Source: an uncultured Candidatus Rokubacteria bacterium (GTDB lineage Bacteria > Methylomirabilota > Methylomirabilia > Rokubacteriales > CSP1-6). From it: a stretch of DNA of 64,000 nucleotides. The DNA is taken from positions 864,001-928,000 of the forward strand of contig CAVYTA010000006.1 of the NCBI GenBank assembly GCA_963771355.1, written 5' to 3'. Of this stretch, positions 1-64,000 are shown one piece after another; position 1 is the first letter of the stretch; each line of letters opens with the position of its first letter. The notes under the pieces are model-generated. The model had not been told where the DNA came from. It saw nothing but the letters and a program-made list of their open reading frames with translations, and made no database searches. The position numbers were made by a program, and so were the translations under genes.

Positions 1-1767
1 GGCGACGTAGCGGTCGGGGCCGACCTTCTCGGGCAGGGGACGAGGCACAGCGCTGGTGAACACCAGGAACGGCCCCACCCGTGCGGGGACACCCCACTGC
101 GGATCCGAGGTCAGGAAGCCAAGGTTCGGCATGTCCTCGTCCAGCGCCACCACCGTGGACACGCGCAGCCGCACGGCCAGACGCGAGAACTCATCCGGCC
201 GCTGGCGCGGGAGCTCCCGCCCGAACACGCTCACGCCGTCGAGGCGCTCCGCCAGCGTGCGAATGGGCGCGGTCAGGGCGGCGGGCCCATCGGCCAGGCC
301 ACGGTAGAAGACACCCGCCACCGGCGACGGATGGGTGAAGGTGCCGCCGACCATGTCGCGCCCCGCCACCACCGGGGTGAGGCTCGTGAGGTGGGAATGC
401 GCCCGCCACCAGTCACGGCCGAACTCGAGCGGCACGCTCGAGCGCAGGAAGAGGACCCGACCCGCGGGCGCCCGCCCGAGCGCGTCCCACAGGGCCTCCA
501 TCCGGTTGCCGCGTATGATCTCCTGCGACGTCGGCCAGTCTCGCGGCCGCGGCCACAGCGAGAGCGAGGGCTCGTGCGAGCCGGGCGGCGCGCCGGCGAG
601 GAAGACGCCCGGCGCGAGCCCCAGTACCACCGCGATCCCCGCTGCGGCCCACGGCGGATTCCACTGATAGCGCGCGATACCCGCCCGCACGAGCCACGCG
701 ACCGCGGCGGAGCCCCCCAGGATCAGGGCGAGCAGGCACGCGTCCACGAGCCGGTCGGCGGGAAGCCAGAGCACGCCCGCATGCTCACCCAGGACGGCAT
801 CCACCACCGTCACGAGGAGGAGCGCGGGAACCAGAACCTGCAGCCAGAGGAGCCGTCGCGGCGGACGGGAGCCGAGCGCCAGGCCCACTCCGCCGGCGAG
901 ATTGACGGCAAGTAGGACCAGTAGCAGCGGGCGCCGTGCGACGCCCCCAATGAGCGCGGAGGGCGACGCATCGCCCCAGGCCAGCGGCAGGGCCATGGGC
1001 GGCCCCACCGCGAGATGCGCCGTGAGCGGCAGGAGCCAGAACCCGGCGATCCCGAGCCCCACGCCGGCGACGAGCACGGCGGCGCGCCACCAGGCGCGCC
1101 ACCCGCCCGGAGCGCAGACGCCCGCCAGGAGCACCAGCGCGAGTGCGGCCGGCAGGTGGGCGGGGTGCGCCAGGATCACGGCGGCCACCAGCAGCGTCGG
1201 CCGGGCTTGGGGCCGGCCCGTGGCCTCCAGCCACGGCAGCAACGAGAGCGCGAGCAGCGGCAGGAGGCCCCAGCCCAGCCGCGCCGCCACCAGGCCCCAG
1301 CGCAAGCCTTCCTCGATTCCGCTGCGCGACTCCGCCGAGATGGTCAGCGCGAGGAAGGCGCCGGGCAGCGCGAGCCAGCCATGGCCGAGCACCCGGCAGA
1401 GCAGCATGTAGGTGCTCGCGCCCGGCAGCAGGAACACGAGCCAGACGAGGCCGAGGTAGATCGCGCCTGGGCTCAGGGCGGCGAGCGCCGCGTGATGGAC
1501 GAGCGCCCCCAGATAGAAGAAGCCCGGAGGATAGTACTGTAGCTCCGGATAGCCCGCCCACCAGCCGGCGTTCCAGTGCCAGGGGGCTGGACCGAGGGTG
1601 ATGGCGTGAATGAGACGGTAGAGCTGCCCGGGATGGTCGTCGCCACCGGGGACGCCTCGACCCAGCGCCGTCCATCCCCATGCGACGGCGTAGGTGGCGA
1701 GCACGATCGCCGGCACGAGCAGACGGAAGACCACGGTTGAGCGCGATGATACCAGCGGCTGTCGCAT
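1..1767 (-). CDS. Multi-TM membrane protein, 6-pyruvoyl-tetrahydropterin-synthase-related/GT-C-like family (runs off the left edge)
   Basis: Not in the ORF track because its stop lies outside the window. Manual translation from ATG 1767 (alternative 1773) gives MRQPLVSSRSTVVFRLLVPAIVLATYAVAWGW...GDDHPGQLYRL...WHWNAGWWAGYPELQYYPPGFFY, followed by many hydrophobic segments. W-x-x-GYP-x-x-x-YYPP after TM1 is typical of this family. Confidence 0.7.
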   Translation of the reverse strand, partial: MRQPLVSSRSTVVFRLLVPAIVLATYAVAWGWTALGRGVPGGDDHPGQLYRLIHAITLGPAPWHWNAGWWAGYPELQYYPPGFFYLGALVHHAALAALSPGAIYLGLVWLVFLLPGASTYMLLCRVLGHGWLALPGAFLALTISAESRSGIEEGLRWGLVAARLGWGLLPLLALSLLPWLEATGRPQARPTLLVAAVILAHPAHLPAALALVLLAGVCAPGGWRAWWRAAVLVAGVGLGIAGFWLLPLTAHLAVGPPMALPLAWGDASPSALIGGVARRPLLLVLLAVNLAGGVGLALGSRPPRRLLWLQVLVPALLLVTVVDAVLGEHAGVLWLPADRLVDACLLALILGGSAAVAWLVRAGIARYQWNPPWAAAGIAVVLGLAPGVFLAGAPPGSHEPSLSLWPRPRDWPTSQEIIRGNRMEALWDALGRAPAGRVLFLRSSVPLEFGRDWWRAHSHLTSLTPVVAGRDMVGGTFTHPSPVAGVFYRGLADGPAALTAPIRTLAERLDGVSVFGRELPRQRPDEFSRLAVRLRVSTVVALDEDMPNLGFLTSDPQWGVPARVGPFLVFTSAVPRPLPEKVGPDRYVA

Positions 1768-1883
1768 TGACATTCGTTTCTTGGGAGTGTTAAGTATTCG
1801 AAATCGTAGCGCAGGGATCGGTGATCGCGGCAGCGGCCATGCCGCGATCGTGCAGCTACTTTCGGGGCTCAAATCCCCTACCG

Positions 1884-3154
<1,271 letters not shown>

Positions 3155-3155
<1 letters not shown>

Positions 3156-3433
3156 TGGGTGTGCCCGTCCGCATTCCGACGCCGCTCCGCAGCGTGACCA
3201 AGGGGGCCGCCGAGGTCCAGGCCGCCGGCGACACCGTGTCCGCCGTCATCGAGGATCTCGAGCGCCAGTTCCCCGGGCTGCGCGATCGGCTCGTCGACGA
3301 GGGGGGCGAGCTGCGGCGCTTCATCAATATCTACGTCAACGAGGAGGACATTCGCTTCCTCGAGGGCGCCAAGACCACGCTGAAGCCCGGTGACTCCGTC
3401 TCCATCGTGCCCGCGATCGCGGGGGGCCGGTAG
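3155..3433 (+). CDS. MoaD/ThiS/CysO-family ubiquitin-like sulfur carrier
   Basis: MGVPVRIPTPLR...RRFINIYVNEEDIRFL...SIVPAIAGGR; ATG overlaps the thrC stop (TAATG). Confidence 0.92.
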
Positions 3434-3441
3434 GACAGGCC

Positions 3442-3693
3442 ATGTGGGCCCTGGCGCGGATGCGGCTGCGGCTCACCGTTCCGGCCGAGCTCGTCCAGAA
3501 GCCCCTCCTCTATCATCTGGTCAAGGACTTCGACCTCGTGCCCAATGTTCGCCGCGCGGACGTGGGAGCCGACCACGGCTGGGTCGTCCTCGAGCTGGAG
3601 GGCGCCGAGGACCGCCTGCAGCGGGGCCTGGCCTGGCTCGAGGAGCAGGGCGTGACGGTGGACCCCATCGAGCGGGACGTGGTGCTCCCGTGA
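3442..3693 (+). CDS. Stand-alone NIL domain protein
   Basis: RLTVPAELVQKPLLYHLVKDFDLVPNVRRADV...GWVVLELEG matches the NIL (ACT-like, MetN C-terminal) pattern. Confidence 0.8.
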   Translation: MWALARMRLRLTVPAELVQKPLLYHLVKDFDLVPNVRRADVGADHGWVVLELEGAEDRLQRGLAWLEEQGVTVDPIERDVVLP

Positions 3694-3706
3694 TCCGGAA
3701 CGCGTC

Positions 3707-4876
3707 ATGATCGGGATCTCCCAGCGGGTGCAGGGGTTCACGGAATCCGTCATCCGTGAGATGACGCGCGTGAACAACCAGTACGACGGCATCAACCTCG
3801 CCCAGGGGATGCCCAACTTCCCGCCGCCCCGCGAGCTGGTGGAGGCGGCGCACCGGGCCCTGGACGGCGACTTCCATCAGTACGCGATCACCTGGGGGGC
3901 GCCACGACTCCGACGCGCCATCGCCGCGAAGTACCAGCGGTTCTACGGGATGACGGTGGACCCGGAGCGCCATGTCACCGTCTGCTGCGGGTCCACCGAG
4001 ACCATGCTCGCCACCCTGCTCGCCGTGCTCAACCCCGGCGACGAGGTGATCATCTTCGAGCCCTTCTACGAGAACTACGGGCCGGGGTGCATCATCGCCG
4101 GCGCCGTCCCCATCTGGGTGCCGCTGGAGCCGCCCGACTTCGGCTTCGATCCCGACCGGCTCGCCCGCGCCGTCACGCCCCGCACCCGCGCCATCGTCTT
4201 CAACAGCCCCAACAATCCCTCAGGGAAAGTCTTCTCCCGGGCGGAGCTCGGGCAGATCGCGGACCTCTGCCTCAAGCACGATCTCCTGGCCATCACCGAC
4301 GAGATCTACGAGCACATCGTCTACGACGGCGCCGGGCACACCCCCATCGCGACCCTGCCCGGCATGGCCGACCGGACGATCACCATCTCGGGGATCTCGA
4401 AGTCCTACTCGGTGACGGGCTGGCGCGTCGGATATGCCATCGCGAGCCCGGAGCTGTCGCTGGGCATCCGCCGCGCGCACGATTTCATCACCGTGGGCGC
4501 GCCGCACCCCCTCCAGGAGGCCGCCGTCACCGCGCTGGAGTTCCCGGACACGTACTACACCTATCTCCGGGAGAGCTATCAGGCACGCCGCGATCTCCTC
4601 TTCGAGCAGGTGGAGGCGGCCGGGTTCATCGCCTGGAAGCCGCGGGGGGCGTATTACATCCTGACCGACGCCGCCCACTTCATGAAGCGTTACGACTGCG
4701 GGGACGACACCGCCTTCGCCATGCACCTCATCAAGGCGATCGGCGTCGCCACCGTCCCCGGCTCGTCCTTCTATGCCCACGGCGAGCTGGGCCGGACCAA
4801 GATCCGCTTCTGCTTCCCCAAGACGGACGACATGCTCATCGAGGCGGGCCGCCGGCTCCAAAAGCTCGCGCGGTGA
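3707..4876 (+). CDS. PLP-dependent class I/II aminotransferase (YbdL/methionine-aminotransferase-like)
   Basis: INLAQGMPNF, NSPNNPSGK, TDEIYEH, SKSYSVTGWRVGY. Confidence 0.9.
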   Translation: MIGISQRVQGFTESVIREMTRVNNQYDGINLAQGMPNFPPPRELVEAAHRALDGDFHQYAITWGAPRLRRAIAAKYQRFYGMTVDPERHVTVCCGSTETMLATLLAVLNPGDEVIIFEPFYENYGPGCIIAGAVPIWVPLEPPDFGFDPDRLARAVTPRTRAIVFNSPNNPSGKVFSRAELGQIADLCLKHDLLAITDEIYEHIVYDGAGHTPIATLPGMADRTITISGISKSYSVTGWRVGYAIASPELSLGIRRAHDFITVGAPHPLQEAAVTALEFPDTYYTYLRESYQARRDLLFEQVEAAGFIAWKPRGAYYILTDAAHFMKRYDCGDDTAFAMHLIKAIGVATVPGSSFYAHGELGRTKIRFCFPKTDDMLIEAGRRLQKLAR

Positions 4877-6186
4877 CCCCGCGCGATGCGGCCCGCGCGG
4901 TCTTCGACGCCGCGCTCCGGGCCGGTGACGTCGGGCCCCTCGTCCACCGGGCGCTCGAAGGACTCGACCAATCCCCGCGCGGCCGGGTGCTCGTGGTCGG
5001 GGCGGGCAAGGCGTCGGGCGCCATGGCCGCGGCGGCCGAGGAGGCGCTGGGCGACCGCGTGGCCGATGGCGTGGTGGCGGTCAAGGATGGACATCTCGCG
5101 CCGACGCGCCGGGTGCGGCTGCTCGAGGCCGGACATCCCGTCCCGGACCGGCGCGGCGCCGAGGCGGCGCGCGCCATTCGCGATCTGGCCTCGACCGCGT
5201 CCGCGGACGACCTGGTGCTCGTCCTCGTCTCCGGCGGAGGCTCGGCGCTCACCCCCGCGCCGGCGCCGCCGATCACCCTGGAAGAGAAGCAGTCCCTTAC
5301 CCGGCTGCTCCTGCGCGCCGGGGCCAATATCAATCAGCTCAACGCGGTGCGGAAGCACTGCTCCACGCTCAAGGGCGGCCAGCTCGCCCGTGCGGCGGCT
5401 CCCGCCCGGGTCCAGGCCTTGCTCCTCTCCGACGTCATCGGCGATGCCCTCGACGTGATCGCCTCCGGCCCCACCGCTCCCGACGCCTCGACCTTCGCGG
5501 AGGCCATGGGGATCCTGGCCCGCTTCGACATCCGGGATCAGGTTGCCCCGTCCATCGTGGCCCGCCTCCAGCAGGGGATGCTAGGGGCGATTCCCGAGAC
5601 GCCCAAGCCGGGCGACCCGCTCTTCGAGCGCGTCGGCAACCTCGTCATCGGCAACAACGCCCTGGTGGTGGACGCGGCGGCGGCCGCCGCCCGGGAGCTG
5701 GGACTCGTTCCGCATGTCCTCACGCGGTCACTCGAGGGCGAGGCGCGGGAAGTGGGCCGGCGCTTCGCGGCCATGGCGCGCGACATCCGGGAGGGGCGCG
5801 GCCCCGTGGCGCCCCCGTGCTGTGTGATCGCGGGCGGAGAGACCACGGTGACCGTGCGCGGCCAGGGCAGTGGCGGCCGCTGTCAGGAGCTCGCCCTCGC
5901 CGCGGCCATCGAGCTGGAGGGCGTGCCCGGCGTGGTCGTGCTCGCGGCGGGAACCGATGGCAGCGATGGGCCCACCACCGCGGCGGGAGGCGTCGGCGAC
6001 GGCAGGAGCGTGAGACGGGCGCGCGCCGCCGGAGTGGACCTTTCGGCTCACCTGGCCGACAACAGCTCTCATGCGGCACTCGAGGCGCTCGGCGATCTCC
6101 TCGTCACCGGCCCGACCAACACGAACCTTCTCGACCTCTATCTGATCGTCGTGCTCGACGGGCCCTCGCCCGACTGCCTTCCCTGA
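4873..6186 (+). CDS. Glycerate 2-kinase (TtuD/GckA, MOFRL family)
   Basis: VGAGKAS, AGHPVPD, SGGGSAL, VIASGPT, GGETTV, AGTDGSDG, TGPTNTN; GTG 4873 overlaps the upstream stop. Confidence 0.9.
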   Translation: MTPRDAARAVFDAALRAGDVGPLVHRALEGLDQSPRGRVLVVGAGKASGAMAAAAEEALGDRVADGVVAVKDGHLAPTRRVRLLEAGHPVPDRRGAEAARAIRDLASTASADDLVLVLVSGGGSALTPAPAPPITLEEKQSLTRLLLRAGANINQLNAVRKHCSTLKGGQLARAAAPARVQALLLSDVIGDALDVIASGPTAPDASTFAEAMGILARFDIRDQVAPSIVARLQQGMLGAIPETPKPGDPLFERVGNLVIGNNALVVDAAAAAARELGLVPHVLTRSLEGEAREVGRRFAAMARDIREGRGPVAPPCCVIAGGETTVTVRGQGSGGRCQELALAAAIELEGVPGVVVLAAGTDGSDGPTTAAGGVGDGRSVRRARAAGVDLSAHLADNSSHAALEALGDLLVTGPTNTNLLDLYLIVVLDGPSPDCLP

Positions 6187-6333
6187 AGGCGAAGTGCTCT
6201 TAGTGCGCGAGATTCCATCATGGGGGAGGAATGACCCACCGGGTTATCCACCAACGACTCACAGGATCAGTGGACAAACGGGCACTCCGCCGCGGCCGGA
6301 CTGCCCAATGCGCTGTGCTATCCTAACGCGCGT

Positions 6334-7368
6334 ATGTCGCGAGGAAATTTCCTTGATCTCCTCCCCGCCGAGCTCGAAGCACTGGCCGAGTCACTGGGCG
6401 CGCCCGGCTATCGAGGACGGCAGATCGCGTCCTGGATCTATGGCAAGGGCGTGCTGGACCCGCGCGCCATGTCAGACCTGCCGCGTGAGTTCCGTGATGC
6501 CCTCGCGGAGCGGGGCGAGGCGGTGCTCCCGCAGCTCGAGCGCGCCACCCCCTCCCAGGACGGCAGCGAGAAGCTGGTCTTCCGTCTGGCCGATGGGGGA
6601 CGCATCCAGTCCGTGCTCATGCCCGACGAGGACCGGCTGACCCTCTGCCTCTCCACCCAGGTCGGCTGCGGCTTCGGCTGCACCTTCTGCTTCACCGGGA
6701 CCATGGGGCTGGGCCGCGACCTGACGGTCGGGGAGATCGTGGGCCAGGTGCTGGCCGCGCGGGCCCGGCTCGCCGCGGGGGCCCGCATCACCCACGTGGT
6801 GTACATGGGCATGGGCGAGCCGCTCGCCAACTACGCCGCCACCGTGAAGTCCCTTCGCATCCTCACCGATCCGCGCGGCGTCGGGCTGTCCCCGCGGCGG
6901 ATCACGGTGTCCACGGTGGGGCTGGCGGCGGGGATCGAGAAGCTCGCCAAGGAGGACCTGCGGGTCAATCTGGCCATCTCGCTCCACGCCACCACCAACG
7001 AGACGCGCGACCGGCTGATGCCCGTGAACCGCGGCTTCCCCATCGAGGCGCTGCTGGCCGCCTGCAAGCGCTTCCCCCTGCCGATGCGGCAGCGCATGAC
7101 CTTCGAGTACGTGCTGCTCGACGGGGTCAACGACTCGCCCCAGGACGCCAAGCGCCTGCTCAAGCTCCTCAAGGGCATCCGGGCCAAGGTGAACCTCATT
7201 CCGTTCAATGACTGGGAGGGCTCGGATTTCGCCCGGCCCCCGCTGGCGCACATCCTGAGCTTCCAGGCCATCCTGCTCGAGAACGGGATCACCGCCACCG
7301 TGCGCTGGAGCAAGGGCGAGGACATCGGAGCCGCCTGCGGCCAGCTCAACGAGCGGGTTGCGGGGTGA
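6334..7368 (+). CDS. rlmN: 23S rRNA/tRNA m2A methyltransferase RlmN (radical SAM)
   Basis: CLSTQVGCGFGCTFC, MGMGEP, ISLHA, GEDIGAACGQL. Confidence 0.95.
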   Translation: MSRGNFLDLLPAELEALAESLGAPGYRGRQIASWIYGKGVLDPRAMSDLPREFRDALAERGEAVLPQLERATPSQDGSEKLVFRLADGGRIQSVLMPDEDRLTLCLSTQVGCGFGCTFCFTGTMGLGRDLTVGEIVGQVLAARARLAAGARITHVVYMGMGEPLANYAATVKSLRILTDPRGVGLSPRRITVSTVGLAAGIEKLAKEDLRVNLAISLHATTNETRDRLMPVNRGFPIEALLAACKRFPLPMRQRMTFEYVLLDGVNDSPQDAKRLLKLLKGIRAKVNLIPFNDWEGSDFARPPLAHILSFQAILLENGITATVRWSKGEDIGAACGQLNERVAG

Positions 7369-8714
7369 GCCTGCCGGTCACGGTGGCCTTGCCCACGCTG
7401 GGCTGCCGGCTGAATCAGGTCGAGTCGCAGGAGATGGCGGCCCTGCTGGAGTCGCGCGGCTTCCAGACCGTCGCCGCCGAGTCTCCCGCCCAGATCTATG
7501 TGGTGAACACGTGCACGGTGACCGGGCGCGCCGACCTGTCTGACCGCCAGCTGATCCGGCGGGTGAGACGGGACAATCCCGAGGCGGTGGTGGTGGTCAC
7601 CGGGTGCTTTGCCCAGACCGACCCCGAGGCGGTGGCGCGCGTCGGCGGGGTGGACCTCATCGTCGGCAACCAGGAAAAGTACCGGCTGCCGGAGATCCTC
7701 GCCGACCTGCTCGAGCGGCGCGGAGCCGCTGGCGCCGCCGCCGGTCCGCCGCCCATCCGCGTGGCGTCCATCCGCGAGGCCCGCTCGGTGCCCTTCGCGC
7801 CGCTCTCGCGCGTGGCCGGTCGCACGCGCGCCTTCGTCAAGGTCCAGGACGGCTGCCAGCACCGCTGCGCCTTCTGCATCGTGCCCGCCGCGCGGGGACC
7901 GAGCCGCAGCCAGGAGCCGGACGTGGTCGTCGAGCAGGCGTGCCGGCTGGTCGAGGCCGGGCATGGGGAGATCACGCTCACCGGCGTGGACCTGGGGCAC
8001 TACGGGCGCGACCTCGTGCCGCGCTCCAGCCTGGCCGGCCTGCTGCGCCGCCTGGCGGAGGTGCCGGGGCTTCGCTGGCTGCGCCTGTCCTCGGTGCTGC
8101 CCGCCTACTTCACGACGGAGCTGTTCGAGGCGGTGACGGAGCTTCCGGTGGTGGCCCCGCATCTGCACGTGCCGCTGCAAAGCGGCAGCGATCGCGTCCT
8201 GCGTCTGATGCGGCGGCCGTATACCGCGCGGATGTACCGCAACCTGCTCGAGCGCCTGGCGGGAGCCATCCCGGATCTCGGGCTCGGCAGTGACGTGATC
8301 GTGGGCCATCCCGGCGAGGGCGAGGCCGACTTCGCGGCCACGCTGGACCTGGTCCGCGCGCTGCCCTTCGCGTACCTCCATGTCTTCGCGTATTCGGACC
8401 GGCGAGGCACGGAGGCGGCGCGACTGCCCGCCCGCGTCGATTCGCCGACCGTGAAGGCGCGCAGCGCCGCGTTGCGCCGGCTCGCGGCGGACAAGGGGCT
8501 CGAGTTCCGCTGCCGCCTCCTCGGCCGGACCCGGGAGGTGCTGGTCCTCGAGGCGCGCGATCGAGCCACCGGGCTTCGCGCCGGCCTCACCGGTAACTAT
8601 ATCGAGGTGCTGTTCCCCGGCGGGGAAGGGCTCGCCCGCCGCTTCGTTCCCGTGCGCATCACGGAGTGCAGCCGCGAGCGGACGCTGGGAGCGCTGACCG
8701 CGGTGCCGGCATGA
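7365..8714 (+). CDS. mtaB: tRNA t6A methylthiotransferase MtaB
   Basis: TLGCRLNQVES, VNTCTVT, VTGCFAQ, KVQDGCQHRCAFC, C-terminal TRAM-like region. Confidence 0.9.
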   Translation: MSLPVTVALPTLGCRLNQVESQEMAALLESRGFQTVAAESPAQIYVVNTCTVTGRADLSDRQLIRRVRRDNPEAVVVVTGCFAQTDPEAVARVGGVDLIVGNQEKYRLPEILADLLERRGAAGAAAGPPPIRVASIREARSVPFAPLSRVAGRTRAFVKVQDGCQHRCAFCIVPAARGPSRSQEPDVVVEQACRLVEAGHGEITLTGVDLGHYGRDLVPRSSLAGLLRRLAEVPGLRWLRLSSVLPAYFTTELFEAVTELPVVAPHLHVPLQSGSDRVLRLMRRPYTARMYRNLLERLAGAIPDLGLGSDVIVGHPGEGEADFAATLDLVRALPFAYLHVFAYSDRRGTEAARLPARVDSPTVKARSAALRRLAADKGLEFRCRLLGRTREVLVLEARDRATGLRAGLTGNYIEVLFPGGEGLARRFVPVRITECSRERTLGALTAVPA

Positions 8715-9646
8715 CCGCGCGGACACCGACGACCCGGAAGGCCGCCGCCAGCGAGCCCTCCCTTGGCGTCATCGGCGGCAGCGGGCTCTACGAGATCGAC
8801 GAGCTCACGGACGTGCGCTGGACCCGGGTCCGCACGCCGTTCGGCGACCCGTCCGACGCCTTCTGCGTGGGCCGCTTCGGCGACCGGCAGGTCATTTTCC
8901 TCCCCCGGCACGGGCGCGGGCACCGGCTCACCCCGACCGAGCTGAACTACCGCGCCAATATCTGGGGGCTCAAGCATCTCGGGGCCCAGGCGGTGATCTC
9001 GGTGTCGGCGGTGGGCAGCATGCGGGAAGACATCCGCCCCCTGGACCTCGTCATCCCCGATCAGTTCTTCGACCACACGCGGCACCGGATCTCGACCTTC
9101 TTCAGCGACGGCATCGTCGGCCATGTGGGCATGGCGCACCCGGTCTGCGAGGATCTGGCCGACGTGCTCGAGGCGGCCGGGCGCGAGGCCGGCGCCACCG
9201 TGCATCGGGGCGGCACCTACATCTGCATCGAGGGCCCCCAGTTCTCGACCAAGGGAGAATCCGAGGTGTATCGGCGCTGGGGAATGTCGGTGATCGGCAT
9301 GACCAACATGCCGGAGGCCAAGCTCGCTCGCGAAGCCGAGCTCTGCTACGCGACGGTGGCCCTGGCGACCGACTACGACGTCTGGCATCCGCAGCACGAC
9401 GCGGTGACGGTGGAGGCGGTGATCGCGAACCTCGTGAAGAACGTGGCCACCGCCAAGGACGTGCTCCGTCGCGCGATTCCTCGCGTGAAGGGCGGCGGCT
9501 GCCGCACCGGCTGCGGAGAGGCGCTCCGCTCCGCCATCATCACCGATCGGCAGAGCATCCCGGCGCGCACCCGCCGGCGGCTCGCGCTGCTGGTGGACCG
9601 TCACCTCGGCCCACGCCCCACGCCCGCGCGGCGCGGAAAGGCCTAG
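8711..9646 (+). CDS. mtnP: S-methyl-5'-thioadenosine phosphorylase
   Basis: GVIGGSGLY, TPFGDPS, LPRHGRGH, EGPQFST, IGMTNMPEAKLAREAE, TDYDVWH. Confidence 0.93.
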   Translation: MTARTPTTRKAAASEPSLGVIGGSGLYEIDELTDVRWTRVRTPFGDPSDAFCVGRFGDRQVIFLPRHGRGHRLTPTELNYRANIWGLKHLGAQAVISVSAVGSMREDIRPLDLVIPDQFFDHTRHRISTFFSDGIVGHVGMAHPVCEDLADVLEAAGREAGATVHRGGTYICIEGPQFSTKGESEVYRRWGMSVIGMTNMPEAKLAREAELCYATVALATDYDVWHPQHDAVTVEAVIANLVKNVATAKDVLRRAIPRVKGGGCRTGCGEALRSAIITDRQSIPARTRRRLALLVDRHLGPRPTPARRGKA

Positions 9647-9649
9647 CCC

Positions 9650-10576
9650 ATGCCCGAGTCCAGCCCTTCCGACCTCCTCGTGGTCGGCTCGGTGGCCATC
9701 GACAACGTGACCACCCCCTTCGGGAAGGCAGCCGAGGCGCTGGGCGGCTCCGCCACTTACTTTTCCTACGCGGCGAGCTTCTTCACCCAGGCGCGGATCG
9801 TGGCCGCCGTCGGCGACGACTTCCCCCGGGAGCACCTGCAGCTCCTGGAAAAGCGCGGCGTGGACATCGCCGGGCTCGAGGTGCTCGCGGGAAAGAAGAC
9901 CTTCCGGTGGACCGGCGAGTACGGCTTCGACCTCAACGATGCCCGGACGCTGGACGTCCAGCTCAACGTGCTCGGCGAGTTCCGGCCCCGACTCACGGCG
10001 GCGCAGCGGAAGATTCCGTATCTCTTCCTCGCCAATAACGATCCCGAGGTGCAGCTGGAGGTGCTCGAGCAGATGGAGCACCCCCGGCTCACCGCGCTCG
10101 ACACCATGAACTTCTGGATCGAGGGCAAGCGCGAGGCGCTGGGGCGCGTGCTCGCGCGGGTGGACGTGCTCCTCATCAACGACGCGGAGGCGCGCATGCT
10201 CGCCGGCGAGCCCAACCTGATCAAGGCCGCGCGGGCCATCCTCGGCATGGGCCCCAAGGCGGTGGTGGTGAAGCGCGGCGAGTACGGCGCCCTCATGGTC
10301 AGCGCCGGCCGCTTCTTCTTCGCGCCGGCCTATCCGCTGGAGGCGGTCTTCGACCCCACCGGGGCGGGGGACACCTTCGCGGGCGGCTTCATGGGCTATC
10401 TGGCCCAGCTGGGCGTGGCGGACGCCGACGCCTTCCGTCCCGCCATGGTGAACGGCGCGGTGATGGCATCCTTCACCGTCGAGGACTTCTCGCTGGATCG
10501 GCTCAAACGCCTGACGCCGGCAGAGATCGAGTCGCGCTATCGGAGCTTCCAGGAGATGGTACGCTTCGAGACCTGA
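9650..10576 (+). CDS. PfkB/ribokinase-family sugar or nucleoside kinase
   Basis: LGGSATYFS, VKRGEYGA, DPTGAGDTFAGG. Confidence 0.9.
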   Translation: MPESSPSDLLVVGSVAIDNVTTPFGKAAEALGGSATYFSYAASFFTQARIVAAVGDDFPREHLQLLEKRGVDIAGLEVLAGKKTFRWTGEYGFDLNDARTLDVQLNVLGEFRPRLTAAQRKIPYLFLANNDPEVQLEVLEQMEHPRLTALDTMNFWIEGKREALGRVLARVDVLLINDAEARMLAGEPNLIKAARAILGMGPKAVVVKRGEYGALMVSAGRFFFAPAYPLEAVFDPTGAGDTFAGGFMGYLAQLGVADADAFRPAMVNGAVMASFTVEDFSLDRLKRLTPAEIESRYRSFQEMVRFET

Positions 10577-10591
10577 GCGGGAGACACTCAC

Positions 10592-11419
10592 GTGGACAGG
10601 GTGCTGGCGGAGAAGTACGAGCGGCTGGTCGGCCTGTTGCGCGGCATGGAGCGCGTGGTGGTCGCCTTCTCGGGCGGGGTGGACTCCACCGTGCTCGCGC
10701 GCGCGGCCGGGGATGCGCTCGGTGATCGCGCGCTCCTGGCCACCGCTGACTCCGAGACCTATCCCGCCTCCGAGCTGGGGGAGGCCCGCCGGCTCGCCGC
10801 GCACATCGGGCTCCCGCACGTGGTGGTTCAGACCCAGGAGCTCCAGCGGCCCGAGTACGCGGCCAATGCTCCCAACCGCTGTTTCTTCTGCAAGGACGAG
10901 CTCTTCACCCGGCTCGACGCGGTGGCCCGCGAGCACGGCGGCATGCCCATCGTCTACGGCGCCATCATGGACGACCTGGGCGACCACCGGCCGGGCATGG
11001 AGGCCGCCAAGGCCAGAGGGGTCCGCGCGCCGCTCATCGAGGCCGAGCTGTGGAAGCACGAGATACGGGAGATCGGCCGCGCGCTCGGCCTGCCCAACTG
11101 GGACAAGCCCGCCTTCGCGTGTCTGTCCTCACGCTTCCAGTACGGTGACCGCATCACGCCCGAGAAGCTTCGCCAGGTGGATGCCGCCGAGGCCTTTCTC
11201 CGCGAGCAGGGCTTCCGTCAGTTCCGCGTCCGCCACCACGACCGCCTCGCCCGGATCGAGTTGCCCCATGACGAGATGCCTCGAGTGTGGGAAGGGGACC
11301 GGCACGCCGCCATCGTCCGGCGCTTCCGCGAGCTGGGCTATCACTTCGTGACCCTGGATCTCCAGGGCTTTCGCAGCGGCAGCGCCAACGAGGCGCTCCG
11401 GTGGATCGCGAAAAAGTAA
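10592..11419 (+). CDS. larE: ATP-dependent sulfur insertase LarE
   Basis: PP-loop AFSGGVDS, NRCFFCK, DDLGDHRPG, ACLSSRF, QFRVRHH, LDLQGFRSGS. Confidence 0.92.
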   Translation: MDRVLAEKYERLVGLLRGMERVVVAFSGGVDSTVLARAAGDALGDRALLATADSETYPASELGEARRLAAHIGLPHVVVQTQELQRPEYAANAPNRCFFCKDELFTRLDAVAREHGGMPIVYGAIMDDLGDHRPGMEAAKARGVRAPLIEAELWKHEIREIGRALGLPNWDKPAFACLSSRFQYGDRITPEKLRQVDAAEAFLREQGFRQFRVRHHDRLARIELPHDEMPRVWEGDRHAAIVRRFRELGYHFVTLDLQGFRSGSANEALRWIAKK

Positions 11420-12159
11420 GAGCGCTGCTCGAGGAGGTCGCGGGGGGCGCGCTCACCCCCGAGCGCGCGCTCGCCCGGCTGCGGGACCTGCCGGTGGAGG
11501 ATCTGGGCTTCGCGCGGGTGGACCTCCACCGCGCGCTGCGCCACGGTGCGCCGGAAGCCGTCTTTTGCCAGGGTAAGACCGCCGCCCAGGTGGTCGCGAT
11601 CCTGACCTCGCTGGCTCAGTATCACGACAATATCCTCGCCACCCGCGCCGAGCCCGATGTGCTGAAGGCGATCGCGGACTGCGGCCTGCCGCACCGGCTC
11701 CACGAGGACGCGCGGGTCGCCGTGATCAAACCGGTGCCGCAGGAGGGGCTGGGGCTCGTCCTGGTGGTGAGCGCCGGCACCGCCGACCGGCCGGTAGCGG
11801 AGGAGGCGGCGGTGGTAGCCGAGGCGCTGGGCAATCGCGTAGAGCGGCTCCATGACTGCGGGGTGGCGGGGCTTCACCGGCTCGTCCCGCACCTCGACCG
11901 GCTCCACGAGGCCAATGCCCTGGTGGTAGTGGCAGGGATGGAAGGCGCGCTCCCCACCGTGGTGGCGGGGCTGGTGGACCGGCCGGTGATCGCGGTGCCC
12001 ACCAGCATCGGGTACGGCGCCTCCTTCGGCGGCATCGCCGCGCTCCTGGCCATGCTCAATTCCTGCGCCCCCGGGATCTCCGTGGTCAACATCGACAACG
12101 GCTACGGCGCCGCCGTCCAGGCCAGCCAGATCAATCACCTCGTCGCCAAGGTGCGCTGA
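11401..12159 (+). CDS. larB: Nickel-pincer cofactor carboxylase/hydrolase LarB
   Basis: FARVDLHRALRHGAPEAVFCQGK, SAGTAD, VAGMEGALP, PTSIGYG, NSCAPG, NIDNGYGAA; GTG 11401 chosen as start. Confidence 0.92.
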   Translation: MDREKVRALLEEVAGGALTPERALARLRDLPVEDLGFARVDLHRALRHGAPEAVFCQGKTAAQVVAILTSLAQYHDNILATRAEPDVLKAIADCGLPHRLHEDARVAVIKPVPQEGLGLVLVVSAGTADRPVAEEAAVVAEALGNRVERLHDCGVAGLHRLVPHLDRLHEANALVVVAGMEGALPTVVAGLVDRPVIAVPTSIGYGASFGGIAALLAMLNSCAPGISVVNIDNGYGAAVQASQINHLVAKVR

Positions 12160-12163
12160 GCCC

Positions 12164-13384
12164 GTGCGTCTCGCCTACTTCGACTGCCCCAGCGGCGCCG
12201 CCGGTGACATGATTCTCGGCGCGCTGGTGGACGCGGGGCTCCGCTGGGAGGACCTGCGCGCCGATCTCGACCGTCTCGCGCTTCCGGGCTTTGCCCTCGA
12301 GCGGCGCGAGGTGATGAAGGGCGCGTTCCGCGCCACCAAGGTCGAGGTGCACGTGACTGGACCAACGCATGGTGGAGGACGTCACGGGCATCCTCACCCG
12401 CATCGCACGCTCCCCGTCATCCGCGAGCTCATCGCCCGGAGCACGCTGCCGGATCCGGTGAAGGCGAGCGCGATCCGGATCTTCGCGCGCCTGGCCGAGG
12501 CCGAGGGCCGGGTGCACGGGGCCTCGCCCGACACCGTGCAGTTCCACGACGTGGGGGCGGTGGACGCCATCGTGGACATCGTCGGCGCCTGCGTAGGCCT
12601 CCATCGGCTCGGCATCGACGCCGTCCACTGCTCCGCGCTCCCCATCGGCGGCGGCATGGTGAACGGGCCGCACGGGCAGATTCCGGTGCCGGCGCCGGGC
12701 ACGGCCGAGCTGCTCAAGGGGTTTCCGGTGGTGGACACCGGCGTCAAGCGCGAGCTCGTCACCCCCACCGGCGCCGCCATCCTCACCACGCTGGCGGCAG
12801 GGACGGGCCGCATGCCGCCCATGACGGTGGCAGCGGTGGGCTACGGGGCGGGGACCATGGAGCTCGAGACGCCGAACGTGATCCGGCTCTTCGTGGGCGA
12901 GTCGTCCGCGGCGGCGGTCCCGGCCGCGTCGCCGGGCGAGACGGAGACCGTGGTCCAGGTCGAGACCACGGTGGACGACATGTCGCCGCAGCTCTACGAC
13001 CCCCTCATGGAGCGCCTCTTCGCCGCGGGGGCGCTGGACGTCTATCTCACCCCGGTCATCATGAAGAAGAGCCGGCCCGGGGTCGTGCTGGTGGCGCTGT
13101 GCCCGCCCGCGCTGGCCCCCGCGCTGGCGCAGATCCTCTTCGAGGAGTCCACCACCCTCGGCGTGCGCTGGACCGCTTATCAGCGGGCCCGCCTGCCGCG
13201 CGAGATGGTGACGCTCCCCACCAGCCTCGGCACGGTGTCCTTCAAGGTCGCCCGTCTCGACGGGCGGGTGATCACCGTCACCCCGGAGTTCGACGAGGTC
13301 CGGCGCCTTGCGCGCGACAAAGGGCTGTCGGTCCGCGAGGCGCTGGAGCGAGCGCGGGCCGAGGGACGGCGGCTGCTCGGCTGA
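12164..13384 (+). CDS. larC: Nickel insertase LarC (single uninterrupted ORF)
   Basis: [17 protein letters not shown], His-rich [54 protein letters not shown]. Confidence 0.93.
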
Positions 13385-13407
13385 CGCGGCCGCAGGCGGC
13401 TTCGGCC

Positions 13408-13436
13408 TTGACATCGCCAGGAGCCGGGACTAGTCT
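13408..13436 (+). promoter_or_regulatory. Sigma70-type promoter for coxSLM
   Basis: TTGACA (13408-13413), 17-nt spacer, TAGTCT (13431-13436); SD GGAGGT precedes coxS. Confidence 0.7.
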
Positions 13437-13512
13437 CGGAGTCGTTTTCCCAGCCTCGGACCCTCGTCGGCGAGGTGCCGTTCATGTATCGAGTCCTCCA
13501 GGAGGTAGCACG

Positions 13513-13986
13513 GTGAACAACAAGGTCACGGTCACGATCAACGGCGTGAGTCACTCCCACGAGGTGGAGCCCCGGCTGCTCCTCGTCCACTTCATCCGCG
13601 AGCTGGCCGGCCTCACCGGGACCCATGTCGGGTGCGACACCAGCCAGTGCGGCGCCTGCACCATTCACCTCAACGGCCTGGCGGTGAAGTCGTGCACCCT
13701 CCTCGCGGTGCAGGTGGACGGCGCCCAGATCACGACCATCGAGGGGATGGCGAAGGACGGCAAGCTCCACCCGATCCAGGAAGGGTTCTGGGAGAAACAC
13801 GGCCTGCAGTGCGGCTTCTGCACGCCGGGCATGATCATGTCGGCGGCCCAGCTCCTCCAGCGCTATCCGAAGCCCACCGAGGAAGACATCCGCCACCAGC
13901 TGGAAGGCAATCTCTGCCGCTGCACCGGCTACCACAACATCGTGAAGGCCATCCAGTACGCCGCCGAGAACATGGCGAAGCGGTAG
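13513..13986 (+). CDS. coxS: Mo-hydroxylase/CODH small [2Fe-2S] subunit
   Basis: [11 protein letters not shown]...[24 protein letters not shown]. Confidence 0.93.
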
Positions 13987-14000
13987 AGGGGAGGCCGACC

Positions 14001-16361
14001 ATGGCGACGGCAAAGCTGCTGGGTGCGAGTATCAAGCGCCGCGAGGACCCGCGCTTCATGACCGGGAAGGGCAACTACACCGACGACCTCAAGCTTCCGG
14101 GCATGACCTATGCCGCCTTCGTGCGGAGCCCGCATGCCAGCGCGAAGATTCGCAAGATCGACATCGCCAAGGCGAAGACCTTCCCGGGGGTGGTGGCGAT
14201 CTTCACCGGCAAGGACATGACGGGCGTCAACTCCCTGCCGTGCGGCTGGCTGCTCCCCGAGCTCAAGGTTCCCCCCCACATGCCTCTGGCCGGCGACGCC
14301 GCCAGGTACGTGGGGGATCCGGTGGCCATCGTCATCGCGGAGACGCAGTCCGCGGCGCGCGACGCCGCCGACCTCGTCGACGTGGACTGGGACGTCCTGA
14401 CCTCGGTGACGAACACCGAGCGCGCGGCGCAGTCCGGCGCCGCCCAGGTCCACGAGGTGGCGCCCGGAAACGTCGCCTTCAAATGGCAGATCGGCGACAG
14501 CGCCGAGACCGACGCCGCCTTCAAGAAGGCGGACGTGGTGGTCAAGAAGCGCATCGTGAACCAGCGGCTGGTGGCCAATGCCATGGAGGCGCGCGCCTGC
14601 GTGGCGCGGTACGAGGATTCCACCGGCGATCTCACCCTCTGGGTGACCTCGCAAAACCCCCACGTGCACCGGCTCCTCATGACCGCCTTCGTGCTGGGCA
14701 TCCCCGAGCACAAGGTACGCGTGATCGCCCCCGACGTCGGGGGCGGCTTCGGCTCGAAGATCTTCCTCTACAACGAGGAGACGGTGTGCTCCTGGGCCAC
14801 CCGCCAGATCAAGCGGCCCATCCGCTGGACCTCGGACCGGCGCGAGGCCTTCCTGACCGATGCGCACGGGCGTGACCACGTGACGGACGCCGAGGTGGCG
14901 CTTTCGCGCGACGGCAAGATGCTGGGGCTGCGGGTGAAGACCACCGCGAACCTGGGCGCGTATCTCTCCACCTTCGCGCCCGCGGTGCCGACCTATCTCT
15001 ACGGGACGCTCCTCAACGGCGTCTACACCTTCGGGGCCATCCATTGCGAGGTCACCGGAGTCTTCACGAACACCACGCCGGTGGACGCCTATCGGGGCGC
15101 CGGCCGGCCGGAGGCCTGCTACCTCCTCGAGCGGATGGTCGACGCCTGCGCGGCCGCGCTCAAGATGGATCCGGTGGAGATCCGGCGGAAGAACTTCATC
15201 CCGAAGTTCGACAACGGCTACCAGACCAAGGTGGCGCTCAGCTACGACAGCGGCAATTACGGCGGCGCCCTCGACCGGCTACTCCAGATGCTCGACTACA
15301 AGAAGTTCCGCGCCGAGCAGGCGGAGGGACGAGCCAAGGGCCGGCTCATCGGGGTCGGCTTCTCCACCTATATCGAGGCGTGCAGCATCGCGCCGTCCAA
15401 GGTGGTGGGCTCACTGGGCGCGCAGGCCGGGCTCTGGGAGTCCGGCAAGGTGCGCGTGCATCCGACCGGCAAGGTGTCGGTGTTCACGGGCTCGCACTCG
15501 CACGGCCAGGGGCACGAGACGACCTTCGCGCAGCTGGTGGCGCACCACCTGGGCATCCCGATGGACGACGTGGACATCATCCATGGCGACACCGGGATCG
15601 TACCCTTCGGCATGGGCTCCTACGGAAGCCGCTCGGCCTCCGTGGGCGGCACCGCCATCGTGATGTCCATCAACAAGATCAAGGAAAAGGGCAAGAAGAT
15701 CGCTGCCCATCTCCTGGAAGCCTCGCCGCAGGACATCGAGTACGCCAATGGGCAATTCCAGGTGAAGGGCTCGCCCCAGAAGGCGGTGCCCTTCGGCCAG
15801 GTCGCGCTGACCGCCTACGTGCCGCACAACTACCCCGAGGGCCTCGAGCCCGGGCTCGAGGAGACGTCCTTCTACGATCCGGCCAACTTCTGCTTCCCGT
15901 TCGGGGCGCACGCCTGCGTGGTCGAGGTGGACCCGGACACGGGGCACGTCAAGATCCTCCGCTACGTGGCGGTGGACGATGTCGGCAATGTCATCAGCCC
16001 CATGATCGTGGACGGCATGGTGCATGGCGGCATCGCCCAGGGCGTGGGGCAGGCCCTCTGGGAAGGCGCCGTCTACGACGTGGACTCCGGCCAGCTCGTC
16101 TCCGGCACCATGATGGACTATGCGCTGCCCAGGGCGGAAATGCTGCCGTTCTACGAGACCGACCGCACCGAGACGCCGACGCCGGTGAACATCCTCGGTA
16201 TCAAGGGCGCGGGAGAGACGGGCACCATCGCGGCCACACCTGCAGTCGTCAATGCCGTCGTGGACGCCCTCGGCGGCCTCGGCGTGGACCACATCGAAAC
16301 GATGCCGCTCACGGCCGAGCGAGTCTGGAAGACCATCCAGGCCGCCCGAGCGAAGAAGTAA
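14001..16361 (+). CDS. coxL: Xanthine-oxidase-family molybdoprotein large subunit, form II CoxL-like
   Basis: DVGGGFGSK, active-site AYRGAGRPE, HGQGHETT, SYGSRS, GGIAQG, GIKGAGETG. Confidence 0.9.
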   Translation: MATAKLLGASIKRREDPRFMTGKGNYTDDLKLPGMTYAAFVRSPHASAKIRKIDIAKAKTFPGVVAIFTGKDMTGVNSLPCGWLLPELKVPPHMPLAGDAARYVGDPVAIVIAETQSAARDAADLVDVDWDVLTSVTNTERAAQSGAAQVHEVAPGNVAFKWQIGDSAETDAAFKKADVVVKKRIVNQRLVANAMEARACVARYEDSTGDLTLWVTSQNPHVHRLLMTAFVLGIPEHKVRVIAPDVGGGFGSKIFLYNEETVCSWATRQIKRPIRWTSDRREAFLTDAHGRDHVTDAEVALSRDGKMLGLRVKTTANLGAYLSTFAPAVPTYLYGTLLNGVYTFGAIHCEVTGVFTNTTPVDAYRGAGRPEACYLLERMVDACAAALKMDPVEIRRKNFIPKFDNGYQTKVALSYDSGNYGGALDRLLQMLDYKKFRAEQAEGRAKGRLIGVGFSTYIEACSIAPSKVVGSLGAQAGLWESGKVRVHPTGKVSVFTGSHSHGQGHETTFAQLVAHHLGIPMDDVDIIHGDTGIVPFGMGSYGSRSASVGGTAIVMSINKIKEKGKKIAAHLLEASPQDIEYANGQFQVKGSPQKAVPFGQVALTAYVPHNYPEGLEPGLEETSFYDPANFCFPFGAHACVVEVDPDTGHVKILRYVAVDDVGNVISPMIVDGMVHGGIAQGVGQALWEGAVYDVDSGQLVSGTMMDYALPRAEMLPFYETDRTETPTPVNILGIKGAGETGTIAATPAVVNAVVDALGGLGVDHIETMPLTAERVWKTIQAARAKK

Positions 16362-16374
16362 GGGGGACGCGCGC

Positions 16375-17238
16375 ATGTATCCAGCCCAGTTCGATTACCA
16401 CACCCCCGGCTCGATCAAGGAAGCGCTCGATCTGCTGGGCAAGCACAAGGACGACGCCAAGCTCTTGGCCGGCGGGCACAGCCTGCTGCCGGCGATGAAG
16501 TTCCGCCTGGCGAGGCCCGCTCATATCGTCGATCTCCGCAAGGTGCCCGGGCTCTCGGGGGTCAAGGAAGACGGCGGCACCCTCGTCATCGGCGCCATGA
16601 CCACGCACTATGCCGTCGAGTCGTCGGCGGTGGTGAAGTCCAAGTGCGGCGTCCTCGCGCAGACGGCCGCGATGATCGGCGATCCCATGGTGCGCAACAT
16701 GGGGACCATCGGCGGCAGCCTGGCCCACGCGGATCCCGCCGCCGATTATCCCGCGACCGCGATCGCGGTGGGCGCCGAGTTGGTGGCCGAGGGGCCGAAG
16801 GGCAAGCGGACCATCAAGGTCGACGACTTCTTCAAGGGGCTCATGACCACCGCGGTGGGCGCGGACGAGATCCTCACCGAAGTGCGCGTACCCGCGCTGG
16901 CCGCCAATCAGTCGGCGGCCTACATGAAGTTCCCGCATCCCGCCTCCCGCTTCGCCGTGGTGGGGGTCGCCGCGGTGCTCACCATCGACGGCGGCAAGTG
17001 CACCAAGGCTTCCATCGGGATCACGGGGGCGGGGACCCACGCGGTGCGCGCGAAGGGCGTGGAGGCCGCGCTGACCGGGAAGGCGCTCGACGCGGCGAGC
17101 ATCGCGGCGGCGGCGGACAAGGCGCCCGACGGCGTGGACGTCCAGGCCGACCTCCAGGGCTCGGTGGACTACAAGAAGCATCTCCTCAAGGTCTTCGCCA
17201 AGCGCGCGATCGAGGCGGCCGCCGCGGCGAAGAAGTAG
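16375..17238 (+). CDS. coxM: Mo-hydroxylase/CODH FAD-binding medium subunit
   Basis: KLLAGGHSLLP, VRNMGTIGGSLAHADPAAD. Confidence 0.92.
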   Translation: MYPAQFDYHTPGSIKEALDLLGKHKDDAKLLAGGHSLLPAMKFRLARPAHIVDLRKVPGLSGVKEDGGTLVIGAMTTHYAVESSAVVKSKCGVLAQTAAMIGDPMVRNMGTIGGSLAHADPAADYPATAIAVGAELVAEGPKGKRTIKVDDFFKGLMTTAVGADEILTEVRVPALAANQSAAYMKFPHPASRFAVVGVAAVLTIDGGKCTKASIGITGAGTHAVRAKGVEAALTGKALDAASIAAAADKAPDGVDVQADLQGSVDYKKHLLKVFAKRAIEAAAAAKK

Positions 17239-17256
17239 CTGCCTCTTGCGCGTACC

Positions 17257-17294
17257 GGCCCCGCGGAGCCTCCCGCCCGCGGGGCCTTTTCTTT
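17257..17294 (+). terminator. Intrinsic terminator after coxM
   Basis: GGCCCCGCGG-10 nt-CCGCGGGGCC followed by TTTTCTTT. Confidence 0.8.
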
Positions 17295-17322
17295 GGCCGC
17301 GGGGTCGGCGGGGGGAGGGCGC

Positions 17323-17904
17323 GTGATCGCCGGGGTGGTGCTGGCGGCGGGGCTCTCCCGGCGTATGGGGCGGCGCAAGCTGCTCCTCGATCTCGGCGGT
17401 CAGCCCGTGATCCGGCTCGCCGTGGAAGGTGTCGCGGCCGCGGGAGTGGACGATCTCGTGGTGGTGATGCCGCCCGACCACTCGGAGCTGGCCGCCGCGC
17501 TCACGGGGATTCGCCATCGTGTCGCCGTGAACCCGGCGCCCGAGACGGGACAGGCGGGCTCGGTGGTGGCGGGCATCGCGGCGCTCGGCCCCGCCGTGCG
17601 GGCCGCCCTCATCGCGCTGGGCGATCAGCCGGCGGTGCCCCGCGCGGTGCCGGTGGGCCTGCTCACCGCGTACCGGGCGACGGCCAGGGCCATCGTCGCC
17701 CCGCGCTACCGGGAGGGCCGCGGCAACCCGGTGCTCTTCGATGTCTCGGTCTTTCCCGAGCTGCTGCGTCTCACCGGCGACGCGGGCGCCCGCGGCGTCA
17801 TCGACGCCGACCCCGCGCGCGTCGCGCTGGTGACCTTCGACCTACCGATGCCTCCGGACATCGACACGCCGGAGGACTACGAGACCCTCCGAGGCCGGCT
17901 CTAG
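17323..17904 (+). CDS. mocA: Molybdenum cofactor cytidylyltransferase (MocA-like NTP transferase)
   Basis: VVLAAGLSRRMG..KLLL, LGDQP, GNPVLF, GDAGAR, DIDTPEDY; lies next to an MCD-type hydroxylase. Confidence 0.85.
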   Translation: MIAGVVLAAGLSRRMGRRKLLLDLGGQPVIRLAVEGVAAAGVDDLVVVMPPDHSELAAALTGIRHRVAVNPAPETGQAGSVVAGIAALGPAVRAALIALGDQPAVPRAVPVGLLTAYRATARAIVAPRYREGRGNPVLFDVSVFPELLRLTGDAGARGVIDADPARVALVTFDLPMPPDIDTPEDYETLRGRL

Positions 17905-17924
17905 CCGGTGTACACTAAGGATCC

Positions 17925-18815
17925 ATGAGAGAAGAGATCAAGAAAATCCGCGACTTGATGGAAAGTGCCGACTACGTGACCGATCCCGCCATCGCCACCT
18001 CGGTGCATCTGGCGATGACGCTCCGGAAGCCGCTCCTCATCGAAGGCCATGCCGGGGTCGGCAAGACCGAAGTCGCCAAGGTGATGGCGCGGATGCTCGA
18101 CACGCGGCTCATTCGCCTCCAGTGTTACGAGGGGCTGGATGCGGCGCAGGCGCTGTACGAGTGGAATTACCCGAAGCAGATCCTCCACATCAAGCTGCAG
18201 GAGCGCTCGGATCGGCCCACCGGGGAGAAGGAGCACGAGATCTTCTCGGAGGAGTTCCTCATCCGCCGGCCGCTCCTCCAGGCCATCACGCCCGCCCCCA
18301 AGCCGCCCGTGCTCTTGATCGACGAAATCGACCGTGCTGACGAGGAGTTCGAAGCGTTCCTTCTAGAAGTACTTTCAGACTACCAGGTCACCATTCCCGA
18401 GATCGGCACCATCAAGGCGGTGGAGCCGCCCTACGTCATCCTCACCTCGAACCGGATCCGCGAGCTGTCCGACGCGCTCCGCCGGCGCTGCCTCTACCTG
18501 TGGGTGGACTACCCGGGCTTCGAGAAGGAAGTGCGCATCGTGACCCGGAAGGTTCCCGGGGTGAACCAGAAGCTGGCCCGGGAGATCTCGAAGTTCATGG
18601 AGAGCCTGCGCACGGTACGGCTGGCCAAGTTGCCCGGTGTGGCGGAGACGCTCGACTGGGCGCAGGCGCTGTCGTCGCTCCACGCCGACCATCTCGACGA
18701 GGAGCTCGTGCTCGAGACGCTCGGCTGCGTCCTCAAGGATCCCGACGACATCAAGCGCGTCCGCAAGGAGCTGGCCGGCTCCGGGATGAACCGCTTCGTG
18801 GCCGCCGAGGGGTAG
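17925..18815 (+). CDS. coxD: MoxR-family AAA+ ATPase (CoxD-like)
   Basis: EGHAGVGKT, RLQCYEGLD, LYEWNY, LLIDEIDRAD, LSDALRRRCLY. Confidence 0.88.
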   Translation: MREEIKKIRDLMESADYVTDPAIATSVHLAMTLRKPLLIEGHAGVGKTEVAKVMARMLDTRLIRLQCYEGLDAAQALYEWNYPKQILHIKLQERSDRPTGEKEHEIFSEEFLIRRPLLQAITPAPKPPVLLIDEIDRADEEFEAFLLEVLSDYQVTIPEIGTIKAVEPPYVILTSNRIRELSDALRRRCLYLWVDYPGFEKEVRIVTRKVPGVNQKLAREISKFMESLRTVRLAKLPGVAETLDWAQALSSLHADHLDEELVLETLGCVLKDPDDIKRVRKELAGSGMNRFVAAEG

Positions 18816-18821
18816 ACGCCC

Positions 18822-19988
18822 GTGGCGGCGCCGGCCATGGCGCGGGATCTCATGACCCAGACCCTCGCCTTCGGGCGCATCCTGCGCGCCGCCGGGGTGG
18901 CGTGCACCACGTCCGAAGTCCTCGACGCGGTGCGCGCCCTCGAGGCGGTGGATCTCCTGGATCGTAACGAGGTCTACCTCGCCCTGCGCGCGGTCTTCGT
19001 CACCCGGCGGGAGGAGATGCCCACCTTCGATCGCTGCTTCGAGGCCTTCTGGAAGTTCCGCGCGGCGGAGGGCCAGGGGCTGGACGGGCTCATCCAGGCC
19101 ATCGAGCCACCGCGGCCCGAGGACGACAGCATCCCGGGCTCGGTGGACGGCCCCGGCAAGAAGCAGGTCGAGATCGCGCTGGAGGGCTGGGAGGAAGAGG
19201 GCAACGACGACGGCGAGCCGCTGGAGGTGCCCGGGGTCAGCGCCCAGGAAGTCCTCATGGACCAGGATTTCTCCTCTTTCCCCGCGGATCAGCTGGACGA
19301 GGTCGCGCGCGTCACCGTGCTCATCGCCAAGCGGCTGGCGCGTCGGATGAGCCGGCGCCGGCGCCCGGTGAAGCGGGGCGGGGTGGTGGATCTGCGCCGC
19401 AGCATCCGCGCCAACATGATGAAGGGCGAGATCATCGAGCTGCGCCGGCGGGAGCGGCGCCGGCGGAAGATCCGCCTGGTCCTGCTCGCCGACGTATCCG
19501 GCTCCATGGATCTCTATAGCCGCTTCCTGCTCCTGTTCCTGTACGCCCTACAGAACGCGTTCGGACGGGTGGAGACCTTCACCTTCGCCACGCGACTGAC
19601 ACGCATAACCGAGCATCTCAAGGGTGCGTCCTACAAGCAGGCCCTCCGCCAGCTCGCCGCCGTCCGGGACTGGTCCGGGGGCACGCGGATCGGCGAGTCG
19701 CTCCGGGACTTCAACCGGACCTGGGGGCATCTGGTCGACCGCCGCACCATCGTGATCGTGCTCTCCGACGGCTGGGATACCGGAGAGCCCGACGAGCTGT
19801 CGGCGGAGATGCTGACGCTCAAGCGAAAGGCGGGCCGGGTGATCTGGCTCAATCCCCTGCTCGGCAACCCGTCGTACGAACCGCTCACCCGCGGCATGGC
19901 CGCTGCACTGCCGCTGGTGGACCACTTTGCCGCCGCGCACAATCTCGCCAGCCTCCGGGACCTCGCCGGTCACCTGAGACTGGGATAG
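18822..19988 (+). CDS. coxE: VWA-domain protein (CoxE-like)
   Basis: LADVSGSMDLYSR, FATRLT, WSGGTRIG, LSDGWDTG, WLNPL. Start may be ATG 18837. Confidence 0.88.
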   Translation: MAAPAMARDLMTQTLAFGRILRAAGVACTTSEVLDAVRALEAVDLLDRNEVYLALRAVFVTRREEMPTFDRCFEAFWKFRAAEGQGLDGLIQAIEPPRPEDDSIPGSVDGPGKKQVEIALEGWEEEGNDDGEPLEVPGVSAQEVLMDQDFSSFPADQLDEVARVTVLIAKRLARRMSRRRRPVKRGGVVDLRRSIRANMMKGEIIELRRRERRRRKIRLVLLADVSGSMDLYSRFLLLFLYALQNAFGRVETFTFATRLTRITEHLKGASYKQALRQLAAVRDWSGGTRIGESLRDFNRTWGHLVDRRTIVIVLSDGWDTGEPDELSAEMLTLKRKAGRVIWLNPLLGNPSYEPLTRGMAAALPLVDHFAAAHNLASLRDLAGHLRLG

Positions 19989-20001
19989 CGGAGAACCGCC
20001 T

Positions 20002-21096
20002 GTGAGCAAGTCCGAGCTCTTCGACAACCTCGACCAGCTCCGCCGGTCCGAGGGGAAGGTCGCCCTGGCGACCCTGGTGAACACACGCGGCACCACGCCC
20101 CGGAAGGAAGGCGCCCAGATGCTGGTGGGCGACGGGGGCCGCGTCCTGGGCTCCGTCACCATCGGCGGCTGCGTGGACGCCCAGGTGATCGAGGAGTCCA
20201 CGAAGGTGCTGGGCGCGAACCGGCCGCGGCTGCTCGAGCTGGATCTGGGCGACGAGGAGGCCTGGGAGATCGGGCTCACCTGCGGGGGCACCATCGAGGT
20301 GTTCATGGAGCCCGTCACGCTGGATCGACCCGGCGACGCCACCCTCGCCCTGTACGAGCGCGCGCGCGCCCACGCGGAAGCCGGCGGGCGGGCCGCCATC
20401 GTCACGCGGCTCGATGAGGCCGGCAACGGCGCCAAGCTCCTCGTCCTGGACACGGGCGTGGTCGAGGGCACCCTCGGCGACCCCACCCTCGACGCGCGCT
20501 TCGTGGAAGAGGCGACCCAGGCGAGCCGAGCCGGAATCTCGAAGACCCTCCTGGTGGAGGGGGTCCGCGCGTTCATCGAGGTGCAGGTCCCCCCGGCCAT
20601 CCTGGCCATGGTCGGGGCCAGCCACGTGGCCATGCCGCTGGTGACGCTCGCGCGCGCGCTCGCCTTCCGCACCATCGTGATCGACGGCCGCCCGCGCTTC
20701 GCGACGCGCGAGCGCTTCCCCGACGTGGACGATCTCCGCATCGGCATTCCCTCGGAGCTGGTCCGTGACATCCCGCTGATCGCCAGCACCGCGCTCGTGC
20801 TCGTCGCCCACGACTACAAGTACGACGTGCCGGTGCTCAAGCACGCGCTGACCACCCCCGTGGGCTATATCGGCCTGCTCGGCTCCAGCCGCCGCGGCGC
20901 CGCCATCCTCAACCTGCTCAGGGAGGACGGCGTGCCCGAGGAGCAGCTCGGGCGTGTCCGCGTTCCGATCGGCCTCGATCTGGGCGCGCAGTCCGCGCCG
21001 GAGATCGCCCTGGCGGTGCTGGCCGAGGTGCTGGCCGTGCAGCGGAAGGCCACCGGGCTCCCCATCAGCGAGAAGGTCCGCCGGGGGATCAAGTGA
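20002..21096 (+). CDS. xdhC: XdhC/CoxF-family Moco chaperone
   Basis: GTTPRKEGA, IGGCVD, GLTCGG, YIGLLGS, PIGLDLGA..PEIALA. Confidence 0.9.
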   Translation: MSKSELFDNLDQLRRSEGKVALATLVNTRGTTPRKEGAQMLVGDGGRVLGSVTIGGCVDAQVIEESTKVLGANRPRLLELDLGDEEAWEIGLTCGGTIEVFMEPVTLDRPGDATLALYERARAHAEAGGRAAIVTRLDEAGNGAKLLVLDTGVVEGTLGDPTLDARFVEEATQASRAGISKTLLVEGVRAFIEVQVPPAILAMVGASHVAMPLVTLARALAFRTIVIDGRPRFATRERFPDVDDLRIGIPSELVRDIPLIASTALVLVAHDYKYDVPVLKHALTTPVGYIGLLGSSRRGAAILNLLREDGVPEEQLGRVRVPIGLDLGAQSAPEIALAVLAEVLAVQRKATGLPISEKVRRGIK

Positions 21097-22136
21097 AGGC
21101 CCTCGCGCTCCGTCACGACGGGCTGGGCGCGAGCGCGCTGGCCGGCCGCATCGCCTGCCACGACGTCCGCGACCCGGGCGGCAAGATCGTGGTGCGCAAG
21201 GGGCAGACGCTCGACGCCGCGTCGGCGGCGCTGGCCCTGGCCGCGCCGTGGGAGGAAATCCACGTCCTCGAGCTCGAGCCCGGCGACGTCCACGAGGAGC
21301 CCGCGGGGGCGCGCATCGCCCAGGCGGCCGCCGGGGACGGCGTGGAGGTGCGCGGCTATACCGGCGGGCAGTGGACGCTCGCGGCGGCGCGGCGCGGCCT
21401 GGTGCGCGTGCGCGACGCGGCCCTGGCCGAGACCAACGCCCAGCCCGGCGTCTCGGTCTTCACGCTCTGGGATCTTCAGCCGGTGGACGCGGGCGAGGTG
21501 GTGGCCAAGGCCAAGGTCACCCCGCTGGCCATCGCCGAGCGAACCGTGAAGCACGTCGAGGGCAGCGCCTGGGGCGCGGGCGGCCTGGTGACCGTGCCTG
21601 GCTTTTCGCCCCGCACCATCGGCGCGGTATCCCGCGAGAGCCTCGAGCCCAAGCAGCGCGCACGCTTCGAGGCGGCGCTCCAGGAAAAGGTCGACTGGTT
21701 CGGGTCTCGCCTCTTGCCTCTGCGCTACTCGGGCGGCGACGCGGGGGCGGTGGCGGGCGACATCGAGGGCGTGATTCGCGAGGGGGCCGATCTCGTGATC
21801 GTGGCCGGGGCCAGCGCGCTCGATCCGCTCGACCCCGTGTTCCTCGGCATCGAGCGCGCGGGCGGGCGGATGGAGCGCCACGGCGTGCCTGCGCATCCGG
21901 GGAGCCTCCTCTTCCTGGCCTGGATCGGCGAGCGGCCCGTGCTGGGCATGCCCACCTGCGGGATGTTCTCCCAGGCCACCACGTTCGACCTGGTGCTCCC
22001 GCGCCTCCTCGCCGGCGAGCGCCTCGACAATGTCGCCCTCGCCGCGCTGGGCCAGGGCGGGCTCATGTCTGCGGAGAGCGCCTGGCGCTTTCCGCCGTAC
22101 CGGAAGAACGCGGCCCGCGGAGAGCTGGACGGATGA
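21093..22136 (+). CDS. Molybdopterin-binding (MoeA-like) domain protein
   Basis: LEPGDVHE, GASALDPLD, HGVPAHPGSLLFL, LGMPTC, FDLVLPRLLAG...LGQGGL; cluster context. Confidence 0.7.
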   Translation: MKALALRHDGLGASALAGRIACHDVRDPGGKIVVRKGQTLDAASAALALAAPWEEIHVLELEPGDVHEEPAGARIAQAAAGDGVEVRGYTGGQWTLAAARRGLVRVRDAALAETNAQPGVSVFTLWDLQPVDAGEVVAKAKVTPLAIAERTVKHVEGSAWGAGGLVTVPGFSPRTIGAVSRESLEPKQRARFEAALQEKVDWFGSRLLPLRYSGGDAGAVAGDIEGVIREGADLVIVAGASALDPLDPVFLGIERAGGRMERHGVPAHPGSLLFLAWIGERPVLGMPTCGMFSQATTFDLVLPRLLAGERLDNVALAALGQGGLMSAESAWRFPPYRKNAARGELDG

Positions 22137-22513
22137 GCGCGGTGCAGTACAGCGACGTCATCCGCGAGCGCTTCCGCCGCCCGCGCTTCCGCGGCCGGCT
22201 GCCCAATCCCGACGCCGCCTTCGAGGACGTGAATCCCTTGTGCGGGGACCGCATCCGCATCGAGTGCCGGCTGGAAGGCGGGCGCCTCGCCGAGGCCCTG
22301 CACCACGGCGATAGCTGCGCCATCTGCGCCGCGGCCGCCGACGTCCTGATCGAGCTGGGCCTGGGCCGACCGGTGGCGGAGGTCGCCCGCCTCGGCGCGG
22401 CCGACATCCTCGAGCGGCTGCAGGCGGATATTCGGCCCGCGCGGATGAAGTGCGTGACGCTGCCCATCACCGTGCTCCAGGGCGCGCTCGAGGGCAGGGA
22501 GGTGGCGCGATGA
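22133..22513 (+). CDS. sufU: SufU/IscU-family sulfur-acceptor or scaffold protein
   Basis: NPLCGDRI, GDSCAIC, PARMKCVTLP; ATG 22133. Confidence 0.85.
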   Translation: MSAVQYSDVIRERFRRPRFRGRLPNPDAAFEDVNPLCGDRIRIECRLEGGRLAEALHHGDSCAICAAAADVLIELGLGRPVAEVARLGAADILERLQADIRPARMKCVTLPITVLQGALEGREVAR

Positions 22514-23727
22514 CGCTCGGCGAGCAATGCCGCGGGGACTTCCCGATCCTGTCCCGGCTGGTCAATGGCCGGCCCCTCGTCTATCTGGACTCGGGCGCAT
22601 CGAGCCAGAAGCCGCGGCAGGTGCTGGACGCCATCCGCCATTTCTACGAACAGAGCAATGCCAACGTGCACCGGTCCATCCACACCCTCGGCGAGGAGGC
22701 CACCGAGGCCTACGAGGCCGCGCGCGATGCGGTGCGGGGCTTCGTGGGCGCGCGCGGCCGCGAGGAGATCATCTTCACCCGCGGTACCACCGAGGGCGTG
22801 AACATCGTCGCGCACGCCCTCGGCCGGACCCTCCAGCCCGGGGACGAGGTCATCGTCAGCGAGATGGAGCATCACTCCAATCTCATCCCCTGGCAGATGG
22901 TGTGCCGGGACCGGGGCGCTCGGCTACTGGCCGTCCCCCTCCAGGACGGCGCCTACCTGGACATGGCCGCCTATGCGCGCCTCCTCGGCCCCCGGACCCG
23001 GATGGTGGCGTTGACGCATATCTCGAACGTCCTGGGCACCATCAACCCGGTGGTCGACATCGTGCGCCAGGCCCACGCGGCGGGCGCGCAGGTGCTACTG
23101 GACGGCGCCCAGGCGGCGCCACACCTCCGGCTCGACCTGGCCGCGCTGGGTTGCGACTTCTATGTATTCTCCGGCCACAAGATGCTCGGGCCGACCGGCA
23201 TCGGCGTCCTCTACGGCCGCCGCGAAGTGCTCGAGGCCACCGAGCCCGCCATGGGTGGCAGCGAGATGATCAAGGAGGTCTGGATCGACCACGCCCAGTG
23301 GAACGACCTGCCGTGGCGCTTCGAGCCCGGCACGCCGCCCATCGCGCAGGCGGTGGGACTGCACGCCGCGGTGGACTATCTCGACAAGCTCGGCATGGAG
23401 CGCGTGGGCGCGCACGAGCGCGAGCTCACCGCCCGCTGCCTGGACGCGCTCGCCGCCATCCCCGGCGTCACGCTCTACGGACCCCGCAATCCCGAGATGA
23501 AGGGCGCGGTGGTGGCCTTCAACGTGGCCGGCATCCATCCTCACGACGGCGCCGCGCTGCTCGATCAGGCGGGCGTGGCGGTGCGCGCTGGACATCATTG
23601 CGCTCAGCCCCTGGCCAAGCGCCTCGGCATCGGGGGCGCGCTGCGCGCGAGCTTCTCCGTCTACAACACGGCCTCCGACGTGGATCGCCTCGCCGAGGCG
23701 GTGGCCCGCCTCGACGCCCAGCTCTGA
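22510..23727 (+). CDS. sufS: Group II cysteine desulfurase
   Basis: VYLDSGASSQKP, EMEHHSN, FSGHKMLGPTG, VRAGHHCAQPL. Confidence 0.93.
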   Translation: MTLGEQCRGDFPILSRLVNGRPLVYLDSGASSQKPRQVLDAIRHFYEQSNANVHRSIHTLGEEATEAYEAARDAVRGFVGARGREEIIFTRGTTEGVNIVAHALGRTLQPGDEVIVSEMEHHSNLIPWQMVCRDRGARLLAVPLQDGAYLDMAAYARLLGPRTRMVALTHISNVLGTINPVVDIVRQAHAAGAQVLLDGAQAAPHLRLDLAALGCDFYVFSGHKMLGPTGIGVLYGRREVLEATEPAMGGSEMIKEVWIDHAQWNDLPWRFEPGTPPIAQAVGLHAAVDYLDKLGMERVGAHERELTARCLDALAAIPGVTLYGPRNPEMKGAVVAFNVAGIHPHDGAALLDQAGVAVRAGHHCAQPLAKRLGIGGALRASFSVYNTASDVDRLAEAVARLDAQL

Positions 23728-25340
23728 TGGCGGGCCCCGCCGCGGCCGCCAGCCTGATCTTCATCGGAGGCCGCGTCCACACCGTCAATCCCGCCGACGA
23801 CGTCGTCTCCGCGCTCGCGGTGGGGGGCGGCCGGATCCTCGCCGTGGGTGCCGACGCCGACGCGCTCGCCCACCGCGGCCCGGGCACGCAGATGGTGGAG
23901 CTGCGCGGCCGTTCCCTGCTGCCGGGCTTCATCGACGCGCACTGTCACTTCCCGAGTCTGGGCGTGTCGATGACCGCCATCGATTGCAAGGCCCCCGGCA
24001 TGCAATCCATCGAGGCCCTCCAGAAGGCGGTCCGCGAGCGGGCGGCCACCCAGCCCGCCGGGACCTGGATCCGCGGGCGTGGCTACGATCAATCGCGGCT
24101 GGCGGAGCGGCGGCATCCCAACCGGCTGGATTGGGACATGGTGGCGCCCGAGCACCCCGTGATCTTCACGCGCACCTGTGGTCACATCGCGTCCGTGTCG
24201 AGCCGCGCCCTCGCGCGGGCGGGGCTCGACGACGCCACGCCCGATCCGCCGGGCGGCCGCCACGATCGAGCCGACGGCCGGCTCCTGGGCGTCGCCTACG
24301 AGACCGCACAGACCCCCCTCCAGGTCGCCTCGCTCCCCACGGAGGCGGAATTCCGCGAGGGACTCCTCCGCGCGGATCAGGCCTATCTCGCCGCGGGCGC
24401 CACCAGCGTGCACGACGCGGGGGGGCTGGTGGGGCCGGCCTTCGCGCCCTGTCAGGCGCTCGCCGAGACCGGCCGTCTCCACGTGCGGCTCTACGCCTTC
24501 GCCACCGTGAATAGTCGCCAGCACCCGCTGCTGGGGCTGCTCGCCAGCGGCATTCGCACCGGGCTCGGCGACGCGCGGCTGAGAGTGGGCGCCTTCAAGG
24601 TGATGACGGACGGTTCCTCGAGCGGGCCCACCGCGGCCACCCGCGAGCCGTACCACTCCAACTGCCAGGACTCCGGCATCCTCTACTGGAGCCAGGCCGA
24701 TCTCGACGATCTGCTGGGCCAGGCGCACCGCGCGGGCTTCCAGTGCACGGTACACGCGGTCGGCGATCGCGCCATCCTCCAGACTCTGGACGCGCTGGCC
24801 CGCGCGCAGCGCGAGGCACCCCGCGAGGGGCTGCGCCATCGGATCGAGCACTGCGGCATCTGTCCCCCCGATCTGCAGGCGCGCGTCCGCGCGCAGGGCA
24901 TCGTGCCCGCGATGCAGCCGGCGTTCTTCTGGGAGTTCGGCGACGGCTATATCCGCAACTACGGGCGGGAGCGCGCCGACACCATGTTTCCGGCTCGGAG
25001 CCTCATCGCCGCGGGAGTTCCGGTGGCGGGCAGCTCGGACGCGCCGGTGACGCACTACGCGCCCCTTTTCGGCATCGAGCAGGCGCTGACCCGGGCCACC
25101 ATGGACGGTGACGTCTGCGGCCCGGGGGAGCGGGTCGACCTCGCCACCGCCATCCGCATGCACACGCTCAACGGCGCGTACGCGGCCTTCGAGGAGCGCG
25201 AGAAGGGCAGCCTCGAGCCCGGCAAGCTCGCCGACCTGGTGCTGCTCGGCGAGGACCTCACCCGCGTGCCTACCACCCGTCTCCGCCACGTGGAAGTGGC
25301 GATGACGGTGGTGGGCGGAGAGATCGTGCACCCGGCGTGA
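23727..25340 (+). CDS. YtcJ-like metal-dependent amidohydrolase (Amidohydro_3)
   Basis: PGFIDAHCH, HAVGDRA, HRIEHC, GSSDAPV, GSLEPGKLADLVLL. Confidence 0.9.
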   Translation: MAGPAAAASLIFIGGRVHTVNPADDVVSALAVGGGRILAVGADADALAHRGPGTQMVELRGRSLLPGFIDAHCHFPSLGVSMTAIDCKAPGMQSIEALQKAVRERAATQPAGTWIRGRGYDQSRLAERRHPNRLDWDMVAPEHPVIFTRTCGHIASVSSRALARAGLDDATPDPPGGRHDRADGRLLGVAYETAQTPLQVASLPTEAEFREGLLRADQAYLAAGATSVHDAGGLVGPAFAPCQALAETGRLHVRLYAFATVNSRQHPLLGLLASGIRTGLGDARLRVGAFKVMTDGSSSGPTAATREPYHSNCQDSGILYWSQADLDDLLGQAHRAGFQCTVHAVGDRAILQTLDALARAQREAPREGLRHRIEHCGICPPDLQARVRAQGIVPAMQPAFFWEFGDGYIRNYGRERADTMFPARSLIAAGVPVAGSSDAPVTHYAPLFGIEQALTRATMDGDVCGPGERVDLATAIRMHTLNGAYAAFEEREKGSLEPGKLADLVLLGEDLTRVPTTRLRHVEVAMTVVGGEIVHPA

Positions 25341-26284
25341 TGCCCGACGATCATCCGCGCCCCACCGACGCCTTCACCTCGCCGCGCTTCGGCCAGATCG
25401 CCACCTTCATGCGGCTGCCGCACGTGACCTCACCGGCGGGGCTCGACGTGGCGCTCTACGGGATCCCCTTCGATGGCGGCTGCTCGTACCGCCCGGGAGC
25501 CCGGTTCGGCCCTCGGCACATCCGAGAGCACTCCTCGCTCCTCCGCCCCTGGAACCCCACGCTCCGGGTGCACCCCTTCGACCGGCTACGCGTGGCCGAC
25601 TGCGGCGACGTGGACGTCGTGCCGATCTCCATCGAGGGCACCTTCGCCGCCATCGAGCGCACCCTGGCTCCGGCGGTGGACGGGGGCGCCACGCCGCTGA
25701 TCGCCGGCGGCGACCACACGATCACGCTGGCCGTCCTGCGCGTGCTCGCCCGGCGCCATGGGCGCCTGGGGCTCATCCACTTCGACGCGCATCCCGACAC
25801 CTGGGACCGCTACTTCGGCCTGCCCTACTACCACGGCAGCACCTTCCGGCGCGCGGCGGAGGAAGGTCTCATCGACGGGACGCGCTCCATCCAGGTCGGC
25901 ATCCGCGGGCCGCTCTACGGGCCCGACGATTTCGACTTCCAGGCCGCGCAGGGATTCGAGGTGATCCGGATCGAGGAAGTGAAGGAGCGCGGCGTGGCCT
26001 GGGTGGCGGAGCGGCTCGCCCGGCTGGCCGGCGGGCCGGTCTACTGCTCGTTCGACATCGACGCGGTGGATCCCGCCTATGCGCCCGCCACCGGAACGCC
26101 GGAGGTGGGCGGCCTCACCGCCTATGAGGCGCTCGCCCTCGTCCGTGCGCTCCGGCCCATCGATCTGCGCGGCGCCGACGTGGTGGAAGTGGCGCCGCCT
26201 TACGACGGGCCCGGCGCCATCACCGGGCTCCTCGCCGCCAATATCCTCTTCGAGCTCCTCTCGCTCCTCGCGCTCCGCCGCTAG
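25340..26284 (+). CDS. speB: Agmatinase/ureohydrolase-family enzyme
   Basis: RPGARFGP, GGDHTIT, HFDAHPD, SFDIDAVDP, GTPEVGG, DVVEVAP. Start ATG 25340 or GTG 25337; exact substrate uncertain. Confidence 0.8.
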   Translation: MPDDHPRPTDAFTSPRFGQIATFMRLPHVTSPAGLDVALYGIPFDGGCSYRPGARFGPRHIREHSSLLRPWNPTLRVHPFDRLRVADCGDVDVVPISIEGTFAAIERTLAPAVDGGATPLIAGGDHTITLAVLRVLARRHGRLGLIHFDAHPDTWDRYFGLPYYHGSTFRRAAEEGLIDGTRSIQVGIRGPLYGPDDFDFQAAQGFEVIRIEEVKERGVAWVAERLARLAGGPVYCSFDIDAVDPAYAPATGTPEVGGLTAYEALALVRALRPIDLRGADVVEVAPPYDGPGAITGLLAANILFELLSLLALRR

Positions 26285-26327
26285 TCACCGGCTCGGCCAC
26301 CGTGTCCCCGCGTGCTATCATGCGGGC

Positions 26328-27644
26328 GTGGAGTCAGCCACGCGTCGGGCTCCGCTCGCCACGCTCCTCCTCCTCTTTGCGTTCTTCGCCGTCGGGGTCG
26401 CTTCGGGCGCCGCGCCCGCCCCGGTGGCGGTGATCGACATCGAGGGCGCCATCACCCCGGTGACGGTGCGCCTGGTCTCCGCCGCGGTGGAGCGCGCTCA
26501 GGCCGAGCGCGCCCAGGCTCTCGTCATCCAGCTCGACACCCCGGGGGGACTCGAGCGCTCCATGCGCTCCATCGTGCAGTCGATCCTCAACTCCGAGGTG
26601 CCGGTGATCGTCTACGTGGCGCCCACGGGTGGGCGGGCCGCGTCCGCGGGGGTGTTCATCACCATGGCCGCGCACGTGGCCGCGATGGCGCCCGCCACCA
26701 ATATCGGCGCGGCGCACCCGGTGGCGGTGGGAGGCGGCGGGCCGGACAAGGAGATGATGAAGAAGATCGAGAACGACGCCGCCGCCTTCGCGCGCACCAT
26801 CGCGGTGGAGCGGGGGCGCAACGCGGAGTGGGCAGAGAAGGCGGTGCGGTCGTCGGTGTCGGTGACCGAGCGCGAGGCGGTGAAGCTCAAGATCGTGGAC
26901 CTGGTGGCCGACAATCTGACGGACCTCCTGGCCAAGGTCGACGGCCGGACCGTGAAGACGGCGAAGGGGACGGTGACGCTCCAGACCAAGGACGCGTCCC
27001 TCAAGAAGATCGAGGTCAAGTTCCGCGACCGGTTCCTCGCGCTGATCTCCGACCCCAATATCGCCTACATCCTCATGATGGTCGGGATGCTGGGCATCTT
27101 CTTCGAGCTCTCCAATCCCGGCGTCATTCTGCCCGGCGTCCTTGGCGGCATCAGCCTCATCCTGGCCTTCTTCGCCTTCCAGAGCCTGCCCATCAACTGG
27201 GCGGGAGTGCTCCTCATCCTCTTCGGCGTGGCCCTGCTCATCGCGGAGATCAAGGTGGTGAGCCATGGCGTCCTCACGATCGGTGGCGTGGTGGCCATGC
27301 TCCTGGGCTCGATGATGCTCTTCGACGCGCCCGAGGCCGGCGGGCTCCGCGTCTCCTGGTTTGTGATCGTGCCCGCGGTGGCCTCCACGGCGGGTCTGGT
27401 GGTGGTCGGCCTCACCTTCGGAATGCGGGCGCTGTACCGGAAGCCCACCACCGGCGAGAGTGGGATGGTCGGGGAGATCGGCGTGGTCAGGAGCCCGCTG
27501 GCCCCGGAAGGCCAGGTGCTGGTGCACGGCGAGCTCTGGCAGGCGATCGCCCAAAACGGGCCGGTGGCGGTCGGCGAGAAGGTCGAGGTGGTCGGGGTGA
27601 ATGGCCTCACCCTCACCGTGGTCAAGGCAGCCGACCGGCGCTGA
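26328..27644 (+). CDS. nfeD: Long-form NfeD membrane-bound serine protease
   Basis: Signal peptide, [22 protein letters not shown] block, C-terminal OB domain (G.V.V.GELW); followed by a slipin gene. Confidence 0.9.
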
Positions 27645-27663
27645 GCGCCGAGAGGAGAAGGAT

Positions 27664-28479
27664 ATGGGCGGCTTCGAGATGAGCATCGGCTTGATCCTGG
27701 TCCTGATTGTCGGCGTCTTCGTGATCGGCTCCTCGGTCCGCATCCTGCGCGAGTACGAGCGGGGAGTGATCTTCCGGTTCGGCCGGCGGGCGAACGCAGT
27801 GTTGAATCCCGGCGGCGACGGCTCGGGGCCGGGACTGGTGCTCCTCTTGCCCTTCGTGGACAAGATGGTCAAGGTGAGCCTCCGCACCATCACCATGGAC
27901 GTGCCCCCCCAGGACGTGATCACGCGCGACAACGTCTCGGTGAAGGTGAACGCGGTGATCTTCTTCCGCGTGCTGGACTCGGCCAAGGCGGTGATCAGCG
28001 TGGAGGACTACCTCTATGCCACCTCGCAGATCGCCCAGACCACGCTACGCAGCGTGCTCGGTCAGCAGGAACTGGATGATCTCCTCTCCTCGCGGGACAA
28101 GATCAACCAGGAGCTGACGCGCATCATCGACGAGCACACCAATCCCTGGGGGATCAAAGTGGCGGCGGTGGAGGTCAAGAACGTGGACCTACCCCAGGAT
28201 ATGCAGCGCGCCATGTCCAAGCAGGCCGAGGCCGAGCGCGAGCGCCGAGCCAAGGTCATCAACGCGGACGGCGAGTTCCAGGCCGCCGCCAAGCTCTCCG
28301 AGGCGGCCGACGTCCTCTCGCGCTTCCCCATCGCCATCCAGCTCCGCTATCTCCAGACCATGCGGGAGATCGCCTCCGAGCGGAACACCACCACCTTCTT
28401 CCCGGTGCCGGTGGATCTCCTGGGCTCGCTCCGGACCGTGCTGGGCACCGCGGACGGCCAGGGCGCCGCCAAGAGCTGA
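27664..28479 (+). CDS. Slipin/stomatin (SPFH) protein
   Basis: [57 protein letters not shown]. Confidence 0.93.
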
Positions 28480-28505
28480 CCGGGCGCGGAGGGGACGCGC
28501 ATCCC

Positions 28506-28534
28506 TTGTCGCGCGACGTCACCCCGAGTAGACT
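28506..28534 (+). promoter_or_regulatory. Sigma70-type promoter for tRNA-Ala
   Basis: TTGTCG, 17 nt, TAGACT, ending 14 nt before the tRNA. Confidence 0.55.
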
Positions 28535-28548
28535 ATGGTGGTTGTGAC

Positions 28549-28624
28549 GGGGGGTTAGCTCAGTTGGGAGAGCGCGGCGTTCGCAACGCCGAGGTCGAGG
28601 GTTCGACTCCCTTACCCTCCACCA
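28549..28624 (+). tRNA. tRNA-Ala (anticodon CGC)
   Basis: 76-nt cloverleaf: acceptor GGGGGGT/ACCCTCC with G3:U70, D arm GCTC/GAGC, anticodon arm CGGCG-TTCGCAA-CGCCG, T loop TTCGACT, encoded CCA. Confidence 0.97.
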
Positions 28625-28637
28625 TTCCACGACGCAG

Positions 28638-28672
28638 CGAAGGCCGGGGGCGCGCTACGCTCCCGGCCTTCG
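28638..28672 (+). other. Strong hairpin just 3' of the tRNA (terminator or processing stem, no clear U tract)
   Basis: CGAAGGCCGGG(GGCG)-CGCTA-(CGCT)CCCGGCCTTCG. Confidence 0.55.
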
Positions 28673-28715
28673 TGCTTGGAGAGGAGACCCGCATGGCCAT
28701 CCTCGCGTACTTCTC

Positions 28716-29228
28716 ATGAGCGTCACGCTGGTCGTCGCGGGGTTGAGCATTTCGGTCCAGCCCGCCGACACGCAGTCGTCCGCCCCGAGCGCTGGCCTCG
28801 CCTCGATCCGGGCGCGGCTGATCGGGCCGAACGGCGCGCTCCTCGTCGCCCCGCGCAGCGACACCGAGCTCTATGCGGGAACCTTGTCCGCGACCGAGAT
28901 GCCCGAACTGCTGGCGCTGGCGCGAGAGTGCGCCGTCTTGCCCGCGCGCACCGAGATCACCCTGAACGCGAGCCTGGGCGACGCGCCGGTGAAGGTGAAG
29001 GTCGAGCGTGACACGGTCGGACGCCTGGACGTGCAGTTGCGCGGGATCCCGTTCCCGGATCGCGCCCGGCTCTTCGAGCTCGCCGAATCTTTCCTGGCCC
29101 GGGGTGCCTTCGACGTCCGCGGGGAAGGCCCGGTGGCGGGCAAGAACCGCCACCGGCTCACGCAACGTGCCCATCCCGATCGAGTTCGTCAAGGGCGGGC
29201 CCTGACGGCCCCAGACAGGAGAACATGA
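28716..29228 (+). CDS. Hypothetical protein, possibly exported; both ends uncertain
   Basis: Fills the gap between tRNA and usp, with a hydrophobic N-terminus and GC3-rich codons in the middle; no family recognised. Confidence 0.45.
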   Translation: MSVTLVVAGLSISVQPADTQSSAPSAGLASIRARLIGPNGALLVAPRSDTELYAGTLSATEMPELLALARECAVLPARTEITLNASLGDAPVKVKVERDTVGRLDVQLRGIPFPDRARLFELAESFLARGAFDVRGEGPVAGKNRHRLTQRAHPDRVRQGRALTAPDRRT

Positions 29229-29674
29229 TGGCTCGCATCCGGCGCATCCTGCATCCCACGGACTTCTCCTCCGCCTCACGCGCGGCCTTCAAGCGGGCGC
29301 TCGAACTGGCCCGGACCAGCCGGGCGCAGCTCATCATCGCGCACGTCATCGAGCCCACCGTGCCCATGGTGGGGGAGGGCTACATCCCGCCCCAGACCTA
29401 CGAGGCCATCGAAGCCTCCACGCGCGCGTACGCCAAACGGGGACTCGACAAGGTCGTGAAGCAGGCGCGCAAAGCGGGCGTGCGCGCAACCGCGCGCATC
29501 CTGGAGGGGACACCGCACGAGCGCATCGTGCGGGCGGCCCGGGGGCTACGCGCGGACCTGATCGTCATGGGGACCCATGGCCGGGCAGGCCTGGCGCGCC
29601 TCATCCTCGGCAGCGTGGCCGGGCGCGTGATCGCGATGGCCCACTGCCCGGTCATGACGGTCCGGGGAAAGTAA
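29225..29674 (+). CDS. Universal stress protein (UspA family)
   Basis: ILHPTDFSSAS, DLIVMGTHGRAGLARLILGSVA...HCPVMTV; SD AGGAG. Confidence 0.93.
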   Translation: MMARIRRILHPTDFSSASRAAFKRALELARTSRAQLIIAHVIEPTVPMVGEGYIPPQTYEAIEASTRAYAKRGLDKVVKQARKAGVRATARILEGTPHERIVRAARGLRADLIVMGTHGRAGLARLILGSVAGRVIAMAHCPVMTVRGK

Positions 29675-29693
29675 CGGGGCGCTCGGTCCGGAC

Positions 29694-30443
29694 ATGAAGC
29701 CCGATCCGCGCTGGGGAAAGACCCCCGGCCCGCCCACTGTCAACAAATTCCTCGAGGGGCCGCAGCCCCGGCGCTTCGAGAAATGGAGCGCGCTCGATAT
29801 CTTGCGCGAGCTCGTGCGCGGCTTTCGTGCGCTGCACTCCGTCGGGCCATGCGTCACTGTGTTCGGCTCGGCCCGCTTCGGTGAGGACCACAAGTACTAC
29901 GCGCTCGCGCGCGAACTGGGGGCGGGGCTGGCTCGGGCGGGGTTCACGGTGATGACGGGCGGGGGGCCGGGCATCATGGAGGCGGCCAATCGCGGAGCCA
30001 AGGACGTGGGCGGCCGGTCCGTCGGATGCAATATCGAGCTGCCACGGGAACAGTGGCCGAATCCCTATCTGGACCGCTGGATCACCTTCCGGCACTTCTT
30101 CGTCCGGAAGCTCATGCTGATCAAGTACTCATACGCGTTCATCGCGCTGCCGGGCGGCTTCGGCACCCTGGACGAGATCTTCGAGACTGCTACCCTGATC
30201 CAGACCGGGAAGATCCAGCAATTTCCCCTGATTCTGATGGGGAGCGACTACTGGGAGCCGCTGATCGCCCTCCTGCGCGACCGACTCGTGGCAGAGCGCA
30301 CCATTGAGCCGGAGGACCTGGAGCGGATCACGGTGACGGATTCGCCGGAGGAGGCGGTGGAAACAGTCACCCGGGTGGGCATGGATCGCTTCGGCCTCAC
30401 CTACCGGCCGCCACCTCGACGGCGCCGGCTGCTGGGAGAGTGA
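29694..30443 (+). CDS. LOG-family (TIGR00730) nucleotide phosphoribohydrolase
   Basis: VFGSAR, TGGGPGIMEAANRGA, FFVRK, PGGFGTLDE. Confidence 0.92.
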   Translation: MKPDPRWGKTPGPPTVNKFLEGPQPRRFEKWSALDILRELVRGFRALHSVGPCVTVFGSARFGEDHKYYALARELGAGLARAGFTVMTGGGPGIMEAANRGAKDVGGRSVGCNIELPREQWPNPYLDRWITFRHFFVRKLMLIKYSYAFIALPGGFGTLDEIFETATLIQTGKIQQFPLILMGSDYWEPLIALLRDRLVAERTIEPEDLERITVTDSPEEAVETVTRVGMDRFGLTYRPPPRRRRLLGE

Positions 30444-30458
30444 GGCCGCGAGCGCGGA

Positions 30459-30581
30459 TCAGGCGCGCTTGGCGGCGCGGGCCGGCTTGGCCGGACACAT
30501 CTTGTGCAGCCACACCGAACCGAGCTTGACGTGATTGCCATTCCGGCGGATTCGCAGCTTGCACTTCGGACAGGTACCCAT
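30459..30581 (-). CDS. 40-aa basic microprotein with CxxC-x18-HxxC zinc finger
   Basis: MGTCPKCKLRIRRNGNHVKLGSVWLHKMCPAKPARAAKRA; SD AAGGAG 7 nt upstream; GGTG-TATACT -10 element at 30643-30634 (-); occupies an otherwise empty gap. Confidence 0.72.
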   Translation of the reverse strand: MGTCPKCKLRIRRNGNHVKLGSVWLHKMCPAKPARAAKRA

Positions 30582-30658
30582 CAGTATCTCCTTGGCTTGA
30601 AATCGCCGCCGCCGCGGGCGACAGCAAGGAGAGAGTATACACCGACCCGGGGGGATTC

Positions 30659-30991
30659 GTGAGCGCCGACTGCGTATTCTGCCGCATCGTGGTCCGCCAG
30701 ACACCCGCCGATATCGAGTACGAGGACGATGAGGTCCTCGCTTTCAAGGACATCTACCCCAAGGCTCCGCTTCACCTCCTGATCATCCCCAAGCGGCACA
30801 TCGAATCGCTCGCGAGCCTGGACCCCGATGATACCGCCGTGATGGGACGCTGCATCCAGACCGCGCGAATCCTCGGAGCGCGCGCGGGCTATGGTGACCG
30901 CGGCTACCGCGTCTCCTGTAACGTGGGACCCGAGGGCGGCCAGGTCGTCTACCACGTCCACTTCCACTTGACCGCCGGCCGGCGGAAGTGA
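30659..30991 (+). CDS. HIT (histidine triad) nucleotide-binding protein
   Basis: DCVFCRIV, AFKDIYPKAPLHLLIIPKRH, GGQVVYHVHFHL. Confidence 0.93.
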   Translation: MSADCVFCRIVVRQTPADIEYEDDEVLAFKDIYPKAPLHLLIIPKRHIESLASLDPDDTAVMGRCIQTARILGARAGYGDRGYRVSCNVGPEGGQVVYHVHFHLTAGRRK

Positions 30992-31731
30992 TCCGCGTCC
31001 GCGGCCTGCGCAAGCAGTATCCGGGCGGCCCGGTCGCTCTCGACGGCGTCGACCTGGACATCACCGAAGGCGAGCGGGTGGCCCTCATCGGACCGAGTGG
31101 AGCCGGGAAGTCCACGCTCTTGCGCTGCCTGAACGGTTTCGTCCCGCCCACGGACGGCGAGATCCGGGTGGGAGGCGCGAACGTCACGGGCGCCACTGGA
31201 GAGCGCCTCCGGCTGATCCGCGCCGGGATCGGCTTCGTCTTCCAGCAGTTCAACCTGCAGCGCCGCCTCTCCGTGCTCGAGAACGTGCTGATCGGAGGGC
31301 TCGCGCGGGCGCCCCGGCTCCGCTCGCTGCTGGGCCTATTTCCCGTCACTGATACGGTGCGCGCGCGCGCCGCCCTGGACCGGGTGGGGCTCGGCGGGCT
31401 CGACGACCGGCGCGTGGACACGCTGTCCGGAGGGCAACAGCAGCGAGTGGCCATCGCCCGCGTGCTCGTCCAGGAGCCCCGGGTCATCCTGGCTGACGAG
31501 CCCATGGCCAGCCTCGATCCCGCGCTGTCAGAATCAATCCTCGCGCTGCTCCAGCGCATCTCGGACGAGGACGGCATCACGGTGGTGACCTCACTCCATG
31601 TCCTCGATCTCGCGCGCCGGTATAGTCGCCGCGTGATCGGCCTGCGCGGTGGCCGTGTGGCCTATGACGGCTCACCCGAGGACCTCACCGAGGCGGAGGC
31701 GCAACGCATCTTCGCCGCCGCCTCGACCTGA
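30988..31731 (+). CDS. phnC: Phosphonate/phosphite ABC transporter ATPase
   Basis: GPSGAGKSTLLR, FQQFNL, LSGGQQQRVAIAR, LADEPMASLDP, SLH. Confidence 0.88.
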   Translation: MIRVRGLRKQYPGGPVALDGVDLDITEGERVALIGPSGAGKSTLLRCLNGFVPPTDGEIRVGGANVTGATGERLRLIRAGIGFVFQQFNLQRRLSVLENVLIGGLARAPRLRSLLGLFPVTDTVRARAALDRVGLGGLDDRRVDTLSGGQQQRVAIARVLVQEPRVILADEPMASLDPALSESILALLQRISDEDGITVVTSLHVLDLARRYSRRVIGLRGGRVAYDGSPEDLTEAEAQRIFAAAST

Positions 31732-32480
31732 TGCGAGCCTCCCGCTGGGTGGGTTGGGCCGCCATCATCGGACTTTTCCTCTGGTCGGCGGCCGCGACCG
31801 AGCTCTCGGCCGGCCGGCTGATCGAGGGTTCCCCGTACATGCTGGACTTCCTCCGACGCATGGTCCCACCGGACTTTTCCGTCCTCCGTCACGCGCTCAC
31901 CGGCGCGATGCAGACCTTCCAGATCGCGGTGGTGGGCACCGGGATCGCAGCCCTCCTCGCGTTGCCGATGGGCTTTGCGGCGGCGCGCAATGTCGCTCCC
32001 TCCTGGCTCTTCTATAGTGCCCGCTCCGTGCTGAACGTGTTTCGCGCGATTGACACCCTCGTCTACGCGCTCTTCTTCGTGGCAGCGGTGGGACTGGGGC
32101 CCTTTCCCGGTGTCCTCGCGGTGGTGGCCTATACGGCCACCGTGCTGGCCAAGCTCTATTCGGAAGCGATCGAGGCCATAGACCGGGGACCGGTGGAGGC
32201 GGTGGAAGCGTCCGGGGCCACGCGCCTCCAAGTCCTTCGCTGGGGAGTGCTGCCTCAGCTCGTGCCGCAGTTCCTGTCGTTCACGCTCTACCGCTTCGAG
32301 ACGAACATCCGGGCGGCGGCAATCCTGGGTTTCGTGGGGGCGGGGGGCATCGGCTTCTACATCCAGACCTATCTACGCATGCTCAACTATCCGGCCGCCT
32401 CCACGGTGCTGCTTGTGCTGATCGTCCTCGTCATGGCGGTGGACTTCACGTCTTCACGATTGCGCGCACGTCTCGTCTAG
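31731..32480 (+). CDS. phnE: Phosphonate/phosphite ABC transporter permease
   Basis: GLGPFPGVLA, AKLYSEAIEAID, YRFETNIRAAAILGFVGAGGIG. Confidence 0.9.
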   Translation: MRASRWVGWAAIIGLFLWSAAATELSAGRLIEGSPYMLDFLRRMVPPDFSVLRHALTGAMQTFQIAVVGTGIAALLALPMGFAAARNVAPSWLFYSARSVLNVFRAIDTLVYALFFVAAVGLGPFPGVLAVVAYTATVLAKLYSEAIEAIDRGPVEAVEASGATRLQVLRWGVLPQLVPQFLSFTLYRFETNIRAAAILGFVGAGGIGFYIQTYLRMLNYPAASTVLLVLIVLVMAVDFTSSRLRARLV

Positions 32481-32481
32481 C

Positions 32482-32518
32482 AAAACAAAAGGCTCCAGGG
32501 GGTTGCCCCCCTGGAGCC
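32482..32518 (-). terminator. Intrinsic terminator of the repeat-protein gene
   Basis: 12-bp stem GGCTCCAGGGGG/CCCCCTGGAGCC, GCAA loop on the - strand, followed by TTTTGTTTT on the - strand. Confidence 0.85.
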
Positions 32519-32543
32519 CGGTGGATCAGGTTAATTCAGCGAC

Positions 32544-33967
32544 TTACTTGATCAGGTCCATGGCGGCCCGGGCCTTCTGGGACGCCAGGCTAGAATTACC
32601 GGCCTTGCACGCCGCCTCGGCCTCACGAACCAGCGAGGTGGCACGGGAGAAGTCGGCGCGAGGAGCGTTGCCGTCCTGCCCGCGCGGCGCGTTGACATCC
32701 TGCGTCCGGGGCGCGTTGACATCCTGCGTCCGCGGCGCGTTCACGTCCTGCGTCCGGGGCGCGTTGACATCCTGCGTCCGGGGCGCATTGACATCCTGCG
32801 TCCGCGGCGCGTTCACGTCCTGCGTCCGGGGCGCGTTGACATCCTGCGTCCGCGGCGCGTTGACATCCTGCGTCCGCGGCGCGTTGACATCCTGCGTCCG
32901 CGGCGCGTTCACATCCTGGGTGCGAGGAGCCTGCACGCCCTGGCTACGCGGGGCGTTCACGTCCTGGGTCCGGGGCGCGTTCACGTCCTGGGTCCGAGGA
33001 GCCTGCACGCCCTGGCTGCGGGGCGCGTTCACATCCTGGGTCCGGGGCGCGTTCACATCCTGGGTCCGGGGCGCGTTCACATCCTGGGTCCGGGGCGCGT
33101 TCACATCCTGGGTCCGGGGCGCGTTCACATCCTGGGTCCGGGGCGCGTTCACATCCTGGGTCCGAGGAGCCTGCACGCCCTGGCTGCGGGGCGCGTTCAC
33201 ATCCTGGGTCCGGGGCGCGTTCACATCCTGGGTCCGGGGCGCGTTCACATCCTGGGTCCGGGGCGCGTTCACATCCTGGGTCCGAGGAGCCTGCACGCCC
33301 TGGCTGCGGGGCGCGTTCACATCCTGGGTCCGGGGCGCGTTCACATCCTGGGTCCGGGGCGCGTTCACATCCTGGGTCCGGGGCGCGTTCACGTCCTGGC
33401 GTCCGGGGCGCGTTCACATCCTGGGTCCGGGGCGCGTTCACGTCCTGGGTCCGGGGCGCGTTCACATCCTGGCGTCCGGGGCGCGTTCACATCCTGGGTC
33501 CGGGGCGCGTTCACATCCTGGGTCCGGGGCGCGTTCACATCCTGGGTCCGGGGCGCGTTCACGTCCTGGGTCCGGGGCGCGTTGACATCCTGCGTCCGGG
33601 GCGCATTCACATCCTGGGTACGAGGAGCCTGCACGCCCTGGCTACGCGGCGCGTTCACATCCTGGGTCCGGGGCGCGTTCACGTCCTGCGTCCGCGCACC
33701 CGCCAGCGAACGGGGCGCCTGCACTTCCTGGGGCCCCTGAGCCCGCGGGGCGTTGACATCTTGCGTCCGCGGCGCGTTGACATCCTGCGTCCGGGCGCCG
33801 GCCAGCGACCGAGGCGCATTGACATCTTGCGTGCGCGCCTGACGCTGCTCGATCATCGACTTCGCCTGGGCCACTTCGGGCGGGCAGCTGGTCTGCGCCG
33901 AGCTGACCGACGCCGACAGCGACGCCATGAACACCACACTGGTCACCGTCGCCAAAACCTTCTTCAT
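32544..33967 (-). CDS. Secreted tandem-repeat protein (about 473 aa once two apparent +1 insertions at about 33400 and 33472 are removed)
   Basis: SD GAAAGGA; signal peptide MKKVLATVTSVVFMASLSASVSSA; QTSCPPEVAQAKSMIEQRQAR; repeat block; unique tail ADFSRATSLVREAEAACKAGNSSLASQKARAAMDLIK. The span of 1424 nt minus 2 equals 474 codons. Confidence 0.8.
32658..33832 (-). repeat. Coding tandem repeat, 24-nt unit: 47 APR-ending units (40 TQDVNAPR, 5 SQGVQAPR, 1 AQGPQEVQAPR, 1 GQDGNAPR) plus 2 SLAGAR
   Basis: Head-to-tail ACATCCTGGGTCCGGGGCGCGTTC-type units on the + strand with no spacers; counted from the translations. Confidence 0.95.
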
Positions 33968-34086
33968 GAGTTCCGTCCTTTCAAACTTGGTTAACTGCCA
34001 CCAACCTGCTTACACCGCCGCCGCTTCGAATCATTGGTCAGAGGCGATCCGCCGCTTGTCCGGCCCCAACCTCGCAAAGGAGACAA

Positions 34087-34102
34087 TGCAGATGCGGTGC
34101 CA
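34087..34102 (-). promoter_or_regulatory. Sigma54 (-24/-12) promoter for the repeat-protein gene
   Basis: The - strand reads TGGCACCGCATCTGCA (TGGCAC; GG-N10-GC), about 120 nt upstream of the ATG. Confidence 0.7.
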
Positions 34103-34130
34103 TAGGGGACTCGCGGGAGAAACCATTACG

Positions 34131-34143
34131 GATCAACGGTTTA
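34131..34143. promoter_or_regulatory. Putative IHF site upstream of the sigma54 promoter
   Basis: GATCAACGGTTTA versus consensus WATCAANNNNTTR (one mismatch), about 30-40 nt upstream of the -24 box. Confidence 0.5.
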
Positions 34144-34272
34144 CCGCCGGCCTGAGTCCTACGCCCCCTAAGCCGAGGGGCGTTCTGCCCGACCATCCCG
34201 CAGGCCCCCATTGCCAATCTGCCGCGGAGCTGGGGCGACGCTGCGCTCCTCCTGACTCGTGAATCCGGATAC

Positions 34273-34301
34273 TTGTGATGATACACGTGGGCTGCTAGGC
34301 T
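34273..34301 (+). promoter_or_regulatory. Sigma70-type promoter for the M16 peptidase genes
   Basis: TTGTGA, 17 nt, TAGGCT with extended TG; ATG 34310 lies 8 nt downstream. Confidence 0.5.
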
Positions 34302-34309
34302 TCACCACC

Positions 34310-35656
34310 ATGACCGGTGCCCAGATGGTAAAACCCTACTCCGTGGTGGCGATGATGAGCATCCTCTTCCTGGGCGCCTGCGCGGCTACCTCCCAGCTGC
34401 CGGCCAAGTCCGCGTCCAGTGGCCCCTCCCGCGAGGTCCTGGCCAATGGACTCCGCCTCATCATCCAGGAGCATCCCGCCAGCGACGTGGTCGCCCTTCA
34501 CGTCTGGGTGGGCGTCGGCGGCCGGGACGAGGCGCCCGCCGAGCGTGGATTCTCACACTTCGCGGAACACATGCTCTTCAAGGGCACCGAGCATCGCGCC
34601 CCCGGATTCGTGGACCGCGAGATCGAGACGGTGGGGGGCCGGACCAATGCGGGGACGTCGTGGGACTACACCTTCTACTACATCCTCCTGCCGGCCTCCC
34701 AGACGGTGAAGGGCATCGAGATCCTGTCCGACATGATCTTCAACTCGGTGTTCGACGAGCGCGAGCTTGCCCGCGAACGGGAGGTGGTATTCGAGGAGAT
34801 CCGACTCGGCGAGGACAACCCGCGCAGCTACCTGGGACGCCGGCTGTACGAGCTGACCTTTCGAGGAGACACTTACGGCTATCCCGTACTGGGCGACCGG
34901 GACATCCTGCGAGCGTCCAGCCGGGAGACGCTCCGAGGCTTCTATGCGCGGCACTACGTCCCGGACAACCTGACGCTGGTGGTGGTGGGCGCCGTCCGGC
35001 CGGACGAGGTTCGCGCCGCGGTGGCCCGCACATTCGCGGCTCCTCCCGCGCGGGGTTACCGCCGTCCGGTCCCGCCCGCGCCCCGCCCGCTTGACGAGAG
35101 CCACCGCGAGGTGCGCCCGCGCCCGGAGCGGCAGAGCTCGATCGGACTGGCCTGGCTCGCGCCGCCCCTCGGTGAGCGCGACATGTTCGCCACGGATCTA
35201 CTGGCGCATATACTCGGCGGCTCCGCGTCGTCCCGCCTCAACCAGACCCTGCGCGAGCGGCTGCGCCTCGTCACCTCGATCAGGGCCAGCTACTCGGCCC
35301 TGCAGGCGACGGGCGTGCTCAGCATTACCGCGCTCTGCGAGCCCGACGACGTCGAGAAGGTGGAGGCCACGGTGCTGGCCGAGGTGAAGCGGATCCAGGA
35401 CGAAGGGGTGAGCCAGACCGAGCGCGACCGCGCGGTCACCGCGGCGGAGAGCCAGCACGCCTTCGCGACCGAGACCGCCGAGGGGCGCGCCTATGCCTAT
35501 GGCTTCGCCGAGACGCTCTGGACGCTCGAGGGGGAGCTCCGCTACCTGGAAGGGATCCGCGGGGTGACGCCCGAGCAGATCCGGGGGGCGGCCCGCCGAT
35601 ATCTGAGCGCTGCGAATTCGCGGCTCATCCTGAACCCCCGGGACCGCGCGCGATGA
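34310..35656 (+). CDS. M16B zinc peptidase, catalytic subunit, predicted lipoprotein
   Basis: Lipobox-like SILFLGAC; HFAEHMLFKGT (HxxEH); NAGTSWDYTFY; EREVVFEE; HYVPDN. Start ATG 34310 or 34325. Confidence 0.9.
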   Translation: MTGAQMVKPYSVVAMMSILFLGACAATSQLPAKSASSGPSREVLANGLRLIIQEHPASDVVALHVWVGVGGRDEAPAERGFSHFAEHMLFKGTEHRAPGFVDREIETVGGRTNAGTSWDYTFYYILLPASQTVKGIEILSDMIFNSVFDERELAREREVVFEEIRLGEDNPRSYLGRRLYELTFRGDTYGYPVLGDRDILRASSRETLRGFYARHYVPDNLTLVVVGAVRPDEVRAAVARTFAAPPARGYRRPVPPAPRPLDESHREVRPRPERQSSIGLAWLAPPLGERDMFATDLLAHILGGSASSRLNQTLRERLRLVTSIRASYSALQATGVLSITALCEPDDVEKVEATVLAEVKRIQDEGVSQTERDRAVTAAESQHAFATETAEGRAYAYGFAETLWTLEGELRYLEGIRGVTPEQIRGAARRYLSAANSRLILNPRDRAR

Positions 35657-36954
35657 TCAGGCACCTCGTGGCCGGCGCGCTCCTCGCCGGTCTCGCCTTC
35701 GCCGGCCCGGCGCGCGCGGCCGAGCCCGTGGTCTTGCGCGAGCGACTTCCCGGTGGGCTCACCGTGCTCGTGCGCGAGAATCCGAGCGCGCCGGTGGTGG
35801 CGGTGTCCGTGCTCGTCCGCGTGGGCTCGCGGTGGGAGCGCGAGGACAATGCCGGCATCACCAATCTCATGCAGCAGGTGCTGGTGAAGGGCACGCGGAG
35901 CCGCTCGGCGCTGGCCATCGCGGAGGCGGCCGAGGACGTCGGAGGGGGCGTCAGCGCGTCGGGCGACACGGACGCTTCCGAGATCCGTGGCAGCGGGCTC
36001 TCGCGGCACTGGCCGCGGGTGCTCGAGCTGATCGCCGATGTAACCCTGCGCCCGTCGCTGCCGGACCCGGAGATCGACGCCGAGCGCCGGGTGGTGCAGA
36101 GCGCGCTGCGAAGCCGCGGGGATCAACCCTTCCAGCGTGCCTACGACACGCTCATGGAGCGCGTGTATGGCCCGCACCCGTACTCGCGGCCGGTGCTGGG
36201 CCGGACGGCCGTGGTGGCGCGCCTGGACCGGGCCGCGCTGCTCGAGCACTATCGCACCTTCTACCGGGCGGGACGGACCGTCGTGTCCGTGAGCGGAGAC
36301 GTCTCCGCGCCCGAAGTGGCGGCGGAGGTGCGACGCCTCTTCGCGGAGATGCCCCCGGGCGAGGGAAACGTGAGCGAGCCGTCGGTCACCCCCGTCACGA
36401 CCCCCGGGCGCGTGCGGGTGGCCCATCCCGCCGCCCAGGCCCAGGTGCTTGCGGGGACGGTCGGGCCCGCCATCGCGCACCGAGACTATGCGGCGGTGAA
36501 AGTGCTGAGCGTCGCGCTCGGCGGCGGCATGGCGGGGCGTCTCTTCACCGAGCTTCGGGACAAGCAGGGCCTGGCCTACTCCACCGGCGCGATCAACCCA
36601 TCCCGCGTCCATCCCTCGGTCCTCATCGCCTACCTGGGCACCGCCCCCGACAATGCCGAGCGGGCCGAGGACGGCATGCGGCGCGAGCTCGAGCGGATCG
36701 CCCGCGAGGCGGTAAGTCCCGACGAGCTCGCGCGGGCGAAGGCGTACCTTCTGGGACAGTTTGTCCTCGACCGCCGGACCAACGCGCGGCTGGCCTGGTA
36801 TCAGGCATATTTCGAATCGGCGGGAGTGGGCCACGATTTCGCCCGTCGCTACATCCGGGCGGTGGAGTCGGTCACCGTGGAAGACCTGCTGCGCGTGGCG
36901 CAAGCCTACCTGGCCGCCCCCGCATTTGTGAGCTTGCAGCCGCCCGCCCGTTAG
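35653..36954 (+). CDS. M16B peptidase, non-catalytic partner subunit, exported
   Basis: Signal peptide ...AGPARA; HxxEH replaced by NLMQQ; carries the R/Y motif RLFTELRDKQGLAYS; ATGA overlap with the upstream gene. Confidence 0.88.
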   Translation: MIRHLVAGALLAGLAFAGPARAAEPVVLRERLPGGLTVLVRENPSAPVVAVSVLVRVGSRWEREDNAGITNLMQQVLVKGTRSRSALAIAEAAEDVGGGVSASGDTDASEIRGSGLSRHWPRVLELIADVTLRPSLPDPEIDAERRVVQSALRSRGDQPFQRAYDTLMERVYGPHPYSRPVLGRTAVVARLDRAALLEHYRTFYRAGRTVVSVSGDVSAPEVAAEVRRLFAEMPPGEGNVSEPSVTPVTTPGRVRVAHPAAQAQVLAGTVGPAIAHRDYAAVKVLSVALGGGMAGRLFTELRDKQGLAYSTGAINPSRVHPSVLIAYLGTAPDNAERAEDGMRRELERIAREAVSPDELARAKAYLLGQFVLDRRTNARLAWYQAYFESAGVGHDFARRYIRAVESVTVEDLLRVAQAYLAAPAFVSLQPPAR

Positions 36955-36983
36955 GGCACTGCGCCACCGGCCGATCAACCGGC

Positions 36984-37709
36984 ATGTTTCCGCTCAAGGA
37001 CGACGTTCCCGGCCGCACCACGCCCTTCATCACCGTCGGCCTCATCGCGATCAACGTCGTCGTGTTCCTCTACCAGATCTCACTCGGTATCGAGGGCTCG
37101 ACGCCCGGCGGCGCTGTTCGCGAGCTCATCCTGGAGTTCGGCCTCACCCCCTGCCGGCTCACCGGTCACTGCGTCGATGCACCGCCGGGCCTGCCGTCGC
37201 CCTGGGTCACCATGTTCACGTCCATGTTCCTCCACGGCGGCCTCTTCCACGTCGGCGGGAACATGCTGTACCTGTGGATCTTCGGCGACAATGTCGAGGA
37301 TACGCTGGGCCACGGCCGCTTCCTGATCTTCTATCTGCTCAGCGGCGTGGCCGCCGCGCTCGTACAGACGATGGTGAGTCCGGCCTCCGCGATCCCGATG
37401 CTGGGGGCGAGTGGGGCGGTCTCGGGCGTGCTCGGCGCTTACCTGTTGCTCTTCCCGCACGCCCGGGTGCTCACCCTGCTTATCTTCGGGTTCTTCTTCC
37501 GCATGGTCCATATTCCGGCCGTCGTCGTGCTCGGCTTCTGGATCGTCGTGCAGGCCGTGAACGGCTTCTTGACCGTCACCGTCACCGCCGTCCGCGGCGA
37601 GTCCGCCGGGGGCGGGGTGGCGTGGTTCGCCCATATCGGCGGCTTCGTGGCCGGCATGGGCCTTCTTTTCGTGTTCCGCTCGCGGCGCGACCCGCGCGAA
37701 CCCTACTAG
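36984..37709 (+). CDS. Rhomboid intramembrane serine protease
   Basis: MFPLKDD, TSMFLHGG..HVGGNMLYLWIFGDNVED, GASGAVSG, VAWFAHIGGF. Confidence 0.93.
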   Translation: MFPLKDDVPGRTTPFITVGLIAINVVVFLYQISLGIEGSTPGGAVRELILEFGLTPCRLTGHCVDAPPGLPSPWVTMFTSMFLHGGLFHVGGNMLYLWIFGDNVEDTLGHGRFLIFYLLSGVAAALVQTMVSPASAIPMLGASGAVSGVLGAYLLLFPHARVLTLLIFGFFFRMVHIPAVVVLGFWIVVQAVNGFLTVTVTAVRGESAGGGVAWFAHIGGFVAGMGLLFVFRSRRDPREPY

Positions 37710-37804
37710 TCTCTGGGTCGGCACCGTCACTTCCGCTATACTGAACGCGCTCCCCAGGTACCGGCGCGGCCCCGACCGCGACCCTCCAGCGCGAGGAGAC
37801 GGAG

Positions 37805-40312
37805 ATGAAGGCAGTCATCATGGCCGGCGGCTTCGGGACCCGCCTGCGCCCGCTGACCACTCACATCCCCAAGCCGCTGGTGCCAGTCGGCAACGTGCCG
37901 ATCATGGAGCACACCGTCCGGCTCCTGAAGCGGCACGGGTTCACCGACCTGCTGGTGCTCCTCTACTTCCTGCCCGAGACCATCTCCGGCTACTTCGGAG
38001 ACGGCAGCCGCTGGGGTGTGCGCATGACCTATGCGACGCCCACCGCCGACCTGGGCACCGCGGGCGCGGTCAAGTTCGCCGCCGGCGACCTGGGCGAGCC
38101 GGTGCTCGTGATCTCCGGCGACGTGCTGACCGACTTCGACCTCGCCGCCGCGGTGCAATCGCATCGCGAGCGGGCCGCGGAAGCTACCATGGTGCTCACC
38201 CGCGTGGACTCGCCGCTCGCCTACGGCATCGTGATCACGGATGAGGGCGGACGGATCGTTCGCTTCCTCGAGAAGCCTTCCTGGGGGGAAGTGTTCAGCG
38301 ACACGATCAATACCGGCATCTACATTCTCGACCCCGCCGTGCTGGGGGCCATCCCCGCCGGCCGGCCCTACGATTTCAGCAAGGAGCTGTTTCCCACGCT
38401 GCTGGCGTCGGGCCGTCCCCTCTACGGCCATATCGCCGAAGGCTACTGGCGCGACGTGGGGGACCTCACCGAGTACCGCATCGCGCATCTCGACCTCCTC
38501 CAGCGGCGGGTGGGGGTGGACATTCCCGGCACCCTCACCGAGGCGCCCGGCTACAGTGCCTGGGTGGGCGAGGGCGCCCGGGTGGACTTCCTCGCAAAGC
38601 TCTCGGGCTCGGTGATCATCGGCCCCGGCGTCCAGGTGGCGGCGGGAGCCCAGCTCTCGAACTGTGTGATCGGCCGGGGGTCCGCGATTGCCGCCGGCGC
38701 CGACATCGAGAGCAGCGTGCTCTGGGACCATGTCGACGTGGGCGCGGGTGCGCGGGTGAAGGAAGCCATCGTGGGCACGCGGGCCCAGATCGGCGCCGAT
38801 GCCTTCATCGCCGAAGGCGTGGTGATCGGCGACTACGCGAAGATCGGCGAGTCGGCCACGGTCAAGGCCAATGCGAAGGTGTGGCCGTACAAGGAGGTCG
38901 AGGACGGCGCCACCCTCGCCATGAGCCTGGTGTGGGCGGAGCGCTGGAGCCGCTCGATCTTCGGCCGCTACGGCGTTTCGGGCCTCGCCAACATCGAGAT
39001 CTCGCCAGAGTTCGCGGCCAAGCTCGGCGCCGCCTTCGGGGCCACCGTGGGCAAGCGCCGCACCATGATCACGAGCCGCGACCACCACAAGGCGTCGCGC
39101 ATGATCAACCGGGCTTTGATGGCGGGGCTCCTCTCGGTGGGCGTCGACGTGCAGGACCTCGGGGTGGCGCCAGTGTCGGTGGTGCGCTACCAGATCTCCG
39201 CGCTGGGGCTGGCCGGCGGGGTCCATGTGCGCAAGTCCCCCTATGACCCCCAGCTGATCGACATCAAGTTCTTCGATGCTCGCGGGCTGGAGTGCGCGCC
39301 GGACCGCGAGAAGTCGGTGGAACGCCTCTTCTTCATGGAGGACTTCTACCGGGCCCCCATGGAGGAGACGGGGGTGCTGACCTTCCCCCACGCGGGGACC
39401 GACCGGTACCGCGACGGCCTGCTCAAGTCGGTCGACGCCGAGGTCATCAAGCGCGCGGGCCTGCGCATGGTGCTCGACTACGGCTTCGGCTCCGCATCGG
39501 CGATCTTTCCCGGGGTGCTGGGGGCGCTGGGGGTGGAGGTCATCTCGCTGAACGCCTACCTGGACGAAAGTCGCATCACCAAGACGACCGACGAGTTCCA
39601 GCGTTCCCTGACCCAGCTCTCCAACATCGTGCGCACCCTCGGCGCGGATCTGGGCGTGCTCCTCGACACGGGGGCGGAAAAGGTCTTCTTGGTGGACGAG
39701 AAGGGAGACATCCTCCCCGGCGATCTCGCCCTCGCGCTCATCGCGCTCCTCGTGATGCGCACCCAGCCCGCCGGCCGCATCGTGGTGCCCGTTACCGCGT
39801 CGCGAACCCTCGACCGGCTCGCCGAGGAGCACGGCTTCCAGATCACGCGTTCCCGGGGCACGCCGCGGGCGCTCACCGAGGCCGCGCTGGCGGATGACGT
39901 GGTGCTGGTGGGCGAGGAGCTCGGCGGCGTCATCTTCCCGCGCTTCCAGCCCGCTTTCGACGGGATGGCCGCCGTGGTCCACATCCTCGAGATGATGGCG
40001 CGCCTGGACGTGCGGCTCCACCAGCTCACCCGCGCGGTTCCGGAAAGCCACATCGTGCGCCTCGAGGTGCCGTGCCCAAACGAGCGCAAGGGGACCGTGA
40101 TGCGGCGCCTCATGGAAGCCACCAAGGGCGAGGACGTGGAGCTTATCGAGGGCGTACGCGTCCGGCGCGCCGAGGAGTGGGTGGCGGCGACGCCGGACGC
40201 CGACCGCGCCTGCTTCCACGTGGTGGCAGAGGCGGCGGACAAGGAACGGGCCCGTGCGCTCGCGGAGGAGTTCCGCGACAAGATCACGGGCTGGCGCCGG
40301 GACCTGGCATGA
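37805..40312 (+). CDS. Mannose-1-phosphate guanylyltransferase fused to a phosphomannomutase-like domain
   Basis: MKAVIMAGGFGTRLRPLT..PKPL, FLEKPSWGEVFSDTINTGIY, YWRDVG, hexapeptide repeats, then a PGM/PMM fold (FGRYGVSG). Confidence 0.88.
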   Translation: MKAVIMAGGFGTRLRPLTTHIPKPLVPVGNVPIMEHTVRLLKRHGFTDLLVLLYFLPETISGYFGDGSRWGVRMTYATPTADLGTAGAVKFAAGDLGEPVLVISGDVLTDFDLAAAVQSHRERAAEATMVLTRVDSPLAYGIVITDEGGRIVRFLEKPSWGEVFSDTINTGIYILDPAVLGAIPAGRPYDFSKELFPTLLASGRPLYGHIAEGYWRDVGDLTEYRIAHLDLLQRRVGVDIPGTLTEAPGYSAWVGEGARVDFLAKLSGSVIIGPGVQVAAGAQLSNCVIGRGSAIAAGADIESSVLWDHVDVGAGARVKEAIVGTRAQIGADAFIAEGVVIGDYAKIGESATVKANAKVWPYKEVEDGATLAMSLVWAERWSRSIFGRYGVSGLANIEISPEFAAKLGAAFGATVGKRRTMITSRDHHKASRMINRALMAGLLSVGVDVQDLGVAPVSVVRYQISALGLAGGVHVRKSPYDPQLIDIKFFDARGLECAPDREKSVERLFFMEDFYRAPMEETGVLTFPHAGTDRYRDGLLKSVDAEVIKRAGLRMVLDYGFGSASAIFPGVLGALGVEVISLNAYLDESRITKTTDEFQRSLTQLSNIVRTLGADLGVLLDTGAEKVFLVDEKGDILPGDLALALIALLVMRTQPAGRIVVPVTASRTLDRLAEEHGFQITRSRGTPRALTEAALADDVVLVGEELGGVIFPRFQPAFDGMAAVVHILEMMARLDVRLHQLTRAVPESHIVRLEVPCPNERKGTVMRRLMEATKGEDVELIEGVRVRRAEEWVAATPDADRACFHVVAEAADKERARALAEEFRDKITGWRRDLA

Positions 40313-41127
40313 CCACCACGCAGACTCCCCGCCGGCAGAAGGCGCGGCTCGACGCGGCGCTGGTCGAGCGCGGGCTCGCGCCCAGCCGGGAGAAGGCGGC
40401 GCGCCTCATCCTCGCGGGCGCGGTCAGCGTGGACGGCCGCCGGGTGGACAAGGCGGGAACCCTCGTCGCCGCGGGAAGCCGGATCGAGACCGCGGTCGCT
40501 CCGCGATACGTGAGCCGCGGGGGCGACAAGCTCGTCCATGCGCTGACCGCCTTCGGCGTGTCCCCCCGCGGGCGCGTCTGCATCGACGCAGGGGCCTCGA
40601 CCGGCGGCTTCACGCAGTGCCTGCTCGAGGGCGGCGCCACGCGCGTCTACGCGGTGGACGTGGGCGCGGGCCAGCTGGACGCGAGATTGCGTGCCGATCC
40701 GCGCGTTCGCGTGATGGATCGGGTCAATGCGCGCGCGCTCTCGCCGGCCGCGTTCGAGGAACCGCCGAGCCTGGCCACGGTGGACGTGTCCTTCATCTCG
40801 CTCGAGAAGGTCCTGCCCGCCGTGCTCGGAGTCCTGGCCGAGACGGGAGAGGCGGTGGTGCTGGTCAAGCCGCAGTTCGAGGTCGGCAAGGGACAGGTTG
40901 GAAAGGGGGGCGTGGTGCGGGATCCCGTGCAGCATCGGCAGGTGCTCGAGCGCGTGAGCGGGTGGTGTGCGAATGCGGGCTGGCCCGCCCGCGGAGTCAC
41001 CGCCTCGCCGCTGGTGGGCCCCAAGGGCAATCGCGAGTTCTTCCTCCACCTCACGGAAGCGCCAGGGCTCGCCGGCCTCGCCGGGCGCATCGCCGACGTC
41101 GTCTCCCCCGCGGAGTCCCGACCTTGA
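40309..41127 (+). CDS. tlyA: TlyA-family rRNA 2'-O-methyltransferase
   Basis: S4 domain KARLDAALVERG, YVSRGGDKL, DAGASTGGFT, DVSFISL, LVKPQFE, GPKGNREF. Confidence 0.93.
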   Translation: MTTTQTPRRQKARLDAALVERGLAPSREKAARLILAGAVSVDGRRVDKAGTLVAAGSRIETAVAPRYVSRGGDKLVHALTAFGVSPRGRVCIDAGASTGGFTQCLLEGGATRVYAVDVGAGQLDARLRADPRVRVMDRVNARALSPAAFEEPPSLATVDVSFISLEKVLPAVLGVLAETGEAVVLVKPQFEVGKGQVGKGGVVRDPVQHRQVLERVSGWCANAGWPARGVTASPLVGPKGNREFFLHLTEAPGLAGLAGRIADVVSPAESRP

Positions 41128-41981
41128 AGCGCATCGGCATCGTGGCCAAGACGGACCGCGAGGAGGCGCGCACCGTCCTGCCGCTGATCCTCGACTGGTG
41201 CGGTTCGCACGGGCTCACCCCTGTGCTGGAAAAGGAGACGGCGGGGCTCTGCCCCGCCACCCTCGCCGCCGTGGCGACCAAGCCCGAGCTGCCGGGGCAG
41301 GTGGACCTCCTGCTCGTCCTCGGGGGAGACGGGACGTTGCTCTCCATGGCGCGACTGGTGGGCGATCTCAACGTGCCCATTCTCGGCGTGAATCTCGGGG
41401 GACTGGGCTTCCTCACCGCGCTCACCGCCGACGAGCTCTTTCCGGCGCTGGAGGCCTTGCTGCGGGACGAGCTCCTCGTCGAGGAGCGGATGATGCTAGG
41501 AGCACGGATCTCCCGCCAGGGGGAGCGGCTGAGCGAGTACGTGGCGCTGAACGACGTGGTCATCACCAAGTCGGCGATGAGCCGGATCATCAACCTCGAG
41601 GTCTCGGTCGCGGGCCAGTTCGCTACCGCGTACCGGGCGGACGGGCTCATCGTCTCCACCCCTACCGGTTCCACCGCCTATTGCCTGTCGGCGGGCGGGC
41701 CCATCGTGTTCCCCACCATGGACGCGGTGGTGCTCACTCCGATCTGCTCGCACACACTCACCAACCGGCCCATCGTTCTCCCCGCCCGGGAGCGCATCGA
41801 CGTCACCCTGCTCTCGGACCAGGACGTGATGCTGACCCTCGACGGCCAGGTGGGCTTCGCGCTGCGGCGGGGCGACACCGTGGAGATCCACCGCGCGGCC
41901 GCGCGCATCCGTCTCCTCCGCTTTCCTCAGAAGCACTTCTTTTCGGTTCTGCGGACCAAGCTCAAGTGGGGCGAGCGTTAG
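41124..41981 (+). CDS. nadK: NAD kinase
   Basis: LGGDGTLL, GVNLGGLGFL, ALNDVV, DGLIVSTPTGSTAY; TTG start overlapping the tlyA stop. Confidence 0.93.
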   Translation: MKRIGIVAKTDREEARTVLPLILDWCGSHGLTPVLEKETAGLCPATLAAVATKPELPGQVDLLLVLGGDGTLLSMARLVGDLNVPILGVNLGGLGFLTALTADELFPALEALLRDELLVEERMMLGARISRQGERLSEYVALNDVVITKSAMSRIINLEVSVAGQFATAYRADGLIVSTPTGSTAYCLSAGGPIVFPTMDAVVLTPICSHTLTNRPIVLPARERIDVTLLSDQDVMLTLDGQVGFALRRGDTVEIHRAAARIRLLRFPQKHFFSVLRTKLKWGER

Positions 41982-42071
41982 CGCCGTCCCCGACCGTCCC
42001 CACGTGGATACGGCTGGTCCCCGGGGCCGACCCCGACGTACCATGGGATCGCGCGCCCGAGCGCGACTGAG

Positions 42072-43793
42072 ATGCTGACCGAGCTCCGGCTCCGGAATCT
42101 CGCGGTGATCGAGGAAATGACGGTGCCCTTCGGCGCCGGGCTCAACGCCGTCACCGGCGAGACGGGGGCCGGGAAATCCATCGTCGTGGACGCCATCCTC
42201 CTGGTCATGGGCGCCCGCGCCCAGCCCGATCTCATCCGCTCCGGCGCCGAGAGCGCGATCATCGAGGCCGTGTTCGAGCTGCCGCCCGGCCACCCCGCCA
42301 CGGAGGTGCTGGAGGCCGCGGGCCACGCCGCGCCCGACGGTACCCTCGTGATCAAGCGCGAGATCTCCCGCATGGGGCGTCACCGCGTCTTCGTGAATGA
42401 CTCGGCGGCCACGGTCGCGCTGCTGGAGCGGCTGGGCGAGTCGCTCGTGGAGCTGCACGGCCAGCACGAGCACCAGCGCCTGATGGAGCCGGCCCGGCAG
42501 CTCGACCTTCTCGACCGCTTCGCGGACGCCGAGGAGGCCCGCGCCCGCGTGGACGGGCTGGTGAGGGAGTGGGAGGCGGCGGGCACCGAGCTTTCCCGGC
42601 TGCGCGACGCCGCGCGCGAGGGCGCGCGCCAGCAGGACCTCTACCGCTTCCAGCTCTCCGAGATCGACGCCCTCGCCCTCCGTGACGGGGAGGAGGAAGA
42701 GCTCCGCGCCGAGCGCCGGCGCCTTCAGCACGCGGAGCGCATCGCGGCGGGGCTCGCCGAGGTCACCGCCCTCCTCTACGACGACGCCCAGTCGGCAGCA
42801 GCGCGGCTCCGCCGGGCGGGGACCTTGCTCCGCGAGCTGGCGGCCTACGACACCGAGCTGGGCGCCCCGGCGGAGGCCCTCGGCGAGGCGGAGGCCTATC
42901 TCGAGGACGCCATCGGACGCGCGCGGGCCCTGCGCGACCGCGCCCCCTTCGATCCCGAGCGGCTCGGCGAGATCGACGACCGCCTCGATGCCGTCGGGAA
43001 GCTGAAGCGGAAGTACGGCGACTCCGCCGAGGCCATCGCCGCCTATCGCGCCGGACTCGCGTCCACCCTCGATCAGATCGAACGGCACGATGAGGTGGTG
43101 GCGGAGCTGGAGGCGCGGGCGGCGCGGACGGCGGAAGCAGCGGGAACGGCGGCCTTGGCGCTCGCGGACGTCCGGGCGGCCGCCGCGCGCCGGCTCGAGC
43201 GCCTGATCCAGACCGAGCTGCGGGGGCTCGGGATGGAGCATGCGCGCTTCCGGGTCGGGCTGCGGCGGGAGCCCGCCGGCGAGGGCGAGCTCGCCGCGGG
43301 CCCCGGACGCTGGCGGGTGGGACGTCGGGGCACCGACACCGCCGAGTTCCTCTTCTCCGCCAATCCCGGGGAAGATCCGCGACCGCTGGCCAAGGTGGTC
43401 TCGGGGGGCGAGCTCTCACGCACCATGCTGGCGGTGCGCACGGTGCTCTCGGCCTCGGGCGAGGTGCCCACCATGGTCTTCGACGAGGTGGACTCAGGCA
43501 TCGGCGGCCGCGTGGCGGAGGTCGTGGGCCAGAAGCTCGCCCAGACCGCTCGCGGGCGGCAGGTGCTCTGCGTCACCCACCTCGCTCCCATCGCGGTGTA
43601 TGCGGCCCACCATCTGATGGTCGAGAAGAAGTCGGGGCGGGGGACGACGCGGACCACGGTGTCACCGCTCGCCGCCGCCGCGCGCATCGAGGAGTTGGCG
43701 CGCATGCTCGGGGGCGAGCGCGTCACCGAGGCCACCCGGCGTGCCGCCCGGGAGCTATTCAGGACCGCCCAGCGTGAGAGCCCCCGGAACTGA
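42072..43793 (+). CDS. recN: DNA repair protein RecN
   Basis: TGETGAGKS, HGQHEHQ, SGGELSR, FDEVDSGIGG, CVTHL. Confidence 0.95.
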   Translation: MLTELRLRNLAVIEEMTVPFGAGLNAVTGETGAGKSIVVDAILLVMGARAQPDLIRSGAESAIIEAVFELPPGHPATEVLEAAGHAAPDGTLVIKREISRMGRHRVFVNDSAATVALLERLGESLVELHGQHEHQRLMEPARQLDLLDRFADAEEARARVDGLVREWEAAGTELSRLRDAAREGARQQDLYRFQLSEIDALALRDGEEEELRAERRRLQHAERIAAGLAEVTALLYDDAQSAAARLRRAGTLLRELAAYDTELGAPAEALGEAEAYLEDAIGRARALRDRAPFDPERLGEIDDRLDAVGKLKRKYGDSAEAIAAYRAGLASTLDQIERHDEVVAELEARAARTAEAAGTAALALADVRAAAARRLERLIQTELRGLGMEHARFRVGLRREPAGEGELAAGPGRWRVGRRGTDTAEFLFSANPGEDPRPLAKVVSGGELSRTMLAVRTVLSASGEVPTMVFDEVDSGIGGRVAEVVGQKLAQTARGRQVLCVTHLAPIAVYAAHHLMVEKKSGRGTTRTTVSPLAAAARIEELARMLGGERVTEATRRAARELFRTAQRESPRN

Positions 43794-43811
43794 TGGTGTA
43801 AGATAACCGTG

Positions 43812-46622
<2,811 letters not shown>

Positions 46623-46662
46623 GACTCCCCGCCGACATCTGGTAGCCCTCGCCACCCGACCC

Positions 46663-46686
46663 CCCCACGCGTGGGGTTTTTTTCTT
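46663..46686 (+). terminator. Intrinsic terminator after secA
   Basis: CCCCA-CGCG-TGGGG followed by TTTTTTTCTT. Confidence 0.65.
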
Positions 46687-46738
46687 GGTCGGCTGCCGGG
46701 GCGTGTGGTAACAGTGAGTAGCCCCTGTGGGCGTAGCC

Positions 46739-49700
46739 ATGCGGCTCGAACAAATCGTCCTCCACGGTTTCAAGTCGTTCGCCGACCGGACGGAAGTGCG
46801 CGTCCTTCCCGGCATCACCTGCATCGTCGGTCCCAACGGCTGCGGCAAGTCCAACGTGGCCGACGCGATCCGGTGGGCGCTGGGAGAACAGAGCCCCAAA
46901 ACCCTGCGCGGCCAGAAGATGGAAGACGTCATCTTCCACGGCGCCGCCTCTCGCAAGTCCATCGGCATGGCCGAGGTCATGCTGCAGTTCGGCAACGATG
47001 GGACTCTCGGGGTGCCGTGGAGCGAGGTGGCGGTGGCGCGCCGGCTCTACCGGACGGGCGATAGCGAGTATCTCCTCAACAAGTCGGGGTGCCGGCTCAG
47101 GGACATCCAGGATCTCTTCGCGGGCACGGGCGTCAATCCCAAGGCCTATGCCCTGATGGACCAGGAGCGCCTCAACCACGTCCTCACCGCCAAGCCCTGG
47201 GAGCGGCGGGTCTTCATCGAGGAGGCGGCGGGCATCGCGCGTTACAAGCAGCAGCGCGGGGAGACCCAGGGCAAGCTCGACGCCACCCGGCAAAATCTCC
47301 AGCGGGTGCGCGACGTGATGGACGAGGTGCGCCGGCAGCTGGGCTCCCTCGAGCGGCAGGCGAGAAAGGCCCAGCAGTACAAGGCCCTCCATCAGGAGAA
47401 GCAGGCTCTCGGCCTCGCCATGCTGGCGGCGGACTTCGCCACCCTGGCCGCACGTCACGAGCTGCTGACCCGCGAGATGGAGACCCTCCGCCGCGACTCC
47501 GAACACCGTGAGATCCAGATCGCCGCGCTGGCGGCCCGCCAGGCCACGCAGAGCGCGGTCATCCAGGAGACCGAGTTTCGCCTCAACGACCTGCGACAGT
47601 ACGTCCAGAAGATGCAGGGCGAAGCCGAGCGGCTCATCGAGCGCCGCGAGCAGCTCAACATCCAGATCCGCGAGCTCGACGAGGAGACGGCACGGCTCGG
47701 CGCCGAGGTGGCCGCGGTCACCGAGCGCCGAGGCACCCTCGAGACCGAGCGCGCCGACAAGATCCGTGCGCTCGCCGAGAGCCGCGAGCGTCACGCCGAC
47801 TGGCTCGGGCGTCTCGGTGTCCTCGAGACGCAGGCGGAGGCCGGCCGCCGCGAGCTCGAGGAGCGGCGCCGGCGGCTGGACACCCTGCGGCTGGAGCAGG
47901 CGGGAGCGGGCGGGCGGCGGGCCGAGCTCACGCGCGAGGACGCCGAGCTGCGCGAGCGGGGGCTCAATCGCGAGCATGCCCTGGCGCGACTCGGTAGCGA
48001 ATCCGCGCGGGCCCAGGCGGAGGCCGATGCCATCGCCACCCGGCGGCAGCGGCTCGAGGAGCACCGGCGCGCGGCGGGACAGCAGCTGTCGCTCCTGGAG
48101 TCGGAGCGCCGCCAGGTACAGGGAGAACGCGAGGCCTGCGAGGCGGCGCGCGAGGGCACGCAGCGGTCGCTCGCCGAGCTGCGCCTGGCGCTGGCCGCGA
48201 AGGAGAGCCAGCTCCAGAGCCTGGAGCAGCTCGAGCGCGACCGGGAGGGCTATGGGGCGGGGGTGCGCGCGGTGTTCGCGGCCGGCAGTGGCATCCCGGG
48301 CGTGGTGGGCACCGTGGCCGATCTGCTCGAAGTGCCGTCCGGCCTCGAGGCGGCGGTGGAAAGCGTGCTCGGCGAGCGCTTGCAGTGGGTGGTGGTCGAG
48401 CGCTTCGAGCATGCGCGCGCCGCCCTCGGCTTTCTCGAGCGGGAAGGGGCGGGCCCGGCGACGTTCCTTCCCCTGGAGACGCTCCCCAGCAACGGCTCCA
48501 CGCCCGAAGACTCCGCCGACGTGCGCTGGGCGTCTCGGCTAATCGCCGGGCCCCGGCCGGGGCTCCTCGGCTATCTGCTCGGCCATGTCGGCGTGGTGGA
48601 CCATCTCGACCAGGCCGAGCGGCTGTGGCGCCGCAACGGCGTGGTCGCCACCTATGTCACGCCCTCGGGCGAGGTGCTCTATCCGAACGGTCGGCTCACC
48701 GGCGGTCGGCGCGACGGGGACCGTGAGGCACAGGACCACTCGATACTTCGCCGCAAGCGCGCCATCCGCCAGCTGCGTGACGAGGCGGCGACCACCGCGG
48801 CCGAAGTCGAGCGCGGACGGACGGGTCTGGAGGCGCTGGAGGCCCAGCTCGGCGCCCTGCGCGCGCGCGAGAGCGGCCTCACCACCTCGGTGCAGAGCCA
48901 GGAAGCGGTGCGCCTCACCGGCGACAAGGACCTCGAGGCCGCCGGGCGCGAGGCGGAGCGGCTGGCCCGCCACCTCGACACGCTGCGCGTGGAGCAGGCG
49001 CAGATCCAGGCCGAGCATGAGGAGACGGCACGGCGGCTGGAGGAAGTGGGCATCGTCCTGGCGAGCGTGCGCGAGCGCGAGGCGGCTCTCGACCGCGAGC
49101 TCGGCACCATGCGCGCCGACGTCGAGGCCGCTGAGCAGATCCAGCTGGGGCTAGCCGACGAGATCGGCGATTGCCGGGTGCAGGTGGCGGCGGTGGCCGA
49201 GCGGGTGGAGGGATTCGGGCGTGACATCGAGCGGCTCCAGGAGCTGGAGCTCGAGGCCACCCTGCGGGTCGAGCAGTCGACGCTCCGCCGCGCGCAGCTG
49301 GCCGAGCGGCGCACCGAGCTCTCCGGCGAGGCGGGACGGGCCGACGCCCGGGCGCGCGACGCGGTGGTGGATCGCGACCGGCTGGAGGGCGAGGTCCGCG
49401 CGACCTCCGAGGTCCACCAGTCCCAGGTCGCCGAGCGCCAGATCATCGACACTGAGCTGCGCGCGGCGGGAGCCGAGCGGCACCGGCTCATCGCCCGCGT
49501 GCACGATCTCGAGCTGCAGGACACCGAGGGCCGGGTGCGGCGCGAGGAGCTGCTCGGCGAAGCGCGGCGCAGCCACGGGATCGACGGCGCGGAGTCACTA
49601 CGGGCCCTCCACGACCCCGCGCGCGAGGGGACGGAGCTGCGCACCCGACACGACGAGCTCGTGCAAAAGCTCGAGGCGATGGGCGCCGTCAATCTCGTCG

Positions 49701-50290
49701 CCGACGAGGAGTACCGCGAGCTGGAGGAGCGGCTCGGCTTCCTCCGCACTCAATACGACGACCTCACCGGCTCCATCAAGGATCTCGAGAAGGCCCTCCG
49801 GGGAATGACCCGCACCGCGCAGGAGCGCTTCCAGGAGGCCTTCGCCGAGGTCAACCGGCACTTCGGGGACATCTTCTCGCGCCTGTTCGAGGGCGGGCGG
49901 GCCGAGCTCCGCATGGTCGAGCCGGAAGAGGGCGAGGACGACCCCCTGGAGCTGGGCGTCGAGCTCATGGCGCAGCCGCGCGGCAAGCGGCTCCAGGCGG
50001 TGAGCCTGATGTCGGGCGGCGAGAAGGCCCTGACCGGCCTGGCCCTACTCTTCGCGATCTTCTACTACCGGCCCAGCCCGTTCTGCGTGCTGGACGAGGT
50101 GGACGCGCCGCTCGACGACGCCAATATCCACCGTTTCCTCCGGGTGCTCCGCGAGCTCGTATCCCAGACCCAGTTCGTGGTGATCACGCACAACCGAAAG
50201 ACCATGGAAGCCGCCGATGTCCTCTACGGGGTGACCATGGAGGAGCCGGGGCTCTCGCGGCTGGTCTCCGTCCAGCTCGCCGACGCGTAA
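46739..50290 (+). CDS. smc: Chromosome segregation protein SMC
   Basis: GFKSFAD, GPNGCGKSN, coiled coils, hinge (GPATFLPL), MSGGEKAL, LDEVDAPLD. Confidence 0.96.
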   Translation: MRLEQIVLHGFKSFADRTEVRVLPGITCIVGPNGCGKSNVADAIRWALGEQSPKTLRGQKMEDVIFHGAASRKSIGMAEVMLQFGNDGTLGVPWSEVAVARRLYRTGDSEYLLNKSGCRLRDIQDLFAGTGVNPKAYALMDQERLNHVLTAKPWERRVFIEEAAGIARYKQQRGETQGKLDATRQNLQRVRDVMDEVRRQLGSLERQARKAQQYKALHQEKQALGLAMLAADFATLAARHELLTREMETLRRDSEHREIQIAALAARQATQSAVIQETEFRLNDLRQYVQKMQGEAERLIERREQLNIQIRELDEETARLGAEVAAVTERRGTLETERADKIRALAESRERHADWLGRLGVLETQAEAGRRELEERRRRLDTLRLEQAGAGGRRAELTREDAELRERGLNREHALARLGSESARAQAEADAIATRRQRLEEHRRAAGQQLSLLESERRQVQGEREACEAAREGTQRSLAELRLALAAKESQLQSLEQLERDREGYGAGVRAVFAAGSGIPGVVGTVADLLEVPSGLEAAVESVLGERLQWVVVERFEHARAALGFLEREGAGPATFLPLETLPSNGSTPEDSADVRWASRLIAGPRPGLLGYLLGHVGVVDHLDQAERLWRRNGVVATYVTPSGEVLYPNGRLTGGRRDGDREAQDHSILRRKRAIRQLRDEAATTAAEVERGRTGLEALEAQLGALRARESGLTTSVQSQEAVRLTGDKDLEAAGREAERLARHLDTLRVEQAQIQAEHEETARRLEEVGIVLASVREREAALDRELGTMRADVEAAEQIQLGLADEIGDCRVQVAAVAERVEGFGRDIERLQELELEATLRVEQSTLRRAQLAERRTELSGEAGRADARARDAVVDRDRLEGEVRATSEVHQSQVAERQIIDTELRAAGAERHRLIARVHDLELQDTEGRVRREELLGEARRSHGIDGAESLRALHDPAREGTELRTRHDELVQKLEAMGAVNLVADEEYRELEERLGFLRTQYDDLTGSIKDLEKALRGMTRTAQERFQEAFAEVNRHFGDIFSRLFEGGRAELRMVEPEEGEDDPLELGVELMAQPRGKRLQAVSLMSGGEKALTGLALLFAIFYYRPSPFCVLDEVDAPLDDANIHRFLRVLRELVSQTQFVVITHNRKTMEAADVLYGVTMEEPGLSRLVSVQLADA

Positions 50291-50303
50291 CTTCGCTCCC
50301 TCG

Positions 50304-50333
50304 TTGACTGTTCCGCGTCCCAGGGCATACAGT
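50304..50333 (+). promoter_or_regulatory. Sigma70-type promoter for rodZ-ftsY-rib operon
   Basis: TTGACT, 18 nt, TACAGT. Confidence 0.5.
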
Positions 50334-50353
50334 AGCGGTAGGTCTCCGCGACC

Positions 50354-51190
50354 ATGAGTTCTCTGGGAAGCTACCTCCGCGACCTGCGCACCGCCAAGGG
50401 CATGTCCCTGGACGAGGTCTCGCGCGTCACGCGCGTGGGCCGGACCCACCTCGAAGCCCTCGAAGCCGAGGAACTGAGCGCACTGCCCGCGCCGGTATTC
50501 GTCAAGGGCTTCATCCGCGCCTACTGTGAGTTCCTCCAGGCCAATCCCGCGGAAGCGCTCGGCCGCTATCAGGTGCTCACGGGCGAGCGCATCCCCGGTG
50601 CCGCCCCCTTGCGCGCGGAACCCCTCGGCGCCGGCCTCGGGCGCGGGCCGGTATTCGTCAGCGTGATCCTCCTCGTGGTCTTGGCCGCCGCGCTCTTCCT
50701 GCTCAACTCCGGGCTTCGCGGCGATGCGCCGCACGCCCCACGCCCGCAGCCCGCAACACCGGGCAGTTCCGCCGCCGCGCCCGCCGCCTCCGAGCCGGCG
50801 GTTGCCCCGTCCGCGCCCTCCGTGGCACCCACCACCCCCTCGGCCAAGCCCGAGGCCGTGGCGGCCATGGCGCCGAGCGCGGTAACACCGGCAGTCACGG
50901 CGCCCGCGGTGCCGGTACCGACGGCCCTCGCGCCGGCCTCCGCACCCGCCCGCGGGGCGCAGCGCCTCGTCGTCAGGGCGATCGAGCCCACCTGGGTACG
51001 CGTCCAGATGGACGGAGACCGCTCCGTCGAGGAACTGCTGCCCGCCGGCGCCACGCGGGAATGGAGCGCCGAGAAGCGCTTCACCGTTACCGTGGGGAAT
51101 GCGGCCGGTGTCACCCTTGAGCTCAACGGGCGCACGCTGCCGCCCCTGGGTGCGCCGGGCGCGGTGATCCGCGAGCTCGCACTCCCGTGA
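50354..51190 (+). CDS. rodZ: RodZ-like protein (HTH, TM, Pro/Ala linker, DUF4115)
   Basis: LGSYLRDLR..., FVKGFIRAY, single TM, C-terminal TWVRV...VGNAAGV.LELNG. Confidence 0.85.
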   Translation: MSSLGSYLRDLRTAKGMSLDEVSRVTRVGRTHLEALEAEELSALPAPVFVKGFIRAYCEFLQANPAEALGRYQVLTGERIPGAAPLRAEPLGAGLGRGPVFVSVILLVVLAAALFLLNSGLRGDAPHAPRPQPATPGSSAAAPAASEPAVAPSAPSVAPTTPSAKPEAVAAMAPSAVTPAVTAPAVPVPTALAPASAPARGAQRLVVRAIEPTWVRVQMDGDRSVEELLPAGATREWSAEKRFTVTVGNAAGVTLELNGRTLPPLGAPGAVIRELALP

Positions 51191-52113
51191 GCCTCTTCGG
51201 CGCTTTCGCCGACCGCTTCAAGGATGGCCTCCGGCGGTCCCGCCAGCTCTTCGACGATGGCCTCGACACGCTCCTGTCCGTCGGCCGGACGGTGGACGAG
51301 CCGCTGCTGGAAGAGCTCGAGGAGATCCTCGTCACCGCCGACGTCGGCGCCGCCACCGCGGCCGAGTTCGTGGACCGTATCCGCGGCGAGGCGAAGCGGG
51401 GCCGGGTGAGTACCGCTCAGGACGTGCGGGCCCTGCTCCGGCGGCTGTTCGAGGAGACCCTGGCGCCGGCGGCAGCCCCGCTGAACCTCTCCGGTCGTCC
51501 CGCGGTCGTCCTCATGCTCGGTGTGAACGGGGCCGGCAAGACCACCACCACCGGCAAGCTCGCCGCTGCCTTGCGGGCGCAGGGCAAGGACGTGGTCCTC
51601 GCCGCTGCCGACACCTTCCGCGCCGCCGCCATCGAGCAGCTCGAGGAGTGGGGCCGGCGGGCCCAGTCGCCGGTGATACGGCAGTCCGCCGGCGCCGACC
51701 CTGCCGCGGTGGTCTTCGACGCAGTCAAGGGCGCCGCCGCACGCGGCGCGGACGTGCTCCTCGTGGACACCGCGGGACGGCTGCACACCAAGTCCAACCT
51801 GATGGACGAGCTGATCAAGCTCAAGCGCGTGATCGAGCGCCAGCTCCCGGGAGCGCCGCAGGAGTGTTTGATGGTGCTGGAGGCGCCCACCGGACAGAAC
51901 GGACTGGCCCAGGCCAAACTCTTTCACGAGGCGGTGGGCCTGACCGGTCTGGTCCTCACCAAGCTCGACGGCACCGCCAAGGGCGGCATCGTGGTCCGCA
52001 TCTGGCGGGAGCTGGGCGTGCCCATCAAGCTGGTCGGCGTGGGCGAGAAGATCGAGGACCTCCAGCCCTTCGACGCGAAGGCGTTCGCCGCGGCGTTGCT
52101 CCCCGACTCGTGA
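51187..52113 (+). CDS. ftsY: SRP receptor FtsY (short form, no acidic domain)
   Basis: [33 protein letters not shown]. Confidence 0.95.
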
Positions 52114-53246
52114 GCGCGGTCAATCCAGCGGACCATGCGGGCATGCGGCGCGCGCTCGCGCTCGCGGAGCGGGGTCGGGGACTGACCTCGCCCAATCCCA
52201 TGGTGGGCGCGGTGCTGGTCCGGGACGGCGAGGTGGTCGGCGAGGGGTTTCACGCCGAGGCGGGCGGGCCGCATGCCGAGATCGTGGCACTCGCCGCCGC
52301 CGGAGAGCGCGCGCACGGGGCCACGCTCTACGTCACCCTCGAGCCATGCAATCACCACGGCCGGACGCCGCCCTGCACCCGGGCCATCCGGAACGCCGGG
52401 GTGGCCCGGATCGTCGCGGGTGCGCTGGATCCCAATCCGCACGTGACGGGTGGCGGCGCCGACGTGCTGCGCGCATTCGGCCTGGAGGTCGCGGTCGGCC
52501 TGCTGGACGCCGAGGTTCGGGCGCTCAATCGTGCCTTCTTCACCGCCATGCGGCGGGGACGGCCCCACATCACGCTCAAGTCGGCGATGACGCTCGACGG
52601 CAAGATCGCGGCACAGGACGGCACTTCGCGGTGGATCACGGGCGCGGAGGCGCGCGCGGAGGCGCACCGTCTCCGGAGCGAGAGTGACGCCGTCGTGGTG
52701 GGGATCGGCACCGCGCTCGCGGACGATCCCGGGCTGGACGTGAGGCTGGAGGCGCCGTGGCCGCGCGAGCCCTGGCGCGTGGTGGTGGACAGCCAGGCGC
52801 GGCTGCCGGTCCGCGCGCGCGTGATCGGCGCGGGACGGGCCGCGCGCGCCGTCGTCGCCGTCACCGACGCGGCGCCGCTCGAGCGAGTGGCGGCGCTGGA
52901 GGCCGCCGGCGCCACCGTGCTCGCCTGCAAGAGCGCTCAGGGGCGCGTGGACCTCACCGACCTCGCCGCCCGCCTCTTCGCGCTCGACGTGATTGCCATG
53001 CTGGTCGAGGGAGGGGCGGTGCTGAACGCGGCCTTCCTCGAGGCGGGCCTCGTCGACCGCGTCGCCATCTTCCTGGCCCCCAAGCTCCTCGGCGGCGCCG
53101 GCGCGCCCACGCCTGTCGGCGGGCCGGGACGGAGCCTGAGCCAGGCGGTGCGCCTCGCGCGCCCCACCGTGCGCTCGCTCGGCGACGACTGGCTGGTCGA
53201 AGCTGACGTGGCCGCCGAGGTGGCCGACGCCGACGGAGCCTCCTGA
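52110..53246 (+). CDS. ribD: Bifunctional riboflavin deaminase/reductase
   Basis: [41 protein letters not shown]. Confidence 0.95.
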
Positions 53247-53248
53247 GC

Positions 53249-53860
53249 ATGTTCACCGGTCTCGTGGAGGAGATGGGTCGCGTGGCGAGCCGTGCGGGAA
53301 GCCGGCTCGTCCTCGAGGCGCGCGTCGCGCTCGAGGGGACAGTGCTCGGCTCGAGCGTGGCGGTCAACGGCGTCTGCCTCACCGTGGTGGGACGCGAGGA
53401 CGGGCGCCTGGCCTTCGACGTGGGTCCGGAGACGTTCGTCGTGAGCGCCCTGGGGGATCTCGCTCCCGGCGACCACGTGAATCTCGAGCGACCGCTGCGG
53501 CTGGGCGACTTCGTGGGCGGCCATCTGGTGCAGGGACACGTGGACGGGATCGGGGTGGTGGCCTCGGCGGAGCGGGCGGCGGACACCGCCCGGATCAGGA
53601 TAGAATGGCAGGACCGACGGCTGGCCCCCTACCTGATCCCGAAAGGCTCGGTGGCGGTGGACGGGGTGAGCCTCACGGTGGCAGCGCTGGACGATCGCGC
53701 GTTCGAGATCATGGTGATCCCGCACACGCTGGCGATGACGACGCTGGGGACGGTCCGGCCCGGGCGCCGCGTAAACTTGGAAACGGACATGATCGGAAAG
53801 TACGTGATTCGCGCTCTCGGGCCGGGAATGGCGGGAGTGATCGGAGGAGCCCAATCGTGA
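53249..53860 (+). CDS. ribE: Riboflavin synthase (alpha chain)
   Basis: [38 protein letters not shown]. Confidence 0.95.
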
Positions 53861-55095
53861 CGAGCGACCTCGCGCGCGGCGCCGTCGGTGAGTTCTCCAC
53901 CATCGAGGAAGCCATCGAGGAGATCCGGGCGGGCCGGATGCTCGTGGTGGTGGACGACGAGGATCGCGAGAACGAAGGCGACCTCCTAATGGCTGCCGAC
54001 CGGGTCACTCCGGAAGCGGTGAACTTCATGGCCCGGTACGGCCGCGGCCTCATCTGCGTGCCCATGCTCGGGGAGCGCCTCGACGACCTCGAGATCGGTC
54101 TGATGGTGCGCGACAACACCGAGCCGCACGGCACCGCCTTCACCACCACCGTGGACGCCCGCCGCGGCGTCACCACCGGCATCTCCGCCTACGATCGCGC
54201 CATCACCATCCGCACCCTCGTCGACCCCGCCTCGCGTCCGGAGGACCTCAACCGGCCCGGCCACATCTTCCCGCTCCGGGCGCTGCCCGGCGGCGTGCTC
54301 CGCCGCGCCGGCCATACCGAGGCGGCGGTGGACCTCGCGCGGCTGGCCGGCTCGGCCCCGATGGGCGTGATCTGCGAGGTGCTGGACGACGAGGGGGGCA
54401 TGGCCCGGTTGCCGGAGCTATTCAAGCTCGCCCGCACGCACGGGCTCAAGGTCATCACCATCAAGGACCTCATCGAGTACCGGATGCAGAAGGAGAAGCT
54501 CGTGCGCCGGGCGGCGGTGACGCAGCTGCCCACCGAGTTCGGTGAGTTCACCTGCATCGCCTACGAGACCACGGTGGACGACCGAGTCCCGGTGGCGCTC
54601 ATCATGGGGGACATCACCACCGACGCCCCCGTGCTCATGCGCGTGCACTCCGAGTGCCTCACCGGCGACGTGTTCGCCTCCGAGCGCTGCGACTGCGGCT
54701 CCCAGCTCCACCGCGCGCTGGCCATCATCGCCCGCGAGGGCCGCGGCGTCCTCGTCTACATGCGCCAGGAAGGGCGGGGGATCGGGCTCGTCAACAAGCT
54801 CCGCGCCTACGAGCTGCAGGACCAGGGCAAGGACACGGTGGAAGCCAATCACGCCCTCGGGTTCGGGGCGGACTTGCGCCACTACGGGATCGGCGCCCAG
54901 ATCCTGGTCGACCTCGGCATCAGGAACCTCCGCTACCTCACCAACAACCCGAAGAAGATCGTCGGCATCGAGGGCTACGGCCTGCGGGTGGTGGAGCGGG
55001 TGCCGCTGGAGGTCCCGCCCACCGAGGCCAATCGCCGGTACCTCGCCACCAAGCGCGAGAAGATGGGCCACCTCTTCTCCGCCTTCCCGGACTGA
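53857..55095 (+). CDS. ribBA: DHBP synthase / GTP cyclohydrolase II
   Basis: [52 protein letters not shown]. Confidence 0.95.
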
Positions 55096-55096
55096 C

Positions 55097-55603
55097 ATGG
55101 CGGGCCGCGCCCCCGCGCCACCGCCGCCCGCGGGAATACCGGGCGGATCGACCACGGCACGCTTCGGGGTGGTGGCCGCGCGCTTCAACGAGGCGATCTC
55201 GAAGAAGCTCGCCGACGGCGCGGTGGCGGCGCTCGAGGGGGCGGGCATCTCCGCCGCGCGCGTGGACGTCCACTGGGTGCCCGGCTCCTTCGAGCTCCCC
55301 CTCGCCGCGCTCACCCTGGCCCGGAGCCGCCGCTATGCCGGCATCGCGTGCGTGGGGGTGGTCATCCGTGGGGAGACGCCGCACTTCGAGTACGTCTCCC
55401 GTGAGACGGCGGCGGGGATCCGTCAGGCTGCGCTGGCGACCGGCGTGCCCATCGGGTTCGGCGTGATCACCGCCAATACCGAGGAGCAGGCCTGGGAGCG
55501 CGCGGGCGGCTCGGTGGGGAATCGCGGCGCGGAGGCGGCGCTCGCCGTGCTCGAGATGGCGGGCTGGCTCCAGGCCCGGCGCGGCTCCGCCCGGCGGCGC
55601 TGA
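55097..55603 (+). CDS. ribH: Lumazine synthase
   Basis: ARFNEAI, VPGSFELP, IRGETPHFEYV, PIGFGV. Confidence 0.94.
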   Translation: MAGRAPAPPPPAGIPGGSTTARFGVVAARFNEAISKKLADGAVAALEGAGISAARVDVHWVPGSFELPLAALTLARSRRYAGIACVGVVIRGETPHFEYVSRETAAGIRQAALATGVPIGFGVITANTEEQAWERAGGSVGNRGAEAALAVLEMAGWLQARRGSARRR

Positions 55604-56019
55604 TGGGCAAGCGACGGAAGTCGCGCGAGCTGGCGCTCCAGCTCCTCTACCAGCTCGACCTCCAGGACGCCTCCAGCGCCGAGCCCTATCTCGACGAGTT
55701 CTGGACCCGGCATCCGGTGGACGGCGAGGTGCGGGGCTTCGTGGAGTCGCTGGTGCGGGGCACTAAGTTCCACCAGCAGAAGATCGACGAGGTCATCGGC
55801 CAGTTCGCCGAGAACTGGGACCTCGACCGCATGGCGGTGGTGGATCGCAACATCCTCCGGGAAGGGGTGTTCGAGCTGCTCTGGATGATGGAGATCCCGC
55901 CCAAGGTCGCCATCAACGAGGCCCTCGAGGTCGCCAAGAAGTTCAGCACGCGGGAGTCGAGCCGGTTCATCAACGGGCTTCTCGATCGCGTCCACAAAGA
56001 GCTGCGGCCCCCCGCGTAG
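55603..56019 (+). CDS. nusB: Transcription antitermination factor NusB
   Basis: RRKSRELALQLLYQ, DRNILR, VAINEALEVAKKFS, FINGLLD. Confidence 0.95.
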   Translation: MGKRRKSRELALQLLYQLDLQDASSAEPYLDEFWTRHPVDGEVRGFVESLVRGTKFHQQKIDEVIGQFAENWDLDRMAVVDRNILREGVFELLWMMEIPPKVAINEALEVAKKFSTRESSRFINGLLDRVHKELRPPA

Positions 56020-56038
56020 CCACTCCCACGGCCGCCCC

Positions 56039-56779
56039 ATCCGATACGCCGTCCTGTCCGACGTACACGCCAACCATCACGCCTTGCGCGCGGTCCTCGA
56101 GGACGCGGCCCTCGAGGGCGCCCATGCGCTGCTGAGCCTCGGTGACCTGGTGGGCTACGGCGCCGAGCCCGCCGCCTGCGTGGACGCGGTGGCGGAACGG
56201 GCCGTCGCGATGGTGGGCGGCAATCACGAGCACGGCGCCGCCGGTCTCCTGAGCCTGGACTGGTTCAATCCCGCGGCGCGCGCGGCGGCGCTCTGGACCC
56301 GCGAGCAGCTGCCGCCCGACACGCTGGAGTGGCTGGGCAGCCGCCCGCTCACCGCGACGGTGGACGACGCGACGCTCGTCCACGCGAGCCCGCGGCGGCC
56401 GGAGGAGTGGGACTATCTGGTCTCCGCGGAAGATGGCTTCGGGGTCTTCGCGGCCTTCGCGACCCGCGTGTGCTTCGTGGGGCACTCGCACCGGCCCGGC
56501 GTGTGGTCGCTGGGATCGAGCGGCCCGGACCACGAGGCCCGCTTCACGGCCTGGCCGGTGGAGGTGCCGCTGGTGGATGGGCGGCGCTACGTGATCAACG
56601 TGGGCAGCGTGGGGCAGCCCCGCGACCGCGACCCGCGCGCGGCTTACGCCATCTGGGACCCGGAGGCGCGGCGCGTGAGCATTCGCCGGGTCGCCTACGA
56701 TCACCATGCCGCCGCCCGCCGCATCCTCGCCGCGGGCCTGCCCCGCGTGCTCGCCGAACGACTGGCCAGTGGACTCTGA
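56039..56779 (+). CDS. Calcineurin-like metallophosphoesterase; apparent start at ATC 56039
   Basis: In-frame IRYAVLSDVHAN lies upstream of the first TTG; then LGDLVGYG, GNHE, HASP, GHSH, NVGSVGQPRD. Confidence 0.85.
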   Translation: MRYAVLSDVHANHHALRAVLEDAALEGAHALLSLGDLVGYGAEPAACVDAVAERAVAMVGGNHEHGAAGLLSLDWFNPAARAAALWTREQLPPDTLEWLGSRPLTATVDDATLVHASPRRPEEWDYLVSAEDGFGVFAAFATRVCFVGHSHRPGVWSLGSSGPDHEARFTAWPVEVPLVDGRRYVINVGSVGQPRDRDPRAAYAIWDPEARRVSIRRVAYDHHAAARRILAAGLPRVLAERLASGL

Positions 56780-58325
56780 CCGGCTCGCCGCCCTCGAGCC
56801 GGCGCGCATCCGGGTGCCGCTGCTCCTGGCCGGCGGCATTCTCGGCGCGCTGGCCTTCCCCTCGACGGATTGGTGGCCGCTGGCGTGGGTCGCGCTGCTC
56901 CCCACTCTGCTCGGCGCCCTCACGCTGCCGCCCCGCCTCGCCTTGCGCGACGGATGGCTCCAGGGGACCGTGTTCTTCGTCCTGCTCCTCCGCTGGCTCG
57001 ATCACACCTTCCGGCATTACAGCGCGATCCCCTGGCCCTTGACCTGGCTGCCCATCGTGGCGCTGGCGGCGTACTGCGGCCTGTACTTCGGCGCGGCGGC
57101 GTTCTGGATCGCCTGGGCTCGCGGAGCACTGGGACGGGGCTGGGCGCTGGCGCTGGTGCCACCGCTCTGGGTGGCCGGCGAATGGTTGCGCGGCTGGCTT
57201 CTGGGTGGCTTCCCGTGGGGACTCATGGGGTATGCGGCGCACGGGGTGCTCCCGCTGATCCAGATCGCCGAGCTGACCGGGGTCTACGGGGTGTCCTTTC
57301 TCATCGTCGCCGTGAACTGCGTGCTGGCCGGTCTCCTCACGCTGGGCTGGACGCGCGCGCTGCCGGGAGTGGTCGGCGTCGGCGCGCTGGTGCTGGGCAC
57401 GCTCGCGTTCGGCTGGAGCGCGCTGGGCGGCGCGGCCCCCGCGCCCCCGCTGCGGGTGGCCGTGATCCAGCCCAATATCGCGCAGACACTCAAGTGGGAC
57501 CCGGCACGGCACGCCGAGATCCTCGACGTCTACGAGGCGCTCACGCGCGAGGCGGCGCGGCCGGTGGAGGTGACCGACCCCACCTCCCGCCCGGCCGTGA
57601 TCATCTGGCCGGAGACGGCGGCCACCATCTTCCTGCGGGGCGACCCGACATTGCTCGACCGGCTCCGGCGGCTGTCCGCCGAGCTCCGGATCCCGCTCCT
57701 GGTGGGCTCGCTCGACCGGCGGGAGACCCCCCGTCCGCAGTACCTGAACAGCGCGTTTCTCCTGACCGGACAAGGGATTACAGCCAAGTATGATAAGATC
57801 CACCTGGTGCCGTTCGGAGAATATGTTCCCCTAGGCTGGCTCATCGGATTCGTGCGCAGCTGGGCGGAATTCATCTCTGATTTCGGGGCCGGTGAGCAGC
57901 CCACCCTCATGGCCGTCGAGGGGGCACGCTTCGGCACGGTGATCTGCTACGAGATCATCTTTCCCGAGCTGTTCCGGGAGGGGGTCGCGGTGGGCGCGAC
58001 CTTCATGGCCAACATCACCAACGACGCATGGTTCGGTGAGACGAGCGGGCCCTGGCAGCATCTGGGCATGCTTCCGCTGCGGGCGGTGGAGACCCGCGTG
58101 GCCATTGGGCGAGCGGCGAATACGGGGATCTCGGCCTTCGTCGATCCGAGCGGGCGCATCCGAAAGTGGCTCCCGCTCGGCGCGCGGGGCATTCTGGCGG
58201 ATCGCGTGCCGCTCCGCGAGCGCGAGACGCTCTACGCGCGGTGGGGCAACTGGTTCGTGTACCTGTCGCTGGCGCTGGTCGCGGGAGCGGCCGGCTTCAC
58301 CTTCTTCCGGAGGTCGCGGTGCTGA
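56769..58325 (+). CDS. lnt: Apolipoprotein N-acyltransferase
   Basis: GFPWGLMGY, IQPNI, IWPETA, YDKIHLVPFGEYVP, ICYEIIF, NDAWFG, RAANTGIS. Confidence 0.95.
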   Translation: MDSDRLAALEPARIRVPLLLAGGILGALAFPSTDWWPLAWVALLPTLLGALTLPPRLALRDGWLQGTVFFVLLLRWLDHTFRHYSAIPWPLTWLPIVALAAYCGLYFGAAAFWIAWARGALGRGWALALVPPLWVAGEWLRGWLLGGFPWGLMGYAAHGVLPLIQIAELTGVYGVSFLIVAVNCVLAGLLTLGWTRALPGVVGVGALVLGTLAFGWSALGGAAPAPPLRVAVIQPNIAQTLKWDPARHAEILDVYEALTREAARPVEVTDPTSRPAVIIWPETAATIFLRGDPTLLDRLRRLSAELRIPLLVGSLDRRETPRPQYLNSAFLLTGQGITAKYDKIHLVPFGEYVPLGWLIGFVRSWAEFISDFGAGEQPTLMAVEGARFGTVICYEIIFPELFREGVAVGATFMANITNDAWFGETSGPWQHLGMLPLRAVETRVAIGRAANTGISAFVDPSGRIRKWLPLGARGILADRVPLRERETLYARWGNWFVYLSLALVAGAAGFTFFRRSRC

Positions 58326-59438
58326 GCGAGCTGAAGCGGGACGTGGCAGACGTGGAGCGTCGCCTCGAGGACCTCCGAGGTCATCTTTGACCTGCCCGCG
58401 CGGGAGGCCCGGCTCGCGGCCATCGACGCCGAGATGTCCCGGGCGACCTTCTGGGAAGACACCCGGCGTGCGCAGACCCTGGTCCAGGAGCGGGCGGAGC
58501 AGAACCGGACGGTGAGCCGTTTCCGGGAGCTCGCCACCCAGGCCGAGGAGGCGCGCCTCCTCTGGGAGATGGCCACCGAAGCGGCCGACGAGAGCCACGG
58601 CCCCGAGATCGCCGCCAGCCTCGCCCGGCTCCGCACCGAGCTGGAAGCGTTCGAGATCAAGGTCATCCTCTCCGGGCCCCAGGACGCCAAGAGCGCCATT
58701 CTGTCCATCCACCCCGGCGCGGGCGGGACCGAGTCGCAGGACTGGGCCCAGATGCTGATGCGCATGTATCTCCGCTGGGCGGAGCGCGTGGGCATCAAGG
58801 CCGAAGTGGTGGATCTGCTGCCGGGCGAGGAGGCCGGGATCAAGTCGGCCACCATCACGATGACCGGCGAGTACGCCTACGGGTACCTCAAGAGCGAGAT
58901 CGGCGTGCACCGGCTCATCCGGATCTCCCCCTTCGATGCCTCCAAGCGGCGCCACACCTCATTCGCCTCGGTGGCGGTGATCCCCGAGGTGGAGGACGTG
59001 GAAGTGGTGATCCGCGACGACGAGCTCCGCGTGGACGTCTACCGCTCCTCGGGCCCCGGCGGGCAGGGGGTCAACACCGCCGACTCCGCCGTCCGCCTCA
59101 CTCACCTTCCCACCGGCATCGTGGTGGCCTGCCAGAACGAGCGCTCTCAGCTGCGGAATCGCGACACCGCCCTGCGCATCCTGCGCGCGCGGCTCTATCA
59201 GGTGTACGAGAAGAAGCAGCGCGAGGAGCTGGCGGAGCTCACCGGGGAAAAGAAGGACATCGCCTTCGGCAGCCAGATCCGTACCTATACCTTCCACCCC
59301 TACCAGATCATCAAGGACCACCGCACCGGGGTGGAGGTCGGCAACGTGGAAGCGGTGATGGATGGCGACATCGATCCCTTCATCCGCGCCTACCTCACGG
59401 GGGTTCGCGCGGGCGGAACCTCCGTGAAGGCCGACTGA
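58319..59438 (+). CDS. prfB: Peptide chain release factor 2, translated through a programmed +1 frameshift
   Basis: GTG 58319 frame ends ...CGA GGT CAT CTT TGA C; the +1 frame continues DLPAREAR... to GAGGTESQDW, SPF, GPGGQGVN. Confidence 0.95.
58377..58391 (+). promoter_or_regulatory. prfB programmed frameshift site
   Basis: Internal SD-like GAGGT, 3 nt, then CTT TGA C. Confidence 0.92.
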
Positions 59439-59441
59439 GAC

Positions 59442-61000
<1,559 letters not shown>

Positions 61001-61004
<4 letters not shown>

Positions 61005-62245
61005 TGCGGGGGCGGGGGCTGCCCTTCGAGCTCGTGCTCGGCCTCAAGTACGTCCGCTCCCGGGGCCGACGCAGCAACCTCTCGCTCTTCGTCTGGATCG
61101 GGATCGGCGGCGTCTTCCTCGGCGTGAGCGCGCTCATCGTGGTGCTGGCGACCATGACCGGCTTCCAGGACGGCATCAAGGACAAGATCATCGCCGCCCA
61201 GCCCCACGTCCTGGTGGTGGAGGGCGGCGGCCGCGGCATGGCCGACGCCGCCGCGGTGGCGGCCCGCCTCCGGCCGGTCTCCGGCGTGCTCGCGGCCACG
61301 CCCTTCGTGCTGCAGCAGGCGCTCTTCACGGTGCAGGGCGGAGGGGCCACCGGCGGGCTGCTGCGGGGGGTCGATCTCGACGCGCCCGCGGTGCGCGAGA
61401 CGATCGCCTCCCAGCTCAAGGGCGGCAGCCTCGACCCGCTCCTCACGGGCGGGGAGCCCGCGCTCCTGCTGGGCCGGGAGCTCGCCCGCACGCTGGGGGT
61501 GATTCCCGGCGACACCGTGACCGTCATCTCGCCGCAGGGGGCCATGACCGCGGTGGGCCTCGTGCCCAAGATGCGCCGCTTCCTGGTGGCGGGCTACGTC
61601 GAGGTGGGCATGTTCGAGCACGACGCCTCGCTCGCCTACACCACGCTGGCCGCCGCCCAGGAATTCGCGGGGCTGGGGGACCGCGTCACCGGCGTGGAGG
61701 TCAAGCTCGATGACCCGTTCGAGGCCAAGACGGTGGCCCTCCGTCTGGCCGCCGCGGCGGGAGCGCCCTACTGGATCCGCGACTGGATGGACATGAACCG
61801 GAACCTCTTCGCCGCGCTCCAGCTGGAGAAGCTCGCGCTGTTCGTGATCGTCACCATCATCGTCCTGGTGGCGGGCTTCGCCATCATCGGCCACCTCATC
61901 CTGCTGGTGGCCGAGAAGCGAAAGGAGATCGGCATCCTCAAGGCGATGGGCGCCACCTCGGGCTCCATCGGCGCCATCTTCCTCGCCGCCGGTATGCTGA
62001 TCGGGCTGGTGGGGACCATCGCCGGAAGCGCCTTCGGGCTGGCCATCATCTGGGTGCAAAACACCTACAAGATCATCCGGCTCGCGGGCGACGTGTACCA
62101 GATCGACCACCTCCCCATGAAGCTCTCCGGCGGCGACTTCGCTCTCGTGATCGGCGCCACCCTGGTGATCTCCTTCCTCGCCACGATCTCACCGGCGCGC
62201 CGCGCCGCCGCGCTCGCCCCCGTGGATGTCCTCCGATATGAATGA
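61001..62245 (+). CDS. lolE: Lipoprotein-releasing ABC permease LolC/E
   Basis: [54 protein letters not shown]. Confidence 0.9.
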
Positions 62246-62924
62246 CGAGCCGCTCGTCGTCGCGGAGGATCTCGAGAAGGAGTACCGCATGGGTCCGGAG
62301 CTGGTCCGCGTGCTCCGGGGGGCGAGCCTCACCGTGAACCGCGCGGAGACGGTGGCCGTCATCGGCGCGTCCGGGGTCGGCAAGTCCACCCTCCTCCACC
62401 TGCTGGGCGCGCTGGATCGGCCCAGCGCGGGCCGCGTGCGCTTCGACGGCGAGGACCTCTTCGTGCGCTCGGAGACGGGGCTGGCCCGCTACCGCCGGAC
62501 GGAGGTCGGCTTCGTCTTCCAGTTCGGCAATCTCCTGGGCGAGATGACCGCGCTCGAGAACGCGATGATCCCCGCGCTGCTGCAGCGGCTCCCCTCGCCC
62601 ACGGCGCGCGCCCGGGCGGCGGAAGCGCTGGGTGAGGTGGGCCTGACCGACCGGATGAATCACCGGCCCGGCGAGCTCTCGGGCGGGGAGCAGCAGCGCG
62701 TGGCCATCGCGCGCGCGCTGGTGGGGGCACCGCGGCTCCTCCTCGCTGACGAGCCCACCGGAAACCTCGATCCCAAGACCAGCGAGGTGATCTGGGACCT
62801 GTTCCTGCGCCTGCAGGCGGAGCGGGGGCTGTCGGTCGTGATCGCCACCCACAATCACGAGCTGGCGCGGCGCGCGGATCGAGGGTACCGGCTGGTAGAA
62901 GGCCGGGCGCAAGCCTGGCCGTGA
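62238..62924 (+). CDS. lolD: Lipoprotein-releasing ABC ATPase LolD
   Basis: GASGVGKSTLLHLLGALD, LSGGEQQRVAIARAL, ADEPTGNLD; follows lolE. Confidence 0.9.
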   Translation: MNDEPLVVAEDLEKEYRMGPELVRVLRGASLTVNRAETVAVIGASGVGKSTLLHLLGALDRPSAGRVRFDGEDLFVRSETGLARYRRTEVGFVFQFGNLLGEMTALENAMIPALLQRLPSPTARARAAEALGEVGLTDRMNHRPGELSGGEQQRVAIARALVGAPRLLLADEPTGNLDPKTSEVIWDLFLRLQAERGLSVVIATHNHELARRADRGYRLVEGRAQAWP

Positions 62925-63141
62925 GGCGATTCGGCGCCTTGGATCCGCGGCCCGTAGCCCCCTCGGCCGATGGCCCCGCCGAGACCGCCCTTCGGATCGC
63001 CGGTGTTCCGGGCAGATAGACCCCGAAGGGAAGAAAAGGCTAGGCGCCGCATTGGGCGGGCGTTATACTTTGAGCAGGTTTAGGCAGCATCGAGTGACCA
63101 TCACCTGACCCTGGGGAGCCCCGGGGGAGTGAGGTAATCAA

Positions 63142-64000
63142 GTGTTCGAACGGTTCACCGAGCGGGCGCGGCGGGTCATCATTCTGGCACGGGAAGAGGC
63201 GGGCCGCTTCCGCCACGACTTCGTAGGCACTGAGCACATCCTCCTCGGCCTCATTCGCGACGGTGAGGGGATCGCCACCGCCGTCCTCCAGCGGCTCGGG
63301 CTCCGGCTCGAGACCGTCAAGGCGGAAGTGGAGCGGGCCCTGGCCGGCTTCCCCAAGACCCTGACCTTCGGGGAGGTACCGTTCACCCCCCAGGCCAAGC
63401 GGGTGCTCGAGCTCAGCATTGAGGAGGCCCGTCAGCTGGGCCACAACTACATCGGCACCGAGCATCTCCTCCTCGGCCTCATGAAAGAGGGCCAGTCCAT
63501 CGCGGCCAAGATCCTCGAGTCGCTCGGGGCCAGGCTCGACGAGGTCCGCCAGGAGACGCTCTCCCTCCTCGGTGACCAGTATTATCCCCGCCCGAAGAAG
63601 CGCTCGCAGACCCCGGTGCTCGACGAGTTCGCGCGTGACCTCACCCAGCTCGCCCGCGAGTCCAAGCTCGACCCCGTCATCGGGCGCGAGACCGAGATCG
63701 AGCGCGTGATCCAGATCCTGGCCCGCCGGACCAAGAACAACCCGGTCCTCATCGGCGAGCCCGGGGTGGGGAAGACCGCCATCGTTGAGGGGCTCGCCCA
63801 GCGCATCGTCGGGCACGAGGTGCCGGACGTCCTCGCGCAGAAGCGGCTGCTCCAGCTCGACCTGGGCGCCCTCGTCGCGGGGACCAAGTACCGCGGCCAA
63901 TTCGAGGAACGGCTCAAGGCGGTGATGAAGGAGATCCGGCAGTCGGAGAACGTCGTCCTCTTCCTCGACGAGCTGCACACCCTCATCGGGGCGGGCGCCG
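63142..64000 (+). CDS. clpC: Clp protease ATPase ClpC (partial, runs off the right edge)
   Basis: GTG 63142 after [27 protein letters not shown]...[53 protein letters not shown]. Confidence 0.93.

Follow-up and report, generated by a model that had tools for sequence, protein, structure and literature searches.

The window, by which we mean the whole 64,000-nucleotide stretch analyzed here, carries on its reverse strand a gene for a protein built around a long array of short arginine-ended repeats and, divergent from it, a forward-strand run of two M16B-family peptidase genes (M16A and M16B) and a rhomboid gene (Table 1). M16A shows HFAEH (residue 83), VVFEE (residue 159) and a lipobox-like LGAC, its partner M16B lacks HxxEH and has the R/Y motif (as defined in the accessible text of PMC12731061), and the rhomboid has GASG and a downstream His, so that the pair displays the arrangement of an M16B heterodimer, with HxxEH and the distal Glu in one subunit and an R/Y partner without HxxEH. 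All of this agrees with the original prediction of an HxxEH lipoprotein, an exported inactive M16 subunit and a rhomboid across a divergent intergenic region of roughly 340 bp, the last of which measures 342 nt (33967 to 34310). We note that signal peptides throughout, including that of M16A, were assigned by eye and from hydropathy.

Table 1. Features of the repeat-protein locus, in coordinates of the window.
Feature	Position	Strand	Basis or remark
HIT gene	30659..30991	+	Next to M16A in sister-family genomes; putative site of the ancestral insertion
Intrinsic terminator, hairpin and T run	32491..32519	-	Directly 3' of the repeat gene
Repeat-loop protein gene	32544..33967	-	473 aa if both +1 breaks are assembly errors
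C-terminal helical hairpin, second conserved Cys	32544..32657	-	Prediction: completes a three-helix bundle together with helix 1
Loop of 49 Arg-ended units	32658..33832	-	Probably disordered
25-nt unit, second +1 break	33378..33402	-	Unit length
25-nt unit, first +1 break	33451..33475	-	One independent contig lacks the base at 33473
Cap helix 1, first conserved Cys (C-P-x-E-V)	33830..33895	-	Homologue comparison, model
Predicted Sec signal peptide, 24 aa, ending S-S-A	33896..33967	-	By eye; the Ala of the putative cleavage position is near-invariant
Sigma-54 -24/-12 promoter motif of the repeat gene	34087..34102	-	Motif in homologues (see text)
Presumed IHF-like site	34132..34143	-	Consensus
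Two enhancer-like sites, GGCAGA[AT][CT]GCC type	34179..34223	-	87 and 121 nt upstream of the promoter
M16A, M16B-family peptidase, active subunit, predicted lipoprotein	34310..35656	+	HxxEH...E; lipobox-like motif
M16B, M16B-family partner subunit, predicted exported	35653..36954	+	Motifs
Rhomboid intramembrane protease	36984..37709	+	Motifs

The arginine-ended repeats are real and under protein-level selection. A tandem array with a period of 24 and 42.9 copies spans positions 32665-33696, and reading across two frame breaks recovers the unit counts that had been given for this protein, namely 40 copies of TQDVNAPR (37 exact by regular-expression split, one within the first segment and two with an extra base), five of SQGVQAPR, two of SLAGAR and the singletons AQGPQEVQAPR and GQDGNAPR. 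All eight codons of the TQDVNAPR unit vary synonymously over the 37 exact copies, which comprise 14 distinct DNA versions, and selection therefore acts on the protein. The repeats of the predicted signal-peptide protein thus stand as described, but its reading as one open frame does not: the span 33967-32544 is 1424 nt, a multiple of three plus two, and translation with table 11 yields a 192-aa product and a separate 282-aa frame, because two units measure 25 nt.

Both one-base insertions are likely assembly errors. Five of seven same-genus genomes have an unbroken repeat frame, in one the frame leaves the contig end, and one (20 contigs) is frameshifted. The first break is probably an error of assembly, as an independent DNA run yields a contig (depth 12.3, with single-copy DNA at about 15) from which base 33473 is missing; this comparison draws on that one run, the other three barely covering the place and the second break having no informative coverage. 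We consider it very unlikely that the insertions are genuine and the gene a true pseudogene, or a phase-off allele, in the source strain. Such a reading would account for the two +1 breaks in the window and the second broken same-genus assembly, and the independent contig speaks to the first break alone; however, each extra base merges the two common first codons of its unit, as a consensus error would be expected to do, the first is absent from the independent contig, and the promoter, enhancer, terminator and downstream frame are all intact.

Across the family, the unit is of an xQD[VI]QAPR-like type with a fixed C-terminal half and a variable N-terminal half. The claim that every unit ends in Arg extends to the homologues as a near-invariant rule (278 of 285 distinct contexts), the residue before this Arg being Pro in 75% and Pro, Ala or Ser in 96%, the residue after it small in 86%, and Arg-to-Lys the commonest recurring substitution. 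Complete homologues have 3 to 44 units per gene, of 6-10 residues (6, 7, 9 and 10 being common besides 8), in a loop nearly free of aromatic and other bulky residues, and exactly two Cys are present in 41 of 44 complete homologues. Of 68 full-length representatives with two Cys, 16 have zero or one unit, and in several of these the loop is a plain Pro/Gln/Gly-rich stretch, although some of the 16 may stem from collapsed or frameshifted assemblies.

The modeling suggests that the loop is probably disordered: an alignment-based model of a short homologue gives the hairpin a pLDDT of about 90 and the loop 44-48. Set against this, among five models built from the single sequence of an intact same-genus orthologue, one shows the repeats as a beta-solenoid at pLDDT 80-89 (mean for the model 65, and 41-50 for the others). 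It is conceivable, but in our view improbable, that the 8-residue units form a beta-solenoid or a triple beta-helix of the gp5 type and build up a fibre or a spacer, in which the caps would pair inside one chain or across chains. The 8-residue period is shared with the C-terminal triple beta-helix of T4 gp5 (PF22178), the Pfam model Gp5_trimer_C matches the C-terminal frame with 68.8 bits (cut-off 30.9), and Gln, Val/Ile and Ala alternate as expected of an inward face. Nevertheless, only one model in five is confident, a fold search with it returned generic matches (best Z 11.1, rmsd 7.8), and AlphaFold2 is reported, in the accessible text of PMC11795689, to yield confident yet unrealistic solenoids from perfect repeats. 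Unlike gp5, moreover, the family does not keep an uninterrupted 8-residue period, with its mixed unit lengths, a Pro in every unit, chain ends that are predicted to be held together and, in some members, loops free of repeats.

Fold searches with the cap returned generic helical bundles alone (best Z 8.9, rmsd 3.5), and an Atlas structure search gave nothing reaching TM 0.35. A near named Atlas cluster, at 0.85, is PF27144 (PA14_33160-like), with weak profile matches to the cap (hhalign probability 6-9%); relative to these proteins, the repeat protein has a second Cys in place of a His and an inserted loop. A hairpin profile found as its best match in four of five outside genomes a loop-less small exported three-helix protein of the CP...LH..G.H type, of which the source genome has one. 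No description of the repeat family, of PA14_33160 or of bacterial periplasmic multi-core precursors was found in the openly accessible literature searched, and we regard this as an undescribed stand-alone repeat protein that, judging from its sequence, is likely exported.

The flanking motifs suggest that the repeat gene likely forms a transcription unit of its own, switched by sigma-54. Its -24/-12 motif occurs in 48 of 59 homologues, compared with 1 of 59 when the opposite strand is read and 0.6% after shuffling, at least one enhancer-like site is present at all 40 loci and two at 26 of the 40, and the site that we take to be IHF-like is found at 18 of 40 under a strict pattern. By enhancer score, the repeat-gene site ranks best in its own genome (31 versus 20 for the runner-up), and a regulon search there gave no second credible target among 325 promoter-like sites. 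A strong hairpin lies past the repeat-gene stop at 34 of 34 loci. The promoter, IHF-like site and enhancer sites occupy most of the divergent gap, and no regulatory element common to the repeat gene and the M16 pair was seen. Profiling of sigma-54 activators over five family and two sister-family genomes, with five activators of the source genome left out, gave three family-core candidates (C6:1605197; C6:2105771, PilR-like by context; and C6:578606, which adjoins glnB/amtB/glnA-like genes), none of them assignable to the repeat gene.

The repeat gene is present in 111 of 126 genomes of one presumed Rokubacteria family and in none of 16 of its sister family, which nonetheless has M16B (14/16) and the rhomboid (14/16); at the sister-family loci HIT, M16A, M16B and rhomboid form a single run, with HIT abutting M16A in 16 of 16. 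(A contig scan in which one short homologue served as query recovered just that gene and a weak match in Streptomyces, and has no bearing on range.) The original prediction had allowed that the adjacency to the M16 genes could be chance. This is not the case, as M16A is directly divergent from the repeat gene at 26 of 37 primary loci, hand-picked for long contigs and including kin that are not independent (39 loci minus L064 and L104 at contig edges), and at two further loci. Among 36 paralogous or relocated loci, five of which show under 2 kb upstream, none has the M16 pair or the rhomboid. Even among the primary loci, 9 of 37, from 8 genera, lack both M16 genes although their repeat gene is intact; the housekeeping neighbors tlyA-like (35/35, L056 and L069 being set aside) and HIT (33/33) are retained. 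The M16 run is therefore less faithful to the repeat gene than HIT and tlyA, and the dedicated four-gene system that had been proposed is not supported.

We accordingly rate as improbable the idea that M16A/B is a dedicated maturase releasing some 40 octapeptides, with the rhomboid in the same module. Beyond the divergent arrangement, it is favored by the export signals of the pair, which track the repeat gene: M16A has a lipoprotein-like signal at 25 of 27 family loci versus 2 of 18 loci whose genomes lack that gene, and M16B shows the same trend. In addition, most family genomes have two listed M16B matches and the sister family one, and a single-chain M16 whose N-terminus is signal-like directly follows a relocated repeat-gene copy (two genomes, one event). 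However, the M16 run predates or outlives the repeat gene, a lipoprotein M16A is retained in two genomes (94% and 84% complete) in which no repeat gene was detected, no control element is evidently shared, and a disulfide-closed loop would offer an M16 cage no free end. Nor do peptidase and precursor occur together and only together, in the manner of PqqA/PqqF or AlbEF; the PqqF model scores 71.8 on the window pair (cut-off 320). The top solved relatives of the pair, Sphingomonas SPH2681/2682 (3AMJ) and B. halodurans BHP (3HDI), have the same HxxEH versus R/Y split but differ in that the window pair is predicted to be exported. For the APRSLAG spacer, cleavage by an MPP-like Arg(-2) rule was weighed as well, but this rule misfits the main unit and was set aside. 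Since relatives have the peptidase genes but no repeat gene, and since these genes are often lost where the repeat gene persists, they are probably neighbors by history rather than a dedicated cutting machine, and processing dedicated to M16 lacks support. A second pair is retained in most genomes from which the adjacent one has been lost, so M16 activity as such may persist there.

The phylogenetic partner of the repeat gene is instead a selenocysteine HtrA-like protease, separately promoted and unlinked in the window, which is found in 121 of 126 family genomes versus 0 of 16 in the sister family (its rhodanese tail in 117/126 versus 0/16). Its gene lies 62-178 nt downstream of the repeat gene in at least 57 of 110 genomes and at least 25 of 38 genera, these counts being lower bounds because 16 repeat, 46 protease and 20 rhomboid matches fall beyond the best 150. 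An alternative is that the loop is a polyprotein for another enzyme, an Arg-specific envelope protease or the co-inherited HtrA-like protein itself, giving many peptides that vary at the N-terminus but all end in ...[VI]QAPR, as a signal or nitrogen store, and leaving the cap as a disulfide-linked remnant. We deem this unlikely, if less so than maturation by M16A/B. The half-fixed unit, the Pro before and small residue after its Arg and the recurrent Arg-to-Lys exchange would all suit such cleavage, and the His/Asp/Ser triad of the protease is intact. Trypsin-type specificity, however, goes with an Asp before the catalytic motif, which this protein lacks, aligning instead with HtrA/DegP, and the eight other trypsin-fold motifs listed for the source genome, in a search for that fold alone, are likewise all HtrA-like. 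Moreover, the protease gene is absent from 12 of 34 loci, the window included, a terminator hairpin and a separate -10-like element (by eye) lie between the two genes, and some family members have no Arg units.

A precedent for such release is thiovarsolin VarA, whose imperfect repeats with APR cores can, according to the accessible text of PMC6511847, be freed by unlinked peptidases without a clustered protease. The repeat protein has the repeated APR core, multi-core RiPPs of this type requiring APR/GPR, but differs from VarA in its signal peptide and cap, and the match to NF033878 (thiovarsolin precursor VarA, NCBIfam) is weak, at 32.7 bits below the cut-off of 35 and with no passing stretch. 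YcaO and TfuA were not found in the source genome (99.8% complete) and occur in one of five genomes searched, on a different contig from its repeat gene. Kex2-processed repeat proteins, for their part, combine a signal peptide with repeats separated by dibasic sites; here, the signal is present but the units end in a single Arg. A possibility that we consider less likely than not, though not remote, is a neuropeptide-style precursor in one of the common lineages of uncultured soil bacteria: a sigma-54-induced, disulfide-capped polyprotein would give up to 50 ...QAPR peptides per chain through envelope proteases, the selenocysteine HtrA-like protease or another Arg-cutter making the first nick and the exported M16 pair trimming or clearing the products.

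We tentatively prefer, at somewhat short of even confidence, a stand-alone sigma-54-switched exported repeat protein whose loop works uncut as a multivalent periplasmic stress protein beside an older M16/rhomboid operon. By analogy, the likeliest guide to how it works is ZraP (with CpxP and Spy): zraP encodes an exported helical protein under a sigma-54 promoter (accessible text of PMC4987338), both of which are predicted here, and CpxP is highly induced and degraded by DegP/HtrA (accessible text of PMC6737893), a parallel to the co-inherited HtrA-like protease. The repeat protein differs in its two-Cys three-helix cap and repeat loop, no two-component genes adjoin it, in contrast to ZraP, and it matches no Pfam or NCBIfam profile of the ZraP, Spy or CpxP families. 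Stress control would follow by analogy with these proteins. On this model, a dedicated enhancer-binding activator would turn the gene on strongly upon an envelope signal, and the exported, oxidized product would carry its long Gln/Ala/Arg/Pro/Asp loop on a disulfide-closed cap. The repeated Q-[AS]-P-R motif may offer many weak binding or bait sites, and loop length would therefore set the dose. General envelope proteases would afterward turn the protein over, possibly including the M16 cage once another enzyme has nicked the closed loop. According to the accessible text of PMC12731061, M16 cages degrade peptides of 30-70 residues, prokaryotic M16B is suggested to belong to this class of enzymes, and a Sphingomonas pair cuts bradykinin and enkephalin; destruction of octapeptides would therefore be likelier than their release. 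The repeat gene probably entered the HIT-M16A gap in the family ancestor together with the HtrA-like protease gene, upstream of the older M16 and rhomboid operon. Against an uncut loop, the near-invariant Arg and small next residue look like a protease site, and the M16 export signals and the M16 beside the relocated copy point the same way.

Whichever reading holds, the repeat protein is a near-universal unnamed marker for one family of uncultured soil bacteria, and its comparison with the M16 genes illustrates how a conserved neighbor can be historical. If cut, it would represent a periplasmic type of multi-copy peptide precursor for which the literature searched gave no example; if uncut, it would be a natural disulfide-closed disordered loop that varies more than tenfold in length. 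Trypsin-based metaproteomics would yield the same Arg-ended peptides and so cannot reveal cutting in vivo, but the unusually well-defined, single-target sigma-54 enhancer makes the inducing signal trackable. Parts of the stretch are present in RNA runs (six among the matches listed, with shares of 0.13-0.60).

In the repeat gene, a recount reproduced the originally predicted units (40 TQDVNAPR, 5 SQGVQAPR, 2 SLAGAR and 2 singletons), which recur with a period of 24 nt, and synonymous variation at every codon of the unit (37 exact copies compared) shows that selection maintains the protein sequence. The single intact frame assumed along with these units did not stand: the assembly breaks the gene up, a point that had been overlooked. 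Two 25-nt units (see the table), in each of which an extra base merges the unit's two common first codons, leave a 192-aa ORF and, apart from it, a 282-aa frame. Of seven same-genus genomes, five have the ORF unbroken, one has it truncated at the edge of its contig and one also carries a frameshift. The base at 33473 is absent from one contig of an independent DNA run, in which depth over the array is 20-30 times single-copy. We infer that both breaks are assembly errors, 33473 having the support of the independent contig and the second being putative, and give only a slim chance to real breaks.

Coordinates of features discussed in the text (window positions unless a locus is named)
Feature	Position	Strand	Basis or remark
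25-nt unit with extra base	33475-33451	-	unit-length count
25-nt unit with extra base	33402-33378	-	unit-length count
Sigma-54 -24/-12 motif	34087-34102	-	motif scan, window
IHF-like site	34132-34143	-	motif scan, window
Enhancer-like sites	34179-34223	-	motif scan, window
Protease gene with in-frame TGA (example)	L063:8395-9891		plus 16 other adjacent copies

The protein starts with a 24-residue signal (by eye) and a C-P-x-E-V helix, continues with the loop and closes with a helical hairpin that bears a second Cys; of 44 complete homologues, 41 have exactly two Cys. Given an 18-row alignment, AlphaFold2 models the cap as a three-helix bundle (hairpin pLDDT about 90, loop 44-48), in which the two Cys presumably form a disulfide. 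Complete homologues carry 3 to 44 units per loop, with lengths of 6-10 residues mixed within the family; the unit Arg is preceded by Pro (75%) or Ala (17%) and is followed by Ser, Gly, Thr or Ala in 86%. Among 285 distinct contexts with [QNE][AST]P, the next residue is Arg in 278. It is distinctly improbable that the units build a beta-solenoid or fibre, as one of five single-sequence models, a Pfam gp5 match and fold matches of a generic kind would have it; AlphaFold2 is reported (PMC11795689) to invent solenoid folds for repeats.

A hairpin profile searched against 1.84 billion representatives gave 161 matches. Among the 150 listed, 68 are full-length two-Cys proteins, 51 of them with at least two Arg units and 16 with none or one; several of the 16 have plain Pro/Gln/Gly loops, and some may be collapsed or frameshifted assemblies. 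Within the window's family, 111 of 126 genomes have the hairpin; the sister family has it in 0 of 16, and weak matches appear in 4 of 57 others. Homologues are named as Rokubacteria or Methylomirabilota, and one record as Binatia. The repeat proteins are a real, undescribed family, of which a literature search (supplements aside) found no description. Outside the family, the profile's picks in four of five genomes were loop-less three-helix proteins; the fifth yielded a two-Cys protein whose loop is of another kind and has some Arg-ended units. Cap homology to these proteins is weak.

Several relatives are worth recording. Cap paralogues L272, L274, P0357 and P0362 have a non-periodic Pro/Gln/Gly-rich loop with no Arg units. 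Locus L284 (G091:C128, another family of the class) encodes a two-Cys capped protein whose loop has three Arg-ended units and extra helices; its genome also carries a protease-rhodanese gene on another contig. The window's own genome encodes, roughly 5 kb away from a sigma-54 response regulator, a loop-less 82-aa exported three-helix protein with CP...LH..GKH (L259:7710-7958; C7:426709), from which the cap may derive. A short repeat-gene paralogue lies in a recurring cluster (L087, L089, L090, partly L088) with 73-aa protein, fructose-bisphosphatase-like, Lon-like and CBS-domain genes (named by eye), and the surroundings of another with a sigma-54 motif (L073, G006:C10), amid recombinase-like and restriction-like genes, suggest carriage on a mobile island.

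The original prediction joined the repeat gene to a divergent M16 pair and a rhomboid as one dedicated system. Domain and motif checks bore out these three genes as described, and the family gene order is HIT, [phnCE-like], [protease], repeat gene, [GGDEF], M16A, M16B, rhomboid, [nucleotidyltransferase/phosphomannomutase], tlyA-like, NAD kinase, recN. In the sister family, however, the run exists without the repeat gene (M16B and rhomboid each in 14 of 16 genomes; HIT abutting M16A in 16/16 loci where HIT is visible). We chose 39 primary loci by hand, favoring long contigs and a spread of genera, and set aside 2 that ran into contig edges. Of the 37 informative ones, 26 have M16A and the repeat gene diverging with nothing between them, 2 have an intervening GGDEF gene, and 9, drawn from 8 genera, lack the complete pair; rhomboid (33/35), tlyA-like (35/35) and HIT (33/33) are retained, counted by eye. 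The pair or rhomboid accompanies 0 of 36 paralogous or relocated repeat genes, five of which have little upstream DNA. The four genes are therefore not supported as a dedicated unit, while a looser periplasmic link to M16 peptidases may still exist. Most family genomes have a second M16 pair, usually retained where the adjacent one is lost.

Dedicated M16 processing of the repeat protein accordingly appears very unlikely, even though M16 export signals track the repeat gene across loci: M16A has a lipoprotein-like signal in 25/27 family loci versus 2/18 loci of genomes without the repeat gene, M16B follows the same trend, and no repeat gene was detected for the two M16A exceptions. This contrast is probably a single loss of export within the sister family. 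A relocated repeat gene also immediately precedes the gene for a 936-aa single-chain M16 (L091:2065-5809 and L092, two close genomes), one event among the 36 loci. Against a maturase role, PMC12731061 describes M16 cages as breaking down short peptides, and a loop of about 390 residues closed by a disulfide would offer no free end. We note that in most sister-family pairs (L033-L051) neither subunit appears to carry an export signal, so that one and the same operon seems to encode a peptidase of the cytoplasm in that family but of the periplasm in the window's, and that the single-chain M16 has a signal-like N-terminus and occurs in only 23/126 family genomes.

A sigma-54 -24/-12 motif precedes 48 of 59 repeat genes, versus 1/59 when the opposite strand is scanned and 0.6% of shuffled sequences. 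Upstream of it, GGCAGA[AT][CT]GCC enhancer-like sites number at least one in 40/40 loci and two in 26/40, and 18/40 have an IHF-like site, called with the IHF consensus. Their positions in the window assign the greater part of the shared 342 nt to the repeat gene. With the enhancer model, trained on repeat-gene loci themselves, the repeat gene scores 31 in its own genome, the next site, overlapping the end of an activator gene, 20, and the remainder 12 or less. A strong hairpin follows the stop in 34/34 loci, with a T run in most, and the gene, with its own promoter and enhancer, is thus a predicted monocistronic unit.

With somewhat less than even confidence, we favor a stand-alone gene that would be induced through sigma-54, its product being exported, probably working uncut through a disordered multivalent loop, and later being turned over by general envelope proteases. 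By analogy, it would most likely work like ZraP/CpxP, as portrayed in PMC4987338 and PMC6737893, although it is not a member of that family. A polyprotein cut by some protease other than the M16 pair is unlikely, if less so than M16 processing. The APR repeat is common to this protein and the thiovarsolin precursor (PMC6511847), but the protein scores under the cut-off of that precursor's profile, and YcaO/TfuA were not found in the own genome or in four of five genomes searched.

In at least 57 of 110 genomes and at least 25 of 38 genera (22 of 34 inspected loci), the repeat gene is followed after 62-178 nt by an HtrA-like protease gene in the same orientation, whose range matches that of the repeat gene (121/126 family versus 0/16 sister-family genomes). 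The protein has a signal, a trypsin-2 domain, one membrane helix and a rhodanese-like tail, predicted to be cytoplasmic; it aligns with DegP/HtrA and, by the specificity rule for trypsin-type proteases, lacks the trypsin-type Asp. Between the two genes stand a terminator and, immediately ahead of the protease start, a -10-like element. We regard the protease as a co-inherited neighbour and at most a candidate maturase.

All 17 adjacent copies extracted have an in-frame TGA in a C-x-TGA motif of the tail, with more than 40 conserved residues beyond it. A short hairpin follows the TGA at a distance of 16-31 nt, and selA and selB score over cut-offs in 5/5 genomes. Read through the TGA, the tail scores below the NF041203 cut-off (73 vs 115 bits). 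CxU rhodanese selenoproteins are catalogued in PMC9312934, whereas trypsin-like selenoproteins in PMC2398784 have Sec inside the protease domain, unlike this tail. Some unlinked copies have Cys, Ala, Ser or Thr at the TGA site; that of the own genome (C7:512182-513804), unlinked and in a separate, supported subclade, has Ala, which suggests that selenocysteine was lost in some copies. In small-genome genera (L124, L125, L126), a paralogue directly follows the second M16A-M16B pair, with no repeat gene there.

Elsewhere in the window, an NfeD-SPFH membrane protease pair upstream of HIT (26328-28479) is kept in many family loci, so that the region holds several envelope proteolysis genes. HIT and the repeat gene are separated in several genera by inserted phnC-/phnE-like ABC genes (30988-32480 in the window), with no binding-protein gene adjoining, and a tRNA-Ala (CGC; 28549-28624) adjoins a variable block (170-aa ORF, Usp, LOG-like).

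Follow-up and report, generated by a model that had tools for sequence, protein, structure and literature searches.

A putative family of small exported helical proteins in Rokubacteria with a long, variable repeat loop, possibly linked to an HtrA-like membrane protease

What could be the use of a probably exported protein that consists, apart from two short unique ends, of tandem octapeptide repeats? This question is raised by a gene on the minus strand (33967-32544) of a 64,000-nucleotide stretch of DNA, in the following simply the window, from an uncultured soil bacterium of the Rokubacteria. A sequence-only reading had proposed that the two ends of the mature protein fold together as a small disulfide-closed helical bundle, which would turn the repeat into a large closed loop, and had set this idea against a model in which the protein is a precursor.

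All parts of the gene lie on the minus strand. It begins with a Sec-type signal peptide of 24 aa ending in VSSA (33896..33967), which was judged by eye and has no lipobox before the first Cys; a basic-hydrophobic-AxA leader is found in all 52 rows of the family alignment A5. Next comes the N-terminal segment of the mature protein, QTSC...QAR (33833..33895), which comprises 21 residues with one Cys (codon 33886-33884) and provides helix 1 of the predicted bundle. The repeat array (32658..33832; 1175 nt, about 391 aa) is predicted to be a disordered loop between helix 1 and helix 2 and contains 47 units of the type [TSG]-Q-[DG]-V-[NQ]-A-P-R together with two SLAGAR spacers. The C-terminal helical hairpin of helices 2 and 3, ADFS...LIK (32657-32547; with the stop codon 32544..32657), has 37 residues and again one Cys (codon 32609-32607). 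Both unique ends are thus present as they had been described, with a single Cys each.

In the array, TRF detected a period of 24 with 42.9 copies (score 996-1447), far above chance. The 13 distinct 24-mers that encode QDVNAPRx differ only at six third-codon positions and in the last codon, and they give 3 peptides and no stop in this frame, compared with 6-13 peptides in the other five frames. Because unit variation is confined to third codon positions and the last codon, the array appears to be under protein-level constraint in this frame. An antisense ORF of 360 aa (32503-33585) is a shadow of the repeat frame and was discarded. The unit is indeed charge-balanced and aromatic-free, with a net charge of +4 in 247 aa and 23% charged residues, and Pro makes up one residue in eight within the repeats.

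It is important to add that the 1424 nt stored from 33967 to 32544 are not a single ORF. Two 25-nt units carry one extra base each, at 33468..33477 and at 33395..33404, both likely assembly errors. The ORF from the start codon encodes 192 aa and is out of frame near residue 165, and the second Cys is found in a separate 282-aa ORF. The proposed insert of roughly 390 residues therefore holds in its length, with about 391 residues between the ends, but not as an uninterrupted frame: a 473-aa protein exists only if both extra bases are errors. From the sequences compared, this is probably the case, with errors of the long-read type and a copy that is intact in the organism. The comparison was limited to genes that retain both ends and contain no Ns, which excluded three genes. 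Of the 14 in genomes of at most 40 contigs, labelled long-read-type, 7 were frameshifted, compared with 0 of 45 from other assemblies, a contrast in which array length and assembly type are confounded because short-read assemblies do not span the longest arrays. Each extra base falls on a difference between two unit variants (..ACC/..ACG, with ACGC as the stored reading), as would result from a merged consensus. Additionally, the adjacent genes are unbroken and unit variation is synonymous. That the window allele is truly frameshifted, as a pseudogene or a phase-variable OFF state with a 192-aa product that lacks the second Cys, appears improbable against these points, even though both extra bases are in the stored sequence and all seven broken genes have arrays of more than 1000 nt, a length at which genuine slippage or recombination is conceivable. 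Contigs over the region gave no indel row, which within a repeat carries no weight either way. An intact relative with nearly identical ends is L003, a protein of 262 aa.

How far the protein extends beyond this genome was determined in several searches. The last 60 residues of the window protein matched 22 of 24 genomes of its own family and none of 16 genomes of other families. When 200 genomes from across the phylum were searched with a short-loop profile, it matched 120 of 126 genomes in family f1, 14 of 16 in f4, 6 of 16 in f7 and the single genome of f9 (1/1); in the eight other families of the phylum it found no match in this set. The protein is thus nearly universal in the largest sampled family of Rokubacteria, and it was also found in soil and rhizosphere RNA. 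The 19 GTDB matches comprised 14 labelled Rokubacteria or Methylomirabilia, four with other labels and one chance match; L050, from the Alphaproteobacteria, was rejected as a member, being a chance match inside an unrelated ORF. With a profile that included the repeats, 7995 candidates were scored; 2354 clusters had E <= 0.001, and the best 120 of these were inspected. A profile made from the one-unit homolog L046 and 21 C-terminal pieces was used for an exhaustive search, from which 152 representatives remained after clustering at 50%. Word-index searches with L046 (shorter) and P0192 yielded two fragments and the query itself. The MAFFT alignments A2 and A4 were dropped, as N-terminal fragments were misplaced in them.

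The two Cys, on whose conservation the idea of a closed bundle depends, are kept in nearly all aligned stretches, the first in 206/210 and the second in 258/266, figures that are partly circular because the matches were found with Cys-bearing profiles. The spacing from Cys to Cys varies from 17 to 217 residues in the protein set and reaches 421 in one intact genomic member, and between the fixed ends the number of units ranges from 0 to 47. Repeat-less homologs, for which a search with the joined ends had been suggested, do occur naturally as members with zero to one unit; they were found via the profile of L046, this natural one-unit homolog having served as query in place of a joined N+C sequence. 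Members without any unit are P0161, P0159, P0253 and P0260. Some of the one-unit members may be collapsed assemblies, e.g. P0135, which shares the ends of L041. Altogether, the members form a natural series that starts with what would be a bare bundle of 60 residues and ends with this bundle carrying a loop of 390, and hence a domain that tolerates a very large insertion.

The units themselves vary in a regular manner. The consensus of 70 distinct dominant units is [GSAT]-Q-[DE]-[VIL]-Q-A-P-R-[SGAT], with nearly no aromatics. The dominant unit spacing is 8 in 149 of 167 members and 7, 9, 10, 11 or 14 in the remaining 18, and mixed unit lengths occur in 152 of the 167. Conservation within the unit is highest in A-P-R and the G, S, T or A after it (91% of 1836 sites). 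Between lineages the N-terminal half changes, and the C-terminal half stays fixed.

To obtain a view of the fold, AlphaFold models of two members were calculated as single chains and without controls. In the case of L046 (52-row alignment), the model with one repeat retained contains three helices at residues 31-45, 52-70 and 74-89, with a mean pLDDT of 72 and a pTM of 0.54. In the case of L003, helices were obtained at residues 30-47, 223-243 and 247-261, with pLDDT values of about 87-94 (90 over residues 31-40); here the repeats form coil with pLDDT of about 40-49, and the monomer model contains no strand. Solved three-helix bundles align to this model from residue 25-27 to residue 262 over about 60 residues (e.g. 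59 at 2.2 A), which means that the L003 model docks both ends across 213 residues. The models thus support the proposed co-folding of the ends: very probably, helix 1 and the last two helices form one three-helix bundle of about 60 residues, with a disordered loop between them. It is also probable, if less so, that the two conserved Cys form a disulfide which closes the loop. With the first Cys at the beginning of helix 1 and the second where helix 2 stops, an up-down-up bundle would bring both to one end and leave the loop at the opposite one. The unit had been suggested to be either disordered or a beta-solenoid or amyloid-like structure; the predicted coil favors disorder, and a Pro at every eighth residue together with the mixed unit lengths speaks against the second possibility.

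No known family could be assigned to this bundle. Foldseek gave no match at E <= 0.001, and the Atlas structure rows for L003 had TM values of at most 0.33. The best fold Z was 9.8, with 8.2 for DUF4398, 6.5-6.6 for LanD and 6.5 for SmbP, all within the background for helical bundles, for which the tool's meaningful Z is about 13. The flanks, which could have turned out to be separate known domains, matched none above cut-off in Pfam and NCBIfam (52 + 18 members). DUF4398 (PF14346; PA2901, PDB 4FM3) is likewise a three-helix bundle and aligns with Z 8.2, rmsd 2.2 A and 21% identity over 63 residues; the Z values of the 4FM3 comparison, 8.2 and 7.6, stay below the meaningful 13 or so. In Pfam searches DUF4398 reached an E of 0.025 for the one-unit homolog, a best score of 15.5 bits against a cut-off of 27.9, and E <= 0.5 in 2 of 52 members, and this genome contains no DUF4398 member over the cut-off. 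DUF4398 is possibly a remote relative. LanD of Methylorubrum extorquens (PDB 9C8W) is, according to the accessible text of PMC11551332, a compact three-helix bundle with one disulfide that links helices 1 and 3. The likeness lies in a three-helix bundle with a disulfide, here a presumed one, aligned over 59 residues at a Z within the helical-bundle background. The differences are an identity of 15-17%, the position of the Cys (here where helix 1 starts and where helix 2 ends, not a helix 1-3 disulfide), the lack of the carboxylate metal site at the end of helix 2 and the repeat loop, which LanD does not have.

Overall, the window protein would belong to an undescribed family among small exported helical accessory proteins, as judged from sequence comparison. 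In Pfam and NCBIfam, no fitting family was found beyond compositional matches, and the Atlas neighbours are unnamed or carry minority labels. In the main text of the freely available papers searched, no description of the family was found, and nothing relevant on periplasmic repeat proteins or sigma-54 of Rokubacteria. The accessible part of PMC5103831 contains no mention of such a protein.

Besides the two-Cys form (Cys type), a repeat-less form exists, to which we will refer as the His type. The matches examined in f4 and f7, and one of two in f9, are proteins of 78-99 aa with a Cys in helix 1 and H-x4-H at the site of the second Cys. Comparison of alignment A5 with the His-type alignment A8 by hhalign gave 96.4% (E 1.4e-9) over the C-terminal 38 columns only, with His aligned at the second-Cys site; the short-loop alignment against the His-type profile gave 98.5% over 101 columns, with one sequence common to both sides. 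The His-type profile matched 60 of 61 f1 genomes, and 19 of the 20 loci read were of His type. The window's genome has three His-type genes. As both types are found in the same genomes, they are coexisting paralogs. Atlas features for L046 listed 29 unnamed clusters of 84-91 aa and one with PF27144 in 15% of its members, a label on which nothing was found in the literature.

We then turned to the regulation of the gene. A sigma-54 type -24/-12 promoter, TGGCAC-N5-CTGC, lies upstream on the minus strand (34088..34102) and is the only match in the window. The 500 nt upstream of Cys-type genes contain TGGC-N8-TGC in 56 of 61 cases, compared with 4 of 61 when the reverse strand is read; in His-type genes the motif is mostly absent (1/7, inside a coding region, and 4/52). 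About 75-125 nt upstream of the promoter there are two enhancer-like boxes, also on the minus strand: the promoter-proximal GGGCAGAACGCC (34179..34190), with GGGCAGAA present in 36 of 54 upstream regions, and the promoter-distal GGCAGATTGGC (34213..34223). Between enhancer and promoter, a putative IHF-like site was read from the sequence (34132..34143), and by eye an AT-rich TAAG...TTGAT occurs at this spacing in many relatives. A Shine-Dalgarno-like GAAAGGA, likewise read from the sequence, precedes the ATG by 8 nt (33976..33982, minus strand). Directly after the gene, an intrinsic terminator with a 13-pair stem and a T tail (32490..32519, minus strand) was detected, and similar hairpins were seen by eye 3' of most relatives. 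The genome encodes rpoN and has 24 strong Sigma54_activat matches. Taken together, a GG-N10-GC promoter, upstream activator sites and rpoN, as in sigma-54-dependent genes, are all found in the sequence. No sensor kinase is encoded beside the gene, and Rfam gave no match. A wider regulon was considered and rejected, as this is the only gene in the genome with two boxes and a promoter, and single-box matches numbered 4 compared with 5 in the control (924 sites).

Six RNA runs contain part of the stretch. In 3 studies, the unique 5' part is covered by RNA contigs that differ from it at 0-1 positions. The number of bins with depth was 6, 14 and 3 of 30 in three RNA runs, compared with 30/30 in a DNA run; because the runs were chosen by this gene, they indicate presence and not level.

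The surroundings of the gene offered a possible link to function. Within the window, a divergent pair of M16 peptidase genes lies upstream (34259..36954, plus strand), with no established part in the system, and a convergent phnC-phnE pair (30988..32480, plus strand) occupies the place where many relatives carry a gene for an HtrA-like protease. In the main locus the gene is flanked by TlyA, rhomboid and the M16 pair to one side and by HIT to the other. Across 73 distinct gene ends, the next recognised gene was the HtrA-like one in 27 cases, phnE in 17, HIT in 10, M16 in 1 and another in 15, with 3 ends too short. In 26 of the 73 the HtrA-like gene is on the same strand and starts at most about 260 bp downstream; the 27th is a distant weak match. 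Comparing the listed rows by hand, adjacency of repeat gene and protease was seen in 41 genomes of 22 genera, counts in which related genomes are not independent. Synteny extends to HIT, M16, rhomboid and TlyA, so that much of this adjacency may be inherited order.

In its sequence, the protease combines a signal peptide, a DegP/DegQ-like Trypsin_2 domain in which His, Asp and Ser are intact, a TM helix and a tail resembling rhodanese; a search for a PDZ domain in it gave no match. It is present in 121/126 genomes of f1 and 1/1 of f9, in 10/16 of f7 as a weaker relative (E about 1e-100) and in 0/16 of the sister family f4. All 6 members examined in f4 are of the repeat-less His type, and in f7 His-type bundles alone were seen in the two genomes examined, despite the weaker protease relative. 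In f9, the homolog L087, a Cys-type protein with GQNEVS(G)AGRS repeats, precedes a paralog of the protease. In three f1 genomes of three genera, a set picked post hoc, genes of a repeat-less His subfamily stop 15-60 bp ahead of such a protease gene; the other His-type loci have no protease neighbour (0/109; 0/89 + 0/20). In the window's genus and in others the repeat gene and the protease are unlinked, the ortholog of the window's genome being located on another contig (C7:512182). By eye, a strong terminator follows the repeat gene even where the protease comes next, and L087 has a promoter-like site before the protease, which together make co-transcription doubtful. By trypsin numbering, the protease has no Asp six residues before the catalytic Ser, so that the enzyme should cut after Val or Ala and not after Arg. 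The conserved A-P-R end of the unit next to a pocket suited to Val or Ala counts against a link between the two.

The reading we prefer, with a probability of roughly 40%, is that the gene encodes an inducible accessory protein of the envelope and that its closed loop acts on the HtrA-like membrane protease as a multivalent substrate or bait. Transcription, as a unit of its own, would be turned on by a dedicated sigma-54 activator; the promoter, boxes and terminator for this are found in the sequence and conserved. The product would be exported by Sec and cleaved after Ala24; its ends would very probably fold together and the Cys pair would probably oxidise. The loop would then display many copies of Q-[DE]-[VI]-[QN]-A-P-R-[GSTA] that might engage the protease, a tentative step suggested by gene context. 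In this way the protease may be titrated, or the loop may be cut while the disulfide keeps the two chains joined. Such a pairing with a specific membrane protease would make the function directly testable by biochemistry.

In how it would work, and in this only, the protein is comparable to CpxP, Spy and ZraP, which are also small exported helical proteins; ZraP is driven by sigma-54. A long tandem loop, and a Cys pair that would close it, are missing from these proteins, and their LTXXQ motif is absent here. None of the family models for CpxP, Spy and ZraP matched above cut-off (1 of 52 members gave E 0.077 to the Spy model NF007769), and no Pfam family of this type was among the matches of the 52 + 18 members. 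The role would be like that of CpxP with DegP (PMC6737893), namely of a strongly inducible periplasmic accessory protein that a protease consumes.

The strongest competing explanation, though still somewhat unlikely, is that the loop does its work without being cut, as a polymer of the periplasm or matrix with a hydrophilin-like, stress-protective or space-filling role. The bundle would then only protect its ends, and the protease neighbour would reflect inherited order. The aromatic-free, charge-balanced composition, the predicted coil and a copy number that varies freely from 0 to 47 would all fit such a polymer, as would the gene's own promoter and terminator and the unlinked protease in the window's genus. 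What it does not explain is why the A-P-R-small end is kept across lineages that differ in unit length and in the N-terminal half of the unit, or why different bundle types are repeatedly paired with one protease subfamily.

More unlikely, in our view, is a multi-copy peptide precursor, in which units are freed by cleavage after Pro-Arg, the lineage-specific 8-mers act as signals or modified natural products and the bundle is a carrier. The small residue that follows P-R or P-K at 91% of the sites argues for it, P-R followed by a small residue resembling a thrombin-type cleavage site, and so does the fixed C-terminal half of the unit with its variable N-terminal half. The M16 pair, upstream in 32 of 73 gene ends, could be seen as a processor; as a dedicated one it is weakened, since it has left the locus in five genomes and relatives at 44-45% are found in f4, a family in which every homolog seen was repeat-less. 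Nearby genes gave no sign of an Arg-specific protease, no tailoring enzymes were found in the neighbourhoods scanned, and zero-unit members exist.

The closest parallel to such a precursor is VarA (NF033878), that of thiovarsolin, for which the accessible text of PMC6511847 reports that YcaO and TfuA are required to form the APR tripeptide products from a repeating precursor with APR motifs. The match to its HMM is weak and no single stretch reaches the cut-off of 35, with 32.7 and 16.2 bits for the two window pieces, 23.0 for L003 and no match for two other members. Unlike VarA, the protein described here has a signal peptide, a predicted folded two-Cys cap and up to 47 units. The window's genome, 99.8% complete, has no YcaO (PF02624), while the control was found in 5 of 14 genomes, and export would part the repeats from cytoplasmic YcaO-type enzymes. 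It should be said that the structural reading and the precursor model, first presented as alternatives, are compatible, because a disulfide-closed loop can still be cut.

A combination of this kind is conceivable, if improbable: similar to proinsulin, a sigma-54-induced protein would leave the cell as a disulfide-closed ring with up to about 47 copies of one protease motif, and this bait loop would be cut by a dedicated membrane-spanning HtrA-like protease whose rhodanese-like tail is cytoplasmic, which frees a burst of lineage-specific octapeptides and leaves a two-chain three-helix bundle. Such a protein would have originated from a metal-type bundle with Cys, His and His, through a change of His to Cys and a runaway duplication of one loop motif. 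If this were true, a peptide-signal amplifier in a widespread uncultured soil lineage would be possible.

Slightly less probable still is that the two Cys form a metal or redox site, so that the repeat-less type binds metal via Cys, His and His, the Cys-Cys form binds Cu(I) or senses redox, and the loop is an appendage. Consistent with this, Cys, His and His are invariant in 10 of 10 sequences of A8, and H-x-x-G-x-H is found in 42 of 52 distinct metagenome His-type proteins. There is also a weak likeness to SmbP of Nitrosomonas (PDB 3U8V), a small helical metal-binding protein, with scores that are not significant (E 0.71-0.87, Z 6.5); the His-type homologs are the closer analogue, as the repeat-bearing form has no His ligands. 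In the Cys type, the second His is replaced by Met, Thr or Ser, two Cys in an exported protein normally oxidise, and no metal-handling genes were found among the 92 neighbour proteins scanned.

Finally, it is very improbable that the repeats form a beta-solenoid, a triple beta-helix or an amyloid-like matrix fibre: a strict 8-residue period in most members and the score of Gp5_trimer_C (PF22178; cut-off 30.9), with 68.8 bits on the 282-aa piece and 28.2 on the 192-aa piece and matches at E <= 0.5 in 29 of 52 members, stand against the lack of strands in the monomer model, the regular Pro, the absence of aromatics and unit lengths whose variation breaks a fixed beta register. The Gp5_trimer_C score is probably driven by the 8-residue period; the protein has a signal peptide and helical ends here, not spike domains, and among the neighbours (phnCE, HIT, M16, rhomboid, HtrA-like) no phage or secretion-spike genes were found. 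Matches to Peptidase_M23, Cornifin, STY0301, TepP and Srp19 were sub-threshold or compositional and were set aside. Mis-annotation of the gene is easy, because its repeats attract false Gp5 and M23 labels in Pfam and lead to assemblies that are frameshifted or collapsed.

The window's own genome also carries three small, exported paralogs of the repeat-loop gene that lack the repeat and follow a Cys...His...His pattern (His-type), encoded on its contigs C7 (426679-426957, forward strand), C6 (1042172-1042429, reverse strand) and C4 (15740-16144, forward strand). This family has no name, and matches were found in 60 of the 61 genomes searched from f1, the Rokubacteria family to which the window belongs. 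The repeat-less paralogs are a candidate metal-binding family. By eye, the gene following the C6 paralog has a leucyl-tRNA synthetase-like start. In f4, another family of the same phylum, the His-type gene (loci L110, L111, L112 and L117) lies before nuoA-D in divergent orientation, and the adjoining nuo cluster contains a double NIPSNAP gene.

Members of the HtrA-like protease subfamily were located on C7 (512182-513618, forward strand) and C6 (501581-502980, forward strand) of the window's genome and at positions 7617-9017 of locus L119. The subfamily combines a TM helix with a cytoplasmic, rhodanese-like tail, and no PDZ domain match was obtained in it. In 6/7 aligned members the protein ends directly after VAYC[TS], whereas the own-genome copy keeps the entire rhodanese domain. 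In the window's genus and some other genera, the position of the protease gene is occupied by phnC-phnE, which in the window (30988-32480) immediately follows HIT; phnD is absent between 29225 and 32480. Next to HIT in many relatives, the last ~40 residues (MGTCPKC...HKMCP) of a small ORF (window 30459-30704, reverse strand) are 67-89% conserved. Genes of envelope proteolysis are abundant in the wider region (26331-28479 and 34259-37709), namely NfeD-like and SPFH-like genes, both named by eye, the M16 pair and a rhomboid.

Some genomes harbor 4-7 copies of the repeat-loop gene, with unit sequences that differ between copies, and tandem paralogs were found 3-4 kb apart on single contigs (L012 with L025; L105 with L103). 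A one-unit member (L046, 2483-3064) bears a C-terminal extension of 100 residues, also present in P0127, P0133 and P0155, which terminates in the conserved beta-like stretch FTFTWG. In family f9, a divergent Cys-type homolog (L087, 1498-2232) shows GQNEVS(G)AGRS repeats and an additional helical insert; no sigma-54 motif was detected within 400 nt upstream of it. The gene also occurs in records titled Nitrosocosmicus, Dormiibacterota, Deferrimicrobiaceae and Eisenbacteria (L032, L045, L046, L047). These titles are probably submitter mislabels, and Rokubacteria-type gene neighbours surround it in three of the four.
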